Origin: an uncultured Acidobacteriota bacterium | GTDB lineage: Bacteria; Acidobacteriota; Thermoanaerobaculia; Gp7-AA8 | DNA length: 64,000 nt | Direction of reading: 5' to 3' | Assembly (NCBI GenBank): GCA_963822445.1 | Contig: CAWGHO010000003.1 | Location: 96,001 to 160,000, forward strand | Part shown: positions 1 through 64,000 of the stretch, piece by piece | Numbering within the stretch: the first letter of the stretch is position 1 | How the letters are laid out: every line of letters starts with the position of its first letter | Notes under the pieces: model-generated | Databases searched by the model: none | The model's input: the letters and a program-made list of their open reading frames with translations, nothing else | Told to the model about the DNA's origin: nothing | Translations under genes and position numbers: made by a program

Positions 1-1154
1 TTGTTGCGGATGCTGTCGAGCGTCCCGGCGATGTTGGCGATGTCCGACAGCGAGCCGCCGGTGAACGGCGAGATGACTTTTTTGCCGGCGCTGTCGGTGG
101 TCTCGTGGAGGAGGCCGATGCCGCCCGCGCCGCCGCTGACCGGAGTCACGGCGAAGCCGATGTCGCGAATCTTGGTGAGGTTCAGCTCGATCAGCTCCAC
201 CTGCACGACCACTTCGGCTTTGGCCTTGTCGTTCGCTTCGATGATCTTCTCGGCGATGCGGACCTTGTCGGCGGTGTCGCGGATGGTGATGGCGTTGAGC
301 GCCTTCAGAGGGAAGACGTTGCGCGCCTCGATCATCGTCCGGACGACGTTGGTGACCTGCTCGGCGTCGCCGTTCGACAGGTAGAACGTGCGGATGACCA
401 GGTCCTCGTAATCGCGGCGGGCCTGGGGGTTGTCCGGGACGATGATGATGGTCTTCTCGTCGAGGACTTTGTAGAAGTGATTGGCGGCCTGCATCACGCG
501 CTCGAGGGCCTGCTGCGCGGTGACGTCGCGCAGGTCGATGGTGATGCGATCGTCCTTGACGGCCTGATCGAACAGGATGTTGATGCCGAAGGCGTTGCCG
601 AGAGCTTTGTAGATTTCCTTGACGTTCGTGTCGCGCGAGAACGAGAGCGTGATCGGCTCGGTCGACGCGGGATTGAGCTGCGGCGGCTGGGCCTTGCTCA
701 TGTTCGCGGCGGAGCGTTTCTTCACGTCATCTACGGAGACGCGCTCGTTCGCCGCGCGCTGGATGTCGTTCGCGAGCTGCACGGCCTTGGAGAGCTCGAC
801 GGCCGCCCACTGGTTGGTCGGATCGAGCTTGACCGTGAGCTGAAGCTCGGTGATGGCCATCTGCACGAGACGGAACTGGTCGGCGCCGCGCGACGCGACG
901 GCCGAGGCATGCAGGCTCTTCCCCTTGCTGAAGTGAGCGCGGGACGCTTCGCGGCGGGCGCGGTCGAGCGAGATCTTGTACTTCCGGTTCCCCGGGTCGA
1001 CTTCCAGCGCCTTCTCGTACTCCACGACCGCGACGTCCCAGTTCCCGTCGCGCTCCGCGGTTTGTGCGTTCTTGTACGCGTTGTAGCTCGCGCACGAGAT
1101 CGTGAGCGTTGAGATCAACAGCAGCGCCGCTACATTGGTCAATCGTCGATTCAT
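1..1154 (-). CDS. Secretin (GspD/PilQ family) lipoprotein with N-terminal TPR-like region; partial, runs off the window
   Basis: Manual translation from ATG 1154: MNRRLTNVAALLLISTLTISC (lipobox), then EPITLSFSRDTNVKEIYKAL, IRTFYLSN and KAKAEVVVQVELIELN (secretin N domains and start of the secretin domain); follows pilM/N/O-like genes. Absent from the ORF track because no stop lies in the window. Confidence 0.85.
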   Translation of the reverse strand, partial: MNRRLTNVAALLLISTLTISCASYNAYKNAQTAERDGNWDVAVVEYEKALEVDPGNRKYKISLDRARREASRAHFSKGKSLHASAVASRGADQFRLVQMAITELQLTVKLDPTNQWAAVELSKAVQLANDIQRAANERVSVDDVKKRSAANMSKAQPPQLNPASTEPITLSFSRDTNVKEIYKALGNAFGINILFDQAVKDDRITIDLRDVTAQQALERVMQAANHFYKVLDEKTIIIVPDNPQARRDYEDLVIRTFYLSNGDAEQVTNVVRTMIEARNVFPLKALNAITIRDTADKVRIAEKIIEANDKAKAEVVVQVELIELNLTKIRDIGFAVTPVSGGAGGIGLLHETTDSAGKKVISPFTGGSLSDIANIAGTLDSIRN

Positions 1155-1206
1155 TTCGTTTTGTCCTGACTTGTGCTGCTCTTCTGACGCCCTTCGGGCC
1201 CAAACG

Positions 1207-1897
1207 TCACTGCTGCTGACCCAGCGGAATGCGCTGGCGCTGATCGGGCGGGAAACCGACGAAACCGATTTCCGCCGACTCGATGCCGATGTGACGCAGG
1301 ATGAATTTGCCTTCGATGATGTCGCCGACGCGGGCGTTGACGATCTCGCCGTCCCGCGCGAACGTCGCGATCGGGGCTCCGGGCCGGGCCGAACACGCCG
1401 ATGAACTTGTACGTGAACGCCGGCGGCGGAGGCGGAGGAGGAATCGGCGCGACTTCGCCGTCGTCATCGCACGCGGTGCCCTTGCTGTCGCCGTCGACGT
1501 CGCGCTGATCGGGGTTGGCCACGGCGACGCAGTTGTCGCGGAAATCAGGCACGCCGTCCTTGTCCCCGTCGGGCGGTGGCGGTGGAGGAGGTTCCGGTTT
1601 CGGCGGCGGAGGAGGAGGCGGCTCGACGTACGCGAAGATGTTGCGATCGCTCCTGTAGCTGCCGCTCTCCGCTTCGAGAAGATCGATGCGGATCGGGGTT
1701 ACGCCGGGAGTGCGCGAAGCCGCGGTTCTCCGCGCACGAGTGCTGTCGCCAGGCACGCTGGTGTCCTCGGGATCGGTCGTCGTCGCGGGCGTCTCCGCCG
1801 GCGCGTTGTCGGGCGACGCGAAGGTGTAAATGGCGAAGAGGACGATGAGAACCATCGCCACGGCGGACAGCGTCTTCCAGTTCATCCAGTTCATCAC
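1207..1897 (-). CDS. PilP/GspC-position membrane-anchored protein with poly-Pro linkers and a thrombospondin type 3-like Ca-binding repeat; +1 frameshift near 1375
   Basis: N-terminal TM helix; DGDKDGVPDFRDNC...DVDGDSKGTACD; removing one base of a 4-base homopolymer near 1373-1376 joins FIGVFGPARSP to IATFARDGEIVNARVGDIIEGKF of ORF 1207..1467. Confidence 0.65.
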
Positions 1898-2517
1898 AGA
1901 CGGGTATTCGGACCGCTGCTCGCAGTGCGGGCATCGTCCTCGCGGAAAAGCGTCTTCACGAGAAGGCTGAGGTCGAGATTCTGGCCCTCGCGGGCGGCGA
2001 GGCTGATCTGACTGATGATCACGAACTGATGGGACAGCTCGAGGAGGTTGATCAGCCGGCGGACCTGTTCATACGTCCCCTGGACGCCGAAGGTGATGCC
2101 CACCTCGGTCGCGCCGATGGAGGCGCGCTTCACGCGGCGCTGCGGATCCACCGCCGCTTTCTTCACCAGGACGTCGCTCTGGTTGAAGGTGATCGTCGTG
2201 GGAATGAGGCTGCTGGCGACGGTGAGCCGCTTCACTTCCGCGATCATCGCCGTCAGCCGCTCGGACTGCGTGGCCCAGTGCTGGTTGTAGATGCGATCGA
2301 CGTCGGTCTCGATCTGTTTGTAGCCGCGATAGGTCTGCTCCGCGCGAATCCGCGCGGTCCGGGCCTGTTCCAACTGCCCCTCGGCCTGCGCGAGGCGGTC
2401 ATCGAGCGCCTGCAGACGGCTCTGGTACTGCACGCGATAGGTGAAGAAGAAGGCGAGGTTGGCAAAGAGCAGGACGCCGAGGACGATCAGGAGGACCCGT
2501 TTTTCGCGCCAGATCAT
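1894..2517 (-). CDS. PilO/GspM-like alignment protein
   Basis: TM helix, coiled coil, C-terminal GTYEQVRRLINLLE ferredoxin-like motif; operon position. Confidence 0.75.
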   Translation of the reverse strand: MIWREKRVLLIVLGVLLFANLAFFFTYRVQYQSRLQALDDRLAQAEGQLEQARTARIRAEQTYRGYKQIETDVDRIYNQHWATQSERLTAMIAEVKRLTVASSLIPTTITFNQSDVLVKKAAVDPQRRVKRASIGATEVGITFGVQGTYEQVRRLINLLELSHQFVIISQISLAAREGQNLDLSLLVKTLFREDDARTASSGPNTRL

Positions 2518-3116
2518 CGCTTCACCCCGGCGCTGGTCAGAACGTGCGACGCCGGTACTGCCGGCCGGTAGCCGACGTTCAGATTGAACGAGTAGATCCC
2601 TTCGGGCGAAACGGACTCGTTGGTCGGAAACGGGTTATGAAACTGCGTGTCGGCGTGCATCCGGTTGATCGTGTTGATCATGCCGTTGCCCGACTTCGAC
2701 TGGAAAGCCAGAGTCAGATGGATGGTGTTGTCGTCGCCGAACGCCGGTGCCACCGTCAGCAGGCGCACATCCCTGTCGAGCACCGATTCCAGCTCATCGA
2801 GGAGGGCGCTCCAGGAAAACGCGCGCTCGATCAGCTTTGCGTTCACGAACTTCGTCTGTTCGTCGAGGAACGCCAGATCGACGCTGGCAAGACGCGTCTG
2901 CGCGGACTTTTCGAGCTCCTTCTCGCGGCTGTACTGCGCCTCGAGCTCGGCGATCTTCGTGCGAGTGTTCTTCGTCTCGACGTTGTAGCGGAGCCAGGTG
3001 TCGAAGTTGAACCAGGCCAGCACGAGCATCAGCACGAACATCGATGCGGCCACGATCGTGACGGGCGTGTAGTCGCGATAGGGACGCGACGCGAGGTTGA
3101 GATGGATCGGCTTCAC
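2514..3116 (-). CDS. PilN-like alignment protein
   Basis: N-terminal HLNLASRP (INL motif variant), TM helix, coiled coil, WSALLDELE. Confidence 0.75.
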   Translation of the reverse strand: MKPIHLNLASRPYRDYTPVTIVAASMFVLMLVLAWFNFDTWLRYNVETKNTRTKIAELEAQYSREKELEKSAQTRLASVDLAFLDEQTKFVNAKLIERAFSWSALLDELESVLDRDVRLLTVAPAFGDDNTIHLTLAFQSKSGNGMINTINRMHADTQFHNPFPTNESVSPEGIYSFNLNVGYRPAVPASHVLTSAGVKR

Positions 3117-4006
3117 CCGGTGAAAACTCCTGTGCAGGCGGTGAGCTCCGCGTCGAGACCGGACAGGTCGGCGGGCACGTCGTCGACGTAATCGCGAACC
3201 GCGACGCGCCGGACCTGGGTATTGAATTCCTCGGCCAGCACGGCGTGAACGTCATCGCCGCGGCGCCCGGCCACGTAGCAGTTGGTGAAGGTCGCCGCGG
3301 CGAGCGCGTCGCGGAGATAGCTCGCCGAAAGGCGGATCTCCTGCTCCAGGGTTCTGTCTCTGCTCAGATTGCGCGAGCGGATGAAGACCGGATTCGCTCC
3401 ACGGAAAACAGCGGTGGTGAAGTCCTCGTCGCGAACGTAGACGAAGAGGCGATCGTCATTGGTGTCGGCCTCGTGAACCACGATGGCATTCCAGATGTTG
3501 AGACCGACCGGCTCGATCAGGATCACGTCGAGGCCTGCCGCGGCGAAGACGCGCTCGATCGCACTGAGCGTCGCTTCCAGCGCGCTGATGACCAGCACCT
3601 TCGCGCCCTGACCGGAGCGGGAGAGGACCGTGTAGGCAACGCGAAGCTGCTCCGGCGGAATCGGAAGCGTGCGCTTGAGGCTCCAGCGGACCACGTCCAT
3701 CGCATCCGCGGGACGGTCCGGGAGGGAGGGCAGCTCGACGATGTTGATGCGGAACCAGGAGTCGGGAAGCAGGAGCGACACGCGGTCCCACTTGCCGGTC
3801 TCCATCTTCATGCGCCGCAGCGCTTCGACCAGCGAAGCCTCGTTGGTCAGCTGCGGCGTGACCATGCCGGCGGTGAAAGTGTCCGCGGCGAGACGATACG
3901 TCTTCGCGTTGACGACTTTCGGATTCTTCACGCCGCGGCCGAAGCGTGCATGCACGAGACCGTCGGAATCGAGGACGAGGACGTCCGGAGGAAAAGAGCG
4001 GGCCAT
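3113..4006 (-). CDS. PilM/GspL-like cytoplasmic actin-fold protein
   Basis: VSLLLPD, 'VVRWSLKRTLP' and 'FAAAGL' patterns; lies directly upstream of the pilN-like gene. Confidence 0.7.
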   Translation of the reverse strand: MARSFPPDVLVLDSDGLVHARFGRGVKNPKVVNAKTYRLAADTFTAGMVTPQLTNEASLVEALRRMKMETGKWDRVSLLLPDSWFRINIVELPSLPDRPADAMDVVRWSLKRTLPIPPEQLRVAYTVLSRSGQGAKVLVISALEATLSAIERVFAAAGLDVILIEPVGLNIWNAIVVHEADTNDDRLFVYVRDEDFTTAVFRGANPVFIRSRNLSRDRTLEQEIRLSASYLRDALAAATFTNCYVAGRRGDDVHAVLAEEFNTQVRRVAVRDYVDDVPADLSGLDAELTACTGVFTG

Positions 4007-4007
4007 A

Positions 4008-5633
4008 TCAGTCGACGAACGTCACCTTGTTGATCTCTCTCAGCGTGGTCTTGCCCTGGGCGACTTTCAGGAGGGCCGACTCGCGAAGGAAGGTCATGCC
4101 TTCCTCTTTCGCGGCCTTCTTGATCTCTGATGCGGGACGCCGGTCGAGAATCATTCCTCGAATACGATCGGAGAGGTCGAGAAGTTCCGAAATTGCCGAG
4201 CGGCCGTGGAAACCGGTGCCGTTGCATTCGAGACAGCCGGCGCCCTCGTAAAACGTCTTGTTGCGATACTCGGCCGGGTCGAGACCCGACTCGACGAGGA
4301 ACGAGTCCTGGTACTTCGTCTCGCGCTTGCAGTGATCGCAGATCCGGCGCACGAGACGCTGGGCGAGCACGCAGTTCAGCGCGGACACGAAGTTGTAGAG
4401 GTCGACCTTCATGTTCAGGAAGCGGCCCAGAACGTCGACGACGTTGTTCGCGTGAACGGTGGTGAAGACGAGGTGGCCGGTCAGCGCCGACTGCACGGCG
4501 ATCTGCGCGGTCTCTTCGTCGCGGATCTCACCGACCATGATCTTGTCGGGGTCGTGGCGGAGGATCGAGCGCAGGCCGCGGGCGAAGGTGAGGCCCTTCT
4601 TCTCGTTGACCGGAATCTGGGTGATGCCGCGCAGCTGGTATTCGACCGGGTCCTCGATCGTGACGATCTTGTCTTCCGACGACTGGATCTCGGAGAGCGC
4701 GGCGTAAAGCGTGGTGGTCTTGCCCGAGCCGGTGGGACCGGTGACGAGCACCATGCCGTACGGCTCTTTGATGAACTTGCGGAAGCGGACCAGCATCCCC
4801 TCGTCGAAGCCGAGGATGTCCAGGCGGAGGTTCTTGAACTCCTTGGACATCGACTCCTTGTCGAGAATACGGATGACGCAGTCCTCGCCGTGGGCGGTGG
4901 GAATGATCGAGACGCGGAAGTCGATGGTGCGGCCGGTGATGCGCAGCTTGAAGCGGCCGTCCTGGGGGACGCGCTTTTCGGCGATGTCCAGCTCCGACAT
5001 GATCTTGATACGGCTGATGATCGTGGCGTGATGGCGCTTGTCGATCGGCTCGAGGGCTTCGTAGAGCACGCCGTCGATGCGGTACTTGATGACCACCTCG
5101 TTGTCGCGGGTCTCGATGTGAATGTCCGAGGCCCGGCGCTGGATGGCGTTGAAGACGATGGAGTCGACGAGCTTGATGATCGGCGACGTTTCCTGCTGCG
5201 TGATCGAGTCGATCGTGACCGTCTCTTCGCCGTCCTCGTCTTCGGCGACGAGCTGCATGCGGAAGCCTTCCGTGGCTTCGTCGAGAACGCGCTGGGTCGA
5301 CTCGGAGCGCTGCAATTTGTCTCGAATCGCCGCCGGTGAGGCGACCTTGACGATCAGCGGCGCGCCGAGGAGGAGCTCCAGCTCGTCGAGCTTGAGGACG
5401 TCCGTCGGGTCGCCGACGACCACGGAGATGCGATCGTCTTCGCGATGCTCCGGCAGGAACTGATAGCGGATCATCAGGTCGAGCGGGATGTCGCGGAAGA
5501 GCTGGTGATCGCCCTGGAAGTGCTCCAGGTCGACGTACGGGAAGCCGTATTGCTCCGCCAGGCGGCGCGCGCGGGCGGCCTCTCCGGTCGGATCGGCGTT
5601 CTTGTAGAGAGTGCGGTTCGGGTCAGCGACCAT
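4008..5633 (-). CDS. GspE/PilB family assembly ATPase
   Basis: Walker A GPTGSGKTT, TIEDPVEY, LRHDPD, GEIRD, ALTGHLVFTTVH, tetra-Cys CDHC/CLEC. Confidence 0.95.
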   Translation of the reverse strand: MVADPNRTLYKNADPTGEAARARRLAEQYGFPYVDLEHFQGDHQLFRDIPLDLMIRYQFLPEHREDDRISVVVGDPTDVLKLDELELLLGAPLIVKVASPAAIRDKLQRSESTQRVLDEATEGFRMQLVAEDEDGEETVTIDSITQQETSPIIKLVDSIVFNAIQRRASDIHIETRDNEVVIKYRIDGVLYEALEPIDKRHHATIISRIKIMSELDIAEKRVPQDGRFKLRITGRTIDFRVSIIPTAHGEDCVIRILDKESMSKEFKNLRLDILGFDEGMLVRFRKFIKEPYGMVLVTGPTGSGKTTTLYAALSEIQSSEDKIVTIEDPVEYQLRGITQIPVNEKKGLTFARGLRSILRHDPDKIMVGEIRDEETAQIAVQSALTGHLVFTTVHANNVVDVLGRFLNMKVDLYNFVSALNCVLAQRLVRRICDHCKRETKYQDSFLVESGLDPAEYRNKTFYEGAGCLECNGTGFHGRSAISELLDLSDRIRGMILDRRPASEIKKAAKEEGMTFLRESALLKVAQGKTTLREINKVTFVD

Positions 5634-5651
5634 GGTTGTCCAAAAGAAGAA

Positions 5652-6863
5652 TCACCCGGCCTCGCCGACCGAGGAGAGTCGGAAGAGCGGGAGGTAAAAC
5701 GCGTAGAGAAGAAGGGCGATGACGCCGCCCATGATCACCAGGATGATCGGCTCGAGCGCCGCCACCATACGGGAGAGTCTGGCTTCGATTTCCTCGTCGT
5801 AGAACTCGCTTACATTGGCGAGCATTTCCGTGAGGGCACCCGTCGATTCACCGACTTTCATCATCTCGATGGCCAGGTCGCTGATGACGCCCGTGTTGTC
5901 CAGCGAGCGCCACAGTGGCTCGCCTTCGCGGACGTTCTGCACGATCCCCTGAATCTTCGTGGCCACGAGCTGATTGCTGATCGACTGCGAGGCGATCTCG
6001 ATCGCGGGAACCATCGGTGTGCCGCCCGCAAGTAGCGTTCCCAGCGATTGGGTGAACTGCATGATCGCGAAACGGTGCAGCACGCCACCGGCGAACGGGA
6101 TCTTGAGCTTGATGCGGTCCCAGAGCAGGCGGCCGGAGGTCTTGACCCAGTAATTGACGAGGATGAACGCGAGAATCGTCCCGCCGACGACCAGGAGGAT
6201 GTTGTCCCGCAAGGTCGTGGCGATGGTGATCATCACCCGCGTGAACCAGGGCAGCTCGGCGCCGAACCCTTCGAAGAACGTGGCGAACTTCGGGATGACG
6301 AAAGTGATCATCACGAAGATCATGGCCGCCGACAGAAGGATGAGGATGGCCGGGTAGACCATCGCCCCGATCACCCGTTTGCGCAGGTTGACCAGCAGCT
6401 TCTGATAGCGGAGGAAGCGCTTGAGCACGCCTTCCAGGTCGCCGGAGCGCTCACCGGCGCGCAGGGACGTGGCGTAAATCGGCGGAAAGAGGTTGCCGTA
6501 CGAGGCGAACGCGTCGGAAAGGGCGATGCCCGAGGTGATCTTCTCGCGGATGTCGTTGAGGATGTCCCGGAAGCGCTTGTCCTTCTGCCGCTCGAGCATG
6601 ATGTCGAAGGACTGGACGATGGGCAGGCCGGCCCGGACCAGCGCCAGCAGCTCCTGATTGAAGAGAAGGAAGCGCTCGATGGAGATCGCTTTGCCGAAGC
6701 GGGGGAGGTAGTCGCCGAAGGCAAACGCGCCGCGGCGGGCTTCGAAGACGTGCAGACCCTGCCGCTGCATCTCCTCCTGGGCTGCACGGATGGACTCCGC
6801 GCGCACCTGCCGCTCGACGACTTCTCCGTCGGCGGTGCCGACTCTCACGATGAATTCAGGCAT
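5652..6863 (-). CDS. GspF/PilC family platform protein
   Basis: Two T2SSF repeats (AGERSGDL, VGESTGAL, LEPIIL), three TM segments. Confidence 0.93.
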   Translation of the reverse strand: MPEFIVRVGTADGEVVERQVRAESIRAAQEEMQRQGLHVFEARRGAFAFGDYLPRFGKAISIERFLLFNQELLALVRAGLPIVQSFDIMLERQKDKRFRDILNDIREKITSGIALSDAFASYGNLFPPIYATSLRAGERSGDLEGVLKRFLRYQKLLVNLRKRVIGAMVYPAILILLSAAMIFVMITFVIPKFATFFEGFGAELPWFTRVMITIATTLRDNILLVVGGTILAFILVNYWVKTSGRLLWDRIKLKIPFAGGVLHRFAIMQFTQSLGTLLAGGTPMVPAIEIASQSISNQLVATKIQGIVQNVREGEPLWRSLDNTGVISDLAIEMMKVGESTGALTEMLANVSEFYDEEIEARLSRMVAALEPIILVIMGGVIALLLYAFYLPLFRLSSVGEAG

Positions 6864-6944
6864 CTAAGGCTTTCGGTTACCTCGACTTGGACGCGCGAAC
6901 GGGGGAAACGTTCCGGCGAGGCGTGTGCGTAGAACCAAAGAGGT

Positions 6945-7907
6945 TTACCAGTACTTCCACTCCGGAACGACGTGCTTTTCGAAGGAGAAGGGTGCGGCCG
7001 CGCCCGGTTGGACGGTTACCCGCACCCAGCCGACGTCCGGCGACCCCGGAACTTCCATGCGGGTCAGGTTGGGCGCCTTCGGGACGGGGTGGTCCACCTT
7101 GTACTCGTGCTCGTCACCGTGGACCACCAGGACGGGCTTCCCGAAGCGCGCGCTTTCCTCGGCGAGCGTGTCGAGGAACGGCTGGTAGGCCTTGAAGTAC
7201 TCGAGGTTGATGGGCAGGAAGGGGGGACGCGCGTGAAAGGCGATGACCACCGCCGATGCGTTTCCCGCATTGGCGAACGTCTCCCGGATCCACGCCGCGG
7301 CCGCCGCCGTTCGTTCCGTGGCCGCGAGGTCATCCTTGGCGGTGCGGCCGGGGAAGGGCTCGCGCGCGTTCCTGCTGCCGGGGACGTGCACTGTGGCGAA
7401 GATGACTCCCTGCTCCGACCAGCGGACGTTCTCGACATAGCCTGGCTGCCGGGTGAGTGCGATCCGCTTGACGGGATGCTGATAGAGGATCTGCCGCAGC
7501 TTCTCCAGACGTTCCAGAGGCACATACGCACCGACTTGTGGCTCCCAGCAATCGGTCCACTCGTTGTCGCCGGGCGTGTAGATGACCGGATGCCGCAGCG
7601 AGTCGAAGGAATCGCGGCTCTTGACGTACATCGCGTCGCTGCACGGCTTCCAGAAGATGTCGCCGACATGAATGACGGCGCTGAGATCGTGCGCGTCGAT
7701 GTGCCTGAGCAGCAGGCGATATTGCATCTCCTCGTGCCTGTAATAGGGCGCGTCGCCGAGGACGGCGAAGGAGAAGCTTCCCTCCGCTGTGGGCGTGGGT
7801 GCGCTCAGTCCATTGGCGCGGATCACCATAAAAAGAACGACGGCGGCGAGAAGGCCCGCCGCCGTCAGAAGTACTGTCCGCCTGCGCTTGGCGTCAGTCG
7901 ACATCAT
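6945..7907 (-). CDS. Exported calcineurin-like metallophosphoesterase
   Basis: GDAPY, HVGD, PGDNEW, HGDEH motifs; N-terminal signal/TM. Confidence 0.85.
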   Translation of the reverse strand: MMSTDAKRRRTVLLTAAGLLAAVVLFMVIRANGLSAPTPTAEGSFSFAVLGDAPYYRHEEMQYRLLLRHIDAHDLSAVIHVGDIFWKPCSDAMYVKSRDSFDSLRHPVIYTPGDNEWTDCWEPQVGAYVPLERLEKLRQILYQHPVKRIALTRQPGYVENVRWSEQGVIFATVHVPGSRNAREPFPGRTAKDDLAATERTAAAAAWIRETFANAGNASAVVIAFHARPPFLPINLEYFKAYQPFLDTLAEESARFGKPVLVVHGDEHEYKVDHPVPKAPNLTRMEVPGSPDVGWVRVTVQPGAAAPFSFEKHVVPEWKYW

Positions 7908-10158
7908 CCGTCTGCATTGAATAGATGATCACGCGGGGCGCTCCCGGGGGGAGATAGTCGCCGCGTTTGAGCTCTTCCTTGAACCAGAAATCGAGGTTGC
8001 CCGTGCCGGTGATGAGGCCGCCGGCCAGCAGTGCACCATAGACGTCCATGTTGCCCTGGGTGTCGTAAGAGCCTTCGTTGTAAACGAGGCCGTCGATGGA
8101 GGCGGGAATGGTCACGGCCGCGCCGTATTCGTCGTGCGCGTTCGACGTGCACTGGTCGGGGATCTGGGTCTCATTCACGACACCCACGCCGGGGCAGGTG
8201 ATGCTTCCGGCCTTGTGGATCTGGGTCTGGGCATTGCCTGCCTGCCAGCCGACGAGGACGGAGCCCGTGCGGACGGTCGGATAGACCATGTTGAAGTACG
8301 GCTCGTGGGGCTCGGAACAATAGTTCGTGGCCGAGGGAGTGCCGTCATAGTCCGTCGGCGGTACGACGCAGTCGGCGGTGGCGACGGCGCCCAGATCGGG
8401 CTCGGCGTCGGCATGCCAGACCTTCGGAACGTATTGTGACGCGCGCGTCTGGTCTGCGCCCCCGTCGTTGTACGTGACGTTGATCGGGCCGCGAACGACG
8501 ACGTCGAAACGCCGGTTGCCGTTCAGGTCCTGGTAGCTGAACTTGTTGTCCGAAGCCCCCTCGTGGATCATCGCCCCGGTGGTGGCATCGACAGCCCAGT
8601 TGCCGTCGGCATCGACCCGTCTGTACCCGATGTCCCGGAACGGCTCGCCGGGCATCTTGTATTTGGCATTCGGCGCCGAGGTGCCCAGACCGGTGTGACG
8701 GAAATCGCCCGCATTGAGATAAACGAAGCCGCGCATCAGGAACGGATTGGCGACGTCACCGGAGCTCCACGCTATGTTCGGAGTCAGCGCCGGGCTGGGA
8801 TCGCCTTGAGGATTCGAACCGTCGCGCGTATCGAAGAAATAGAAGCCGCCGCCCAGGGCGGCACCGGCCACGGCATTTGACCAATAGCCGACCGTTCGGG
8901 CGGTGCCGACGCCATTGCGCTGGAAGGTGCCGTCGTTCGCCGCGGCGTACTTGAAGTAGTAAATCCCCTTCGTGCCCCGCCCCTGGATGGCGACCTTCTT
9001 CCAGAACGTGTAGTCGATCTTGGGGAAGACGATCTTTTTCTTGGTGGGATAGACGCTGGCGTCCTGGTCCTCGAAGTTGGCGTAGCGTGGATCTCCGATG
9101 TCTTCCTGATCGGTGCGGTCATAGGTCTCGACGGTATTCCCGACGTCATCGGCCGCGCGGAGACCGAACCAGGGATCCACATAGGTGCGTCCGATCACTT
9201 CACTGAGAAAGTTGAAGCCGTCGTAGTCGCTTCCGACCTGAATGGGCCAGACGTTGTCGTCATATCCGCGCTCGATGTGAACCATTTCGTACGGATTGGC
9301 CCAGGGGAGCGTGGACACGGTCTTCGTGTCGACGAGGTCATCTTCGGACTGCTCGACACCCCAGTGAATGTTCGACGATCCGCCGTAGTCGATGCTGCCT
9401 GTCGCGCTCTGCAGCGGTCCGCCGGGGACGGGGACTGGGAACTCGCCGACGATGATGCGCACGATTTTCGAGGTGGTGGCAACCCCGCCCACGAAACGCG
9501 AAGCGGTTGCAGCGATCGTGGCCACGCCAAAACGCGTTCCACCCCTCCAGAACTGGTTGCCCGTGCCGGGATCGGTGTACAGCGAGCCGCCGGAGATCGG
9601 CGGCGCATAAACGCGGATCGAGGTGATCCGCGGACTGGCCGTTGCGCTGTTGAACAGGAAAATGTTGATGTTGTCGATGATCGTCGATGCCGTCGTGGTG
9701 TCGACGATGACGTCGGCATTTCCTTCGACGCCATAGAAGCGGTCGTCGAACTGAGGCTTGTAGGGCTTGTCGAAGAGAACCGTTCCCGCCACCGACTTGT
9801 AGCGGCCGGAATAGTCGCCGGTGGTGGCGCCGAGCGTTCTCAATGTCTTCACCGCGTTGGTATTCTCGGGCATGATCGGCGCGCCATTACGCGTCCGCGT
9901 AGCCGATGGAACGACGTTGCCCCGCGACCAGGTCGGATCCTGAAACCATTCCATGGCCAGCTTCGCCCCCGCCTCGGCCGCGGCCTGCGACTGAATGCCG
10001 TAGGTCTCGTTGACGGCGATCGCGCTTTCAGTCTCGGAGATGGCGACGAATCCCAGGCCGAGCATCGACAGCCCGACCATGATCATCAGGCTCACCAGAA
10101 GGGCCGATCCCTCCTGCGGTTTCCTGTTTGCGCGTGAGCGTCTCATTGAGCGTTTCAT
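7894..10158 (-). CDS. Large PilX-like minor pilin with long extracellular C-terminal region
   Basis: Prepilin leader ...PQEG|SALLVSLMIMVGLSMLG (no Glu5, as in PilX/GspK) and AAAEAGA PilX_N motif; ATG 10158 with GAGG RBS. Confidence 0.75.
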   Translation of the reverse strand: MKRSMRRSRANRKPQEGSALLVSLMIMVGLSMLGLGFVAISETESAIAVNETYGIQSQAAAEAGAKLAMEWFQDPTWSRGNVVPSATRTRNGAPIMPENTNAVKTLRTLGATTGDYSGRYKSVAGTVLFDKPYKPQFDDRFYGVEGNADVIVDTTTASTIIDNINIFLFNSATASPRITSIRVYAPPISGGSLYTDPGTGNQFWRGGTRFGVATIAATASRFVGGVATTSKIVRIIVGEFPVPVPGGPLQSATGSIDYGGSSNIHWGVEQSEDDLVDTKTVSTLPWANPYEMVHIERGYDDNVWPIQVGSDYDGFNFLSEVIGRTYVDPWFGLRAADDVGNTVETYDRTDQEDIGDPRYANFEDQDASVYPTKKKIVFPKIDYTFWKKVAIQGRGTKGIYYFKYAAANDGTFQRNGVGTARTVGYWSNAVAGAALGGGFYFFDTRDGSNPQGDPSPALTPNIAWSSGDVANPFLMRGFVYLNAGDFRHTGLGTSAPNAKYKMPGEPFRDIGYRRVDADGNWAVDATTGAMIHEGASDNKFSYQDLNGNRRFDVVVRGPINVTYNDGGADQTRASQYVPKVWHADAEPDLGAVATADCVVPPTDYDGTPSATNYCSEPHEPYFNMVYPTVRTGSVLVGWQAGNAQTQIHKAGSITCPGVGVVNETQIPDQCTSNAHDEYGAAVTIPASIDGLVYNEGSYDTQGNMDVYGALLAGGLITGTGNLDFWFKEELKRGDYLPPGAPRVIIYSMQTDDVD

Positions 10159-10172
10159 GTTTTTCCTCACCA

Positions 10173-13100
10173 CTAATTGCACGAGACGGGATTGTTGGTT
10201 TCAGTGCCGATGATGTTGCAGATCTTGACCACGCCGGGCTCGCTGGCCAGCGTGTACTTCAGACACATCGAGGTGATGGGATTGTCCGTCGACACGACGC
10301 CGCAGCGGTCGCCGCGCCATTGGAACGTGATGGCGATCGGGTAAGCGGCATTGGTTCCGGAATTCAGCGCGAGAGTCTGCGCCGGGGAACTGGGCAGATC
10401 GATCGTGTGCGTCGTGCCGGCCAGACGAGTCGTAGTGTCTGCAATGGTTCCGCCGAATCTCACGGAGGTGACCTGGAAGCCATGGGCCGGACTGCCGGTC
10501 GAACAGGTGCTGGAGTTCTCGAACTGGAAGATCAGTCCGGTCAGGGTCATGTCCTCGAGACTCGACAGGTTCTTGATGTTCAGCGTGACCGTCTGGGTGA
10601 CGTCCTGCGGAGCCGGTGGCGTCTCGGCGCCCCAGGTCTCTGTCTCGATGGTCGGGTAGCAATCTGCCGGCGTCTGGTCCTTGACGTATTTCGTAATGGT
10701 CGGTGACTGGATGCAGCCCTGATCGTCCTTGACCGTCACTGCAACCGTGTAAACCGCGGTCGGGTCGTCGGTCTGATCGATCCAGGCGATCCGCCACGGC
10801 GCGGCGGTGAGGGTCGGGGACATGGCGGTGATGACTGCTCCGGCCGGGTCGGTCACCGTGAACTTGACCTCTCTGATCACTCGCGTGGCGTGGGACACCG
10901 TGATCAGGTCGCCGCCGGCGAGGACCCACTCGTTTCCGGGGTCACCGCTGCCGGTCAGCGCTCCCGTTGCCAGTACCTGCGTGTTGTCGAAGTAGCAGGT
11001 CGGGTACTGCACCTCGTCGGAGGCCTCGCCGGGTTGCGTGCAGTTCATGGCCTCGACGGTGTAGTAATAGAGGTAGTCGACGCCCGAGCTGTTCGACTTC
11101 ACCGGCGGCTGAGGAGTGGTCGCCGGGAGTCCTTCCGCGTCCGTGAACGTCTCGCCGTTGGTGAGTGCGCCGCTCATCAGATAGCCATCGGGCTGCGCGG
11201 CGTCGATCGGCCACGCTTCGCGGGTGCCGGTTACGCCGGCCTTCCGCCAGCGTTTGATGCGGTACTTGTCGACGGCAATCAGGCTCGTGTCCAGCGCGGC
11301 GGTCACCGCGGTCCAGTCCAGGTTGATCGAACATTTCCCGTTGCCGGGATTACACGAGCTGTTGGCCATGTCCACCGATAGTCCCGTGACCTTGTTCGGA
11401 ACTGCCGGCGCAGAGGGGCTGATCATGTACGGTCCGAAAGCGGCGGTGCCGACCGGCTGGACATAGCCGGGGTTCGTGGCGATGGCGATGTTGTTGCCTT
11501 CGTTCCACGTCGCGTTGGCGACGCAGGCGTCGCTGGTCTGGATTCTGTAGTAATAGTTGACACAGGCCGCAGGACCTTTCGTTCCGACGGGCTTGTTGGC
11601 GGCGTTGTCGATGATGGTGACCATCGCGCCCTGGTTACTCAGACCATCGACCACTTTTTCACCACTGGTCGCCGGATTGAAGTTCGGATCGGTGCTGCGC
11701 CAGACCGTGTAGAGAATCCGCTCGCCGGCCGGAATGGCCGTTCCATTCGTCGAGCCCGCACCCGTGCAGAGCAGATCGTCGAATGCGGTGGTGTTCGCAG
11801 TGGGACGCGGGAAGGAGAGCTGAATGCCCGTCTCTCCCGAAGCTCCAGTGACCCGAGCTGCTTCAGGCAGTCCCGGCTGGGTATTGTTGCGAACGGTCCT
11901 GGAAACGGGCGTGGACCATGACTGGCCTTCGGTGTTGAGCGCCTTCACTTTGAAGAAGTAGGTCTGTCCCGAAACGAGCCCGCCGCTGACGTCGACCTCG
12001 AGGTTGAGTGACGCGTCGACGCAACCGGAGTAAGTGCCGGTGAGATTCGTGTCGTAGCAGATCGAATACTTGTCGACGGCCCCGCCTGTGGTGGGAGCGG
12101 ACCAGGTAACGTGCGCCATGCCGCAATGACCGGTGCATACCGAGGTAATGGCGGCTGAGCCGGGAGGGCCGAGGTGAGGATCGGCGGATCCGGCATGGCC
12201 GAAGTTGCGGGGGACGACGAGCGTCTGCAGCGTGTACGTCCGGTTTCGGGTGCCTGCCTTGGTGCCCTCGTAGTATTTGTTCTGGGTCGTGCCGGTCAGT
12301 TCCACGAGGATCGAGCGGATGTCGCTGCGCATGCCCCGATCGACGAAATTGTCGGTCGTGCCGATATTGTCCGGATCGTATTGGCCGAGGCCGCCTACGG
12401 CACCGCGGCTCGTGCGCGTCGCCGTGACGCCGGTTTCAGTCACCGTGGCGAGGGTGGTCTGATTGGCGGTCGTGTAATACGTGAAGTACAGCGAATGAAT
12501 GTTGTCCGCGATTGGAACCGGCGTGCCGGGCGTGCCGTCGCGCTGGAGTGCGATGCGATAAAGAGTGTAGGGGGGATCGGAGCAGCCGTTCAGATCGTCG
12601 CAGAGGTCATAACCGGTGCCGGCGGCCGTGCCGCCGATGGTGACCAGACTCTCTTCCGTACCACCCGGATACGCGGCGCGAGGCCTGGCGACGTCGGCGT
12701 AGAACTTGATCTGTTGCACGTTGACGGCGTTGTTCGCCGACTTGAGCGCAAACGTCACGATCTCTTCATTGGCGGTGGTGACAGTGTCGAACTTGTTGGC
12801 AACCGTGGGGACGTAATCAGGCTCCAGTCCGTGGCTGTTGGCCACGTCGGTGAAATAATCGAGGTTGCCGCGAATGGTGATCGCGGACACGCCGGCGAAT
12901 TCGATCTGTTCGTCGGGCTGCTGTTCGCCGTCGGACGGCGAGCCGTCGCGGTCATAATCGAACCCGGCCATGCGCACTTCGCTGAGCAGCTTCTCGAAGG
13001 CAACGCGCGTGGACTGCTGCAGGTCGGAACTTGCAACGCCCTGGGTGAACATGCGGTTGCTGCGGTCGTACGCGACCAGCGCAGCGATCAGGATGATTGC

Positions 13101-13208
13101 GAAAATCGCCGACGCGAACAAAACCTCGGCGAGGCTCATGCCGGCCTGACGCCGGATCGCGGCGGCATTACGCGGTTGAAAATCGATGCGCATGGTCGTG
13201 GTCTCCAT
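10173..13208 (-). CDS. Giant PilW-like minor pilin (1011 aa) with fibronectin type III-like domains
   Basis: RQAG|MSLAEVL prepilin motif, EVRMAGF PilW motif, FnIII patterns (VTWSAP...YFFKVKALN; LDW...YYYTVEAMN), 20 Cys. Confidence 0.8.
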   Translation of the reverse strand: METTTMRIDFQPRNAAAIRRQAGMSLAEVLFASAIFAIILIAALVAYDRSNRMFTQGVASSDLQQSTRVAFEKLLSEVRMAGFDYDRDGSPSDGEQQPDEQIEFAGVSAITIRGNLDYFTDVANSHGLEPDYVPTVANKFDTVTTANEEIVTFALKSANNAVNVQQIKFYADVARPRAAYPGGTEESLVTIGGTAAGTGYDLCDDLNGCSDPPYTLYRIALQRDGTPGTPVPIADNIHSLYFTYYTTANQTTLATVTETGVTATRTSRGAVGGLGQYDPDNIGTTDNFVDRGMRSDIRSILVELTGTTQNKYYEGTKAGTRNRTYTLQTLVVPRNFGHAGSADPHLGPPGSAAITSVCTGHCGMAHVTWSAPTTGGAVDKYSICYDTNLTGTYSGCVDASLNLEVDVSGGLVSGQTYFFKVKALNTEGQSWSTPVSRTVRNNTQPGLPEAARVTGASGETGIQLSFPRPTANTTAFDDLLCTGAGSTNGTAIPAGERILYTVWRSTDPNFNPATSGEKVVDGLSNQGAMVTIIDNAANKPVGTKGPAACVNYYYRIQTSDACVANATWNEGNNIAIATNPGYVQPVGTAAFGPYMISPSAPAVPNKVTGLSVDMANSSCNPGNGKCSINLDWTAVTAALDTSLIAVDKYRIKRWRKAGVTGTREAWPIDAAQPDGYLMSGALTNGETFTDAEGLPATTPQPPVKSNSSGVDYLYYYTVEAMNCTQPGEASDEVQYPTCYFDNTQVLATGALTGSGDPGNEWVLAGGDLITVSHATRVIREVKFTVTDPAGAVITAMSPTLTAAPWRIAWIDQTDDPTAVYTVAVTVKDDQGCIQSPTITKYVKDQTPADCYPTIETETWGAETPPAPQDVTQTVTLNIKNLSSLEDMTLTGLIFQFENSSTCSTGSPAHGFQVTSVRFGGTIADTTTRLAGTTHTIDLPSSPAQTLALNSGTNAAYPIAITFQWRGDRCGVVSTDNPITSMCLKYTLASEPGVVKICNIIGTETNNPVSCN

Positions 13209-13228
13209 TTGAAAACATCAGCGCCGCA

Positions 13229-13741
13229 TCAGCGGCGGGGCTTGGCGACGGTCAGGCTCACATTGCGCGCGCGGAGCTCTTCGCTCCAGCGGACGGTCAC
13301 CGTGAGCCGCAGGAAATTGGCGGTCGTGAATTCGCTGTTGGCCGTGAGATTGCCGACAGGCACCACGCGTAGAGTGACGCTTCCCTTGGACATCTGGCTC
13401 GTGGCAACGTACGAATCCCAGTTGTTGGCTACGGCGGGGGCGCCGGCATCGGTGTTCTTGATGTCGATGCAGCCACAGGCGTCGACGAAATCAGCGTCGA
13501 CGATCTCGAAATTTTCGAGCAGCTCGTCGCCGGTCATGTAAGAGAGATCTTCCAGGACGCGGACCGCCACGGCATTGGCGCGCGACATCTGCTGGCCGCT
13601 GTAGATGTTCCGCCGGCCCATGAAAAAGAGGGTCATGATCGCCAGCATGACCAGGCCCAGCATGGCCGTGGCGATGATGACCTCGATGAGGCTGTAGCCC
13701 CGTTCGTGCTTCGGTTGACGTGCCATTGTGATGTCGCTCAA
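13229..13741 (-). CDS. PilV-like minor pilin
   Basis: HERG|YSLIEVIIA prepilin motif; C-terminal LTVTVRW. Confidence 0.85.
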   Translation of the reverse strand: MSDITMARQPKHERGYSLIEVIIATAMLGLVMLAIMTLFFMGRRNIYSGQQMSRANAVAVRVLEDLSYMTGDELLENFEIVDADFVDACGCIDIKNTDAGAPAVANNWDSYVATSQMSKGSVTLRVVPVGNLTANSEFTTANFLRLTVTVRWSEELRARNVSLTVAKPRR

Positions 13742-13749
13742 TTGCAGCC

Positions 13750-14304
13750 TCAGTAAGTCGACGTTTTGAAGTTTCCGGCGGGCCGGACCTCGATCTTGAA
13801 ACGAGGTTTCGGCATCGTGTGACGCGTTTTGAGGATGATGTTCTCTTCCGCGTCGGTGAGTGAGTACGCACTGCCGTCGGGCATGTACACGAGGTCGGGG
13901 AGTGCGTCAGCGTCGTCGGGAACCCGCGTGCTGACAGGCATCGCCGCGATGTCGACGAACGTGTGCGATTCGAACGTGATCCCGTCGGGTAGCTGCGTCA
14001 GGCGGTGCGTCTGGCCCCTCTCCCGGGAGTTCACCCAGACGTTGGCGGCAGTCAGCTCCGCCATGCTGTAGTTCCTCGAGCCGGCGCTGAAGCTGATCTT
14101 GGTGGGCCGTTGATTCTTGATGGCCTGCATCCGGATCCAGCGCGCGTCCGACGCGAACGTCCGCGCACCCGTGCGCAACTCGTTCGACCGGTACATCTGG
14201 AGGAAGTTCGGAATGGCCGCCAGCGTGAAGAGGCCGACGATGGCCACGACCACGATCATTTCGGCGGCCGTGTAGCCGAGCTGAGACTTTCCGCGGTGTT
14301 TCAT
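13750..14304 (-). CDS. FimT/FimU/GspH-like minor pilin
   Basis: Start reassigned to ATG 14304; SQLG|YTAAEMIVVVAIVG...AIP, ARWIRMQAI. Confidence 0.8.
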   Translation of the reverse strand: MKHRGKSQLGYTAAEMIVVVAIVGLFTLAAIPNFLQMYRSNELRTGARTFASDARWIRMQAIKNQRPTKISFSAGSRNYSMAELTAANVWVNSRERGQTHRLTQLPDGITFESHTFVDIAAMPVSTRVPDDADALPDLVYMPDGSAYSLTDAEENIILKTRHTMPKPRFKIEVRPAGNFKTSTY

Positions 14305-14319
14305 TGGACGGCCCCTTTC

Positions 14320-14335
14320 TGCAGTCGAGGTGCCA
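14320..14335 (-). promoter_or_regulatory. Putative sigma54 -24/-12 promoter for the minor pilin operon
   Basis: TGGCAC-CTCGA-CTGCA on the minus strand (GG-N10-GC); the predicted leader before ATG 14304 is very short. Confidence 0.45.
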
Positions 14336-14435
14336 TGACTCTGGAATGTCGAGAAACGTCGATTGCGCAGCAGGTTAGCGCGATTCTGAGCCGGATCCAA
14401 ACAGCGACGCCTTCGTCGAAGTGATACAAAAAGTA

Positions 14436-16112
14436 TCAGTCGGTGTTCGGCGGCAGCTCGATCGTGACGGCCGCTCCCTCGCCCTGGCGTCCTCGCAAAG
14501 CGATCGAGCCGCCGTGGACGAGCACGATCTTGCGGGCGATGGCCAGCCCCAGGCCCATCCCCGATGGCTTGTCGGATTGAAAGGGAAGGAGCAGACGCGG
14601 GGCATCGCTCTCGTCGAGACCGATGCCGTTGTCTTCGACGGTCAGCGACGGATTCGGCTGATCGACCGACCGGATGGTGATCGAGCCCGCGTCCCCTTTC
14701 GCGCGGACCGCGTCGACGGCGTTGCGGATGATGTTCTCGACGACGCGCGTCAGCAGGACGGCGTCGCCGTTCACGAGCGCCGGACCACCTTCGAAACGGA
14801 ACTCGATCCCGGATTGGCCGTCATCGAGTCTGCGCACTACGTCGCGCGCCACGTCGGCCAGATCGAGGGGCTGCAGGGCGAGCTTGATCGGTCGCGCAAA
14901 GGCCAGCAACGCGTCCACGGCCTGCGACAGCACGCTCGCTTCCTCTTCCGCGCGGCGGATGCGCTCTTCGGCCTCACCGGTGCTGCCCCGCCGGATCAAC
15001 GCGAGGTAGCCGCGGATGGTCGAGAGGGAATTGCGGAACTCGTGTGCGATTCCCGCGGACATCTCGCCGATGTCGGCCAGTGTCTGGAGCTCACGCAGCC
15101 GCGATTCGAGGCGGCGCACGTCGGTGAGATCGGCGAAGAGCCCGAGCATGCCCAGATACTCATCGGCCTCGCCGAACAGATGCACCGTGGTCAGCCCGAC
15201 GACGCGTCGCGACCCGTCGAGCATTACCTCTTCACGAGCGCGAGACCCGCGAGTCTCGAAATCCCGCGACACCGCCTCGGCAAACGCGCCGGGGCCGAAG
15301 ACGTCGCGGACGCGCATGCCGGCCACGCGCTTGTCGCCGATCTCGAGGATGTCCCGTCCCGCGCTGTTCACCTCGACGACGTCGCCGTTGCGGTCGAGCA
15401 CGAGCAGCCCCGAGCTGAGGCTGCGGGTGAGCGTTCCCGTCACGACTTCCAGTTCGTCCGCGCGGCGCTTCTGGGCGTCGTGCAGGACGCGCAACTGTTC
15501 TTCCTGCTCGCGGAGACGGGCAATCGAAGAGCGGAAGGTCTCCACGACGAACTGGCTCTCTTCCAGCTGCCCGCGATCGCCTAGTGCGCGCGCGTCGTCG
15601 AGCATCTGCTCGATGGGCCTGGTGATGCGGGGGAGATACAGCAGCAGCAGCAGCACGCCGGCCAGCGCCGCGATCGAGCTCAGGGCCGCCGTCCACATGA
15701 AGCGCCGCTGCATGGCTGCGATCGGAGTCGAATCGAACCGGAAGTGCAGAGTGCCGCCGGGAACGACCCGGCGCAGCTCGTCGAGACCGGGACCGTCCGG
15801 GCCAGAGGTGACGGAGTCGCGGCCGCTCCGGAACTCGATGACGTCGATGCGGTACTTCACCCGCAGCGCGCCGAAGAGGGCGGACATGGCTTCGCGCGGC
15901 GGCGCTTCCCGCACGAAGGATTCCGTCGCCGCGGCCGTGGCGGCCATGCGCGCGTCCCAGATCGTCTGGATGGAATCGTCGACCGTCCGCTTGAGCAGCA
16001 GGATCAGCGCGAAGATCAGCGCGACGAGAAAACCGACCAGCAGGGCGAGAAACAGCCGCACGTCGCGGCGGAACCCGACCTTCGTCAGCCCAGAAGAAGC
16101 GCCAGATACCAT
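14436..16112 (-). CDS. Membrane PAS sensor histidine kinase (PilS/NtrB-like)
   Basis: Two TM helices, PAS, AHEFRNSL H-box, NIIRNA, DNGIG, GMGLGL. The track ORF 14436..17141 is fused to the pilD N-terminus by a frameshift. Confidence 0.85.
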   Translation of the reverse strand: MVSGASSGLTKVGFRRDVRLFLALLVGFLVALIFALILLLKRTVDDSIQTIWDARMAATAAATESFVREAPPREAMSALFGALRVKYRIDVIEFRSGRDSVTSGPDGPGLDELRRVVPGGTLHFRFDSTPIAAMQRRFMWTAALSSIAALAGVLLLLLYLPRITRPIEQMLDDARALGDRGQLEESQFVVETFRSSIARLREQEEQLRVLHDAQKRRADELEVVTGTLTRSLSSGLLVLDRNGDVVEVNSAGRDILEIGDKRVAGMRVRDVFGPGAFAEAVSRDFETRGSRAREEVMLDGSRRVVGLTTVHLFGEADEYLGMLGLFADLTDVRRLESRLRELQTLADIGEMSAGIAHEFRNSLSTIRGYLALIRRGSTGEAEERIRRAEEEASVLSQAVDALLAFARPIKLALQPLDLADVARDVVRRLDDGQSGIEFRFEGGPALVNGDAVLLTRVVENIIRNAVDAVRAKGDAGSITIRSVDQPNPSLTVEDNGIGLDESDAPRLLLPFQSDKPSGMGLGLAIARKIVLVHGGSIALRGRQGEGAAVTIELPPNTD

Positions 16113-16886
16113 CGCCAGAGTGTAGGTCCGAAGAAGAGAACGATCAGAAATGCGAGCCCGAGGAAGACGCCGAAGGGAACGGCGACTTTCATCCCCTGAT
16201 CGCTCCTGAGCGCCAGCACGAGGCCGGTGATGGCACCCGTCACCGACGCGATGACCAGAAGCGGAAAGAGCGGCTCCCATCCCACCACCGCGCCGAGCAT
16301 GGCCATCATCTTCACGTCGCCGAGGCCCATGCCTTCGATCTTGCGCACGAGCTTGTAGCTGAGGCCGATGGCGAGGAGAACGCCGGCGCCGATGACCGCT
16401 CCGATGACGGAATCGAGGAGCGTCGCGGAGAGGAGCAGCTCCGGATAGAGCGCGCCGAGGTTCAACCAGCCGACGAGAAGGCCGATGGCGATGCCGGGGA
16501 TGTCGATGACGTCGGGGAGGATCTGGATCTCGAGGTCGATGTAGATCAGCACGATGGCCATCGACACGAGGGCCGCGACGGCGAGGAATCCGGCGCTGAG
16601 GCCCGTGCGCTGGATAAACCGCGAGCCAGAACAGCGCGTTCGCCAGCTCGACCAGCGGATAGCGCGGGCTGATGGGGACGCGGCAGGCCCGGCAGCGGCC
16701 GAGGAGCCATAGATAAGAGAGGATGGGGACGTTGTCGTACGGCTTGATCTGCGTGCGGCAGTTCGGGCAACTGCTCGGCGGAAAGACGATCGATTCCTCG
16801 CGCGGATAGCGATGGATGACGACGTTGAGAAAACTGCCGACGATCCCGCCGAACCCGAATGCCGCCAGCGGCAGGACCCACGTCAT
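16085..16886 (-). CDS. pilD: Prepilin peptidase (A24 family); +1 frameshift near 16612
   Basis: GSFLNVVIHRYP, CPNC/CRAC, ISPRYPLVE in one frame; IDLE and GMGLGDVKM in ORF 16085..16567; removing one C in tatccagc restores continuity. Confidence 0.9.
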
Positions 16887-16947
16887 CGCCGGGATTGTAA
16901 GTTCAACGCCCGCGGTTATGCTGCGGCGCTCCTGCTCACGCGAACGG

Positions 16948-17045
16948 GGAGGCGAATGGGGTCTGGTGGCTCCCGCGGTCTTCAAAACCGTTGTTTCGGC
17001 GCGGAAGCGTCGAAAGGTTGGTTCGATTCCGACACGCCTCCGCCA
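16948..17045 (+). tRNA. selC: tRNA-Sec (anticodon UCA)
   Basis: GGAGGCG/CGCCTCC acceptor with G discriminator and CCA; 6-bp D-stem with TGGT loop; anticodon loop CTTCAAA; 9-bp variable arm TTTCGGCGC-GGAA-GCGTCGAAA; T-loop TTCGATT; 98 nt. Confidence 0.95.
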
Positions 17046-17097
17046 TCCGACGGGCTTCGCCCGCGGGTGGCGGATGGGATGCCGTGGGCTCTGTTTG

Positions 17098-17508
17098 TTA
17101 CGCGCTCGGTCGATGAAGTTTGATCGGCAGGACCCGCGCAAAATGTTCGAAGTCGCCGTCGGTCGTGAAGATGGGGAAGTCCAGGCGTGCGGCGATCGCG
17201 CAGATCAGGAAGTCGGTGTTCGAGCCTTGGATTCCGTTCGCACGGCACTCGTTGAAAAACGACGCGGCTTCCTCGTAATCCGGCCGGGTGATCTCCGTGT
17301 CGGGAAATGCATGGAGATGGTCACGGAGACGATCGAACTGCACGCGTTCCCTGACACCTGATAGCAGTTCCTGACGAATCGAGCCAATCAGAGCAACGCG
17401 GCTGTCCGCGACGAGCGAGGCGAGCTCGCCCACGATGCGCGACCCTGCCGACCCTGCCTTCCGGCGCAACGCCAGAGACCAGATCGATGTGTCGACCAGA
17501 ACCTTCAC
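17098..17508 (-). CDS. vapC: VapC PIN-domain toxin
   Basis: VLVDTSIW, ELLSG, DFLICA, TTDGDF. Confidence 0.9.
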   Translation of the reverse strand: MKVLVDTSIWSLALRRKAGSAGSRIVGELASLVADSRVALIGSIRQELLSGVRERVQFDRLRDHLHAFPDTEITRPDYEEAASFFNECRANGIQGSNTDFLICAIAARLDFPIFTTDGDFEHFARVLPIKLHRPSA

Positions 17509-17705
17509 GATCTGCGGCGCTGCTTCTTGTAATCGTATTTCGGGTCGAATTCGACCGTTCCGAACAGTTCCATGATCCGGGCCTGTTTACGGCGCTGGAT
17601 GTACTCCTCGAGAGCGTCGGTAACAGCCGCTTTCTTCGTCCGCTGGCCGCCGACCCGGCGCGCTTCTTCGATTAATTCGTCGTCTATCGCGAGATTTGTC
17701 GGCAT
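17505..17705 (-). CDS. vapB: VapB antitoxin (RHH type)
   Basis: MPTNLAIDDELIEEA...TKKAAVTDALEEYI; 4-nt overlap with vapC; GGAGG RBS. Confidence 0.88.
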   Translation of the reverse strand: MPTNLAIDDELIEEARRVGGQRTKKAAVTDALEEYIQRRKQARIMELFGTVEFDPKYDYKKQRRRS

Positions 17706-17770
17706 GTGCAACCTCCACACAGTGTCGTGTGTAGGTGAAAGTGTAGCATGGGGAGTGGCGCCCCTCGCTG

Positions 17771-17855
17771 GAGCTGCCGACCTCACGGTCGCAGCTCAGC
17801 GGCGACGCCCGGCGTCGCCCGCTGCCGCGGCGACAGACGCCGCGGCGCCGTGAGG
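17771..17855. repeat. GC-rich multi-hairpin REP-like element
   Basis: CCTCACGG...CCGTGAGG enclosing GGCGACGCC/GGCGTCGCC and CCGCGGCG/CGCCGCGG hairpins. Confidence 0.5.
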
Positions 17856-17870
17856 CGTCCGCGCGCGTCC

Positions 17871-18290
<420 letters not shown>

Positions 18291-18292
18291 TG

Positions 18293-18739
18293 CTACATCC
18301 TCCCCTGAGCCATCTCGGCACCGGCCTGCTTCGTCTCGGTGAGGATGGCCACGCGGGTGAACTCGGCGTCGTTCGCGGCCTTCATGACCATGCGGATCTT
18401 GCCGAAGTTGATGCGCTTGTCGGCCTTCAGCATCACCGCGCGCGACGGATCCTTCTGATACTCAGCCTGCAGGTAGGTGGGCAGGTTCTTGTCCGGAATC
18501 CACTTGTCCGCCACGAACACCGAACCGTCCTGCTTCACGGAGATGATCAGGTCCCCTTCCTTGCCCGGACGCTTCTCAGCGTGCGGGCCGGTCGGGAGCA
18601 GCACGTCGACGCCCTGCTGGAGCATCGGCGTCACGACCATGAAGATGATGAGCAGCACAAGGCAGACGTCGACGAGGGGGGTGACGTTGATGTCGCCCTT
18701 GACTTCGTCGGGACTGCCGCCGCCGGCACCGAATGCCAT
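18293..18739 (-). CDS. exbD: ExbD/TolR family protein
   Basis: DINVTPLVDVCLVLLIIFMV, LKADK. Confidence 0.9.
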   Translation of the reverse strand: MAFGAGGGSPDEVKGDINVTPLVDVCLVLLIIFMVVTPMLQQGVDVLLPTGPHAEKRPGKEGDLIISVKQDGSVFVADKWIPDKNLPTYLQAEYQKDPSRAVMLKADKRINFGKIRMVMKAANDAEFTRVAILTETKQAGAEMAQGRM

Positions 18740-18748
18740 CTGTCTCTC

Positions 18749-19459
18749 CTACGACACGCGCGACTTCGCGCGCGCCTCGTTCTTGATGAAGTAGTCGATG
18801 AGCTGCGACGACGAGTTCGACATCTCCACCTGGAACCGTTCGATCTTGTTGAGGAAGTAGTTGTACATCCACACCGCGGGGACGGCCACGAACAGGCCGA
18901 ATGCCGTCGTTGCCAGCGCTTCGGCGATACCGGCCGAGACCGCGCCGAGGCCGCCCGAGCCGGAGATGGCCATGCCACGGAAGGCGTTGATGATGCCGAT
19001 GACCGTGCCGAACAGGCCGACGAAAGGCGCGGTGGTGGAGATTGTGGCCAGATTGCCGAGGCCTTTCTTCATCTCCGCGGTGGTCATCAGCGTCTCGCGC
19101 TCGATGGCCCGGCGGCCCGATTCGACGATGTCGAAGTCTTCGGGCAGCTCCTGCGACGATTCGTAGTGGAACTCGGTCAGTCCCGCGGTGAGCACGCGCG
19201 CGAGATGACTGTGCCTGAACTTCTTGTCCTTCGCGAAGTTGATGGCCTGCTCGAGCTTGTGATCGCGCAGGAGAGGCGTCACTCCCTTGGCCACCGCGAG
19301 CGATTCCTTCTTGGCCTTCTGGAACCGCCAAATGCGCTCGAATGCGATGGTCAGCGACCAGATCGACATCAGCGCCAGGATGATGACCACGGTCTTACCG
19401 ATCCAGGTCATCGCCTCCCACATGCCCATGAGACTGAAACTGGCTTCCATGCCTTCCAT
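18749..19459 (-). CDS. exbB: MotA/TolQ/ExbB proton channel protein
   Basis: APFVGLFGTVIGI, GIAEALATTAFGL. Confidence 0.92.
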   Translation of the reverse strand: MEGMEASFSLMGMWEAMTWIGKTVVIILALMSIWSLTIAFERIWRFQKAKKESLAVAKGVTPLLRDHKLEQAINFAKDKKFRHSHLARVLTAGLTEFHYESSQELPEDFDIVESGRRAIERETLMTTAEMKKGLGNLATISTTAPFVGLFGTVIGIINAFRGMAISGSGGLGAVSAGIAEALATTAFGLFVAVPAVWMYNYFLNKIERFQVEMSNSSSQLIDYFIKNEARAKSRVS

Positions 19460-19479
19460 GAATTACTTCTCCTCTCGCG

Positions 19480-20262
19480 CTAGCTTTCCAGGCGGAAATT
19501 GATGGTCAGGTTGTAGTACACCGGCACGGGATTGCCGTTCATCGTGCCCGGTTTGAATTTCCAGCGTTTGATCGCCGAAAGCGCCTCGGCTTCGAGGCCC
19601 ATCGGCAGCCCCTTCAGGATTCGCGCCTCGGTCACATTGCCCTGGCGGTCGATGACCGCTTCGACGATGACGATGCCCTGGATGCGGGCCTTGCGCGCGA
19701 TCTCGGTGTAGCGGGGATCGATGCGCTCGATGATCACCGGCGGTTTCACGTTCCCGCCCACGCGCACCGGCGAGTCACCGGTTCCGCCGATCTGGCCGCC
19801 GAGCTGTCCGCCCAGCGTACCGCCGAGCGTTCCACCGACGACGCCGCCCACGACGCCGCCGACCACGCCGCCTTTGACACCGCCGACCACACCGCCCTCG
19901 ACACCGGCGCCTTCATCCTCGGACGAGACCTCGGCGACCTCGGGCAGGTTCTTCGGCACTTCGCTCGGTTGCCGGAACTCGGGCTGCTTGACCTGCTCGA
20001 CCGGCGTCTGCACCTGTTTGGGACGCGTCGCGCCGGAACTGGATGCGGGCGGTGGCGGAGGAGGCGGCGGTGGCGGAGCCGAGGTCACGATGAAAGCGCT
20101 GATCGGCTTTTCGATGATCTCGGGGTTCTCTTTGACGTAGATCCCCGCCGCGATGATCGCGCCGACCACGCCAACGTGTAAGACCAGCGAGATCAGTGCT
20201 GTGATCCAGCCGCCTTTTTGTTTGTCTTTTCCAGCGGACTCGATGAGTACGTCATCGAACAT
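19480..20262 (-). CDS. tonB: TonB family energy transducer
   Basis: TM anchor with SxxxH, Pro-rich linker, GGVVGG repeats, TonB_C (YTEIARKARIQG...WKFKP). Confidence 0.9.
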   Translation of the reverse strand: MFDDVLIESAGKDKQKGGWITALISLVLHVGVVGAIIAAGIYVKENPEIIEKPISAFIVTSAPPPPPPPPPPASSSGATRPKQVQTPVEQVKQPEFRQPSEVPKNLPEVAEVSSEDEGAGVEGGVVGGVKGGVVGGVVGGVVGGTLGGTLGGQLGGQIGGTGDSPVRVGGNVKPPVIIERIDPRYTEIARKARIQGIVIVEAVIDRQGNVTEARILKGLPMGLEAEALSAIKRWKFKPGTMNGNPVPVYYNLTINFRLES

Positions 20263-20411
20263 CGTCGTCCCCCTGCGGAGCGTTCAACGGACTCTGCTGA
20301 TGTAGTGCCAAGGTGGTCATGGATCGTTGGAACCGGGGTGGGAAGCACGGGAAACCGCGTTTGCACGAACGTCACCGAGGCGCGCGATACGATGCTTTCA
20401 CGGAGGAGCCG

Positions 20412-21392
20412 ATGCAACAACGCGCGCTTGGAACGGCAGGGTTACGCGTCTCGGCGATGGGCCTCGGATGCATGGGCATGTCCGAGTTCTACGGCACATC
20501 CAGCGAGTCCGAGGGCATCGACACGATCCGCCGCGCGCTCGATCTCGGGGTCACGTTCCTCGACACCGCCGACATGTACGGACCCTTCACGAACGAGAAG
20601 CTCGTCGGCAGGGCGATCCGCGATCGCCGCGATGAAGTCGTGGTGGCGACGAAGTTCGGGAACATGCGCGGCGAAGACGGCGCGTTCCTCGGCGTCAACG
20701 GCAGTCCTGACTACGTTGGCAAGGCCTGCGACGCATCGCTGCAGCGTCTCGGCATCGACGTCATCGATCTCTATTACCAGCATCGCGTCGATACGAAGAC
20801 TCCTATCGAAGAGACGGTCGGTGCGATGTCCGAGCTCGTGCGCGCGGGCAAGGTGCGTTACCTCGGATTGTCCGAGGCGGCGCCGGCGACGATCAGGCGT
20901 GCGCAGAAAGTTCATCCCATCAGCGCGCTGCAGACCGAGTACTCGCTCTGGAGTCGCGATCCGGAAGACGAGATCCTGTCGACGGTTCGCGAGCTCGGCA
21001 TCGGATTCGTCGCCTACAGCCCGCTCGGCCGCGGGTTTCTCACCGGCCGATTCAAGTCGCCGGACGATCTCGATCCCGCTGATTACCGCCGCCGCTCGCC
21101 GCGCTTTCAGGGCGAGAACTTCGCGAAGAACCTCGACCTCGTGGAGAAGATCGAAGAGATTGCGCGCGAGAAAGGCGTCACTGCATCGCAGCTCGCACTG
21201 GCCTGGGTGCTGCGGCGGGGCGACGACATCGTTCCGATTCCGGGAACGCGACACGTGAAGTATCTGGAGGAAAACCTGCGCGCTCTGGACATCGAGTTGA
21301 CCGCGGATGACCTGCGCCGCATCGACGAGGTCGCGCCGAAAGGCGTCGCCGCGGGGGATCGCTATCCGGACATGAGCACGGTCAACCGCTGA
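20412..21392 (+). CDS. Aldo/keto reductase
   Basis: [38 protein letters not shown]; start at ATG 20412 after GGAGGAG. Confidence 0.95.
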
Positions 21393-22625
21393 TCAGCCGC
21401 CGCAGGCCCGCGCGCGGATCTCGGCATCGATCCGGTGCCGCCCCTCGGTCCAGGTCTTGAGGAACGCCCGCCACATCGCTCGCGTGTTCGTGACGATGGC
21501 CAGCTCGAAATCGGCGGCCTCCTGCCGACAGCGGCGCGCCGCGTCGTGACGCATCGAGAGCGGATGATCGGCGAGGTACTGATCCCAGGCCGCCGTCGTG
21601 CCCATTTCCCAGGCGCGCTCGAAATCGGCCGGCTCGTCTTCGTTGCGATCGCGGATCGTCGAGTCGAGATCGAGCGCCGTCGTTTCCGGCATCTCCGTGG
21701 CCACGGTCTTTTCCGGTCCGCGGCGCATCCGCGAGACGTCGTTGCGAGTGAGCGTTCCCGGCGATGCAGTCAGGAAGTTGCGCAGCGTCGCCGCGAACTC
21801 ACTCGCATCGCTGAAACGGCGGCGGCGATCCTTCTCCAGTGCGCGGAAGATCACTGTCTCGATTTCCGGCGCGGCCACGCCCGGCTTCGCGTCGATGAAC
21901 GGCGGCGGCGGCTCGGTGAGGTGTTTCATGATGTAGCCCTGCGGCGTTTCGCTGACGAACGGCGGCACGCCGAGGAGCATCTCGTAGAGGACGACGCCGA
22001 GGCAGTACAGGTCGGCGCGGCCATCGAGGGCTTCCCCTTCGCCGAGCAATCCGAATTGCTCGGGGGACATGTACTTCGGATTGCCCATCAGCGCGCCGGC
22101 CTGGGTCATCCCTTCCGACGCGGTGTCCTTGGCGATGCCGAGGTCGATGATCTTGGCGATGAGGCGATCGTCGGCGTCATACGAAAGCATCACGTTGTCC
22201 GGGGATACGTCGCGATGCAACAGACCGCGGCGATGGATGTGCTCGAGACCGGCGAGGACCTGCGAAGCGATGTCCGCGGCGACGGGCAGGGGACAGGGGC
22301 CGTTGTTCGTGCACCACTGCCTGATCGTTTTGCCGTCGATGAACTCCGAGACCATGTAGCTGCCGCCGTCGCCGACGAAGAAGTCATGCACGACGGCGAT
22401 GTTCGGATGATGGATCTGGGTGGCGAGGCGCGCCTCCCGGAGGAAGCGCGCCTTGAAGCTGTCGTCGGCCATCAGGGTCTGGCGCATGACCTTGATGCAG
22501 CGCGGCACGTCGAGATGGAGGTGGCGGGCCTTGAAGACCTCGCCCATGCCGCCGCCGCCGAGGCGGCTGATGATCTCGTACTTGCCGTCGAGAATCGTAC
22601 CGGGGCGCACGCTGTCACTGGCCAT
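21393..22625 (-). CDS. Hanks-type Ser/Thr protein kinase
   Basis: LGGGGMGEV, HRDVSPDN, DLGIA, YMSPEQ. Confidence 0.92.
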   Translation of the reverse strand: MASDSVRPGTILDGKYEIISRLGGGGMGEVFKARHLHLDVPRCIKVMRQTLMADDSFKARFLREARLATQIHHPNIAVVHDFFVGDGGSYMVSEFIDGKTIRQWCTNNGPCPLPVAADIASQVLAGLEHIHRRGLLHRDVSPDNVMLSYDADDRLIAKIIDLGIAKDTASEGMTQAGALMGNPKYMSPEQFGLLGEGEALDGRADLYCLGVVLYEMLLGVPPFVSETPQGYIMKHLTEPPPPFIDAKPGVAAPEIETVIFRALEKDRRRRFSDASEFAATLRNFLTASPGTLTRNDVSRMRRGPEKTVATEMPETTALDLDSTIRDRNEDEPADFERAWEMGTTAAWDQYLADHPLSMRHDAARRCRQEAADFELAIVTNTRAMWRAFLKTWTEGRHRIDAEIRARACGG

Positions 22626-22667
22626 GGGTTGGAAGCGAACAGCATACGCCCCGGCGGCGCGCGACGA

Positions 22668-23093
22668 TTACGCCTTGGCTTCGATCTCTTTGCGCAAGCG
22701 CTCTTCCTGCGCGCGCGCTTCGGGCGTGAATTCCTCGCCAAAATCCTCGGCCTCGAAGATCGGGCGCAACTCGACCTCGCTGTCGCCGCCGTCCGTATTC
22801 GGGATGCGCTTCGCCCACTCGATCGCCTCATCCATCGACTTCACCTTCCACAGCCAGAAGCCGGCGATGAGCTCGTTCGTGGCGGAGAACGGGCCGGGGA
22901 CCACTTGCGGCGCGCCGCTGCCGAAGCGGACGCGGTAGCCCTTCGAGCTCGGATGCAGCCCCTCGCCGGCGGTCATGATTCCGGCTTTCACCAGCTCTTC
23001 GTTGTAGTTGCCCATCTCCGTCAGGAGCTTCTCGCTGGGCATGACACCATTCTCGGAATCCTTGTTCGCTTTCACGATCACCATCACTCGCAT
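22668..23093 (-). CDS. YciI family (DGPF-type) protein
   Basis: GEGLHPSSKG, GPF...ELIAGFW, EAIEWAKR, ELRP. Confidence 0.88.
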   Translation of the reverse strand: MRVMVIVKANKDSENGVMPSEKLLTEMGNYNEELVKAGIMTAGEGLHPSSKGYRVRFGSGAPQVVPGPFSATNELIAGFWLWKVKSMDEAIEWAKRIPNTDGGDSEVELRPIFEAEDFGEEFTPEARAQEERLRKEIEAKA

Positions 23094-23120
23094 GTGCGTT
23101 TCTCCTTCTATTGATTGATG

Positions 23121-23543
23121 TCAGCCCATGAAGGGAATGCGGCCGCCGTTGACGATCCAGTTCGTGCCGTAACGGTCGACGACCATGCCGAATCCCTCCG
23201 CCCAGAACGCTTTTTCGAAGGGCATGGTCACCTTCCCGCCTTCGCTGAGCGCGTCGAATACTCGGCGTCCGTCCTCGACCTTTTCGTAAGTGAGCGCGAG
23301 ACTGACGCCCTCCATCGGCTTGTACGTTCCGACGAGCGCGTCGCCGGCCATCAGCTCCGTGCCGCCGAAGGTGAGGTAGGCGTGCATGATCCGATCCTCG
23401 TTGCCCGGGGGACAGTGTTCGGCGACGGGAGTCTGGGCGTTGGTGAGCAGGGCCTCGAGCTTGCCGTCCAGGACCCGTTCGTAAAACCGCATGGCCTCGG
23501 CACAGTTGCCGTCGAATGAGAGGTAAGGGGTGAGTTGCGTCAT
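23121..23543 (-). CDS. VOC/PhnB family protein
   Basis: PYLSFDGNCAEAMRFY, IMHA, FWAEGFGMVVDRYG. Confidence 0.88.
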   Translation of the reverse strand: MTQLTPYLSFDGNCAEAMRFYERVLDGKLEALLTNAQTPVAEHCPPGNEDRIMHAYLTFGGTELMAGDALVGTYKPMEGVSLALTYEKVEDGRRVFDALSEGGKVTMPFEKAFWAEGFGMVVDRYGTNWIVNGGRIPFMG

Positions 23544-23569
23544 GTCATTTCCTTTCGTTTCAATGTGAC

Positions 23570-23635
23570 GATCCCAATTTAGTATCAATTAGTCCTAAAA
23601 AGCAACTACTAAGTTTGACTCTAGGACGAGACCGG
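23570..23635. promoter_or_regulatory. AT-rich divergent promoter with putative HxlR operator boxes
   Basis: TAGT-N11-ACTA palindrome (TAGTCCTAAAAAGCAACTA) and a related inverted copy, between the divergent phnB-like and hxlR-like genes. Confidence 0.35.
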
Positions 23636-23649
23636 CCTAAACTTCATTC

Positions 23650-24309
23650 ATGGCAACGAAGCGGACCTACGAAGATGGATGCGCGACGGCCCACGCCCTC
23701 GACCTCATCGGCGAGCGCTGGGCCCTGCTGATCGTTCGCGAGCTGATCCTCGGTCCGAAGCGGTTCACCGATCTGCGAACCGGCCTGCCGAGCATCAGTC
23801 CGAACGTCCTCACCCAGCGGCTGGAAGACCTCGAACAGTCGGGCATCCTCCGCCGCCGCAAGCTCGCCCCGCCCGCCGCGGCCTGGGTTTACGAGCTGAC
23901 CGAGTGGGGCCTGGAACTGGAGAAGGTGATCATGGCCATCGGCCGCTGGGGCGCGCGCTCACCTCAATTGATGCAGGGTCATCCTTTGAGTATCGATGCG
24001 CTGGTGCTGTCGTTCCGGACGATGTTCGATTCCCAGACCGCCGCCGATTTCAACGCGCGCCTCGAGCTGCGCATCGGCGAGGATCGCTTCCACGCCGAGA
24101 TCGCGAACGGCGAGATGCAACTGAATCGCGGCCCGGCCGACCGCCCCGACGCGATCGTCGAGGCGTCACCCGAAGCGCTCATCGCGGTCGCTTATGGCGG
24201 AAAGAAACTCGCCGAAGCCGTGCGGGAGGGGGAGATGAAAGTCGAGGGCGACAAGGCCGTCGCGAAGCGGTTTTTCGGGCTGTTCCCGTTGCCGGCTCCG
24301 GCTGGCTAA
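23650..24309 (+). CDS. HxlR family wHTH regulator with C-terminal SCP2-like domain
   Basis: ALDLIGERWALLIVREL...RFTDL...YELTEWG; C-terminal KVEGD. Confidence 0.9.
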   Translation: MATKRTYEDGCATAHALDLIGERWALLIVRELILGPKRFTDLRTGLPSISPNVLTQRLEDLEQSGILRRRKLAPPAAAWVYELTEWGLELEKVIMAIGRWGARSPQLMQGHPLSIDALVLSFRTMFDSQTAADFNARLELRIGEDRFHAEIANGEMQLNRGPADRPDAIVEASPEALIAVAYGGKKLAEAVREGEMKVEGDKAVAKRFFGLFPLPAPAG

Positions 24310-24355
24310 AGGGAACGACGAGAGCGCCTCCGGACATCTGAGCCTTCCTGTCAAG

Positions 24356-25600
24356 TCAGGCGGCAGCGTTGGCGAGGGTTGAGCCTCGCATAGCGAGCTG
24401 CTGCAGATAGCGAGCTTCGTCGTAAGCGGTGCGGCTGGTCCAGCAGGCGTAAAGTATGCGGATCCAACGGTAAGCGAGTGTGCGGATGGCCTGGTGGTGG
24501 CTATGTCCACGCGCACCCTGCTGTTTGTAGAGCGCTCGAGCCCAGACCGAGTAGCCGATCGAGACTCGTGCGTACTCGTGGAAGGTCTGACGCAGGAACT
24601 TCGGACAGGCCCAGCGCATGTGCACGACCGCCGTTTTGCCGCTCCGGCGGAGAACCGGGGCGATGCCGCTTCGGGTGGCGACGTTGACGGCGCTGCCGAA
24701 GCGCTTGCGATCGGTCCCGAAGGCGGCGGCGAGCCGCGGCGCGAGCTGTTGGCCGGCGCCAGGGAAGCTCGCGAAGATCGACGCGTCCTGGTGGGCGGCG
24801 AACGCCGCCGAGATCTTCTGGTCGTACGTGGCGATGCTCGCGTTGAGGGCCCGGATCTGCGCAACCTCGCTTCCGATCAGCAGCACGGCAGCGTCAGTGG
24901 TGACCTGATCGTCGTGGAACGCGACCTCTGAACGGATCTCGGCGAGCTTCTGGTCGATCCACGCGGCCGCGTGATGATGACCCGCATAGAACCTCCGTAT
25001 CGCGGACGGCCGAGCCCTTTGGATGGCCTCGAGCGTCGGCCAGCGTTCGAGGAAGTCACAGGCCTGCGCCGTAATCAACGCGCCGGCCCACCGGAGCGCC
25101 TGCGGGTAGTACGTCTTGAGCCGATCGGTCATGCGTTGGACGTGTTGCGTCCTCTGATCGACGAGCTCCCGCCGATCCTCGGTCAGAAGCCGCAGCAGAC
25201 GCGTAGAAGCGTCGTCGGCGATGAACGGGCGCAGCTCGTTGCGGTGCTTACGGAGCAGGTCGAGCAAGGACGCCGCGTCGGTCGGATCGTCTTTCGATAG
25301 GCTCGGATGAAACGCCTCACGATACCGGGCTGCACTGCGTGGGTTGATCGGATACAACGTGACGAACGGATAGCCGCTGAGCGCGTCGAAGACCGCGCCG
25401 CGGGACTGCTCGATGGCCACGGCGATCGGTGCCCCGCCGAAGCGCGCCTGCAGCGCTTCGATCCATGCGCGCAGAGCCGCAGGCGTGTGCTCGATGCGCT
25501 CGTTCGTGCACGTCTGCTGCTGCTCGTCCCAAAGAGCCACTTCGTGCGATGTGTCACCCCAATCCAGCCCCACAAACGCCCCAAACTCGAACTCGCTCAT
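24356..25600 (-). CDS. IS110 family transposase/recombinase
   Basis: GLDWG, AIEQ, KDDPTDA (DEDD); SFPGAG and GIAPVLRRSG (Transposase_20 with conserved Ser); ATG 25600 after GGAGGG. Confidence 0.93.
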   Translation of the reverse strand: MSEFEFGAFVGLDWGDTSHEVALWDEQQQTCTNERIEHTPAALRAWIEALQARFGGAPIAVAIEQSRGAVFDALSGYPFVTLYPINPRSAARYREAFHPSLSKDDPTDAASLLDLLRKHRNELRPFIADDASTRLLRLLTEDRRELVDQRTQHVQRMTDRLKTYYPQALRWAGALITAQACDFLERWPTLEAIQRARPSAIRRFYAGHHHAAAWIDQKLAEIRSEVAFHDDQVTTDAAVLLIGSEVAQIRALNASIATYDQKISAAFAAHQDASIFASFPGAGQQLAPRLAAAFGTDRKRFGSAVNVATRSGIAPVLRRSGKTAVVHMRWACPKFLRQTFHEYARVSIGYSVWARALYKQQGARGHSHHQAIRTLAYRWIRILYACWTSRTAYDEARYLQQLAMRGSTLANAAA

Positions 25601-25614
25601 CACACCCTCCCTTC

Positions 25615-25865
25615 GGGTTGGCTTTGGCCGTGCGCAAGGCCTATAGTCGAGTCGTGCTCCGACAGCATCTGAGAATGCGTTTCGGGCCAAAGCACTTCGT
25701 CCCGCTCGAAAGTCCGGAGGGATTCGTCGATCCGAACACGGGCGGAATTCGTAGCGGGACGAACCCTTCTTCTTAGTATCGCGCCGTCTGAACTCGGTTC
25801 TCCTGATCGCCACGCAACGGGTACTTCTCTGAGGGCTGAGGGAGAAGCGGAGAGACGGCCGGACA
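25615..25865 (-). ncRNA. Putative bridge RNA of the IS110 element
   Basis: Two stem-closed internal loops carry segments matching the target site (GCCCG, CCTCCGG) and the donor junction (CTCAGATG, CTATAGG); ends approximate. Confidence 0.75.
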
Positions 25866-26007
25866 AGCTATAGGCGGGCCGGCACGGCCGGCAGCGCTGG
25901 TGTTCGCGTGAACGCAATCCGCGCTAGCTACCGCGAGTTCCGCAGAAGGCACAACCAGCGCCTGCCGGCCCGTGGCCGGCCCGCCGGAGGCGCTCTCGTC
26001 GTTCCCT

Positions 26008-27855
26008 TCAGCGATACCCAGCAGCCTGCAACTCGAACAGCTCCGCGTACCGCCCGCCGGCCGCGAGAAGCTCCTCGTGGGTCCCCGCGGCCTCGATCTG
26101 CCCCTCGGCCAGCACCAGGATCCGGTCGGCCATGCGCACGCTCGAGAAGCGGTGGGAGATCAGCACCGCTGTCTTCCCCACGCTCAGCTCGCGGAAGCGC
26201 TGGAACACCTCGAACTCCGCGCGGGCATCGAGCGCGGCGGTCGGCTCGTCGAGGATCAGCAGTTGCGCGTCGCGCATGTAGGCGCGGGCGATGGCAATCT
26301 TCTGCCATTCGCCGCCGGACAGATCGACGCCGCTGCGAAAGCGCTTGCCGATCGTCTGGTCGTAGCGCTGCGGCAGGCGCTCGATCACCTCGTCGGCGAG
26401 ACTGCGTTCAGCAGCCTGCTCGATCCGTTTGCGATCGCCGACTGCCTCGATGCGGCCCACGGCGATGTTCTCCGCGGCGGTCATGTGATAGCGGACGAAG
26501 TCCTGGAAGATCACGCCGATGTTCGCGCGGAGCGACTCCAGGTCGTAGTCGCGGAGATCGTGGCCGTCCAGCAGGATTCGCCCCTCATCCGGGTCATACA
26601 AACGGGCCAGCAATTTCACCAGCGTCGTTTTTCCGGCGCCGTTCTCACCGACCAGCGCGAGCACCTCGTCCGCGTGCAGCGTGAATGAGAGATTGCGCAC
26701 CGCCCACCGTTCCGCGCCGGGATAGCGAAAGCCCACGCCCTCGAAACGAACCCCTTCGCGCATCGGCTTCGGGAACGGAATCGCGTTCGGCTTCGTGACG
26801 ATCTCCGGCTCGATGAGAAAGAACGAGAAGAGATCATCGAGATAGAGCGCCTGTCCGGCCAGTTGCGAGAAGCCCGAGAGCAAGCCTTCCAGCAACGTGC
26901 GCAACCGGCGGAACGAGCCCGCCAGGAACGTCAGGTCGCCGATCGTGAATTCGTTGCGGAGCGTGCCCCAGGCCAGGTAGCCGTACGCGACGTAGTAGCC
27001 AAGCGTGCCGACCGCGGTGAGCACGCTGCCCCAGAACGCGCGTCGCGTCGCCAGCGAACGGTTCGCCTGATAGAACGCGTCGGCCAGCCGGCGATATCGC
27101 TCGATCAGAAACGCGTTGAGGCCGAAGATCTTCACTTCCTTCGCCGTCTCCACGCTCGCGCCGGTCTGGCGCACGTAATCGAGCTCGCGCCGCTCCGGCG
27201 TGCGCGTGTAGTTCAGCGTGTAGCTCGCGGCGTTGAAGTGCGCTTCGCCGAGGAATGCGGGGATGAGGGCGATGGCGAGGAGAAGGATCAGCCAGGGCGC
27301 GTAGGCGACGAGGCCGATGGCGAAGGCGATGATGGTGATGACGTCCTGGGCCTGGCTCAGAAGCTGAGTCATCAGAGAGCTGCGGCCCATCGTCTGCCGC
27401 CGGGCGCGCTCGAGCTGATCCTGCAGCTCGCTGTCCTCGAAATCCTCGAGGTCGAGCGTCGCCGCATGCTCCATCAGGCGGATGCTCGTCTCGTTCGTGA
27501 AGCGCTCCGAGAGCAACGAGTCGACCAGCGAGACCACGCGGCCGATCACGTCTGAGAGCACGGCGATTCCGAACTCGAGCGCAACCAGCATGGCCAGGCG
27601 GTCGAGCCTTCCCGAGTCCCACCACGCCCGCAGATTCGCGGGATTTCCCGTGCTTGAGGCGAGCGCGATCACCTCGTCGATGATCAGTTTCCCGAGAAAG
27701 AGCATCGCCACCGGCAGGACCGCGCGCATCAGGCGCAGCGACGCGTTGGCGATGGTGAGCGAAGGGCTGGTCTCCCAGATCAGGCGGAGAAAGGGCGGGA
27801 GGTTGCGGAGCGCGCCGAGGCGCTCGCGGAAGGAGTGTTGCGGCTTCACCACCAT
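26008..27855 (-). CDS. ABC transporter fused permease/ATP-binding protein
   Basis: TM domain, GENGAGKTT, LSGGEWQ, LILDEPT, ISHR. Confidence 0.93.
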   Translation of the reverse strand: MVVKPQHSFRERLGALRNLPPFLRLIWETSPSLTIANASLRLMRAVLPVAMLFLGKLIIDEVIALASSTGNPANLRAWWDSGRLDRLAMLVALEFGIAVLSDVIGRVVSLVDSLLSERFTNETSIRLMEHAATLDLEDFEDSELQDQLERARRQTMGRSSLMTQLLSQAQDVITIIAFAIGLVAYAPWLILLLAIALIPAFLGEAHFNAASYTLNYTRTPERRELDYVRQTGASVETAKEVKIFGLNAFLIERYRRLADAFYQANRSLATRRAFWGSVLTAVGTLGYYVAYGYLAWGTLRNEFTIGDLTFLAGSFRRLRTLLEGLLSGFSQLAGQALYLDDLFSFFLIEPEIVTKPNAIPFPKPMREGVRFEGVGFRYPGAERWAVRNLSFTLHADEVLALVGENGAGKTTLVKLLARLYDPDEGRILLDGHDLRDYDLESLRANIGVIFQDFVRYHMTAAENIAVGRIEAVGDRKRIEQAAERSLADEVIERLPQRYDQTIGKRFRSGVDLSGGEWQKIAIARAYMRDAQLLILDEPTAALDARAEFEVFQRFRELSVGKTAVLISHRFSSVRMADRILVLAEGQIEAAGTHEELLAAGGRYAELFELQAAGYR

Positions 27856-28946
27856 TTTGCCCGTGCTGGCTGCGTGCCGTGCGGCTCCACGAATTCACCG
27901 AGTTTGGGGACGATGAGCTGCACGCCGGCTTTCGCCGCGGCGGCGACCGCGCGATCGGGCGGGTCGGGCCATGCGTGAAATCCGAGGTTGAATGTCGCCC
28001 AGTGCACGGGCAGCATCACCCGGCCGCCGACGTCGCGATGCGTCTGAATCGCCTCCTCGGGGCTCATGTGGATCTCGATCCAGGTCGGATCCGAGGCGCC
28101 GATCTTGATCAGCGTCAGATCGAATGGACCATGCGCCGCGCCGATCGCTTTGAATTGATCCGTGTAGCCGCTGTCGCCGCTGAAGAAGAAGCGGTTGCGC
28201 GGCCCCTTCACGACCCACGTCGCCCAGAGCGTCCGATTATTGAGTCGCGGATTGCGCCCGCTGTAGTGCCTCGCCGGCGTCGCGGTGAAGGTGAGGCCGC
28301 GGAGCGCGAAGCTCTCGTTCCAATCGAGCTCGTGGATCTGTGCGATCGGCGTTCCCCATCGCTCCAGATGCGCGCCGATGCCTAGCGGTACGACGAAGTG
28401 CGTGCCGCGAGCGGTGAGCGCGCGGACGACCGGCATGTCGAGGTGATCGTAGTGGTCGTGGGAAATGATCACCGCGTCGATCGGGGGCAGTTCATCGACC
28501 GCGATCGGCGGCGCGTGAAACCGTTTCGGACCGATCAGCGTCGATGGCGAACAGCGATTGCTCCAGACCGGGTCGGTGAGTACCTTCGCGCCGTCGATTT
28601 CCACCAGGACGGACGACCAGCCCATCCACGTCGCGCGCAATCCTGACGCAGGTGGCGTGGCGTAATCGCTCGTCGTTTTGCGCAGCACCGGAACCGGTGC
28701 GACAGGCTCGCGTTGCTCATCGCCGAAGAACTGCCGGCGAAACATTTCGCGATTGGAGGTGCGGTTCGCCCCGCGCGGCTCGCGATTGCGGAACGCGCCA
28801 TCGGCCCATTGCGGTGAACGTTGCGCGCGAGCGAGCCTCGCGCCTTCCAGCCTGCCGCCCAGCGAGACCAGCCATTCGGTCGAGTAGAGAAGAACGACGA
28901 CGATCACGACGAGCAGGAGGGCGATGACGAGCAGCGCGCGCTTCAT
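27846..28946 (-). CDS. MBL-fold metallohydrolase (RomA/NAPE-PLD-like)
   Basis: ISHDHYDHLD, TPARHYSGR, FSGDSGY, PVHW. Confidence 0.9.
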   Translation of the reverse strand: MKRALLVIALLLVVIVVVLLYSTEWLVSLGGRLEGARLARAQRSPQWADGAFRNREPRGANRTSNREMFRRQFFGDEQREPVAPVPVLRKTTSDYATPPASGLRATWMGWSSVLVEIDGAKVLTDPVWSNRCSPSTLIGPKRFHAPPIAVDELPPIDAVIISHDHYDHLDMPVVRALTARGTHFVVPLGIGAHLERWGTPIAQIHELDWNESFALRGLTFTATPARHYSGRNPRLNNRTLWATWVVKGPRNRFFFSGDSGYTDQFKAIGAAHGPFDLTLIKIGASDPTWIEIHMSPEEAIQTHRDVGGRVMLPVHWATFNLGFHAWPDPPDRAVAAAAKAGVQLIVPKLGEFVEPHGTQPARAKWW

Positions 28947-29069
28947 CGCCTCATCCTCTCCGACTTCTCGCGAAATGCCTCACGAAAAGTCGCGAAAACG
29001 GATCGGCTCTCGATCGCGTCATCGACCGTAACCATCGCCAAATCAGCAGTTTGTCTCATCTGGCCCCCA

Positions 29070-29084
29070 TGGCAGGCCGCTTGT
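29070..29084 (+). promoter_or_regulatory. Putative sigma54 promoter of the chemosensory operon
   Basis: TGGCAG-GCCGC-TTGT (imperfect -12 box); IHF-like AATCAGCAGTTTG just upstream; AAGGAGG RBS downstream. Confidence 0.45.
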
Positions 29085-29111
29085 TCTAGAGCAGCCCGAC
29101 AAGGAGGCAAC

Positions 29112-29495
29112 ATGAGGCGTAAGAAGATCCTGCTGGTCGACGATTCGGCCACCACGCTGATGATGGAGCAGATGGTGCTCCGCGGTCAGGCGTACCAGAT
29201 TGTGACCGCGAAAAACGGGCGGGAGGCGGTTGCCACGGCGGCCAGCGAGCGTCCCGACCTGATCCTGCTCGATGTGGTCATGCCGGAGATGAACGGCTTC
29301 GAGGCCTGCCGTCTCATCCGCCAGGAGCCTGACACGAAGAGCGTGCCGATCATCATGGTCACGACGAAGGGCGAAGAGCACAACGTCGAGACCGGATTCC
29401 AGAGCGGCTGCAGCGACTACATCACCAAGCCGATCAACGGCGCCGAGTTGCTGACGAAGATCCGCAGCTACCTCGATGACGGGGGTGCGGCATGA
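29112..29495 (+). CDS. Single-domain response regulator (CheY-like)
   Basis: ILLVDD, LLDVVMP, TTK, KP. Confidence 0.9.
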   Translation: MRRKKILLVDDSATTLMMEQMVLRGQAYQIVTAKNGREAVATAASERPDLILLDVVMPEMNGFEACRLIRQEPDTKSVPIIMVTTKGEEHNVETGFQSGCSDYITKPINGAELLTKIRSYLDDGGAA

Positions 29496-30280
29496 GCGGT
29501 CGCGACGACAACGCCGGCGGCAACTACGTCCAGAAGGTGCGCGAAGACACGAACCGCATCCTTTCGGACCTCAAGAGCAACAACGAGCGGTTGCGCTCCA
29601 TCGTGGCCGCGCTCGAAAGCGATCGCTCGCGCCTGCAGGCCGAGAAGATGCGCCTCCAGGAGCAGCTCATGAACGCCCGCGAGAGCCTCGCCCAACGCGT
29701 CGACGACCACAACGCGCTCATGCGCCGCCTCTCCGAAGTGCAGGACGAGAACGAGTCGGTGGCCGGCCGTTTCCTGGAGATCGAGACCCAGAACACCAAC
29801 CTCGCCAATCTCTACGTCGCCGGCTACCAGTTGCACGGCAGCCTCGATCGCGACCTCGTGCTCGCCGCGATCAAGGAGATCGTGATCAACCTCATCGGCT
29901 CGGAAGACTTCGCGATCTTCGAGCGCGAAGGCGAAGACCGGCTGCGGATGATCGACTGGTTCGACGAGCCGCCGCAGATGGCGCGAGAGGTCCGTTTCGG
30001 CGAGGGAATCATCGGACAGGTCGCCGCGACCGGCGAGGCGTTCGTGTCGAACGGCGAGCATGGCCGCGGAGTCGGAATGACTGCATGCGTTCCGCTGAAG
30101 GTCGACGGCCGAGTCACCGGCGCGATCGCGATCTTCCGCCTGCTCCCGCAGAAGCACGACGGACTGGAAGCCCTCGACGAAGAGCTCCTCGGTCTGCTCG
30201 CGAGCCAGGCCGGCATCGCGCTGTATTGCACGACCCTGCATCGCGTCGTGGCCGAGCAACGGCGTCCGGCGGGAGTGTGA
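29492..30280 (+). CDS. Coiled-coil plus GAF domain protein
   Basis: N-terminal heptads; GEGIIGQVAATG, CVPLKVDGRVTGAI. Confidence 0.75.
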   Translation: MSGRDDNAGGNYVQKVREDTNRILSDLKSNNERLRSIVAALESDRSRLQAEKMRLQEQLMNARESLAQRVDDHNALMRRLSEVQDENESVAGRFLEIETQNTNLANLYVAGYQLHGSLDRDLVLAAIKEIVINLIGSEDFAIFEREGEDRLRMIDWFDEPPQMAREVRFGEGIIGQVAATGEAFVSNGEHGRGVGMTACVPLKVDGRVTGAIAIFRLLPQKHDGLEALDEELLGLLASQAGIALYCTTLHRVVAEQRRPAGV

Positions 30281-30282
30281 CG

Positions 30283-30771
30283 ATGAGCCGACCCGTCATT
30301 CGCACGCCGGGCGCGGACGAGCCGCGCACGCAACGCCGGGTGTACCTCTATCCCGGCAATCTGTGGGCCGAGGCGGCGCCTGCTGTGATCACGACCGTCC
30401 TTGGATCGTGCGTTTCGGTCTGCTTCTGGGATCCGCGCACGGCTCTCGGCGGCATCAATCACTTCATTCTCCCGCGCGGCGGAACGACAGTGTCGGCGCG
30501 CTACGGCAATCACGCGCTGACGATGCTGCTCAACCGCGTCCTCGGCCTCGGCGCGCAACGCGACACGCTGCTCGCGTACGTTTTCGGCGGAGCGTCCGTC
30601 CTCGCCGGCGCGGGACAGGGACCGGGGCTCGGAAGCCGCAATCTCGCGCATGCATTCGAGTTCCTTCAGGCCCATGACATCGCCGTGCTGCGCCAGGACA
30701 TCGGCGGCCGTGAAGGCCGCAAGCTCACCTTTCGCACGGTCGACGGCGAGACGCTCGTCAGGAAGCTGTAG
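30283..30771 (+). CDS. cheD: Chemoreceptor glutamine deamidase CheD
   Basis: TTVLGSCVSVC, GINHF, FGGA, GSRN, DIGG. Confidence 0.9.
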   Translation: MSRPVIRTPGADEPRTQRRVYLYPGNLWAEAAPAVITTVLGSCVSVCFWDPRTALGGINHFILPRGGTTVSARYGNHALTMLLNRVLGLGAQRDTLLAYVFGGASVLAGAGQGPGLGSRNLAHAFEFLQAHDIAVLRQDIGGREGRKLTFRTVDGETLVRKL

Positions 30772-30779
30772 GAGACGCC

Positions 30780-32411
30780 GTGCTCGATCACCAATCGATG
30801 GCCGCGTTGCTGGAAGCCTTTCTCGCCGAGTCCGATGAGGGCCTAGCGACGGCGGAAGAGGCGCTGCTCGTGCTCGAGCGGCGGCCCGAGGATGCCGAGG
30901 CGCTGGCGCTCGTGTTCCGGGCCGTGCACACGCTCAAGGGCAACTCGGGGATCTTCGAGTTCGAGCCGATGACCCAGGTCGCGCACGCGATGGAGGACCT
31001 CCTCGATCGCTTGCGCGACGGGCGGACCGTCGTTTCGAACGGAATCATCACTCTGCTCCTCGAATCGGTCGACGTGCTGCGAGGACTGCTGTCCGAGTCC
31101 GACCGCGGACGCGCTCTGAACGGACGCGAGCAGAAGCTCATCGAACACCTTCGCGAAGCGGTCGGATTGCAATCGGTTGGTCACGACCCCGCGCAGCCGT
31201 TCGCACATCACGCCTCGCGAACGCTGCGGATCGATCTGGCGAAACTCGATCGCCTGCTCGACCTGAGCGGCGAGATCGGCATCGCCCGCGGCCGCCTCGG
31301 GGAACTCCTCGACGATCCGCGCGTGCAGGTTCGCGCGGCACTCGAAGCACTGCGCGACGCCGAGCATCTCCATCTCGAGCTCCAGGAGCTGGTGATGAAA
31401 CTGCGGATGGTGCCGGTTGGTCCGACCTTCCGCCAGTTTCAGCGCATCGTCCGGGACACCGCGCGGACGCTCGGAAAAGAAGCCGAGCTGCGGATCGAAG
31501 GGACGGACGTCGAAGTGGACGTCACCGTCGTCGAGCACCTGCGCGATCCGCTCATGCACATGGTCCGCAACAGCGTCGGCCACGGCATCGAGTTGCCGGC
31601 GGCGCGGCTCGAGGCCGGGAAAGCGCCGGTGGGCACGCTCGTCCTTCGCAGCTATCGCGAGGCCGGTTCGATCGTCATCGAGCTCGCCGACGACGGCAGC
31701 GGCATCGACCGCGAGCGCGTTCTCGTCCGCGCCCGCGAGCGGGGGATCGAGACCGCGAACCTGTCCGACGGCGAGATCGAAGAGCTCATCTTTCATCCCG
31801 GCTTCTCCACCGCCGAGTCAGTGACCGAGCTCTCCGGTCGCGGTGTCGGCCTGGACGTCGTGCGCCGCAACATCGACGCGATTCACGGCTCGGTGCGCGT
31901 TGAGAGCAGGGCAGGGGAAGGGACGACGTTTCGCGTCCGCCTCCCGCTCACTCTGGCCATCGTCGACGGCCTCGGTGTCGAAGTCGACGGGGAATCGTTC
32001 GTGATTCCGATGGAAGCGGTCGTCGAGGCCTTGCGCTTCACGGCGCGCGGCGACGCCACGGGAGTGTTTCAGCATCGCGGCGAAATGATCCCGTTCGTTC
32101 GGCTGCGCCAGCGGCTCTTCCTCACCGGCGCCGGCTCCGCGCGCGAAAACGTCGTCATCGTCCGTTCCACGCGCGGTCTGGCCGGCCTCGTCGTCGACGA
32201 GCTCCTCGGCGAATGCCACACCGTCGTCAAGCCGCTGCCGAAGTCTCTGCGCGGCATCCCCGGTCTCTCCGGCTCCGCGATTCTGCCGAACGGCCGGATC
32301 GCTTTCATCGTCGATGTTCCCGGGCTGTTGCAGGTCGAGATCGACCTTCGCCGCTCTGCTTCCCGTCCGCAATCTCGCAGCACACAGGAGTGGTCATGTT
32401 CCGCAAATTGA
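30780..32411 (+). CDS. cheA: Chemotaxis histidine kinase CheA (no evident P2 domain)
   Basis: [37 protein letters not shown]-terminal CheW domain. Confidence 0.93.
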
Positions 32412-34231
32412 AGTTCGTTCACCGGGTTCTGATGATGCCGGCCATCGCCGCGCTGGCCCTCGTGCTGATCCTCGGCACAACCGTGTTTGCCGTCTCGCGC
32501 ACCGAGTCGTTCAGCACGATGATCGAGGTCGGCTACTTTCCCGCGACGGAGATGCATCACGATCTCCACGAGATCCTCACCTCGATCCAGCGCACGCTGC
32601 AGGACGCCGCAGCTGCGCACGACGCCACCGCCATCCAGGAAGCGGACGCGCTCAAGGTGCAGTTCCTCGAGCGTCTGCAGAAGGAGAGCGGCAATCCCGC
32701 CGTCGATGCCGTGGAGCTCGATCGCCTCCGCGGACTCCTCAACGACTACTACAGTCTCGGCCGCGGCATGACCCAGCGCCTGATCACCGGCGAGACCGGC
32801 GTCAGCTTCGCCGAATCGCTCGAGGAGATGCGCCGCCGCCACAACGACCTCGCCACCGCGCTCGACGCCAGCCGCACGAAAGGCAAGAGCAACATCCAGA
32901 AAGCGTTCAGCGAAGTCCGCGATCTCCATCGCGCCACGCAATGGCTCGTGGTGGTGATCAGCGTGACCTGTCTGCTGCTGCTCGCATTCGTCTCGGTGTT
33001 GCTGATCCGCAGCCTGACCCGCCCGCTGCATCGGGCCGTCGAAGTCGCAAATCAACTCGCCGCGGGCAATCTCGCGGCGGACATCGACGGCGCGAGCGAC
33101 GACGAGATCGGCAGGCTCCTGCAGTCGATGAAGCGCATGGTCGGCTACTTCCAGGAAATGGCCGGCGCCGCGGAACGCATCTCGCGCGGCGACATCAGCG
33201 CGACAGTCGCGCCGCGCTCGGAGAACGACACGCTCGGCCGCTCGTTCCGGGACATGGTCGTTTATCTCCAGGAGATGACCGGCATCGCCGATTCCATCGC
33301 CGCGGGTGATCTGACGTCCTCCATCAAGCCGAAGTCGAACGACGACACGCTCGCGCTCGCGCTGCGGAAGATGACCCGCAATCTCGCGCAGATGATCGGC
33401 GACATCCGCGCCGGCGTGGCCACGCTTTCCACGGCCTCGACGCAGGTCTCATCCACCGCTCAGAGTCTTTCCCGCGGCACGAGCAGCCAGAGCGCCTCGG
33501 TCGAGCAGGCCACGGCCAGCCTCGAGCAGATGACCGCATCGATCACCCAGAACGCTGCCAACAGCCAGGAGATGCGCGACATGGCCATCCAGGGCGCGCG
33601 CGACGCGGAGCTCAGCGGCCGCGCGGTCGGTGAAACGAAAGAAGCGATGGAAGCCATCGCTGAGAAGATCACCATCGTCGAAGACATCGCCTACCAGACC
33701 AACCTCCTCGCGCTGAACGCCGCCATCGAAGCAGCACGGGCCGGCGAACATGGCCGCGGCTTCGCCGTCGTCGCCAGCGAAGTGCGCAAGCTTGCCGAGC
33801 GCAGTCAGAGCGCGGCCAAGGAAATCGGCGGCCTGGCCGGATCGAGCGTACGCATTGCCGAGCGCTCCTCGACCTCGCTCAATCAGCTCGTTCCCTCGAT
33901 TCACAAGACCGCGGAGCTCGTGCAGGAAGTGTCCGCCGCGTCGAACGAGCAGTCGACCGGCGTCGCGCAGATCAACCAGGCCATGAGCCTGCTCGACCAG
34001 ATCACCCAGCAGAACGCGTCGGCCGCCGAAGAATTGTCCGCGACGGCCGAGGAGCTGGCCGGACAGGCTAAGACCCTCCGCCAGCGCATGGAGATCTTCA
34101 CCCTCGGCGCAAAACGCACCGCACCTGCTGAAGAGCCGGAAGCGCTCACCGACGAAGTGGACATTCCGACGTTCGGCGGCTATCGCCCCAACGCCGCGGA
34201 GCTCGCGCAGTTCGATTACGAGAGGTTCTGA
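32396..34231 (+). CDS. Methyl-accepting chemotaxis protein (2 TM, multiple HAMP)
   Basis: [37 protein letters not shown]. Confidence 0.95.
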
Positions 34232-34734
34232 TGCCTGTCGAGCAATTGCTGACATTCCTCATCGGCGAGGACGAGTACGGGATCTCCATTCTCCGCGTTC
34301 GCGAGATCGCGGAGTACCGGTCGCTGACGCCCGTGCCGATGACGCAGACCTGGATGCGCGGGGTGATGAACCTGCGCGGCACAGTCGTCCCGGTGGTCGA
34401 CCTCGCCGCGCGCCTCGGCCTCGAGCCGACGCACATCTCCCGCCGCACGTGCCTCGTCATCGTCGAAATGAACATCGAAGGCGAAGAGGTGGTGATCGCG
34501 GTGATGGTCGACGGCGTCAGTCGTGTCGTCGATGTTCCGAGCGAGGACATTCAGGAACCGCCGCCGTTCGGTTTGAACGTCGACTTCGTTCCCGGCCTGG
34601 TGCGAGCGGACGACGCGATGATCATCCTCCTCGATCTCAAGGCCATCCTCGGAACCAGCGAGCTGCTAAACGCGGCCGAGCTTCTGCCCGCTCTTCGCGA
34701 ACATGTCGAGGAGAGTGGTGATGCACGTCAGTGA
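34231..34734 (+). CDS. cheW: CheW coupling protein
   Basis: GVMNLRGTVVPVVDL, VDGVSRV. Confidence 0.92.
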   Translation: MPVEQLLTFLIGEDEYGISILRVREIAEYRSLTPVPMTQTWMRGVMNLRGTVVPVVDLAARLGLEPTHISRRTCLVIVEMNIEGEEVVIAVMVDGVSRVVDVPSEDIQEPPPFGLNVDFVPGLVRADDAMIILLDLKAILGTSELLNAAELLPALREHVEESGDARQ

Positions 34735-35553
34735 GCTCGTGCCGATGTCCGATCGCGAGTTTCGCGGATTCCGCGAGCTCGTCTATCGCGAGTCGGGCAT
34801 TCACATCTCCGAGCACAAGCGCGAGCTGCTGACCGCGCGTCTCTCGCGCCGCATCCGCACGCTGGGCATGCTGCGCTTCGGCGAGTACCTGAACGTGGTC
34901 GAGCGCGAGCCGCAGGAGCGCGTGGAGATGCTCGATCGCATCGTCACGAACGAGACGAAGTTCTTCCGCGAGCCGAAGCAGTTCGAGTTTCTCGAGAGCG
35001 AAGTGCTTCCGCGCTGGCTCGCTGAAGCGGAGGCGCGCTCGCGGGCGCGGCGGGTGAGGGTGTGGAGCGCGGGCTGTTCGACGGGGCAGGAGCCGTACTC
35101 GATTGCCATGACCCTCCTCGCGCAACTCGAAGGCTGGGACATCGAAGTTCTGGCCACCGACATCTCCGGCCGCGCGTTGCGACAGGCCATGGCCGGCGTC
35201 TGGCCGATGGACAAAGCGAGCGAGATTCCGGAGAAGTACCTGAAGAACTACATGCTTCGCGGCGTGCGCTCGCAGGACGGACGGATGTCGGCGAGCGCGC
35301 AAACGCGCGCGGTGATCCGCTTCCAGCGTCTCAATCTCCACGATGAACTGCCGGAGCTGGGGGCGTTCGATCTGATTTTCTGCAGGAACGTGCTGATCTA
35401 CTTCGATCTGGCCTCGCGTACGCAAGCGGTCACGCGCATCCTTACGCGACTCGCGCCGGCCGGCTTTCTCTTCCTCGGCCATTCCGAGAGTCTGCTCAGC
35501 TCCGGCCTGCGTCTGCGGCCCGTCGCTCCGTCGGTCTACACGCGGATGGCGCG

Positions 35554-35557
<4 letters not shown>
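34721..35557 (+). CDS. cheR: CheR methyltransferase
   Basis: TNETKFFRE, WSAGCSTGQEPYS, ATDIS, FCRNVLIYF, GHSES. Confidence 0.95.
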
Positions 35558-39143
<3,586 letters not shown>

Positions 39144-39144
<1 letters not shown>

Positions 39145-40526
39145 TGGCGACCATCCTGATCGTCGATGACGAGGAAGTCGTTCTCAACGGCGTGCGCCGC
39201 ACCTTGCGCGCGAACGGGTTCGACGAAGTGCTGATGTGCGCCGACGCGCGTGACGTCGAATCGCTGCTCGACGCCGAGCCGATCGCGCTGGTGCTGCTCG
39301 ACCTGATGATGCCGCACATCGGCGGACGCGAGTTGCTGGAGCGCATCGCCGCTGCGCATCCCGAGGTGCCGGTGGTCGTGGTTACCGCGGAGCAGGACGT
39401 GCGCATCGCCGTCGACTGCATGAAAGTCGGCGCGTACGACTATCTCCTCAAGCCGGTCGGCGCGGACGAGTTGATGGCGACCGTACGCCGCGCGCTCGAG
39501 CATCGCGAGTTGAGGGATGAGAATGCGCGGCTCCGTTCCAAGCTTCTCGAACAGGAGCTCGAGCATCCCGATGTCTTCTCCGGGCTGATCACCATCGATC
39601 CTTCGATGCTTCGCCTCTTCGCGTATCTCGAGGTCATCGCCCGCGGCTCGCATCCGGCGCTGATCACCGGAGAGACCGGAACGGGCAAGGAGATGATCGC
39701 CCGCGCGTTGCACGATCTCAGCGGACGTCGCGGACCGTTCGTCGCTGTGAATGTGGCTGGACTCGACGACACGATGTTCTCCGACACGCTGTTCGGGCAC
39801 CGGCCCGGGGCATTCACGGGTGCGACCGGTACGCGCCGCGGCATGATCGAGAATGCCGGACGTGGGACGCTGTTCCTCGACGAGATCGGCGATCTCGCGG
39901 AAGCATCGCAGGTCAAGCTCCTGCGCGTTCTGCAGGAGCGCGAGTACTACACGCTCGGCGACGACGTGCCGAAGCGGCTCGAAGCGCGCGTGGTTGCGGC
40001 GACGCATCAGGATCCGTCGAAGCTGCGGCGCGATCTCTACTTCCGTCTGAAGTCGTACCACGTGCGCATCCCGCCGCTGCGCGACCGCCTCGGCGATCTG
40101 CCGCTGCTGATCAATCACGTCGCTCGCGAAGCCGCGCAGGACCTTGGTAAACAACCGCCGGTCGTGCCGGAGCGCGTCTACCGCGTGCTCGCGCATTACG
40201 ACTTCCCCGGAAACATCCGCGAGCTGCGGGCGATGGTGTTCGACGCGGTAGCGCGTCACACCAGCGGGACGTTGCCTGTCGATCCGTTCATCGAGGCGAT
40301 GGGCTCTCACGACGTGCAGGAAGACGACGTCGTGCGCGCCGACGTCACGCGCGGCGACATCATCGCCGAGCCGCAATGGCGGGAGATGGAGCGCACCAAT
40401 CTGCTCAACGCCCTGCGCCGCGCCAACTGGAAGATCTCCGGCCGCGGCGGCGCCGCCGAGCTCCTGAGCGTCAAACCCTCGACGCTCGAGTCGCGGATGA
40501 AAGCCTTCGCCATCGAAAAGCCGTAG
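39144..40526 (+). CDS. Sigma54-dependent response regulator (NtrC family)
   Basis: REC domain, GETGTGKE, GAFTGA, LFLDEIGD, PGNIREL, C-terminal HTH. Confidence 0.93.
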
Positions 40527-40615
40527 TGGAGTGCGGTGGCTCTGCCACCGCTTTCCCACGCGCCGGAGGCGCGCTCCGCGCGCGATGAAAGCGGCGGCAG
40601 AGCCGCCGCACTCCA
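40527..40615. repeat. REP-like palindromic element, copy 1 (intergenic)
   Basis: TGGAGTGCGG...GCTTT...AAAGC...CCGCACTCCA; closely related copy at 56494-56583. Confidence 0.85.
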
Positions 40616-40709
40616 AATCTCGCGAAAACCCCCGAAAAGTCGTGAGCGCGTCTCGACGTCAGATTTACCTAAGACTCTGTAAACGCAAGACTTGCAGCCC
40701 GTTCACGCA

Positions 40710-40724
40710 TGGCTCCCCGGTTGC
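40710..40724 (+). promoter_or_regulatory. Putative sigma54 promoter of the porin operon
   Basis: TGGCTC-CCCGG-TTGC (GG-N10-GC), suitably spaced from the GGAGG RBS and ATG 40751. Confidence 0.55.
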
Positions 40725-40750
40725 CCTAGTGGTCCCCCGGAGGAAATTGC

Positions 40751-41902
40751 ATGAATCACTTGAATCGGGTCCTGTGCTGTTTCGCGCTCGCCGCTCTCGC
40801 CGCATCACCAGCGTTTGCCCAGAGCTCGACCGGCACCCTCATCGACATCCATGGTTTCGGAGGCTGGGCCTACGGGAAGACCGATGGCCACAAGTACTCA
40901 CTGGGAACGGAGAGCGGCGAATACGACAACGCCGAGTTCGCGCTCAACGTCTCGTCCAAGCCCTTCGAGCAGCTCTCCGTCGTCGCGCAGATGCGCCTCG
41001 AGTCCGGCGCCGATGAAAAGGCGGCGGAGCTCGACTACGCGTTCGCCGAGTGGACGTTCAACGACGCCGCGCGCGTCCGCGTCGGTCGCGTCAAGCATCC
41101 GTTCGGCATCTACGGCGAGATCTTCGACGTCGGCACCGTCCGCCCGTTCTACAACCTGCCGCAGAGCATCTACGGCGCGAACGGCTTCACGGCGCGCGCA
41201 TACAACGGCGCGGGAATCACCGGCAACGTATCCGCCGGCCAGTGGGGCCTGCAGTACGACGTCTACGGCGGTCAGATCGAAGGCGACTTCGAAACGCCGG
41301 GCCTTCTGTCGACGTCATCGAAGTATTTCGCGGAGCCGTCCATCACCTTCGGCTATCGCGTCGAGAACGCATATGGCGGCCGCCTGAACATCACCACGCC
41401 GGTCGATGGACTGACCGTCGGCTCCTCGGCATACAGCGGCAAGGCATACACGGATCTGTCCGAGGTCGATGCTGCGCAGCGTGATGTGTACGCGGTGCAT
41501 GCCGAATACGCGCTGGAGCGCTTCGCCATCCGTAGCGAGTGGGGCCATCTCAAGAACGGCGACGACTTCAACGTCGACTCCGGATACATCGAGACCTCGT
41601 ATCGCCTCACCCAGCACTGGCAGATCGCCGCGCGCTGGGACCAGCTCGACGTCAGCCTGCCCGGCACGAACCTGTCGCGCCTCCCGAAGATCTTTCCGCA
41701 GCTCCTCGACCATCGCGAGACGGCCCTCGGCGTCAGCTATTGGTTCAGCCCGAACTTCGTCGTGCGCGGCAGCTATCAGCGCACCGACGGCAACCGCTTC
41801 GCCTTCCCGGAGACCAGCGACGAAGTGAAAGCGGCACTGGCGAGCGGCGTTCTCGATCGCGAGACGAACATGCTTCTGTTCGGCGCGCAGTTCAGCTTCT
41901 GA
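40751..41902 (+). CDS. Outer-membrane porin-like beta-barrel protein
   Basis: Signal peptide, alternating aromatic beta strands, VGRVKHPFG, C-terminal Phe (QFSF). Confidence 0.75.
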   Translation: MNHLNRVLCCFALAALAASPAFAQSSTGTLIDIHGFGGWAYGKTDGHKYSLGTESGEYDNAEFALNVSSKPFEQLSVVAQMRLESGADEKAAELDYAFAEWTFNDAARVRVGRVKHPFGIYGEIFDVGTVRPFYNLPQSIYGANGFTARAYNGAGITGNVSAGQWGLQYDVYGGQIEGDFETPGLLSTSSKYFAEPSITFGYRVENAYGGRLNITTPVDGLTVGSSAYSGKAYTDLSEVDAAQRDVYAVHAEYALERFAIRSEWGHLKNGDDFNVDSGYIETSYRLTQHWQIAARWDQLDVSLPGTNLSRLPKIFPQLLDHRETALGVSYWFSPNFVVRGSYQRTDGNRFAFPETSDEVKAALASGVLDRETNMLLFGAQFSF

Positions 41903-41906
41903 GGAG

Positions 41907-42347
41907 ATGACGATGAAGAGACGAATATTTGTCGCCGCCCTCGGACTGTTTCTGCTGTTCGCCGTCCATCGCGCCCACGCCGCCGGCGTGAAGGTCGTGG
42001 TCCATGCATCGAATCCCGTCGACTCGATCTCGAAGTCGAAGGTCGCCGATCTGTTCCTGAAGCGGGTCACGCGCTGGGACAACGGCCGCGCCGTGACTCC
42101 GGTCGATCAGTCGGAGAAAAGCACCGCCCGCACCGACTTCACGAAAGACCTGCTCGACAAGGAAGTGGTCTGGGTGAAGAGCTACTGGCAGAAGATGATC
42201 TTCTCCGGCCGCGGCACGCCGCCCGCCGAGCTGTCGTCCGACAAGGACGTGCTCGATCTCATCCGCACCAATGCTGACGCCATCGGCTACGTCGCTGAAT
42301 CCGCGACGATTCCAGCCGGCGTGAAAGTGCTCACGGTAGGCAAGTGA
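41907..42347 (+). CDS. Small periplasmic PstS-like substrate-binding-fold protein
   Basis: VVVHASNP...VADLFL...W...YWQKMIFSGRGTPP...AIGYV. Confidence 0.75.
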   Translation: MTMKRRIFVAALGLFLLFAVHRAHAAGVKVVVHASNPVDSISKSKVADLFLKRVTRWDNGRAVTPVDQSEKSTARTDFTKDLLDKEVVWVKSYWQKMIFSGRGTPPAELSSDKDVLDLIRTNADAIGYVAESATIPAGVKVLTVGK

Positions 42348-43957
42348 TGCCGGGTCTCGACGCGCAACTCGTAGCCGCGCTGCTCGACCGGACCGATTCG
42401 CTGGTCTGGTCGACGGACGCGGAGCTGAAGGTTCTGGCGATCCGCGGCGCCGCGCTGCGCACGTCGGGAATCGACGTCGGGCAACTGGTCGAGCGCACGG
42501 CGGCGGCACATCATGGCGCGCTCCGCGGTCAGACGGTCGATCTCGACTGCGAGATCGCGGACCGCGTCCATGAGGTGACCATCGCTCCGCTCCGCGATGA
42601 CGAAGGAACGATCACCGGCTGCATCGGCATCGCCCAGGACGCAACTTCGCGCCGCCGGGCGGAGCGGACGCTGGCCTGGCAGTCCTCGCACGATGCGTTG
42701 ACGCGGCTACCGAACCGCAACCTGCTGCGGGAAACGCTCGCGCAGGCGATCCGCGACGCGCGGCGCGGCGAACATGATCTGGCGCTGCTCGTCGTCGACA
42801 TCGACGGCATGCATTGCATCAACGACGCGGCGGGGCAGGAGGCCGGCGATGCCGTGCTCGCCGCCGCCGCGGCCCGGCTCGTGTCCGCCGCCGGCGTGGG
42901 CAGTTTCGTCGCCCGCCTCGGCGGCGACTCGTTCGCGGTGGTGAGCAAAGGCTGGCCGGTGCGCACCGCCGCTCTCATCGGCGACGCGATGGCCGTGCCG
43001 TTTCCCGTCGGCGCGGCGGAGGCCCTGGTCACGACGAGCATCGGCATCGCCAGATTTCCCGATCATGGCCAGTCGGCCGATCACCTGATGCGCGCGGCGG
43101 AAGTGGCATTGCGGCGTGCCGTCGAGCTGGGCGGCAACAGCCATCAACTTTCTTCGGCCGATCTCACCGTGGCCGCGGCGGAAAGGCTAGGAACGGAAAC
43201 GCACCTCCGCCGCGCGATGGAAAGAGGGGAGCTGTGCCTCGCGTATCAACCCCAGGTCAGCCTGCCCGATAAACGTCTGCTCGGTGTCGAGGCGCTGTTG
43301 CGCTGGAACCGCGACGGAGAACTGCTATCCGCCGCGTCGTTCATTCGCGCCGTGGAGGAGAGCCCGATCATCGTCGACCTCGGCGAATGGGTGATCAACG
43401 AAGCGTGCCGCCAGTTCCGCGCATGGCGCGACGCCGGCATCGCCCCGCCGCGCCTGGCCCTGAACATCGGCGCGCGCCATTTTCAACACCGCGGCTTTCT
43501 CGGCACGGTGCGCCGCGCGATCGAGCGCCACGGCATCGAACGGGACACGCTGGAGATCGAGATCACGGAGACCACGGCCATGCACCACGCCGAGGCCACG
43601 GCCACGCTGATCGACGAGCTGCGCGACCTCGGCGTGGAGATCACCATCGACGACTTCGGCACCGGCTACTCGTCGCTCGCGTATCTGAAGCGCTTCGCCA
43701 TCACCGGCGTGAAAATCGACCGCTCGTTCGTGCACGACCTGCCGTCGTCGCGCTCCGCCAGCGCGATCGTGAACGCCATCCTCGCCACCGCCCACGCCCT
43801 CGGCCTCCGCGTCGTCGCGGAAGGTGTCGAGGAGCTCGAGCAGGAGACCTTCCTCGTCGACGCGGGTTGTGATGAAGCGCAGGGGTATTGGTTCGGAAGG
43901 CCGATGAGCGCGGAGGCGATGGGGGAGGAGTTGCGGGGGATGAGGGTAGGAGCGTGA
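42344..43957 (+). CDS. PAS-like/GGDEF(degenerate)/EAL protein, probable c-di-GMP phosphodiesterase
   Basis: HDALTRLPNR, GGDSF, EALLRW, EITE, DDFGTGYSS, EGVE, QGY. Confidence 0.9.
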   Translation: MMPGLDAQLVAALLDRTDSLVWSTDAELKVLAIRGAALRTSGIDVGQLVERTAAAHHGALRGQTVDLDCEIADRVHEVTIAPLRDDEGTITGCIGIAQDATSRRRAERTLAWQSSHDALTRLPNRNLLRETLAQAIRDARRGEHDLALLVVDIDGMHCINDAAGQEAGDAVLAAAAARLVSAAGVGSFVARLGGDSFAVVSKGWPVRTAALIGDAMAVPFPVGAAEALVTTSIGIARFPDHGQSADHLMRAAEVALRRAVELGGNSHQLSSADLTVAAAERLGTETHLRRAMERGELCLAYQPQVSLPDKRLLGVEALLRWNRDGELLSAASFIRAVEESPIIVDLGEWVINEACRQFRAWRDAGIAPPRLALNIGARHFQHRGFLGTVRRAIERHGIERDTLEIEITETTAMHHAEATATLIDELRDLGVEITIDDFGTGYSSLAYLKRFAITGVKIDRSFVHDLPSSRSASAIVNAILATAHALGLRVVAEGVEELEQETFLVDAGCDEAQGYWFGRPMSAEAMGEELRGMRVGA

Positions 43958-44032
43958 CGTGGGACGGCCACCACTTCTACATTGTGGTGGACCGGTTTGC
44001 GCGAACTAGCTGTGCGGCTGGCGTAGAAGACG

Positions 44033-44413
44033 TTACCCGTCGATCGACCTGAAGAACGAAATCCCTGAGAGCCATTCGGCCGAGACCTTCGTCCCGTCAC
44101 TGAACTGAAACCGCTCGACGTTTCCTAGGTCGTTCGAGGTGACGGCGATCAGCTGAACGTTGCGAAGTCTGAAGCTGGCATAGGTGTAGGTCTTGCCGAG
44201 GCCGGAGCCCTCGGATTGACGTTGCGTTAGTACGGTGCGCGGCGGAGCGATGATCTCTCCCGACTTCAGCTTCACGCGATAGTGATCAGCTGAGTCGACG
44301 AGTTCGCCGCGGAACTGTAGCTCGACATCATAGGAACTGTTCAATGGCGGCAGTTGCGACTCCGCGAACGGCGCACGTAGGATTGAAATCGGCTCGAACT
44401 GTTCATCGCTCAT
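44033..44413 (-). CDS. Hypothetical protein
   Basis: 126-aa ORF overlapping the BRCT gene stop; lower GC. Confidence 0.5.
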   Translation of the reverse strand: MSDEQFEPISILRAPFAESQLPPLNSSYDVELQFRGELVDSADHYRVKLKSGEIIAPPRTVLTQRQSEGSGLGKTYTYASFRLRNVQLIAVTSNDLGNVERFQFSDGTKVSAEWLSGISFFRSIDG

Positions 44414-45092
44414 TTGACGGTCCTCTTGCGCTGCTCCCTGCGTTCAAGACAAGCAGTAGCGGATCGTTGCTGTTCAACTGGTCCACCCAATGTTCCTCTT
44501 CGACAACCGCGATCGGGAGGCCCCGCCGCTTCCACCGGACGATACTCTCGATCTTTCGTCCGAACGATGTGTGCGCCCAGTCGCGACTTCCTATTTGTCC
44601 GATAACAAGCACGTTAGTCTTCTGCGTCGCGCGCGGCAGGCATCGACCGCCAAGCCTACACACGGCGGCTTCGCAGTCCTTGCGAGTGCCGTACACAAAC
44701 TCGCCAGTAAATACGTACGTTTGGTCCTGAAAGATCAGCGGTTGCGGCGGTCGGTCGATCGGAAGTTCCGTCGTTGGATTCGTCTCAGGTCGTACTTGCT
44801 CACCGACGGTCGACGCCAGCAGGGCGCGGAGCTGCTGGCGCTCTTCGTCATCGACTTTGCCGTCGTCGAGGATCTTCTTCAACCGACGCGAAAGAACGTA
44901 GCCAGGCCACACTTTTAGGGCGTCAGGATTCGCGGCGAACCAGTCGGTCAGCGCCATCGCTTCGCGCTCCGATACCTCGCCATCGATCAAGACCCCCTTC
45001 ACAAGGCCAAGCATCTCGTTGATCGCGCGGTCTGTGCGAAGCCGTTCCTGAACTCGCGGGTCGAGCGGTTGAGCGTGATCATTGAGAATCAT
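44403..45092 (-). CDS. BRCT domain-containing protein
   Basis: YVFTGEFVYGTRKDC...LGG...LVIG...WAHTSFGRKIE...EEHW; helical N-terminal domain. Confidence 0.8.
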   Translation of the reverse strand: MILNDHAQPLDPRVQERLRTDRAINEMLGLVKGVLIDGEVSEREAMALTDWFAANPDALKVWPGYVLSRRLKKILDDGKVDDEERQQLRALLASTVGEQVRPETNPTTELPIDRPPQPLIFQDQTYVFTGEFVYGTRKDCEAAVCRLGGRCLPRATQKTNVLVIGQIGSRDWAHTSFGRKIESIVRWKRRGLPIAVVEEEHWVDQLNSNDPLLLVLNAGSSARGPSNER

Positions 45093-45185
45093 CGAGGTCT
45101 CCCGATTACCTACGGCTCCCTCAGCACCTCAAGAATGCGAGGTTGATCGACACCGATTGGCTGTCAGAGTTGCTGTCAAAACAGA

Positions 45186-45209
45186 ACGGCGCGGACGATG
45201 CCGCGCCGT
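45186..45209 (-). terminator. Probable intrinsic terminator of tRNA-Ala
   Basis: ACGGCGCGG/CCGCGCCGT hairpin followed on the minus strand by TCTGTTTT. Confidence 0.55.
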
Positions 45210-45225
45210 AAGTGATTGATCTAAT

Positions 45226-45302
45226 TGGTGGAGCCGATGAGGATCGAACTCACGACCTCCTGAATGCCATTCAGGCGCTCTCCCAAACTGAGCTACGGCC
45301 CC
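45226..45302 (-). tRNA. tRNA-Ala (GGC)
   Basis: GGGGCCGTAGCTCAG...CCTGA-ATGGCAT-TCAGG...TTCGATC...CGGCTCCACCA; G3:U70 pair; 77 nt. Confidence 0.96.
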
Positions 45303-45376
45303 ACGGAGTTCCCGGTCACTAACGCTCCGAAGTCACCAAAATTCCAGCCCCGGAGCGGCGCGCATTCTACGCTACG

Positions 45377-45559
45377 ATGAGCGCCATGGAGAAGCCGAAG
45401 TACGGGAAGCAGCGGTCGGCCAGCGGGGCGTTCTCCGTCGCCAGGCACCTCACCAAACCCGAGGTCCCGAAATCGGCCGTGCCCACCCCCACCCGGCCCA
45501 AGCCCCAGGTCGGGAAGCCCAATCCGGGTGGCCGCGTTAAGACCGGCCGCAATGAATGA
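45377..45559 (+). CDS. Small basic Pro/Lys-rich hypothetical protein
   Basis: 60-aa ORF with host-like codon usage; overlaps the start of the next gene. Confidence 0.4.
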   Translation: MSAMEKPKYGKQRSASGAFSVARHLTKPEVPKSAVPTPTRPKPQVGKPNPGGRVKTGRNE

Positions 45560-45833
45560 GCAGGACCCCCAGCACCCGGCCATTCGCGGTCTCAAGACCG
45601 TCTGCCGGTGCAACAACATCAAATACAGGACCATCGAGCGCGCCATCCGCGAGGGGGCTCACACCCTCACGCAGGTCGCCAACCGCACCACCGCCACCCT
45701 GGGCGAATGCGGCGGAACCTGCACGCCCGACGTTCAGGCCATGCTCGACGAGCTCGCACCGAAATACGCAACCGCGGCCACCGCGACCAAGCCGGCCGCA
45801 CAACCCGATGCCTGGTGGGTGAGGAAGAAATGA
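45552..45833 (+). CDS. BFD-like [2Fe-2S]-binding protein
   Basis: VCRCNNI...AIREGA...ECGGTC. Confidence 0.85.
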   Translation: MNEQDPQHPAIRGLKTVCRCNNIKYRTIERAIREGAHTLTQVANRTTATLGECGGTCTPDVQAMLDELAPKYATAATATKPAAQPDAWWVRKK

Positions 45834-46165
45834 CGAAGAAGCTGGACATCTACCTCAAACCGTCCTGAACGTCCTGCCGCAAAGCGGTGGCCGACCTGGA
45901 AGGTCGGGGATTCGAACTGACGCGACACGATCTGGCGAAGGAAAAGCCCACCCGCGAGCTCCTCGGACGCCTCATCGACGAACATGGACTCGACAAGGTC
46001 CTCAACACCCGCAGCCCGGCCTTCAAGGCCCTCGAAGGGCGGAAGCTGTCCAAATCCGAGGCCCTCGATCTGATGATGAAAGACGCGAACCTGATCAAGC
46101 GCCCGCTCGTTCTCGGCAAGAAGACAGTCTTCGGCTACAAACCGGAGGAGTACGACAAGCTGTGA
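45830..46165 (+). CDS. ArsC/Spx family protein, probable selenoprotein (U13-T-S-C)
   Basis: MTKKLDIYLKPS-TGA-TSCRKA continues in frame into the ArsC fold (LIKRPLV); matches the Spx motif SPSCTSCRKA; hairpin downstream of the TGA. Confidence 0.85.
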
Positions 46166-46431
46166 TGATGACCCCGTCGGCGATGGCCATCGCCTGCATC
46201 ACGGTGATGCTCTGGCTGATCTGGAGCGACTCCACCCGCGCGCATCGTCCGGCGCCGATCCTCTACGCCATCCGCGTCGCTCTCTTCGTCATCGTCAGCG
46301 GAGTAATGGTCGTGAACATGGTCCGTTACCCCCAGCACTTTGCCTACGGCGCGCGGCCGCTGGCCGTCGCGGTGGTGGCCGTGGGAGTTTTCGGCGCGTA
46401 CTACTTCGCACGCAAACTGGCGCGCAGGTAG
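46162..46431 (+). CDS. Small three-TM membrane protein
   Basis: Three hydrophobic segments; overlaps the arsC-like stop. Confidence 0.65.
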   Translation: MMMTPSAMAIACITVMLWLIWSDSTRAHRPAPILYAIRVALFVIVSGVMVVNMVRYPQHFAYGARPLAVAVVAVGVFGAYYFARKLARR

Positions 46432-46437
46432 AAGTAA

Positions 46438-46646
46438 GGGGACCTATCGGAGTCATGAACTCCGGAAATGTAGACATTCCACCCAAAAGGCATTATGATG
46501 CTCCACGGGTTCGGTGAGGGTTGGCAGCTCTCCGAAGCGGATCTGACGAAGTCGCGGGGCCTGCGAATCTCTCTCTCTCGATTTAACCCACGGCTGACCA
46601 CACACGGCCTCCCACTTGGCCGTTAGCGTCGACTCTGGCCGGACCC
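46438..46646 (+). ncRNA. Candidate structured ncRNA (~210 nt, possibly 6S-like)
   Basis: No credible ORF; 5' GGGACCTATCGGAGTC pairs with 3' GACTCTGGCCGGACCC using G-U pairs; followed by a T tract. Confidence 0.4.
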
Positions 46647-46695
46647 AGTTTTTGCTTAGACTCGAGCCGCCGACCTTGGCGGCTCGCAGTCTTTG

Positions 46696-47373
46696 ATGGC
46701 CACTATTTCTCTCATCATCCCCGCGCTCGACGAGGAACACGCCATCGGCGCGCTCCTGGGCGCCGTCGACCGCACGCTCATCCGCGACGTCATCGTCGGG
46801 GACAACGGCAGCCGCGATGCGACGGCCGAGGTGGCGCGGGCGGGCGGGGCGGAGGTGGTCGGCGTCGCCGAACGCGGTTACGGCGCGGCCTGCGCCGGTG
46901 CACTTTCCCGCCTCCGCGATGACATCGACGTCGTCGTTTTCATGGACGCCGACGGTTCCGACGATCCGGCGGAAATCCCATTGCTCCTCGCGCCGATTCT
47001 GGAAAATCGCGCCGATCTGGTGATCGGCTCCCGCGCCCTGGGCACCGTCGAGCCGGGAGCGCTCACGCCGCAGCAGCGCTTCGGAAACTGGCTGGCCACG
47101 CGCCTCATCGAGTCGATCTACGGCCATCGCTACACCGACCTCGGACCGTTCCGCGCCATCCGCCGCGAGCTCCTCGATCGCATCGACATGCAGGACCGCC
47201 GCTACGGATGGACGGTGGAGATGCAGGTTCGCGCGCTGCAACTCGGCGCGCGGGTGGCCGAGGTTCCGGTTCGGTATCGGAAGCGGGTCGGACGGTCGAA
47301 GATCAGTGGAACGGTGAGCGGCGTGATGAAGGCCGGCTGGTGGATTCTCTATACGATCTTCAAGTACCGCTGA
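46696..47373 (+). CDS. GT2 family glycosyltransferase (polyprenol-phosphate glycosyltransferase-like)
   Basis: IIPALDEE, DNGSRD, GYGAA, FMDADGSD, GSR, YRKRVGRSKI. Confidence 0.92.
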   Translation: MATISLIIPALDEEHAIGALLGAVDRTLIRDVIVGDNGSRDATAEVARAGGAEVVGVAERGYGAACAGALSRLRDDIDVVVFMDADGSDDPAEIPLLLAPILENRADLVIGSRALGTVEPGALTPQQRFGNWLATRLIESIYGHRYTDLGPFRAIRRELLDRIDMQDRRYGWTVEMQVRALQLGARVAEVPVRYRKRVGRSKISGTVSGVMKAGWWILYTIFKYR

Positions 47374-49637
47374 TGCCCTTCCTCCTCTACACGATCTCCG
47401 CCGCCGCGCTGCTCTGGCTCGCGCACCGTTTCGTCCGGCCGCTCTCGCGATGGGCGGCGCTGGTGCTTTTTCTTCTGCCGATGGTCTTCGCCGGATACGC
47501 GCTGATGACCTCGCGGGTCATGGCACCAGTCGATCTCGCCTATCAAACCGTTCCGCTGAGCTGGATGAAGCCCGACCTCGGCATCGAGGAAATCAGCCCC
47601 GGCTTCCACAGCGACGTCTACACGGAGTTCGTTCCCTGGCGCGAAGCGGTGCGCTGGTCGCTGGCGCGCGGCGAATGGGGACTGCGCGATCCGTTCGCGC
47701 TCTCCGGCGACATCCTCCTGGCCGCGCAGCAGACCGCGATTTACTGGCCGCTGACGCTCGTCGCGCTGCTGCTGCCAGCGGCGGTCAGTTTCACCTACAC
47801 CGCGGCGATGACTTTGTTCATCGCGGGACTGTGCGCGTTCCTGCTCGCGCGCGAGCTCGATTGCGGTGAAGCGGCGTCGTTGATCGCTGGCGCGGGATGG
47901 GCGTTTGCCACAGCCATGCTTTCCTTCGCGCTGGTGACGATGTCGGCGACGTGGGCGTGGTGTCCGTTGTTGTTGGTTGCCGTCCGACACGTCGTTCGTG
48001 ATCGCAACATCGTTCTTCTCACCTTCTCCTTCACCGCCCTCCTGTACTCCGGTCACCCCGAGTCCGCCGTTCTGGCGATTCTCCTCGGACTGCTTTACGC
48101 GGCATTCGAGCTCGCGCGCAACCGCGCGAAGGCACCACGCGCCATCGCCGCGGCGCTGGCGGCGGCGGTGATCGCGCTGCTGCTCTCCGCGATTCACCTC
48201 CTGCCGTTTCTCGAGGCCTTGCCGCAGTCGACGGAACACGTCGCGCGGAACGCCATCGCCGCGCCACAGCCCGCACAATCGAACGAAGTCCTCGCGCGAG
48301 TGTCCACGTCCTTCGTTCCCTATCTTCATGGACGGAAGTGGCAGGCAGATTTCGAATGGTTCGACACGGGAGCCGCCGGCAGCATCATCCTCGCGCTGGC
48401 GATCTACGCGGTGATCCGCGTTCGATCCGCGACGACCTGGTTCTTCGCCGCGCTCGCGCTTTTCTCCCTTCTCCTTCACGCGAGATGGCCGCTGCTCGTG
48501 GCGGTGATGCAGAAGACGCCGGTCCTGAGCATCGCCCTGACCGACCGGCTCTCGTTCGGCTTCGCGCTCTGCCTTTGCGTGCTCGCGGCGATCGGCGCGG
48601 AGCGCATCAGCCGTTCAGCCGCGCTGGTGATGTTCGGAACATTGATCGTGCTGTCGGCGATGAGCTGGTGGGCGCTGCACAGGGCCGCGGTCATTCACAG
48701 CCCGCAGCGATTCGGCCATTACGCGACCGCGGCGGAATTGATCGGGCTGACGCTGGCCATGATCGCCGTGGCCTGGAACAAACGCTGGACGCCGGCGCTG
48801 CTGCTCGGCCTGGTCATCGCTCAACGCGCCGTCGCCGAGCACGGGATCTACAAGACGTTCGACACGCGGCAGGCCTATCCGCCGATTCCGATCCTCGAGC
48901 CGCTGAAGAATGCGCCGAAACCGTTTCGCATCACCGGCCATGGCAACGCGTTGATTCCGCAGACGGCATCGATGTACGCGCTCGAAGACGTCCGCGGATT
49001 TCCGGCGCTCACCTTTCAGCGTTACGCGGAAACGTTTCCGCTGTGGTGCACGCCGCAGCCCGTTTTCTACAACCGCGTCGACGATCTGACCCGCCCGTTC
49101 CTCTCCTTTCTGAACGTGCGGTACGCGATCACCTGGGACCGCGATCCGCCGCCGCCCGGCTGGCGCGAGGTCGCGCGACAGAAGGGCTCGATGCTGATCG
49201 AGAACACCCGCGCGCTCGATCGCGCGTTCATTCCGCCGCTCGTGCGATTCGGACCGCTGACGGAAATGCTGCAGGAGACCGACTTCGCGCAGCGCGCCTG
49301 GATCGAAGCCGATCTGCCACGCGGCGAGCGCACGAATGGCCCCGGACGCGTAACCGTCCGCGACGCTCGTCTCGGCTACGTCATCGACGCGGAGATGGAA
49401 GGCGACGGCTGGATCGTCACGTCGATCGCGGCCTGGAAAGGCTGGCGTGCGTACATCGACGGCCGCCGCGTGCAGACCCAATTCGCGAATCACGCGTTTC
49501 TCGGCGTGCACGTGCCGCGAGGCAAGCATCGCGTGGAGCTTCGTTACTGGCCGGAGAGCTTCGTGTGGGGAAGGGCGATCACGGCGGCGACACTCCTCGC
49601 CGCCGCGATCGCGCTGGTTCTACTTCATCGACGCTAG
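47373..49637 (+). CDS. YfhO-like multi-TM (GT-C type) membrane protein
   Basis: Many TM helices; C-terminal GWRAYIDG...ANHAFLGVHVPRGKHRVELRY YfhO motif. Confidence 0.8.
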   Translation: MPFLLYTISAAALLWLAHRFVRPLSRWAALVLFLLPMVFAGYALMTSRVMAPVDLAYQTVPLSWMKPDLGIEEISPGFHSDVYTEFVPWREAVRWSLARGEWGLRDPFALSGDILLAAQQTAIYWPLTLVALLLPAAVSFTYTAAMTLFIAGLCAFLLARELDCGEAASLIAGAGWAFATAMLSFALVTMSATWAWCPLLLVAVRHVVRDRNIVLLTFSFTALLYSGHPESAVLAILLGLLYAAFELARNRAKAPRAIAAALAAAVIALLLSAIHLLPFLEALPQSTEHVARNAIAAPQPAQSNEVLARVSTSFVPYLHGRKWQADFEWFDTGAAGSIILALAIYAVIRVRSATTWFFAALALFSLLLHARWPLLVAVMQKTPVLSIALTDRLSFGFALCLCVLAAIGAERISRSAALVMFGTLIVLSAMSWWALHRAAVIHSPQRFGHYATAAELIGLTLAMIAVAWNKRWTPALLLGLVIAQRAVAEHGIYKTFDTRQAYPPIPILEPLKNAPKPFRITGHGNALIPQTASMYALEDVRGFPALTFQRYAETFPLWCTPQPVFYNRVDDLTRPFLSFLNVRYAITWDRDPPPPGWREVARQKGSMLIENTRALDRAFIPPLVRFGPLTEMLQETDFAQRAWIEADLPRGERTNGPGRVTVRDARLGYVIDAEMEGDGWIVTSIAAWKGWRAYIDGRRVQTQFANHAFLGVHVPRGKHRVELRYWPESFVWGRAITAATLLAAAIALVLLHRR

Positions 49638-50900
49638 CCGCTTTTCCAGCGCCGCGATGCGGCCGGCGCTGCGCTGCCCTTCCGGAAGCGCCTTCGCGTA
49701 CTCGACGGCCTGAGCGATCGTCTCGCGGGCCGCTTTCGTATCGCCCTTCGCGAGGTAGATGTCCGCGCGCACGGTGAGCACGGACAATCGCCGCGGTCCT
49801 TCGACGAGCATCAGAGCGCGATCGGACTCGGCGAGCGCCTTGTCGTACTCCTTCAAAGCCTTGTACGCGAGCGCGAGACGCGCCGGCGGGTTGTAGTCAT
49901 CCGGGAAATCGCGCTGCGATTGCTCGAGCATCGGAATCGCCTTTTCGGGTGTGCCGAGGTCGAGGTAGGCGGAGACGCGGTGGGAGTCGTAGACCGTGCG
50001 CTGCTCGGGCGTCTTCGCGCGCGCTGCCGCTCCTTCGAGAAACGCCGCCCATTCCTCCCGCAGTTTCCGGCCCGCCGTCTCATCGTCGGCACCGATCAGA
50101 GAGATGTAGAGGCCGGAGCGATCGTCGTCGGAAAGCACGATCTTCGGATCGTCGAAGACCTCGCGGGTCGCCTTCTTCAGCGTCGCGACGGCGTCGGGAA
50201 GTTTCGCCGATTGGGCGCAGGACAGGCCGACCGCGGCCACGTTCGCGGCGGAGACCGTCCCCTTCACCTTTGGATAGAGCCTCAGCGCTTCCTCCGCGCA
50301 GGCAACGTCGGCGTTATTCATCGACAGCGAGAAGATCAGCGACTCGGCCGCCCGGCCGAACTTCGGCCAGTTCTTCGGCGCCGCCGCCATCGCCTCGTGA
50401 ATGCTCTTTGCGGCCGCGCTGTGCCGTCCCTGCGATGAGGAGTCGTCAGCGCGTGCGAGAAAGCGATCCGCGGCCGACAGCGCGCGATTGCGATACGTCT
50501 TCTCCGCGTCGTCGAGCATCGAGCGGACCTGGGAGATGTTCGCGCCGCCGACGTAGCGCAGCGCGACGGTGTCGCGTTTCGCGTCGACGACGATCAGCGT
50601 CGGCAGCGCCGGAATCGGATACTTCTCGAGAAACGCGGCGTTGGCCTTGTTCTCGGTGTTGATGCTGAGCCAGACGAACCGTCCGGCGTACCGCTCGAGG
50701 GATTTGTCCGTGTAGACATAAGCCCTCATCGAGCGGCAGGTGTGTCACCACGGCGCCCACGCCTCGACGAAGATCGGAACGTTCTTCGCCTTCGCGCGGG
50801 CCACCGCTTTCGCGTAATCGTCTTCGATGAAGGGGAGGGTGTCGGCGGCAAACGCGGCGCTGCTGACGAGCAGCGCTGCGATCAACACGAGCTTTTTCAT
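49620..50900 (-). CDS. Exported thioredoxin-fold plus TPR protein, probable selenoprotein (W-U52-H-T-C)
   Basis: Signal peptide; FVEAWAPW-TGA-HTCRSM joins ORFs 50745..50933 and 49620..50729 in frame; cis-Pro motif ALPT; TPR-like helices. Confidence 0.85.
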
Positions 50901-53003
50901 TGCGGCCCCGGGGTCACCCAACGCTTCAACCACTCATCGACCTCGCGATAAAACACCCGTGAGTTCTCAGCGTTGAGAATCCAGTGGTTCTCGTCCGGCC
51001 ATACCAGCAGACGGCTCGGCACGCGCAGCCGCTGCAGGACGGACCACATCTCCAGCGTGTTGTTGAGCGGAACGCGGTAGTCCTTCTCGCCGACCGACAG
51101 AAGCATCGGCGTCTTGAACTGCGCCGCGTAGCGAATCGGGTTCTGCGTGCGCCAGACCTCGTTCTGTTCCCAGACCGGGCCGCCCGCGCCGAGCTCGCGG
51201 TGATAGATGACGTCCGAGGTTGCCCCATTGGGATTCGAGGTTCACGAGGCCCGCGTGGCTGATGAGAGCCTTGAAGCGCGTGCCCGACCAGGCCTCGAGG
51301 GCGTTCGCCAGATGCCCGCCGTAGCTCGCGCCGCCCGCGACCTGCCTCGACGCGTCGATGAACGGATACTTTTTGATCGCCTCGTCCGCCGCCTCCATCA
51401 GCTCGTCGGCGGGTCCGCGCAACGGATCGCCCATGATCGCGTTCGCGAAGTCATCGCCGAAACCGGTCGAGCCGGTGTAGTTCGTCAGCAGCATCACGTA
51501 ACCCGGTTTCGCCAGCAGGTGGTAGTTCCAGCGACGCGTGATCTGGTCGCTCCACATGTTGTGCGCGCCGCCGTGGATCAGCACGAACAGCGGGTATTTC
51601 TTCGAGGGATCGAAGTTCGCCGGCGTGATGAGTAGGTTGTGAATCTTCCGGCCGCGCTTCGACGTGAACCAGAAGTGCTGGGGCGGCGACCAGTCGATCG
51701 ACCGCGCCACCTCGACCGTGAATTCGGTGAGGTTGCGATGCTTCCGCGTCGCTGGATCGATGCGAACCACTTCCGGGAAGTCGACGGACGAGCCCCACTG
51801 TCCCACGAACACCGGCGCGTTCGCGGCGAAGTCGAGACCGGAGTACGACGCCGCGCTCCTGATCGATGGCCACCGCCGCCGCGCCGCCCTTCGACGGCAC
51901 GCTGTACAGCTTCACCAGCCCCGAATCTTCGGCGGTGAAGTAGATGGTCTTGCCATCGTTCGAGACGGCAAAGTCCCCAACCGAGCGATCGGTGTTCGCA
52001 ACGGTCCGTTCGTTCTTCATCGACGGCCATTCGAACGCCACCAGGCGCTCGGAGTTGTAGGTCTTGCCGTTGTTCGGACTGAACGTCGCGTAAAGAGTCT
52101 TGCCGTCGGGACTGAAGGTCGGGCTGCTGTAACTCCCGTTTGCAGCGGTGATTTTCTCCGGCTCGCTGCCAGTCGCGCTGACGCGATAAAGGTCGTACGC
52201 GACCTCGGAGTACGCGGACGTATGCCGTCCCGTGGTGGCGGCAAAGACCAGCCACTGACCGTCCGGCGTCCATTCGCCGCGAATCGTTTCGCCGCCCTCG
52301 CCGCCGCCGCCCGTTCCCGCGAATCCCGCCGCGGCCACGAGTTGCGTTCCGGCCAGCACGTCCTTCGGCTTCGAGACGGCATCGAGCGACTGCACGATGA
52401 TGTGCGGCTGCTTCGGCTCCATCCAGCGATCCCAGGCCCGGATCGGGAAGGCCTCGTACACGCGAACTTTGAACTTGCGGTCCTTTTCTTCCTTCGCCAG
52501 CTTTCTTGTTCGCCTCGTCGTCCGCGGCGCCGGGAAACACGACGCTGGTGAAGGCGATGGCGTTGCCGTCGGGCCTGAACTTCGGCGCGCGAGCGCCGGT
52601 GGAGAGGTTCGTGACGCGCTGGGCTTCGCCGCCGGTCAGATCGAGAACGTAGATCTGATTCTGTTCGTCGCCGTCGCGCTTCGCGGAGAAGGCGATGCGG
52701 CGGCTGTCGGGCGGACCAGGTCGCGTCACTCTCGCCGGCTTTCGTCGCGGTGAGCTTGCGCGGCTTCGCGCTGCCATCGGAGGGAGCGATCCAGAGGTCG
52801 GTCGTCTGTTCCTTCTCGTCGTAACTGGGATCGGTGACCGAAAAAACGACCCATTTGCCATCGGGACTGATCGACGGCGCGCTGACGCGCCTGGTCATCC
52901 AGAGCGTCTCGTGGGTGATGGGCTGCTTGTCCGCGGCGACCGCGCCGATCGCGATGAAAGCGACGAGCGCGAGGACGGCGGGTCGGAGGAGGGTCTTGGG
53001 CAT
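50897..53003 (-). CDS. S9 family peptidase (beta-propeller plus alpha/beta hydrolase); four apparent +1 frameshifts
   Basis: PD40-like SPDG repeats, IHGG, GASYGG, KDYRV, ENHW across frames; single extra bases near 52714, 52503, 51847 and 51221. Confidence 0.85.
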
Positions 53004-53020
53004 TTACGTCTCCTTTGTTG

Positions 53021-53112
53021 AAGTCTCAAAGTCGCAAAGTCGCAGAGTCTCAGAGATGCGGGCCGCGGACGCGACCTCTTTGAGACTCTGCGACTCTGAG
53101 ACTCTGAGACTT
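53021..53112. repeat. Inverted array of 8-bp tandem repeats (RAGTCKCA)x4...(TGMGACTY)x4
   Basis: Directly visible; overlaps the 3' end of the vanZ-like gene. Confidence 0.8.
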
Positions 53113-53466
53113 TATCGCGGCCAGGGCGAGGAACGCCCCGAACAAATCGATCACGACATCAACCGCCGACCCGGTTCTCCGAAGAGATTGACTCTGCATC
53201 GACTCATCCACCGCCGCCACTCCCAGCACGATCGCGAGGATCACCAACCACCGCCGGTCCGCGCGCCAGGCGAGGCCGGCGAGGATTCCGTACGCCACCA
53301 CGTGCGCGAGTTTGCGTAGCGCGACGTGCAGCCAGCGGGGGACTTCGACGCCGAAGATCGTCTGCAGCAGGCTGCCGCTCGACTCGGCAGAGAAGAGGTC
53401 GGTCGCTGCAAAAAGGATGAGGGCGGCCCAGACGACGACGGGACCCCACAGTTTCAGAATGTGCAC
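53050..53466 (-). CDS. VanZ family membrane protein
   Basis: RKLAHVVAYGIL, DESMQ...RTGSAVDVVID; GTG start inferred. Confidence 0.85.
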   Translation of the reverse strand: MHILKLWGPVVVWAALILFAATDLFSAESSGSLLQTIFGVEVPRWLHVALRKLAHVVAYGILAGLAWRADRRWLVILAIVLGVAAVDESMQSQSLRRTGSAVDVVIDLFGAFLALAAIKSQSLRVAESQRGRVRGPHL

Positions 53467-53494
53467 TCGCCGCGTACAATAACTGCTTCGCAAA

Positions 53495-55114
53495 ATGGAA
53501 ACACGCCCGATCCGCCTCACGGTTCATCAGCCGAACCTCTCTCCGATCAAGCTCAACGCTGAAGGTCCGACCATCACCCTCGGCCGCGCGACGGACTGCA
53601 CGGTTCCCATCAAGGACCGTTACCTCTCCCGCAAACACGCCGAGATCATCTACGCCTCGGGTCAGTGGGCGGTGCGCGACTGCGGCAGCGTCAACGGCAC
53701 GCTGCTCAACGGCACCAGGCTGACAATGGTCACCCCGCTCCGTCCGGGCGACCGCATCGTCCTCGGCGACAGCGAAGTCATTTTCGAGCCCGAAGCGGAC
53801 ACCTCCCAGTCCCAGCTCATCGCTCTCGACAGCAACTCCCACGCGAAGAACCTGGCCATCCCCATCCGCGATGCGGTGGCCGACAACAACGCGCGCACGA
53901 ACGTGATGGCCTCGCTGGCCCTCGAGTTCATCGAAGACCGGCCGATGCACGAGCTGTTCGACTTCATCCTCGACCGCGTCGTCGATCTCTTGCATCCCTC
54001 GCGGACCGCGCTGGCACTGCTCGGCAGCGACAGCAAGACCTTCAGCACCGTTCACCTGCGCCGCAGCGACGCCTCCGACTCGCTCGACCTCTTCATCTCC
54101 CGCACGCTCCTCGGCGAAGTCATCGAAGAGCGCAACGTCGTGTCGTTCGTCGACACCTCGCAGGATGAGAAGCTCGCCCGCGCCGAATCGATCGTCGCGC
54201 AGAACATCCGCTCGGCCGTCTGCGCGCCGCTGCTCGTCGGCGATCAGGTTCTCGGCGTTCTGTATCTCGACTTCCTCGCCAACCGCGGCGCTGTCACGCA
54301 CGAGGACGTCCGGCTCGTCGCGCAGATCGCGCGGTTCGCCGCGGTCAAGCTGGAGACGACGCGGCTGCGGGAAGAATCGATTGCCAAGGCCAAGCTCGAT
54401 GAAGAGCTGCGCACGGCGTACGTGATTCAGAGCAAGCTCCTGCCGGCGCAACTGCCGGAGATTCCCGGCTACTCATTCGCCGGCACGAACAAGCCCTGCC
54501 GCACGGTCAGCGGCGATTACTACGACGTGGTGCTCAGGCCTGACGGGCGGCTGTACTTCATCATCGCCGACGTCAGCGGCAAGGGCATCACCGCCGCGCT
54601 GGTGATGGCCAGCGTGGCCACGGCCTTCAACATCTTCACGCGCACCGATCCCACGCCCGCGGATCTCGTCCGGGAGATGAACGTCACCCTCGCGCCGAAA
54701 ACCGCGCCGACGAAGTTCGTGACGCTCGTCGCGGGTGTGCTCGATCCGAAGACCGGCCACATCGAATACGCGAACGCCGGTCACGTGCCGCCGCTGCTGA
54801 TCTCGAACTGCGGCGTGACGCAGATGAACATGACCGACATGGTCGTCGGCCTGTTCGCCAATGCGAAATACCGCAACCAGACGATGCAGCTGGGGCAGGG
54901 CGATTCGCTGGTGCTCTTTACTGACGGGGTGACCGAGGCGGAGAACGAGAGCGAAGATCAGCTCGGGCTGGCGCCGGTCGCGGCGATGGTGGAGAAGCTC
55001 CACGGAAACTGCGCCGCGGAGATCCTCACCGCCATCGACGCGCACGTGCAGACGTTCTGCGGCAACGCGCCGAGTACGGATGACGTGACGATGATGGCGT
55101 TGACGCGGTTGTAG
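53495..55114 (+). CDS. FHA-GAF-PP2C (SpoIIE) phosphatase
   Basis: LGR...SRKHA...GSVNGT (FHA); GAF; SGDYYD, ADVSGKG, FTDGVTE, DDVT. Confidence 0.92.
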   Translation: METRPIRLTVHQPNLSPIKLNAEGPTITLGRATDCTVPIKDRYLSRKHAEIIYASGQWAVRDCGSVNGTLLNGTRLTMVTPLRPGDRIVLGDSEVIFEPEADTSQSQLIALDSNSHAKNLAIPIRDAVADNNARTNVMASLALEFIEDRPMHELFDFILDRVVDLLHPSRTALALLGSDSKTFSTVHLRRSDASDSLDLFISRTLLGEVIEERNVVSFVDTSQDEKLARAESIVAQNIRSAVCAPLLVGDQVLGVLYLDFLANRGAVTHEDVRLVAQIARFAAVKLETTRLREESIAKAKLDEELRTAYVIQSKLLPAQLPEIPGYSFAGTNKPCRTVSGDYYDVVLRPDGRLYFIIADVSGKGITAALVMASVATAFNIFTRTDPTPADLVREMNVTLAPKTAPTKFVTLVAGVLDPKTGHIEYANAGHVPPLLISNCGVTQMNMTDMVVGLFANAKYRNQTMQLGQGDSLVLFTDGVTEAENESEDQLGLAPVAAMVEKLHGNCAAEILTAIDAHVQTFCGNAPSTDDVTMMALTRL

Positions 55115-55124
55115 GGGCGCCCCT

Positions 55125-55226
55125 CGTACGGCGAGCGTCCCGCTCGCTTTGCGCCGGGCGCCGCGCCCGGCGCTCGACCGCCGGGCAGGATGCCCGTCAG
55201 GATGCGGGCGGGCCGCCCGCCGTACG
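55125..55226. repeat. REP-like palindrome between convergent genes
   Basis: CGTACGGCGAGCGTCCCGCTCGC...GCGGGCGGGCCGCCCGCCGTACG. Confidence 0.6.
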
Positions 55227-55229
55227 TGT

Positions 55230-57224
55230 TTACCGCGGAAACGCTTCCTTCACGCCCCCATCCACCGGCAGCATCGTCCCCGTCGTCTTCGCCGACCGCG
55301 GTCCCGCCAGAAACAGCGCCGCCTCGGCCACGTCGTCCGCGGTCACCTCGATTTTGAGCAGCGTGCGATTGCGATAGAAATCCGGCAGCTTGTCCGTCTC
55401 GACGCCGTACGCCTGCGCGCGCATCGAGCGCATCTCCTCGCTCCAGAACCGCGAGCCGCCGAAGATGGCGTCGGGGTTGAGCATGTTGGCGCGAATCCCA
55501 TGCTCGCCTCCCTCCAGCGCCACGATCCGGCACAGCTGCGCCTCGGCGGCCTTGCTCACGCTGTACGCGCCGAACTCCTTGCCCGGCGCCGTCACGTTTT
55601 TCGAGGCGTTGAAGACGATGCTTCCGCCGGTACCCTGCGCTTTCATGATGCGGATCGCCGCGCGCGCGACGAGGAAATGGCCGCGGGCATTGACGGCGAA
55701 GGCGCGATCCCAGTCGGCCGTGGCTAATGTGTCCAGCTTGCCGAACGACGAGATGCCGGCGTTGCTGACCACGACGTCCACGCCGCCGTACTCGCGAATG
55801 GTCTCTTCGAACGCGCGCTCGACGTTTTCTTCGCTCGCCACATCGAGCGACAGCGCGACCGCGCGGCGAAGGCCATGTTTCCTCACGATCGAGCTGGCGA
55901 CCTCCTGAGCGAGCGTCAGGTCGATGTCCGTCACCACGACATGCGCGCCCTCTTCGGCGAATCGTTCCGCGCAGGCGCGGCCGATGCCGCTCGCGGCGCC
56001 GGTGATGATCGCCACTTTGCTGGCCAGCTCCTTCTCTTTCGGCAGCAGCGTCAGTTTGTAGAGCTCGAGCGGCCAGTACTCGGCGTGAAACGCGTCGGGA
56101 TCGTTCAGCGACTCGTATCCGCCGACTGCTTCGGCCGCGGCGAGGATGCGCATGGTGTGGCGATAGATGTCGCGAACGATCCGCGCCGCACGCGCGTCCT
56201 TGCCCGCCGTCCACATCCCGACGCCAGGCATGAGCACGATGCGCGGATTCGGATCGAGCATCGCGAACTCGCTCGGATGCGCGCGGTAGTGGCTCTCGTA
56301 GCGTTCGACATACGCGCGCGTCGCCGCGGCGATGTCCTCGCCTTGATTGACGAAGAGCGGGAAACGCTTGGTGTAGAGCAAATGATCGGGCGTGGCCGCG
56401 CCGATCTGGGTGATGCGCGCCGCGTCCTCGCGCGCGAGGAAGTCGAGCGTTTCGGGGGAGTCGTCGAATTCGAGGATCCGCCCGGCTCTGATCTGGAGTG
56501 CGGCGGCTCTGCCGCCGCTTTCACTGAGCGCGGAGCGCGGCTCCGCCGCGTGGGAAAGCGGCAGCAGAGCCTGCCGCACTCCAAATTCTTCAGCCTTGCT
56601 CACCAACTCCACATGCTTCTCATACGCCTCTTTCGCCGTCTCCCCCCACGTGATCAACCCATGGTTCATCAGGATCAGCCCCTCGGCATCGGGCTGCCTG
56701 TCGAATGCATCCGCAACGTCGCGGCTCAGCCGGAATCCCGGCCGACGATACGGAACGGTGATCACCGAGTCGCCGAAACACTTCCGCACGGTCTCTTCCC
56801 GCCCGCGCGTATTCGTGAGCGCGAGGATCGCGTCGGCGTGCGTGTGCAGGACGGCTTTCGCCGGCAGGAACGCGTGCAACAGCGTCTCGATCGATGGTCG
56901 CGCGCTGGCGGGATCGATCAGGCATTTGGCCAGGTAATCGACCATCTCCTGATCGGTCATGTCCTCGTCGCGTTGCCGCAGCGGCGCGATGTAATCGAGG
57001 CGAACCGCGGGAAACTGCTTCGGCACGATCGACTTCATGTCGCTGCCGCTGCTCTTGATGTACATGACCTCGACCGGACGGCCGAGGAGGTCGGTGGCGG
57101 AGGACTTCACGCTGTTGTTGCCGCCGCCCCAGAGGACGAGGTCTTCCTCCATCCCCACGAGTCGCGACTGGTAAACGAGCTGGTCGATTTCGTTATCGGG
57201 CGTCTCCGCCCAGCGGGTCTGCAT
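55230..57224 (-). CDS. Bifunctional class II aldolase/short-chain dehydrogenase (rhamnulose-1-phosphate aldolase-SDR type)
   Basis: GGGNNSVK, PSIETLLH, HTH, NHGL, EYWPLE; TGAASGIG, NAG, YSVSK. Confidence 0.9.
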   Translation of the reverse strand: MQTRWAETPDNEIDQLVYQSRLVGMEEDLVLWGGGNNSVKSSATDLLGRPVEVMYIKSSGSDMKSIVPKQFPAVRLDYIAPLRQRDEDMTDQEMVDYLAKCLIDPASARPSIETLLHAFLPAKAVLHTHADAILALTNTRGREETVRKCFGDSVITVPYRRPGFRLSRDVADAFDRQPDAEGLILMNHGLITWGETAKEAYEKHVELVSKAEEFGVRQALLPLSHAAEPRSALSESGGRAAALQIRAGRILEFDDSPETLDFLAREDAARITQIGAATPDHLLYTKRFPLFVNQGEDIAAATRAYVERYESHYRAHPSEFAMLDPNPRIVLMPGVGMWTAGKDARAARIVRDIYRHTMRILAAAEAVGGYESLNDPDAFHAEYWPLELYKLTLLPKEKELASKVAIITGAASGIGRACAERFAEEGAHVVVTDIDLTLAQEVASSIVRKHGLRRAVALSLDVASEENVERAFEETIREYGGVDVVVSNAGISSFGKLDTLATADWDRAFAVNARGHFLVARAAIRIMKAQGTGGSIVFNASKNVTAPGKEFGAYSVSKAAEAQLCRIVALEGGEHGIRANMLNPDAIFGGSRFWSEEMRSMRAQAYGVETDKLPDFYRNRTLLKIEVTADDVAEAALFLAGPRSAKTTGTMLPVDGGVKEAFPR
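56494..56583. repeat. REP-like palindromic element, copy 2, in frame inside the aldolase/SDR gene
   Basis: 90 bp; its reverse complement is highly similar to 40527-40615. Confidence 0.85.
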
Positions 57225-57279
57225 GGCGGCGGATTATACGGAGCCGTTTGCGCTAGACTCGCGCCCGAGAGGTAGCACA

Positions 57280-58014
57280 ATGGTTTCGCATCGTTCCTTC
57301 GCGGGTGCTGTGCTTCTGTTCAGCGCGTCCTTCGTCGCGGCGGATGACACGCCTCCTGTCGTCACCGCCAACATCGCCGGCACCTCCGGCGACAACGGCT
57401 GGTACACGTCCGATGTGGGCATTTCCTGGACGACCGTCGACGAGGAATCGACAGTCTTCACGACGACCGGATGCGAAGCCGACGTGCTGACGCAGGACGA
57501 CACTGCCCGCACCTACACCTGTTCCGCAACCTCGGATGGCGGGACGACCGTCGTCTCTCAGACCATCTCCCGTGACACCGTCGGACCGGTCATCGATTAC
57601 AGCGGCGATCAGAGCACGTACGCGGTCAGCGATGAGATTCAGATCTTCTGCAATACCTTCGACGCAACCGCCGGTGTCGCGTCGTCGACCTGTACGGACA
57701 TCGCCGGGAGCGCATTGAGCTTCGACGTGGGCACCCACGCGTTCACATCGACAGCAACCGACAACGCCGGCAACGTCACCACCGCCACCGTTTCATTCAA
57801 CGTGGTCGTCACTCACGCCGGCCTCGCTGTACTCGTCAACCAATACGTCACGAAGGCCAGCGTTGCACGAAGTCTGACGCGCAAGCTCGACGCGGCTGCC
57901 GCCGGAAATGTCCGAGCGATCGACTCCTTCATCAGGACGGTGACGCGCGAGACCGGCCAGAGCATCAGCGCCGCGGACGCCGCGACACTGCTCCGGCTGG
58001 TCGCTTTGCTCTGA
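57280..58014 (+). CDS. Secreted protein with Ig-like repeats
   Basis: Signal peptide; DTPPVV...GDNGWYTSDV, TATDNAGN. Confidence 0.65.
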   Translation: MVSHRSFAGAVLLFSASFVAADDTPPVVTANIAGTSGDNGWYTSDVGISWTTVDEESTVFTTTGCEADVLTQDDTARTYTCSATSDGGTTVVSQTISRDTVGPVIDYSGDQSTYAVSDEIQIFCNTFDATAGVASSTCTDIAGSALSFDVGTHAFTSTATDNAGNVTTATVSFNVVVTHAGLAVLVNQYVTKASVARSLTRKLDAAAAGNVRAIDSFIRTVTRETGQSISAADAATLLRLVALL

Positions 58015-58032
58015 CGCGATATCCTTCCGTCG

Positions 58033-59154
58033 ATGTCCCTAACCGCCCGCGAACGCGGTCGACTGGTCGACAACCTCGTCGATGAGCTGAACGGCGCCGC
58101 GCTGTACGACGCGCTGGCCGTGGCCGAGAAGGACGAGCGGCTCGCCGAGGTTTATCGCCGGCTCGCGGTCGTCGAGCGCCGTCACGCCGATCGCTGGCGG
58201 AAGAAACTCGAGGACGCCGGCGAGAAGCTTCCCGACTTCAAGCCCTCATGGCGAACGCGCACCCTGGCCTTCCTTGCCGGCCGTTTTGGCGCGCGGATCG
58301 TCCTGCCCTCGGTGCAATCGCTCGAGCGCGCCGGAACCAACAAGTACGCGACGCAGGTCGATGCGCAGGATTTCCACGGCGACGAGCGTTCGCACATGCG
58401 GGTCATCAAGCTGATGTCGTCGACCGGCGGCGGCTTTGCCGGAAACGACGTCGCGCGCATCGAAGGCCGTCATCGCGCCACCGGAGGCAATGCCCTCCGC
58501 GCGGCGGTCCTCGGCGCAAACGACGGCCTCGTGTCGAACCTCAGTCTGGTGATGGGCGTGGCCGGCGCGGCGTTCAGCGAGCGGACGATTCTCATCACCG
58601 GTCTCGCGGGTCTCCTCGCTGGCGCGTCGTCCATGGCTCTCGGGGAGTGGCTTTCCGTGCAGAGCTCGCGCGAGTTCTATCGCCATCAGATTGCGACCGA
58701 GGAAGAAGAGCTGCGCACGATGCCGGAGGAAGAGGAAGAGGAGCTCGCGCTGATTTATCAGGCCCGCGGACTCGGCGAGGAGCAGGCTCGCGCGTTCGCC
58801 CGGAAGATGATGAGCAACGAGGCCACCGCGCTGTCGACGCTCGCGCGTGAAGAGCTGGGGATCAATCCCGAGGAGCTGGGTGGCTCGGCGTGGGAAGCGG
58901 CCATCGTCTCCTTCGTCCTTTTTTCTCTTGGCGCGATCGTGCCGGTCATCCCGTTTCTCTTCGCGAACGGCAGCAATGCCATTCTGTTGAGCATCCTCTT
59001 CAGCATCGTCGCGCTGTTCATCGTCGGCGGCGGCATTACTCTGTACACCGGCCGATCGGTTTTCTTTTCAGGAACGCGACAGGTCGTCTTCGGGATGGCC
59101 GCGGCCGCGCTGACCTTCGGGATCGGCCGTCTGGTCGGCATTTCCATGGCGTGA
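58033..59154 (+). CDS. Rubrerythrin-like/VIT1-CCC1 fusion metal transporter
   Basis: ExxH ferritin-like N-terminus (ERRH, ERSH); LRAAVLGANDGLVS, SMALGEWLS, REELG. Confidence 0.9.
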   Translation: MSLTARERGRLVDNLVDELNGAALYDALAVAEKDERLAEVYRRLAVVERRHADRWRKKLEDAGEKLPDFKPSWRTRTLAFLAGRFGARIVLPSVQSLERAGTNKYATQVDAQDFHGDERSHMRVIKLMSSTGGGFAGNDVARIEGRHRATGGNALRAAVLGANDGLVSNLSLVMGVAGAAFSERTILITGLAGLLAGASSMALGEWLSVQSSREFYRHQIATEEEELRTMPEEEEEELALIYQARGLGEEQARAFARKMMSNEATALSTLAREELGINPEELGGSAWEAAIVSFVLFSLGAIVPVIPFLFANGSNAILLSILFSIVALFIVGGGITLYTGRSVFFSGTRQVVFGMAAAALTFGIGRLVGISMA

Positions 59155-59168
59155 TTGCGAGGTGACGA

Positions 59169-59612
59169 ATGAGATCGATGTTCAATGACGAAGACCGTTC
59201 CTCGATGGTTGCGCGCATCGACCGCGTAGCCAGCGGCGCGAAAGCGCGCTGGGGAAAGATGAACGCCGAGCAGATGCTCGCGCACCTCGTCGAGTCGATG
59301 CGCATGGCCGTTGGCGAGATCACGCCGCGGTCTAAAAAACTGCCCTTGCGTTACTTTCCGCTCAAGCAGCTCGTCATCTATTGGCTGCCGTTTCCGAAAG
59401 GCTCGCCGACCGCGCCGGAGCTGCTGCCGAAAGAGAGCGGCACGATCGATCGCGGCAAGAGCGAGCTTGTGCGGCTGATGCGCCTCTTCGTCGAGCGCGC
59501 CAATGAGCCGCAGTGGCCGGAGCATCCCGCGTTCGGCAAGCTCACGAAGCAGGGCTGGGGCGTGCTCACATACCGCCACTTCGATCATCACCTCAGACAA
59601 TTCGGCGTGTAG
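59169..59612 (+). CDS. DUF1569/DinB-like protein
   Basis: WGKMNAEQMLAH, HPAFGKL...W...HFDHHLRQFG. Confidence 0.85.
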   Translation: MRSMFNDEDRSSMVARIDRVASGAKARWGKMNAEQMLAHLVESMRMAVGEITPRSKKLPLRYFPLKQLVIYWLPFPKGSPTAPELLPKESGTIDRGKSELVRLMRLFVERANEPQWPEHPAFGKLTKQGWGVLTYRHFDHHLRQFGV

Positions 59613-59644
59613 GAACTTTCTTTAGGCATGGCCGTCGTAGACGC

Positions 59645-59974
59645 ATGCGAATCAAGAACACTTCACTCCGCACAATCGCCCTCGCCCTCATCACCGTATC
59701 GCTGATCGCCACCGCCACAATTGCCGAGGACCGTCCGCTCGCTCGCGAGCCGCGGGTCATCGTGCAATTCAATTCGAAACCCGACTACGCCGAGCTGTAC
59801 GTCGACGGCCAGTTCGTGGCAAGCACGGACGTAGCGTTGCGCCTCACACCAGGGAAACACGTCATCGAGATGCGCCGCGACGGCTTCGAGACCTGGTGCC
59901 GCGAGCTCAACGTGACGCTCGACAATCCGACGCGGGTGGTGGGGTTGCTGAAGCAGACGCGCGGGAACGATTAG
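59645..59974 (+). CDS. PEGA domain protein
   Basis: Signal peptide; SKPDYAELYVDG...LTPGKHVIEMRRDGF. Confidence 0.8.
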   Translation: MRIKNTSLRTIALALITVSLIATATIAEDRPLAREPRVIVQFNSKPDYAELYVDGQFVASTDVALRLTPGKHVIEMRRDGFETWCRELNVTLDNPTRVVGLLKQTRGND

Positions 59975-61515
59975 CGCCGCACGCGCTTCGCAATCTCCTC
60001 GCGCATCGTCTTGGTGTTCTTCAACAGCTCCGCGTCGGTCATCTCCGGAATGACACGATCGAGCACGGCCAGCGCTTCGGCGTACTTGCCTTTGTTGGCG
60101 AGGTCGATCGCTTCATTGATCTGGCGAACCTGCTCGCGCTCCTGTAATCGCTCGAGCAGGTTCCGAACATCGGCGTCGGCGGGCCAGAGCGATTGTGCTT
60201 TCAGGATCGCGTCGATTCCGGGACGGACGTCGCCGGTGCCCGCAAGATAGGTGATGGCGATGCCCATCCACGCACGCGCCGATTCGGGATCGAGCTCCGT
60301 CGCTCTTGTGAACAACGACCGCGCGCGCAGCAGCTGATCGGCGGACGAACGACCGGACTCTTCGAGCTGCTGCATGATGCTGCGGCCGAGGAGGATGTAG
60401 ACCATCGGGTCGTCGCTCCCCAGTTCCGCCGCCCGGGCAAAAGCCCCCTCAGCCGCCTTGTCATCGCCGGTGAGATCGTGCAGCCGGCCCAGATCCGCAA
60501 ATGCGCCGGCATGGCGGGGATTGATCGCCAGTGTCGCGTCGAGAAACTTTCGCGCGGTCGGCAGGAGCTGGCGGTCGACGTATCCGAGGAGGTGGCCGAG
60601 CTCGTACAGCAGCGCGTCCCGCTTCATCGGTTCCGGCTTCGGCGGCTCCTTGATCTTCAGCTCGTCCAGCGAGTACTTCGTGTACTTCATCCCGAATCTG
60701 CGAACGTAGACCCGCAGCTCCTCCTCGAGCTGTTTGTAGGTGATGCCGAACGCCTGCTGGAACGACTCGTCGACCGTTTTCCCCTGGCTGTTGAGAAGCA
60801 GGAACTTCGACAACTGCGCGCGGCGCTCCTCGTTCCCGATCATCAGGTAGTGCAGCAGCGCCCATGACTGCGCGTAGAACACGCCGGCGCGCGTTCCCTC
60901 GTTGTAGTCGGGCGAGTGGCGATCCATCGAGAAGAGATCGCGCAGGGGGATGAGCTGCTCGCGGCGCAGCCAGTTGACGTGTTCGGGCACCGGGCGGCCG
61001 ATGTGAATCTCCTCGCCGGACGAGCGGAAGGTCGAGTAGTACTCCGCGATTCCTTCGCCGAGCCAGAGCGGGACGTTTCCGACGGTGTTGTTGACGAAGT
61101 AGTGGGTGAGCTCGTGATAGACGAGGCGATCGATTCCGCCCGGCGAGTCAGCACGGAGAAGGATGAAGTTCGCGTCTTCGCTGCCGAGGAAAACGCCGCT
61201 GATGTTCTGCGGGGCTCGTTGAAACATCGCGTCGCGATACGGGCCGAAGGTCCTCTCGTTCGCGAACAGGAACACTTTCGTCGGGATTGGCGAGCGCACT
61301 TTCAGGCGGCTGACCTTGCCGACTGCTTCGCGCATCCGTAGGAGGTCGCGGGCGACGTCGAGTGCCAGCGATGGGGAGGCGTTGCTGAAGATCTCGATGT
61401 CGTCGGCGCGGACGGCGATCCACTTCTCGTTCTCGCGGGGCAGCTCCGGAGGGCCCGCGGCGGCGGTGGCGAACGCGAGCACGAGGGTGAGGATCGCGAC
61501 GAGGAACCGGAGCAT
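59971..61515 (-). CDS. Exported HExxH (DUF1570/gluzincin-like) plus TPR protein
   Basis: HELTH...PLWLGEGIAEY...FYAQSWAL; TPR-like repeats. Confidence 0.75.
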   Translation of the reverse strand: MLRFLVAILTLVLAFATAAAGPPELPRENEKWIAVRADDIEIFSNASPSLALDVARDLLRMREAVGKVSRLKVRSPIPTKVFLFANERTFGPYRDAMFQRAPQNISGVFLGSEDANFILLRADSPGGIDRLVYHELTHYFVNNTVGNVPLWLGEGIAEYYSTFRSSGEEIHIGRPVPEHVNWLRREQLIPLRDLFSMDRHSPDYNEGTRAGVFYAQSWALLHYLMIGNEERRAQLSKFLLLNSQGKTVDESFQQAFGITYKQLEEELRVYVRRFGMKYTKYSLDELKIKEPPKPEPMKRDALLYELGHLLGYVDRQLLPTARKFLDATLAINPRHAGAFADLGRLHDLTGDDKAAEGAFARAAELGSDDPMVYILLGRSIMQQLEESGRSSADQLLRARSLFTRATELDPESARAWMGIAITYLAGTGDVRPGIDAILKAQSLWPADADVRNLLERLQEREQVRQINEAIDLANKGKYAEALAVLDRVIPEMTDAELLKNTKTMREEIAKRVRR

Positions 61516-61579
61516 GCGAACTAGTATGAAGGCTCGCGCGTCTCACGCTGAAACGCGACCCACGTTGCCCGGAGGATCC

Positions 61580-62314
61580 ATGCGTCGATTGGTATTTCTG
61601 CTGCTTGCTGCCGTTCCGCTTCATGCCGACGTACTGACCGACGTGCGCACCGCGCTGGGACGGCTCACCGCCACCACCCCGATCCGGGCCACCTTCGAGC
61701 TGCAGCGGAACGACACCGAGGAGGGCAAGTTCTCGAACGTCAAGTACGGTGGCAAGGCGGCGGTCGAGCTCGAGGCGGAAGGGGAGACGTTCAAGGTGGT
61801 GATCCCGCGGGCGATGCTCGAGCAGGTGGCGAAGGAGCTCGACGCCCGGGCCAAGAATCCCGATCTGCCGACGCCGACCGAGCGGGCGCTCAACGACATC
61901 AGCACCGTCGTCGCGTCGGAGTCAGTGGACGGCGCACCTTCACTACTGCGGATGATCGATGACGCGAAAGTGCTGTCCGACGCCGCCGGTACCTGGGCGG
62001 GCAAGCCGGCACGAGTGGTCGTTCTGCGTCTCGCCGACAGGATGATGAAAGGGCCGGGCAAGGTCACCATCCTGGAAAACAAACTGACCCTCTGGCTGGG
62101 TGCCGATCACGTTCCCCTGGCCGCGGAGCACATCCGCAACCTGAAGTTCTCCTTCCTCGTGTTCAAGACCGAACAGAAGTCGAAGCGGAGCTGGCATTAC
62201 GGGCGGTCGGGCGACCGGCTCCTCCGCGATCGCTACGAATCGAACGAGACCACCTCGGGAATGGGACAGAAGGGGAACGACGTGGTGGTGTCGACGCTGA
62301 GAGTGTCTTCTTAA
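61580..62314 (+). CDS. Secreted hypothetical protein
   Basis: GGAGG RBS, signal peptide MRRLVFLLLAAVPLHA, host-like codon usage. Confidence 0.7.
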   Translation: MRRLVFLLLAAVPLHADVLTDVRTALGRLTATTPIRATFELQRNDTEEGKFSNVKYGGKAAVELEAEGETFKVVIPRAMLEQVAKELDARAKNPDLPTPTERALNDISTVVASESVDGAPSLLRMIDDAKVLSDAAGTWAGKPARVVVLRLADRMMKGPGKVTILENKLTLWLGADHVPLAAEHIRNLKFSFLVFKTEQKSKRSWHYGRSGDRLLRDRYESNETTSGMGQKGNDVVVSTLRVSS

Positions 62315-62344
62315 ATCCGGCGCGGGCGACTATGAGGTGCGGCA

Positions 62345-62995
62345 ATGCGACAATATTCGCTATTCACACACGGAACGGCGCTTGCGATAGAGAATCACGA
62401 GAACCTTGCTCATTCTGTGAAGCTGGGTTGGGGTACGCAAATCGTCTTCAGAGAGCCCGTTGGTAAGCCCCTGTTCCCACATTTCTTTCCACCTACGCCC
62501 AAAGAAATGGCGTGGCCCGACTTTGGGCCTGGCAGCTGGTTTCATCTCCCACTGTCCAACGTGATCGACACGTTTGGCAGCAGCACTCCGCAACTGGTCA
62601 GCGTGACGATCCTGTTTGCCACGAGCCATTGCCGCATAAAAGACCTTCACGTATGGGACGGAGCGACGATCGTAGAGGTGCTCGAGCTCGGAAAGTTCGG
62701 ACTCCACGGTGAGTTTATGGAGTCGCGCGACAGCAAAGACCTCAACCCTGACACTCCGTTTGGCAGTCCGAAAACCTTCGCTAATACAATTGCCCTTCGG
62801 AAGCCACACCGCGTCTTTTCGGCGATTGGATTGTCTTTCTTTGCCTGCGCTTTTTATGACGATTTCAAAGATGCGCTCGGCGATTCCAATCCGCCGCGCT
62901 TTGAGCCGTCGATATTGACTGTAGGCGCGGGCGGTGGTCAGTTTGTCGTCGACGATCGGTCATTAGTCACCTTGAGCTTGCGCGTGGGGCCGTGA
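62345..62995 (+). CDS. Hypothetical protein (DUF6623-like)
   Basis: HGT...E, WFH.P, HVWDG pattern recalled from that family; lower GC. Confidence 0.5.
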   Translation: MRQYSLFTHGTALAIENHENLAHSVKLGWGTQIVFREPVGKPLFPHFFPPTPKEMAWPDFGPGSWFHLPLSNVIDTFGSSTPQLVSVTILFATSHCRIKDLHVWDGATIVEVLELGKFGLHGEFMESRDSKDLNPDTPFGSPKTFANTIALRKPHRVFSAIGLSFFACAFYDDFKDALGDSNPPRFEPSILTVGAGGGQFVVDDRSLVTLSLRVGP

Positions 62996-63341
62996 GATCT
63001 CGCTCGTAGAAGAGTCTGTCAAAGGTCGTCCCGCCGAACGTGAAGTCGACGCTCGTGACGCCGAGGCCGAACGTGGTTTGATCGAGAGTGATCTCCCGGG
63101 CCGTTCGTCCCTCGATCCTCCGGCGGTTGATGAAGATTCCTTCCAGCGGTTCCGTCGTGCCATCGGCGAACCGGCTCGGCGCGAGCTCGCTCTGCACGTT
63201 GAGATAGCGCTCGATCACCACGCCGTGACGGTGCTTCGACTTCTGCTTTACCTTGTTGAGCCGCGCCAGCATTTCGTCGACGGTGAGCGCGTACGAGGAG
63301 ACCGCCGTCAGGAGAGAAAGGGCGAGCAGGATTTTTCGCAT
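62967..63341 (-). CDS. Small secreted hypothetical protein
   Basis: Signal peptide MRKILLALSLLTAVSSYA. Confidence 0.45.
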   Translation of the reverse strand: MRKILLALSLLTAVSSYALTVDEMLARLNKVKQKSKHRHGVVIERYLNVQSELAPSRFADGTTEPLEGIFINRRRIEGRTAREITLDQTTFGLGVTSVDFTFGGTTFDRLFYERDLTAPRASSR

Positions 63342-63497
63342 GGTTGGTTGGACGAAGGAGACGTGCGGGGGTTAGTTGGCTACGACGAACCACCTCGTCC
63401 CTGTGCCGCCGGCCAATCAAGACATCACGAGGCGCTTCAGCGCCGGGCGCGGCGAACGGCCCGCCGACAGCTCCTGGCAGTAGTTGGACGGCGAGAT

Positions 63498-63713
63498 CTA
63501 AGCGTACAGTAGACGACCGCGCGGCTCAGGAACCGGCCTTCCGAGCTGTTGTGCCGTTTCGATCCACTCGTCGATTACGAGGCGCACTTCAGCCAACGCC
63601 GCTTCGTAGGTAGGCCCATCGGCCGCACACCCAGGAAGTTCGGGAACTTCGGCAATAAAAGCGTCGTCTTCGACACTCCAATAGATGATCACTTCGTAAC
63701 GCGGTTCAGACAT
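63498..63713 (-). CDS. hicB: HicB antitoxin (short form)
   Basis: YEVIIYWS.ED..FIAEVPELPGC.ADG.T. Confidence 0.9.
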   Translation of the reverse strand: MSEPRYEVIIYWSVEDDAFIAEVPELPGCAADGPTYEAALAEVRLVIDEWIETAQQLGRPVPEPRGRLLYA

Positions 63714-63969
63714 CCTCATCCCCTGCTAGACGATAACGTGTAAGCACGTGCCTGACCTGCTTCACTTGGTAAGGCTTAGCTGTACCGTCACGCCTTGGTT
63801 GTAGATTCAAGATCTCCGCCACGCCTTCGCGCCAGAAAATACGGTGGCTGCCTGCTGTGCGAATCTGGAAATGCAAGTGTCCCAGCAGCGCCACGAGCTC
63901 ATCGAACAGAATGTTTTGATCGGCGCGGCCGCTAAGAATCTTTGCGAGCAACTTCGCTCGGGACGTCAC
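63706..63969 (-). CDS. hicA: HicA toxin
   Basis: GSHRIF...LNLQP...AKPYQVKQV. Confidence 0.88.
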   Translation of the reverse strand: MTSRAKLLAKILSGRADQNILFDELVALLGHLHFQIRTAGSHRIFWREGVAEILNLQPRRDGTAKPYQVKQVRHVLTRYRLAGDEDV

Positions 63970-64000
63970 ACCGAGAACGATAGCACGAACAACGCTGACG

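What the first reader, a model, noticed from the sequence alone, without database searches (positions are those of the whole stretch)
25615..25865. IS110 bridge RNA with target and donor guides readable by eye
Seen, on the minus strand. Target-binding loop: closing stem TTCGTCCCGCT/AGCGGGACGAA (25696-25706 with 25753-25763), containing TTCCGCCCG-TG, an inner hairpin and CCTCCGG (25714-25720). The reconstructed target is GCCGGCCCG-CC-GGAGG, so the left guide matches 6/9 and the right guide is the exact 7-nt reverse complement. Donor-binding loop: closing stem GCTTTGGCC/GGCCAAAGC (25621-25629 with 25685-25693), containing CTCAGATGC-TG, a hairpin and CTATAGG (25640-25646). The reconstructed circle junction is CTCAGATGT-CC-TATAG, so the left guide matches 8/9 and the right guide is an exact 7-nt complement. 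Known: this is the architecture of IS621-type bridge RNAs. Inference: a natural programmable recombinase with a CC core rather than the CT of IS621, whose left guides both end in UG instead of spelling the core.
Basis: partly seen in the sequence, partly recalled or inferred. Interest (0 to 1): 0.8.

Follow-up and report, generated by a model that had tools for sequence, protein, structure and literature searches.

The report
Bridge RNA of a CC-core IS110
The stretch is the guide ("bridge") RNA gene of a jumping gene of the IS110 family, readable and well supported by comparison with relatives, and it is an ordinary member of a recently described kind except that it recombines at CC rather than CT.

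Summary
Window 25872-24334 (minus strand) is a 1539-bp IS110-family element flanked by CC. It has 9 full copies in the genome, all at ...CCG-CC-GGAGGC inside a REP-like palindrome.

Its left end carries two stem-closed internal loops. In 34 orthologues the stems covary: 90.5% of cells are paired against 36-46% when slid, and 22 of 28 pairs show compensatory changes.

The 3' sides of the loops spell the reverse complement of core+5 nt of the target (CCUCCGG) and of the donor (CUAUAGG). Across 17 distinct right target guides the cognate match averages 6.5 of 7, against 3.3 for non-cognate pairs. Handshake dinucleotides and a junction promoter (TTGACA-17-TATAGC) are also present.

So the bridge-RNA reading is supported, though no RNA data exist.

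The "UG instead of the core" point holds for this copy but does not define the group. In 14 CC-core relatives the last two left-target-guide positions read TG, CC, TT, GC or CA. The G in the donor loop is invariant in all 34 sequences, so it is scaffold.

CC is one of six RDG-spelled cores in this clade (CC, CT, TT, AT, AA, GT).

Verdict: a new member of a known kind, of moderate interest.

The parts
24334..25872 (-). Body of the IS110-family element (1539 bp), from TATAGC... to ...CTCAGATGT
   Evidence: 9 full copies in the genome share these ends exactly.
25873..25874 (-). Core CC at the left junction
   Evidence: Present in 9 of 9 copies.
24332..24333 (-). Core CC at the right junction
   Evidence: Present in 9 of 9 copies.
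25875..25883 (-). Left target GCCGGCCCG in the host REP-like repeat
   Evidence: The left flanks are GCCGGCCCG in 6 copies and GGCCGCCCG in 3.
24327..24331 (-). Right target GGAGG
   Evidence: 9 of 9 copies.
25696..25763 (-). Target-binding loop module. Outer stem 25763-25753 with 25706-25696. Inner closing helix CGAA 25751-25748 with UUCG 25710-25707. Inner hairpin UUCG-GAUCGA-CGAA 25736-25723.
   Evidence: Helix 1 has 15 pairs, 13 of them with changes on both sides.
25737..25746 (-). Left target guide UCCGCCCG (25746-25739), followed by UG (25738-25737)
   Evidence: It matches the left target at 6 of 8 (this site) or 7 of 8. Its register is fixed by homology with L016 and L092, whose guides spell GGCCCG+CC.
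25714..25720 (-). Right target guide CCUCCGG
   Evidence: Exact reverse complement of CC+GGAGG.
25712..25713 (-). Handshake dinucleotide AC of the target loop
   Evidence: Complementary to donor positions 7 and 6 (T24334, G24335) and not to the cognate target positions 7 and 6.
25621..25693 (-). Donor-binding loop module. Outer stem 25693-25685 with 25629-25621. Inner closing helix CGCA 25679-25676 with UGCG 25636-25633.
   Evidence: At columns 108/162 the pair is A-U in 18 and C-G in 16 sequences, with none broken.
25663..25673 (-). Left donor guide CUCAGAUG (25673-25666), then C, U and the invariant G25663
   Evidence: 8 of 8 identity to the right end 24342-24335. The 3 nt after CUCAG covary with the right end in orthologues. 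The G is invariant in 34 of 34 sequences.
25640..25646 (-). Right donor guide CUAUAGG
   Evidence: Exact reverse complement of CC+TATAG. Its core-reading bases agree with the left-junction core in 23 of 26 loci.
25638..25639 (-). Handshake dinucleotide CC of the donor loop
   Evidence: The first C is complementary to target position 7 (G25875). The same rule holds in 18 of 23 distinct elements.
24349..24354 (-). TTGACA, the -35 half of the junction promoter, in the right end
   Evidence: In the circle it lies 17 nt from TATAGC. An equivalent hexamer 16-18 nt from the -10 box is found in 27 of 27 loci.
25867..25872 (-). TATAGC, the first bases of the left end, serving as the -10 half of the junction promoter and as the right donor
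24356..25600 (-). Recombinase gene, 414 aa, with D13, E64, D105, D108 and S320
   Evidence: Pfam PF01548 and PF02371. NCBIfam NF033542 at 143.2 bits against a cut-off of 140. Motifs conserved in orthologues.
25978..25990 (+). Second, unoccupied target site (GGCCCG-CC-GGAGG) in the other arm of the same REP-like palindrome

Best explanation
This is the bridge-RNA gene of an active IS110-group insertion sequence.

Shown:
- The element is bounded by CC.
- It sits only in sites reading (G/C)CCG(G/C)CCCG-CC-GGAGGC of a REP-like palindrome.
- It carries an IS110-type DEDD/Ser recombinase gene.
- Upstream of that gene are two stem-closed internal loops whose helices covary across distant relatives.
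- The loop sequences track the flanking host DNA (first loop) and the element's own ends (second loop).

Inferred by analogy with IS621:
1. Excision joins the right and left ends through one CC. This builds a TTGACA-17-TATAGC promoter that transcribes the left end from about 25860 to at least 25621.
2. The RNA binds the recombinase.
3. [quoted passage not shown]
4. In the second loop CUCAGAUG and CUAUAGG do the same on the circle junction.
5. After top-strand exchange, the dinucleotides AC and CC next to the right guides pair with position 7 (and 6) of the partner DNA.

In this lineage the core is read by the two right guides only. The left guides pair with positions 1-7. At core position 8 they form at most a U-G wobble (both loops read U there). 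Position 9 is not read.
For: Copies and sites:
- There are 9 full copies, all with CC at both ends and the same flanks.
- Three copies at different loci are identical to each other, and two others are identical to each other. All nine carry the same loops, which argues for recent transposition with this RNA.
- From the first base of the target-loop stem to the last base of the donor-loop stem (143 nt), one column varies among the 9 copies. Element-wide, the window copy differs from the other 8 at 55 positions.

Stem covariation in 34 sequences:
- 28 pairs, 22 with changes on both sides.
- 90.5% of cells are paired, against 68.4% when shuffled (0 of 500 shuffles reach it) and 35.7-46.0% when slid.
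- Covariation score 0.572 against 0.186.

Guides against flanks:
- Right target guide against right flank, 17 distinct guides: 7/7 in 10, 6/7 in 6, 5/7 in 1. The 272 non-cognate pairs average 3.34, with 4.0% at 6 or more.
- 5' side of the first loop against the left flank: the longest identical run averages 6.6 in 23 elements, against 3.4 in 506 non-cognate pairs.
- The core spelled by the right donor guide equals the left-junction core in 23 of 26 loci.
- L097, a 65%-identical relative with the same ends and the same CC core, sits in a different site (GAGTAACG-CC-GGCTA). Its guides match that site at 8/8 and 7/7.

Handshake:
- The donor-loop base pairs with target position 7 in 18 of 23 elements. 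Non-cognate pairs do so in 32%, and 0 of 20,000 permutations reach the observed count.
- The target-loop base pairs with donor position 7 in 19 of 23.

Junction promoter: present in 27 of 27 loci.

Site use: all 9 insertions are in sites with 0-1 mismatch to CCGCCCG (50 further sites of this class are empty). None is in the 62 sites with 2 or more mismatches that share CCG-CC-GGAGG.

Protein: Pfam and NCBIfam IS110 models match, and the catalytic D, E, D, D and S are conserved.

Architecture of IS621 bridge RNAs, handshake guides and junction promoter: taken from passages of PMC11208160 and PMC11208158.
Against: - No RNA evidence exists. No listed sequencing run is on record as RNA, so transcription, RNA ends and protein binding are untested.
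- Folding energy is not better than shuffles (z = -1.17, with 24 of 200 shuffles as good).
- No Rfam family matches.
- At this copy's own site the left target guide matches only 6 of 9, and neither left guide spells the CC core. IS621 strongly prefers pairing to both strands of the core (PMC11208160, passages).
- The recombinase is only remotely similar to the solved bridge recombinases: ISCro4 E = 3e-4, IS621 E = 9e-3, Tnp domain only.
- In my guide-flank table the core offset in the right end was chosen as the best of five offsets. The same procedure was applied to the non-cognate control.
- The REP context is confounded with left-target match in the site census.
- No minus-strand sigma-70-like promoter was found in the integrated copy. 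Expression would therefore depend on the circle or on read-through.
Confidence: 0.9

Rival explanations
1. The repeats act as DNA, not RNA. The sequences in the left end that resemble the element's ends would be subterminal protein-binding repeats recognised by the transposase, and the hairpins would be incidental.
For: CTATAGG is an inverted copy of the left terminus and CTCAGATG is a direct copy of the right terminus. Subterminal repeats are known in the IS1111 group (PMC11208160, section 12). No RNA has been observed.
Against: The first loop matches host flanks, not the element's ends. It changes with the insertion site across relatives, including L097. The helices keep pairing through compensatory changes, which is expected for RNA. 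The promoter built at the circle junction points into this region in 27 of 27 loci.
Confidence: 0.03
2. The structured left end is only a 5' untranslated regulatory leader of the transposase mRNA, controlling translation or stability. Its complementarity to the junctions would be a coincidence or a by-product of GC-rich palindromic targets.
For: The donor-loop stem ends 9-10 nt before the ribosome-binding site and about 20 nt before the ATG. No terminator-like site separates them. The target is itself partly palindromic, so the two sides of the first loop can pair with each other in the energy-minimum fold.
Against: Both exact 7-mers arise together in 26 of 200,000 shuffles. Guide-flank covariation across 17-23 independent elements and handshake covariation are not expected of a leader. 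A dual role (guide RNA processed from, or part of, the mRNA leader) is not excluded and would not contradict the main reading.
Confidence: 0.04
3. It is a real bridge RNA, but this particular copy is a decaying relic that no longer transposes. It diverges from the other eight copies, and its left guide fits its own site poorly.
For: The window copy differs from the consensus of the other 8 at 55 positions, 33 of them between element positions 1300 and 1500. The left guide matches its own site at 6 of 9.
Against: The reading frame is intact (414 aa) and the catalytic residues are present. Its loops are identical to those of the copies that are identical to each other at different loci. The only difference in the two-loop module is one unpaired base (A in the window copy, G in the others, at 25631).
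Confidence: 0.15

Closest known systems
IS621 / IS622 (ISCro4) bridge recombinase with its bridge RNA (Durrant 2024, PMC11208160; Hiraizumi 2024, PMC11208158; Perry 2025 preprint; passages read)
   Same: - The RNA is encoded in the left end, upstream of a DEDD/Ser recombinase gene.
- The target loop comes first and the donor loop second.
- The left guides read like the top strand of the left half-sites.
- The right guides are the reverse complement of the core plus the right half-site.
- A two-base handshake guide follows each right guide.
- The promoter is rebuilt across the circle junction.
- Insertion is into REP-type repeats.
- The core is two bases, duplicated at both ends.
   Different: - The core is CC, whereas in IS621 and its relatives the second core base T is described as almost invariant.
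- The right guides are a full 7 nt in nature; IS621's natural right target guide is 4 nt.
- The left guides do not spell the core.
- The donor-loop position that would read core base 9 is an invariant G.
- The protein is 414 aa against 328-341 aa, and is only remotely similar (E = 3e-4 and 9e-3).
- Nothing has been tested experimentally.
ISPpu10 of Pseudomonas putida (Na et al. 2026 preprint; abstract, section 7 and passages read)
   Same: An IS110 element with a bridge RNA. All insertions lie in one REP family. Target sites often occur as convergent pairs less than 200 bp apart. A GC-rich stem-loop overlaps the left target. Here 40 of 112 candidate sites lie in opposite-strand pairs less than 250 bp apart, and the repeat folds into a long hairpin.
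   Different: ISPpu10 has a CT core. The role of the target stem-loop was shown by experiment there. Here it is only seen in the sequence, read by eye in the site list.
IS1111-group elements with a guide RNA in the right end (as described in PMC11208160, section 12)
   Same: The same recombinase family and the same idea of an RNA that pairs with target and donor.
   Different: Here the left end is long (272 nt) and the right end short (22 nt), and the RNA lies in the left end. That places the element in the IS110 group.

Membership tests
IS110 family, IS110 group insertion sequence | Recombinase with a RuvC-like DEDD domain (PF01548) and a Tnp domain (PF02371) carrying a conserved serine | tested here: met
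   PF01548 E = 1.1e-28 and PF02371 E = 6.1e-11. NF033542 'IS110 family RNA-guided transposase' scores 143.2 bits against a cut-off of 140. D13, E64, D105, D108 and S320 are conserved in the orthologues with intact frames.
IS110 family, IS110 group insertion sequence | No long terminal inverted repeats, with a short core repeated at both junctions | tested here: met
   CC lies on both sides in 9 of 9 copies. The ends TATAGC... and ...CAGATGT are not inverted repeats of each other.
IS110 family, IS110 group insertion sequence | Left non-coding end much longer than the right end | tested here: met
   The ORF starts at element position 273. The stop codon ends 22 nt before the right terminus.
IS110 family, IS110 group insertion sequence | Sequence-specific insertion, typically into repeats | tested here: met
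   9 of 9 insertions lie in one site type within a REP-like palindrome.
IS110 family, IS110 group insertion sequence | Circular intermediate whose junction forms a promoter | tested here: inconclusive
   The sequence gives TTGACA-17-TATAGC, and the equivalent is found in 27 of 27 loci. No circle junction was seen: the runs laid were contigs only and showed no joints.
Bridge RNA (IS621 type) | Two internal loops, each closed by helices, in the left end | tested here: met
   Covariation in 34 sequences: 22 of 28 pairs compensatory, 90.5% of cells paired against 36-46% when slid.
Bridge RNA (IS621 type) | Right guides complementary to the top strand of core + right target and of core + right donor | tested here: met
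   7/7 for both in the window. The cognate mean is 6.53/7 against 3.34. The core spelled by the right donor guide equals the left-junction core in 23 of 26 loci.
Bridge RNA (IS621 type) | Left guides identical to the top strand of the left target and left donor | tested here: met
   Target: 6-7 of 8 at the 9 sites. Donor: 8 of 8. Cognate runs average 6.6 against 3.4 for non-cognate pairs.
Bridge RNA (IS621 type) | Left guides also pair with the core (the core is included in all four pairings in IS621) | tested here: not met
   The window has UG in both loops against the core CC. Relatives read TG, CC, TT, GC or CA in the target loop, and TG, AG or CG in the donor loop. The donor-loop G is invariant in 34 of 34 sequences.
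Bridge RNA (IS621 type) | Handshake guides pairing with position 7 of the non-cognate DNA | tested here: met
   In the window, A pairs with donor T7 and C pairs with target G7. Across the clade the rule holds in 19 of 23 and 18 of 23 elements, with 0 of 20,000 permutations reaching the latter.
Bridge RNA (IS621 type) | Transcribed, bound by the recombinase and required for recombination | not testable with these tools
   No RNA run was listed. No experiment exists.
Bridge RNA (IS621 type) | Match to a curated covariance model of the family | tested here: inconclusive
   No Rfam release 15 family matched at E up to 1 in window 20000-30000. I did not establish whether Rfam holds a bridge-RNA model, and the published model of Durrant et al. 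was not at hand.

The most novel reading that the evidence does not exclude
In this recombinase clade the two-base core may not be fixed by the protein. It would be set only by the two right guides, with pairing of the left guides to the core dispensable.

Related elements use CC, CT, TT, AT, AA or GT as the RDG-spelled core with the same protein motifs around the catalytic glutamate. The left-guide core positions drift freely in an actively transposing lineage.

If so, this clade would be a natural bridge recombinase with a freely programmable core, including cores without T at the second position.
Probability: 0.35. Interest if true: 0.6.

Novelty: new member of a known kind. Interest (0 to 1): 0.4.

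Why it matters
Bridge recombinases are being developed as programmable tools for DNA insertion, inversion and excision. The best studied ones work at CT (less well at GT, AT or TT) cores, which limits the sites they can address.

This element and its relatives show, from natural insertions alone, a lineage that uses CC. Its sister lineages use six RDG-spelled cores in all (CC, CT, TT, AT, AA, GT). They have full 7-nt right guides and left guides that need not read the core.

That gives concrete candidates and concrete design rules to test. It also documents a REP-like repeat family and its resident insertion sequence in a poorly studied soil lineage; the nearest relatives are Thermoanaerobaculia genome bins.

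It does not reveal a new kind of system.

Tried and rejected
- Rfam scan of window 20000-30000 at E up to 1: no match on the element. The one match (Lacto-phage-1, E = 0.24, at 29819-29911) is unrelated and below its threshold.
- Folding energy of the left end against shuffles: not significant, so I did not use stability as evidence.
- Sequencing runs: no RNA holder was listed. 20 soil or sediment DNA runs hold small shares.
- Laying four runs (contigs only) gave fragments of related elements at 90-99% likeness, with no joints, no empty site and no circle junction. This says nothing for or against expression or mobility.
- Alternative register in which UCCGCC would read positions 5-9 including the core: rejected.
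- Idea that CCCG+UG reads the upstream tandem copy GCCGGCCCG-TG of the repeat: rejected. All 9 insertions are at CC, and the right guide fits only CC+GGAGG.
- Search for a protein determinant of the core near the catalytic glutamate (E-Q/L-x-R/K-G): the motif is the same in CC-, CT- and AT-core elements. I could not align this motif with IS621 residues A61 and G63, because the PDB alignment covered only residues 80-162 and 274-407.
- Perfect-match sites are not significantly more occupied than one-mismatch sites: 3 of 11 against 6 of 48.
- Literature: a search for 'CC core' together with IS110, bridge RNA or core dinucleotide listed 25 of 52 papers, none holding that phrase. This is a weak search and does not show that CC cores are unpublished.
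- Rows left out of A1: of the 72 loci, 33 were aligned with the window. Left out were repeated copies of one element in one genome, loci cut at the 5' side or matched only in part, and L038 and L041, whose extracted stretch did not hold both loops whole.
- Rows left out later: one search lists 27 elements with both junctions. L045, L051, L056 and L080 failed my right-end pattern and L062 failed my left-end pattern. L034 was dropped because the contig ends in the right flank. L095 was left out because its upstream region does not align.
- Error: my script rebuilt the empty site with the CC written twice. The BLAST and fold of that call are used only qualitatively.

Full report
WHAT IS THERE

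On the minus strand, window 25872 to 24334 is a 1539-bp element that begins TATAGC and ends CTCAGATGT. It has CC on each side (25874-25873 and 24333-24332).

It encodes a 414-aa protein (25600-24356) that matches the two Pfam domains of IS110 transposases (PF01548 E = 1.1e-28, PF02371 E = 6.1e-11). It also reaches NCBIfam's 'IS110 family RNA-guided transposase' model, just above the cut-off (143.2 against 140 bits).

To the solved bridge recombinases it is only remotely similar: ISCro4 E = 3e-4 and IS621 E = 9e-3, in the Tnp domain only. The catalytic D13, E64, D105, D108 and S320 are present and are conserved in relatives with intact frames.

The left non-coding end is 272 nt and the right end 22 nt. 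This is the layout of the IS110 group (PMC11208160, section 12).

COPIES AND SITES

The window's genome (three contigs, 6.0 Mb, 64.5% G+C) holds 9 full copies, plus pieces at two further places.

All 9 copies have CC at both ends. All have a left flank ending CCCG and a right flank beginning GGAGGC. The nine-base left target is GCCGGCCCG in six copies and GGCCGCCCG in three.

Three copies at different loci are identical to one another, and two more are identical to each other. The window copy differs from the consensus of the other 8 at 55 positions, 33 of them near the 3' end of the gene.

From the first base of the target-loop stem to the last base of the donor-loop stem (143 nt), only one column varies among the nine copies. 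It is an unpaired base, A25631 in the window and G in the others.

The target lies in a REP-like palindrome of about 160 bp between two convergent genes: an ABC transporter at 27855-26008 (-) and an HxlR-type regulator at 23650-24309 (+). The repeat occurs dozens of times. Each unit carries the site once on each strand. The second site of this unit is empty (25978-25990, +).

Of 121 sites reading CCG-CC-GGAGG (112 empty, 9 occupied), all 9 insertions are among the 59 whose positions 1-7 differ from CCGCCCG at no more than one place. None is among the 62 with two or more differences. This census is confounded with membership of the repeat family.

THE RNA

A closer reading shows that each loop is closed by a second short helix: CGAA/UUCG for the first loop and CGCA/UGCG for the second.

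I collected 72 loci from one-genome-per-species contigs. The nearest are Thermoanaerobaculia bins at 82-89% protein identity. Next come Vicinamibacterales at about 52%, then Blastocatellia, Planctomycetota and gammaproteobacteria at about 40-50%.

I aligned 33 of them with the window. The rows left out are listed under Tried and rejected.

RNAalifold recovers both loops. Of its 28 pairs, 22 keep pairing through changes on both sides. Counting on that structure gives:
- 90.5% of cells paired, against 68.4% in shuffles (0 of 500 reach it) and 35.7-46.0% when the partners are slid;
- a covariation score of 0.572 against 0.186.

The structure was derived from this same alignment, which favours it somewhat. 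Still, single pairs such as columns 108/162 (A-U in 18, C-G in 16, none broken) are hard to explain otherwise.

The folding energy alone is not remarkable (z = -1.17).

GUIDES

In both loops the 3' side has the same layout, read 5' to 3': seven bases, two bases, one base, then the closing helix.

In the window the seven bases are CCUCCGG and CUAUAGG. They are the exact reverse complements of CC+GGAGG (right junction) and CC+TATAG (left junction).

For 27 elements I could read both junctions from the stored loci.
- Among 17 distinct right target guides the cognate match is 7/7 in 10, 6/7 in 6 and 5/7 in 1. The 272 non-cognate pairings average 3.34.
- The core bases spelled by the right donor guide equal the left-junction core in 23 of 26 loci. 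They take six values: CC, CT, TT, AT, AA and GT.
- The 5' side of the first loop shares an identical run averaging 6.6 nt with the cognate left flank, against 3.4 for non-cognate pairs.
- The three bases after the conserved CUCAG of the second loop change together with the right end: ATG, GTG, AC-, GG-, AGG.

A scan of metagenome contigs added ten relatives at 81-87% identity and one at 65%. The 65% relative, L097, has the same ends and the same CC core but sits in GAGTAACG-CC-GGCTA. Its loop reads GAGUAACG and UAGCCGG, matching at 8/8 and 7/7. This is a natural retargeting.

HANDSHAKE AND PROMOTER

The two bases after each right guide behave like the handshake guides defined for IS621 (PMC11208158, passages).

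In the window, AC after the right target guide is complementary to donor positions 7 and 6 (T, G) and not to the target's own. The first C after the right donor guide is complementary to target position 7 (G).

Across 23 distinct elements the donor-loop base pairs with target position 7 in 18. Non-cognate pairs do so in 32%, and 0 of 20,000 permutations reach 18. The target-loop base pairs with donor position 7 in 19.

Joining the right end to the left end through one CC gives TTGACA, 17 nt, TATAGC. A TTG-type hexamer 16-18 nt from the TATAG-type start of the left end is present in 27 of 27 loci.

In the integrated copy no sigma-70-like site on the minus strand was found. This fits the weak expression from integrated IS621 reported in the abstract of PMC13626964.

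THE 'UG' QUESTION

Homology fixes the register. L016 and L092 are alignable base for base with the window and read GGCCCG+CC, which spells the core.

Among 14 relatives of at least 65% identity, all with a CC core, the two positions read TG (7), CC (3), TT (2), GC (1) and CA (1).

The first of the two is U or C in 13 of 14, so it can still pair or wobble with the bottom-strand G. The second can pair in only 6 of 14 (my count from the table).

In the donor loop the pair reads TG (8), AG (4) or CG (2). Its G is invariant in all 34 aligned sequences whatever the core. It probably closes the inner hairpin against the equally invariant C that starts CUAUA; that pairing is my reading, not a test.

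The element with UG has identical copies at different loci. Reading the core with the left guides therefore seems unnecessary here. This differs from the strong preference reported for IS621 (PMC11208160, passages).

COMPARISON AND VERDICT

The finding works like an IS621-type bridge RNA in every testable respect but one (the left guides do not read the core). It belongs to an IS110-group element.

Bridge RNAs were predicted in 85.7% of catalogued IS110-group elements, with diverse structures (PMC11208160, section 12). The existence of one here is therefore expected.

What is less usual:
- The core is CC. For IS621 and related orthologues the second core base T is called almost invariant and is read by the protein backbone (PMC11208158, passages).
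- The core varies within one clade.
- The right guides are a full seven bases in nature.

I found no paper with the phrase 'CC core' among those listed for IS110 and bridge RNA.

I rate it a new member of a known kind, interest 0.4.

Noticed in passing
window 26012-25875 and 24333-24305 (minus strand), with the empty site at 25978-25990 (+): A REP-like palindrome of about 160 bp lies between two convergent genes. Rebuilt without the element it folds into one long hairpin (-154.7 kcal/mol). My rebuild carried the CC twice. BLAST finds dozens of copies in the genome. Each unit has the insertion site on both strands.
   Followed up: partly
Site list, for example G000 C1 and C2 sites: Just 5' of and overlapping the left target, most sites read GCCGGCC-CGT-GGCCGGC. 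This could form a 7-bp stem-loop, like the target stem-loop reported for ISPpu10. It is also a tandem repeat of GCCGGCCCG. Read by eye only.
   Followed up: no
L012, L014 and L010 (G000 C3 469288-470843); L011 and L013 (G000 C1 940355-941433): Two rearranged copies. One has an internal segment of about 165 bp inverted. The other consists of two right-end fragments meeting head to head at one base. They could be recombination products or assembly artefacts.
   Followed up: no
window 24334-24570 (element positions 1300-1500): 33 of the 55 differences between the window copy and the other eight copies cluster in the last 250 bp of the recombinase gene. This suggests a mosaic of two subfamilies.
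   Followed up: no
L031, L043, L044, L049, L050: In several orthologues the cores at the two junctions differ in the first base: TT left and AT right, CT and GT, AA and GA. The left-junction core is always the one spelled by the right donor guide. In L031 the right-junction core is also the one spelled by the right target guide. This is as if donor and target cores need not be identical.
   Followed up: partly
L097 (metagenome contig, 65% protein identity): A relative with the same ends and the same CC core but a different target, GAGTAACG-CC-GGCTA. Both target guides are changed to match (8/8 and 7/7).
   Followed up: yes
window 25618-25647 (+): A promoter-like site, TTGGCT-18-TATAGT, lies antisense to the donor loop. 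It is the only sigma-70-like match in 24250-26050. It is probably a by-product of the CUAUA guide.
   Followed up: no
window 23679-24341 (+): A mechanical ORF runs through the repeat arm and stops inside the element's right end. The likely real gene is the HxlR-type ORF at 23650-24309, which stops before the repeat.
   Followed up: partly
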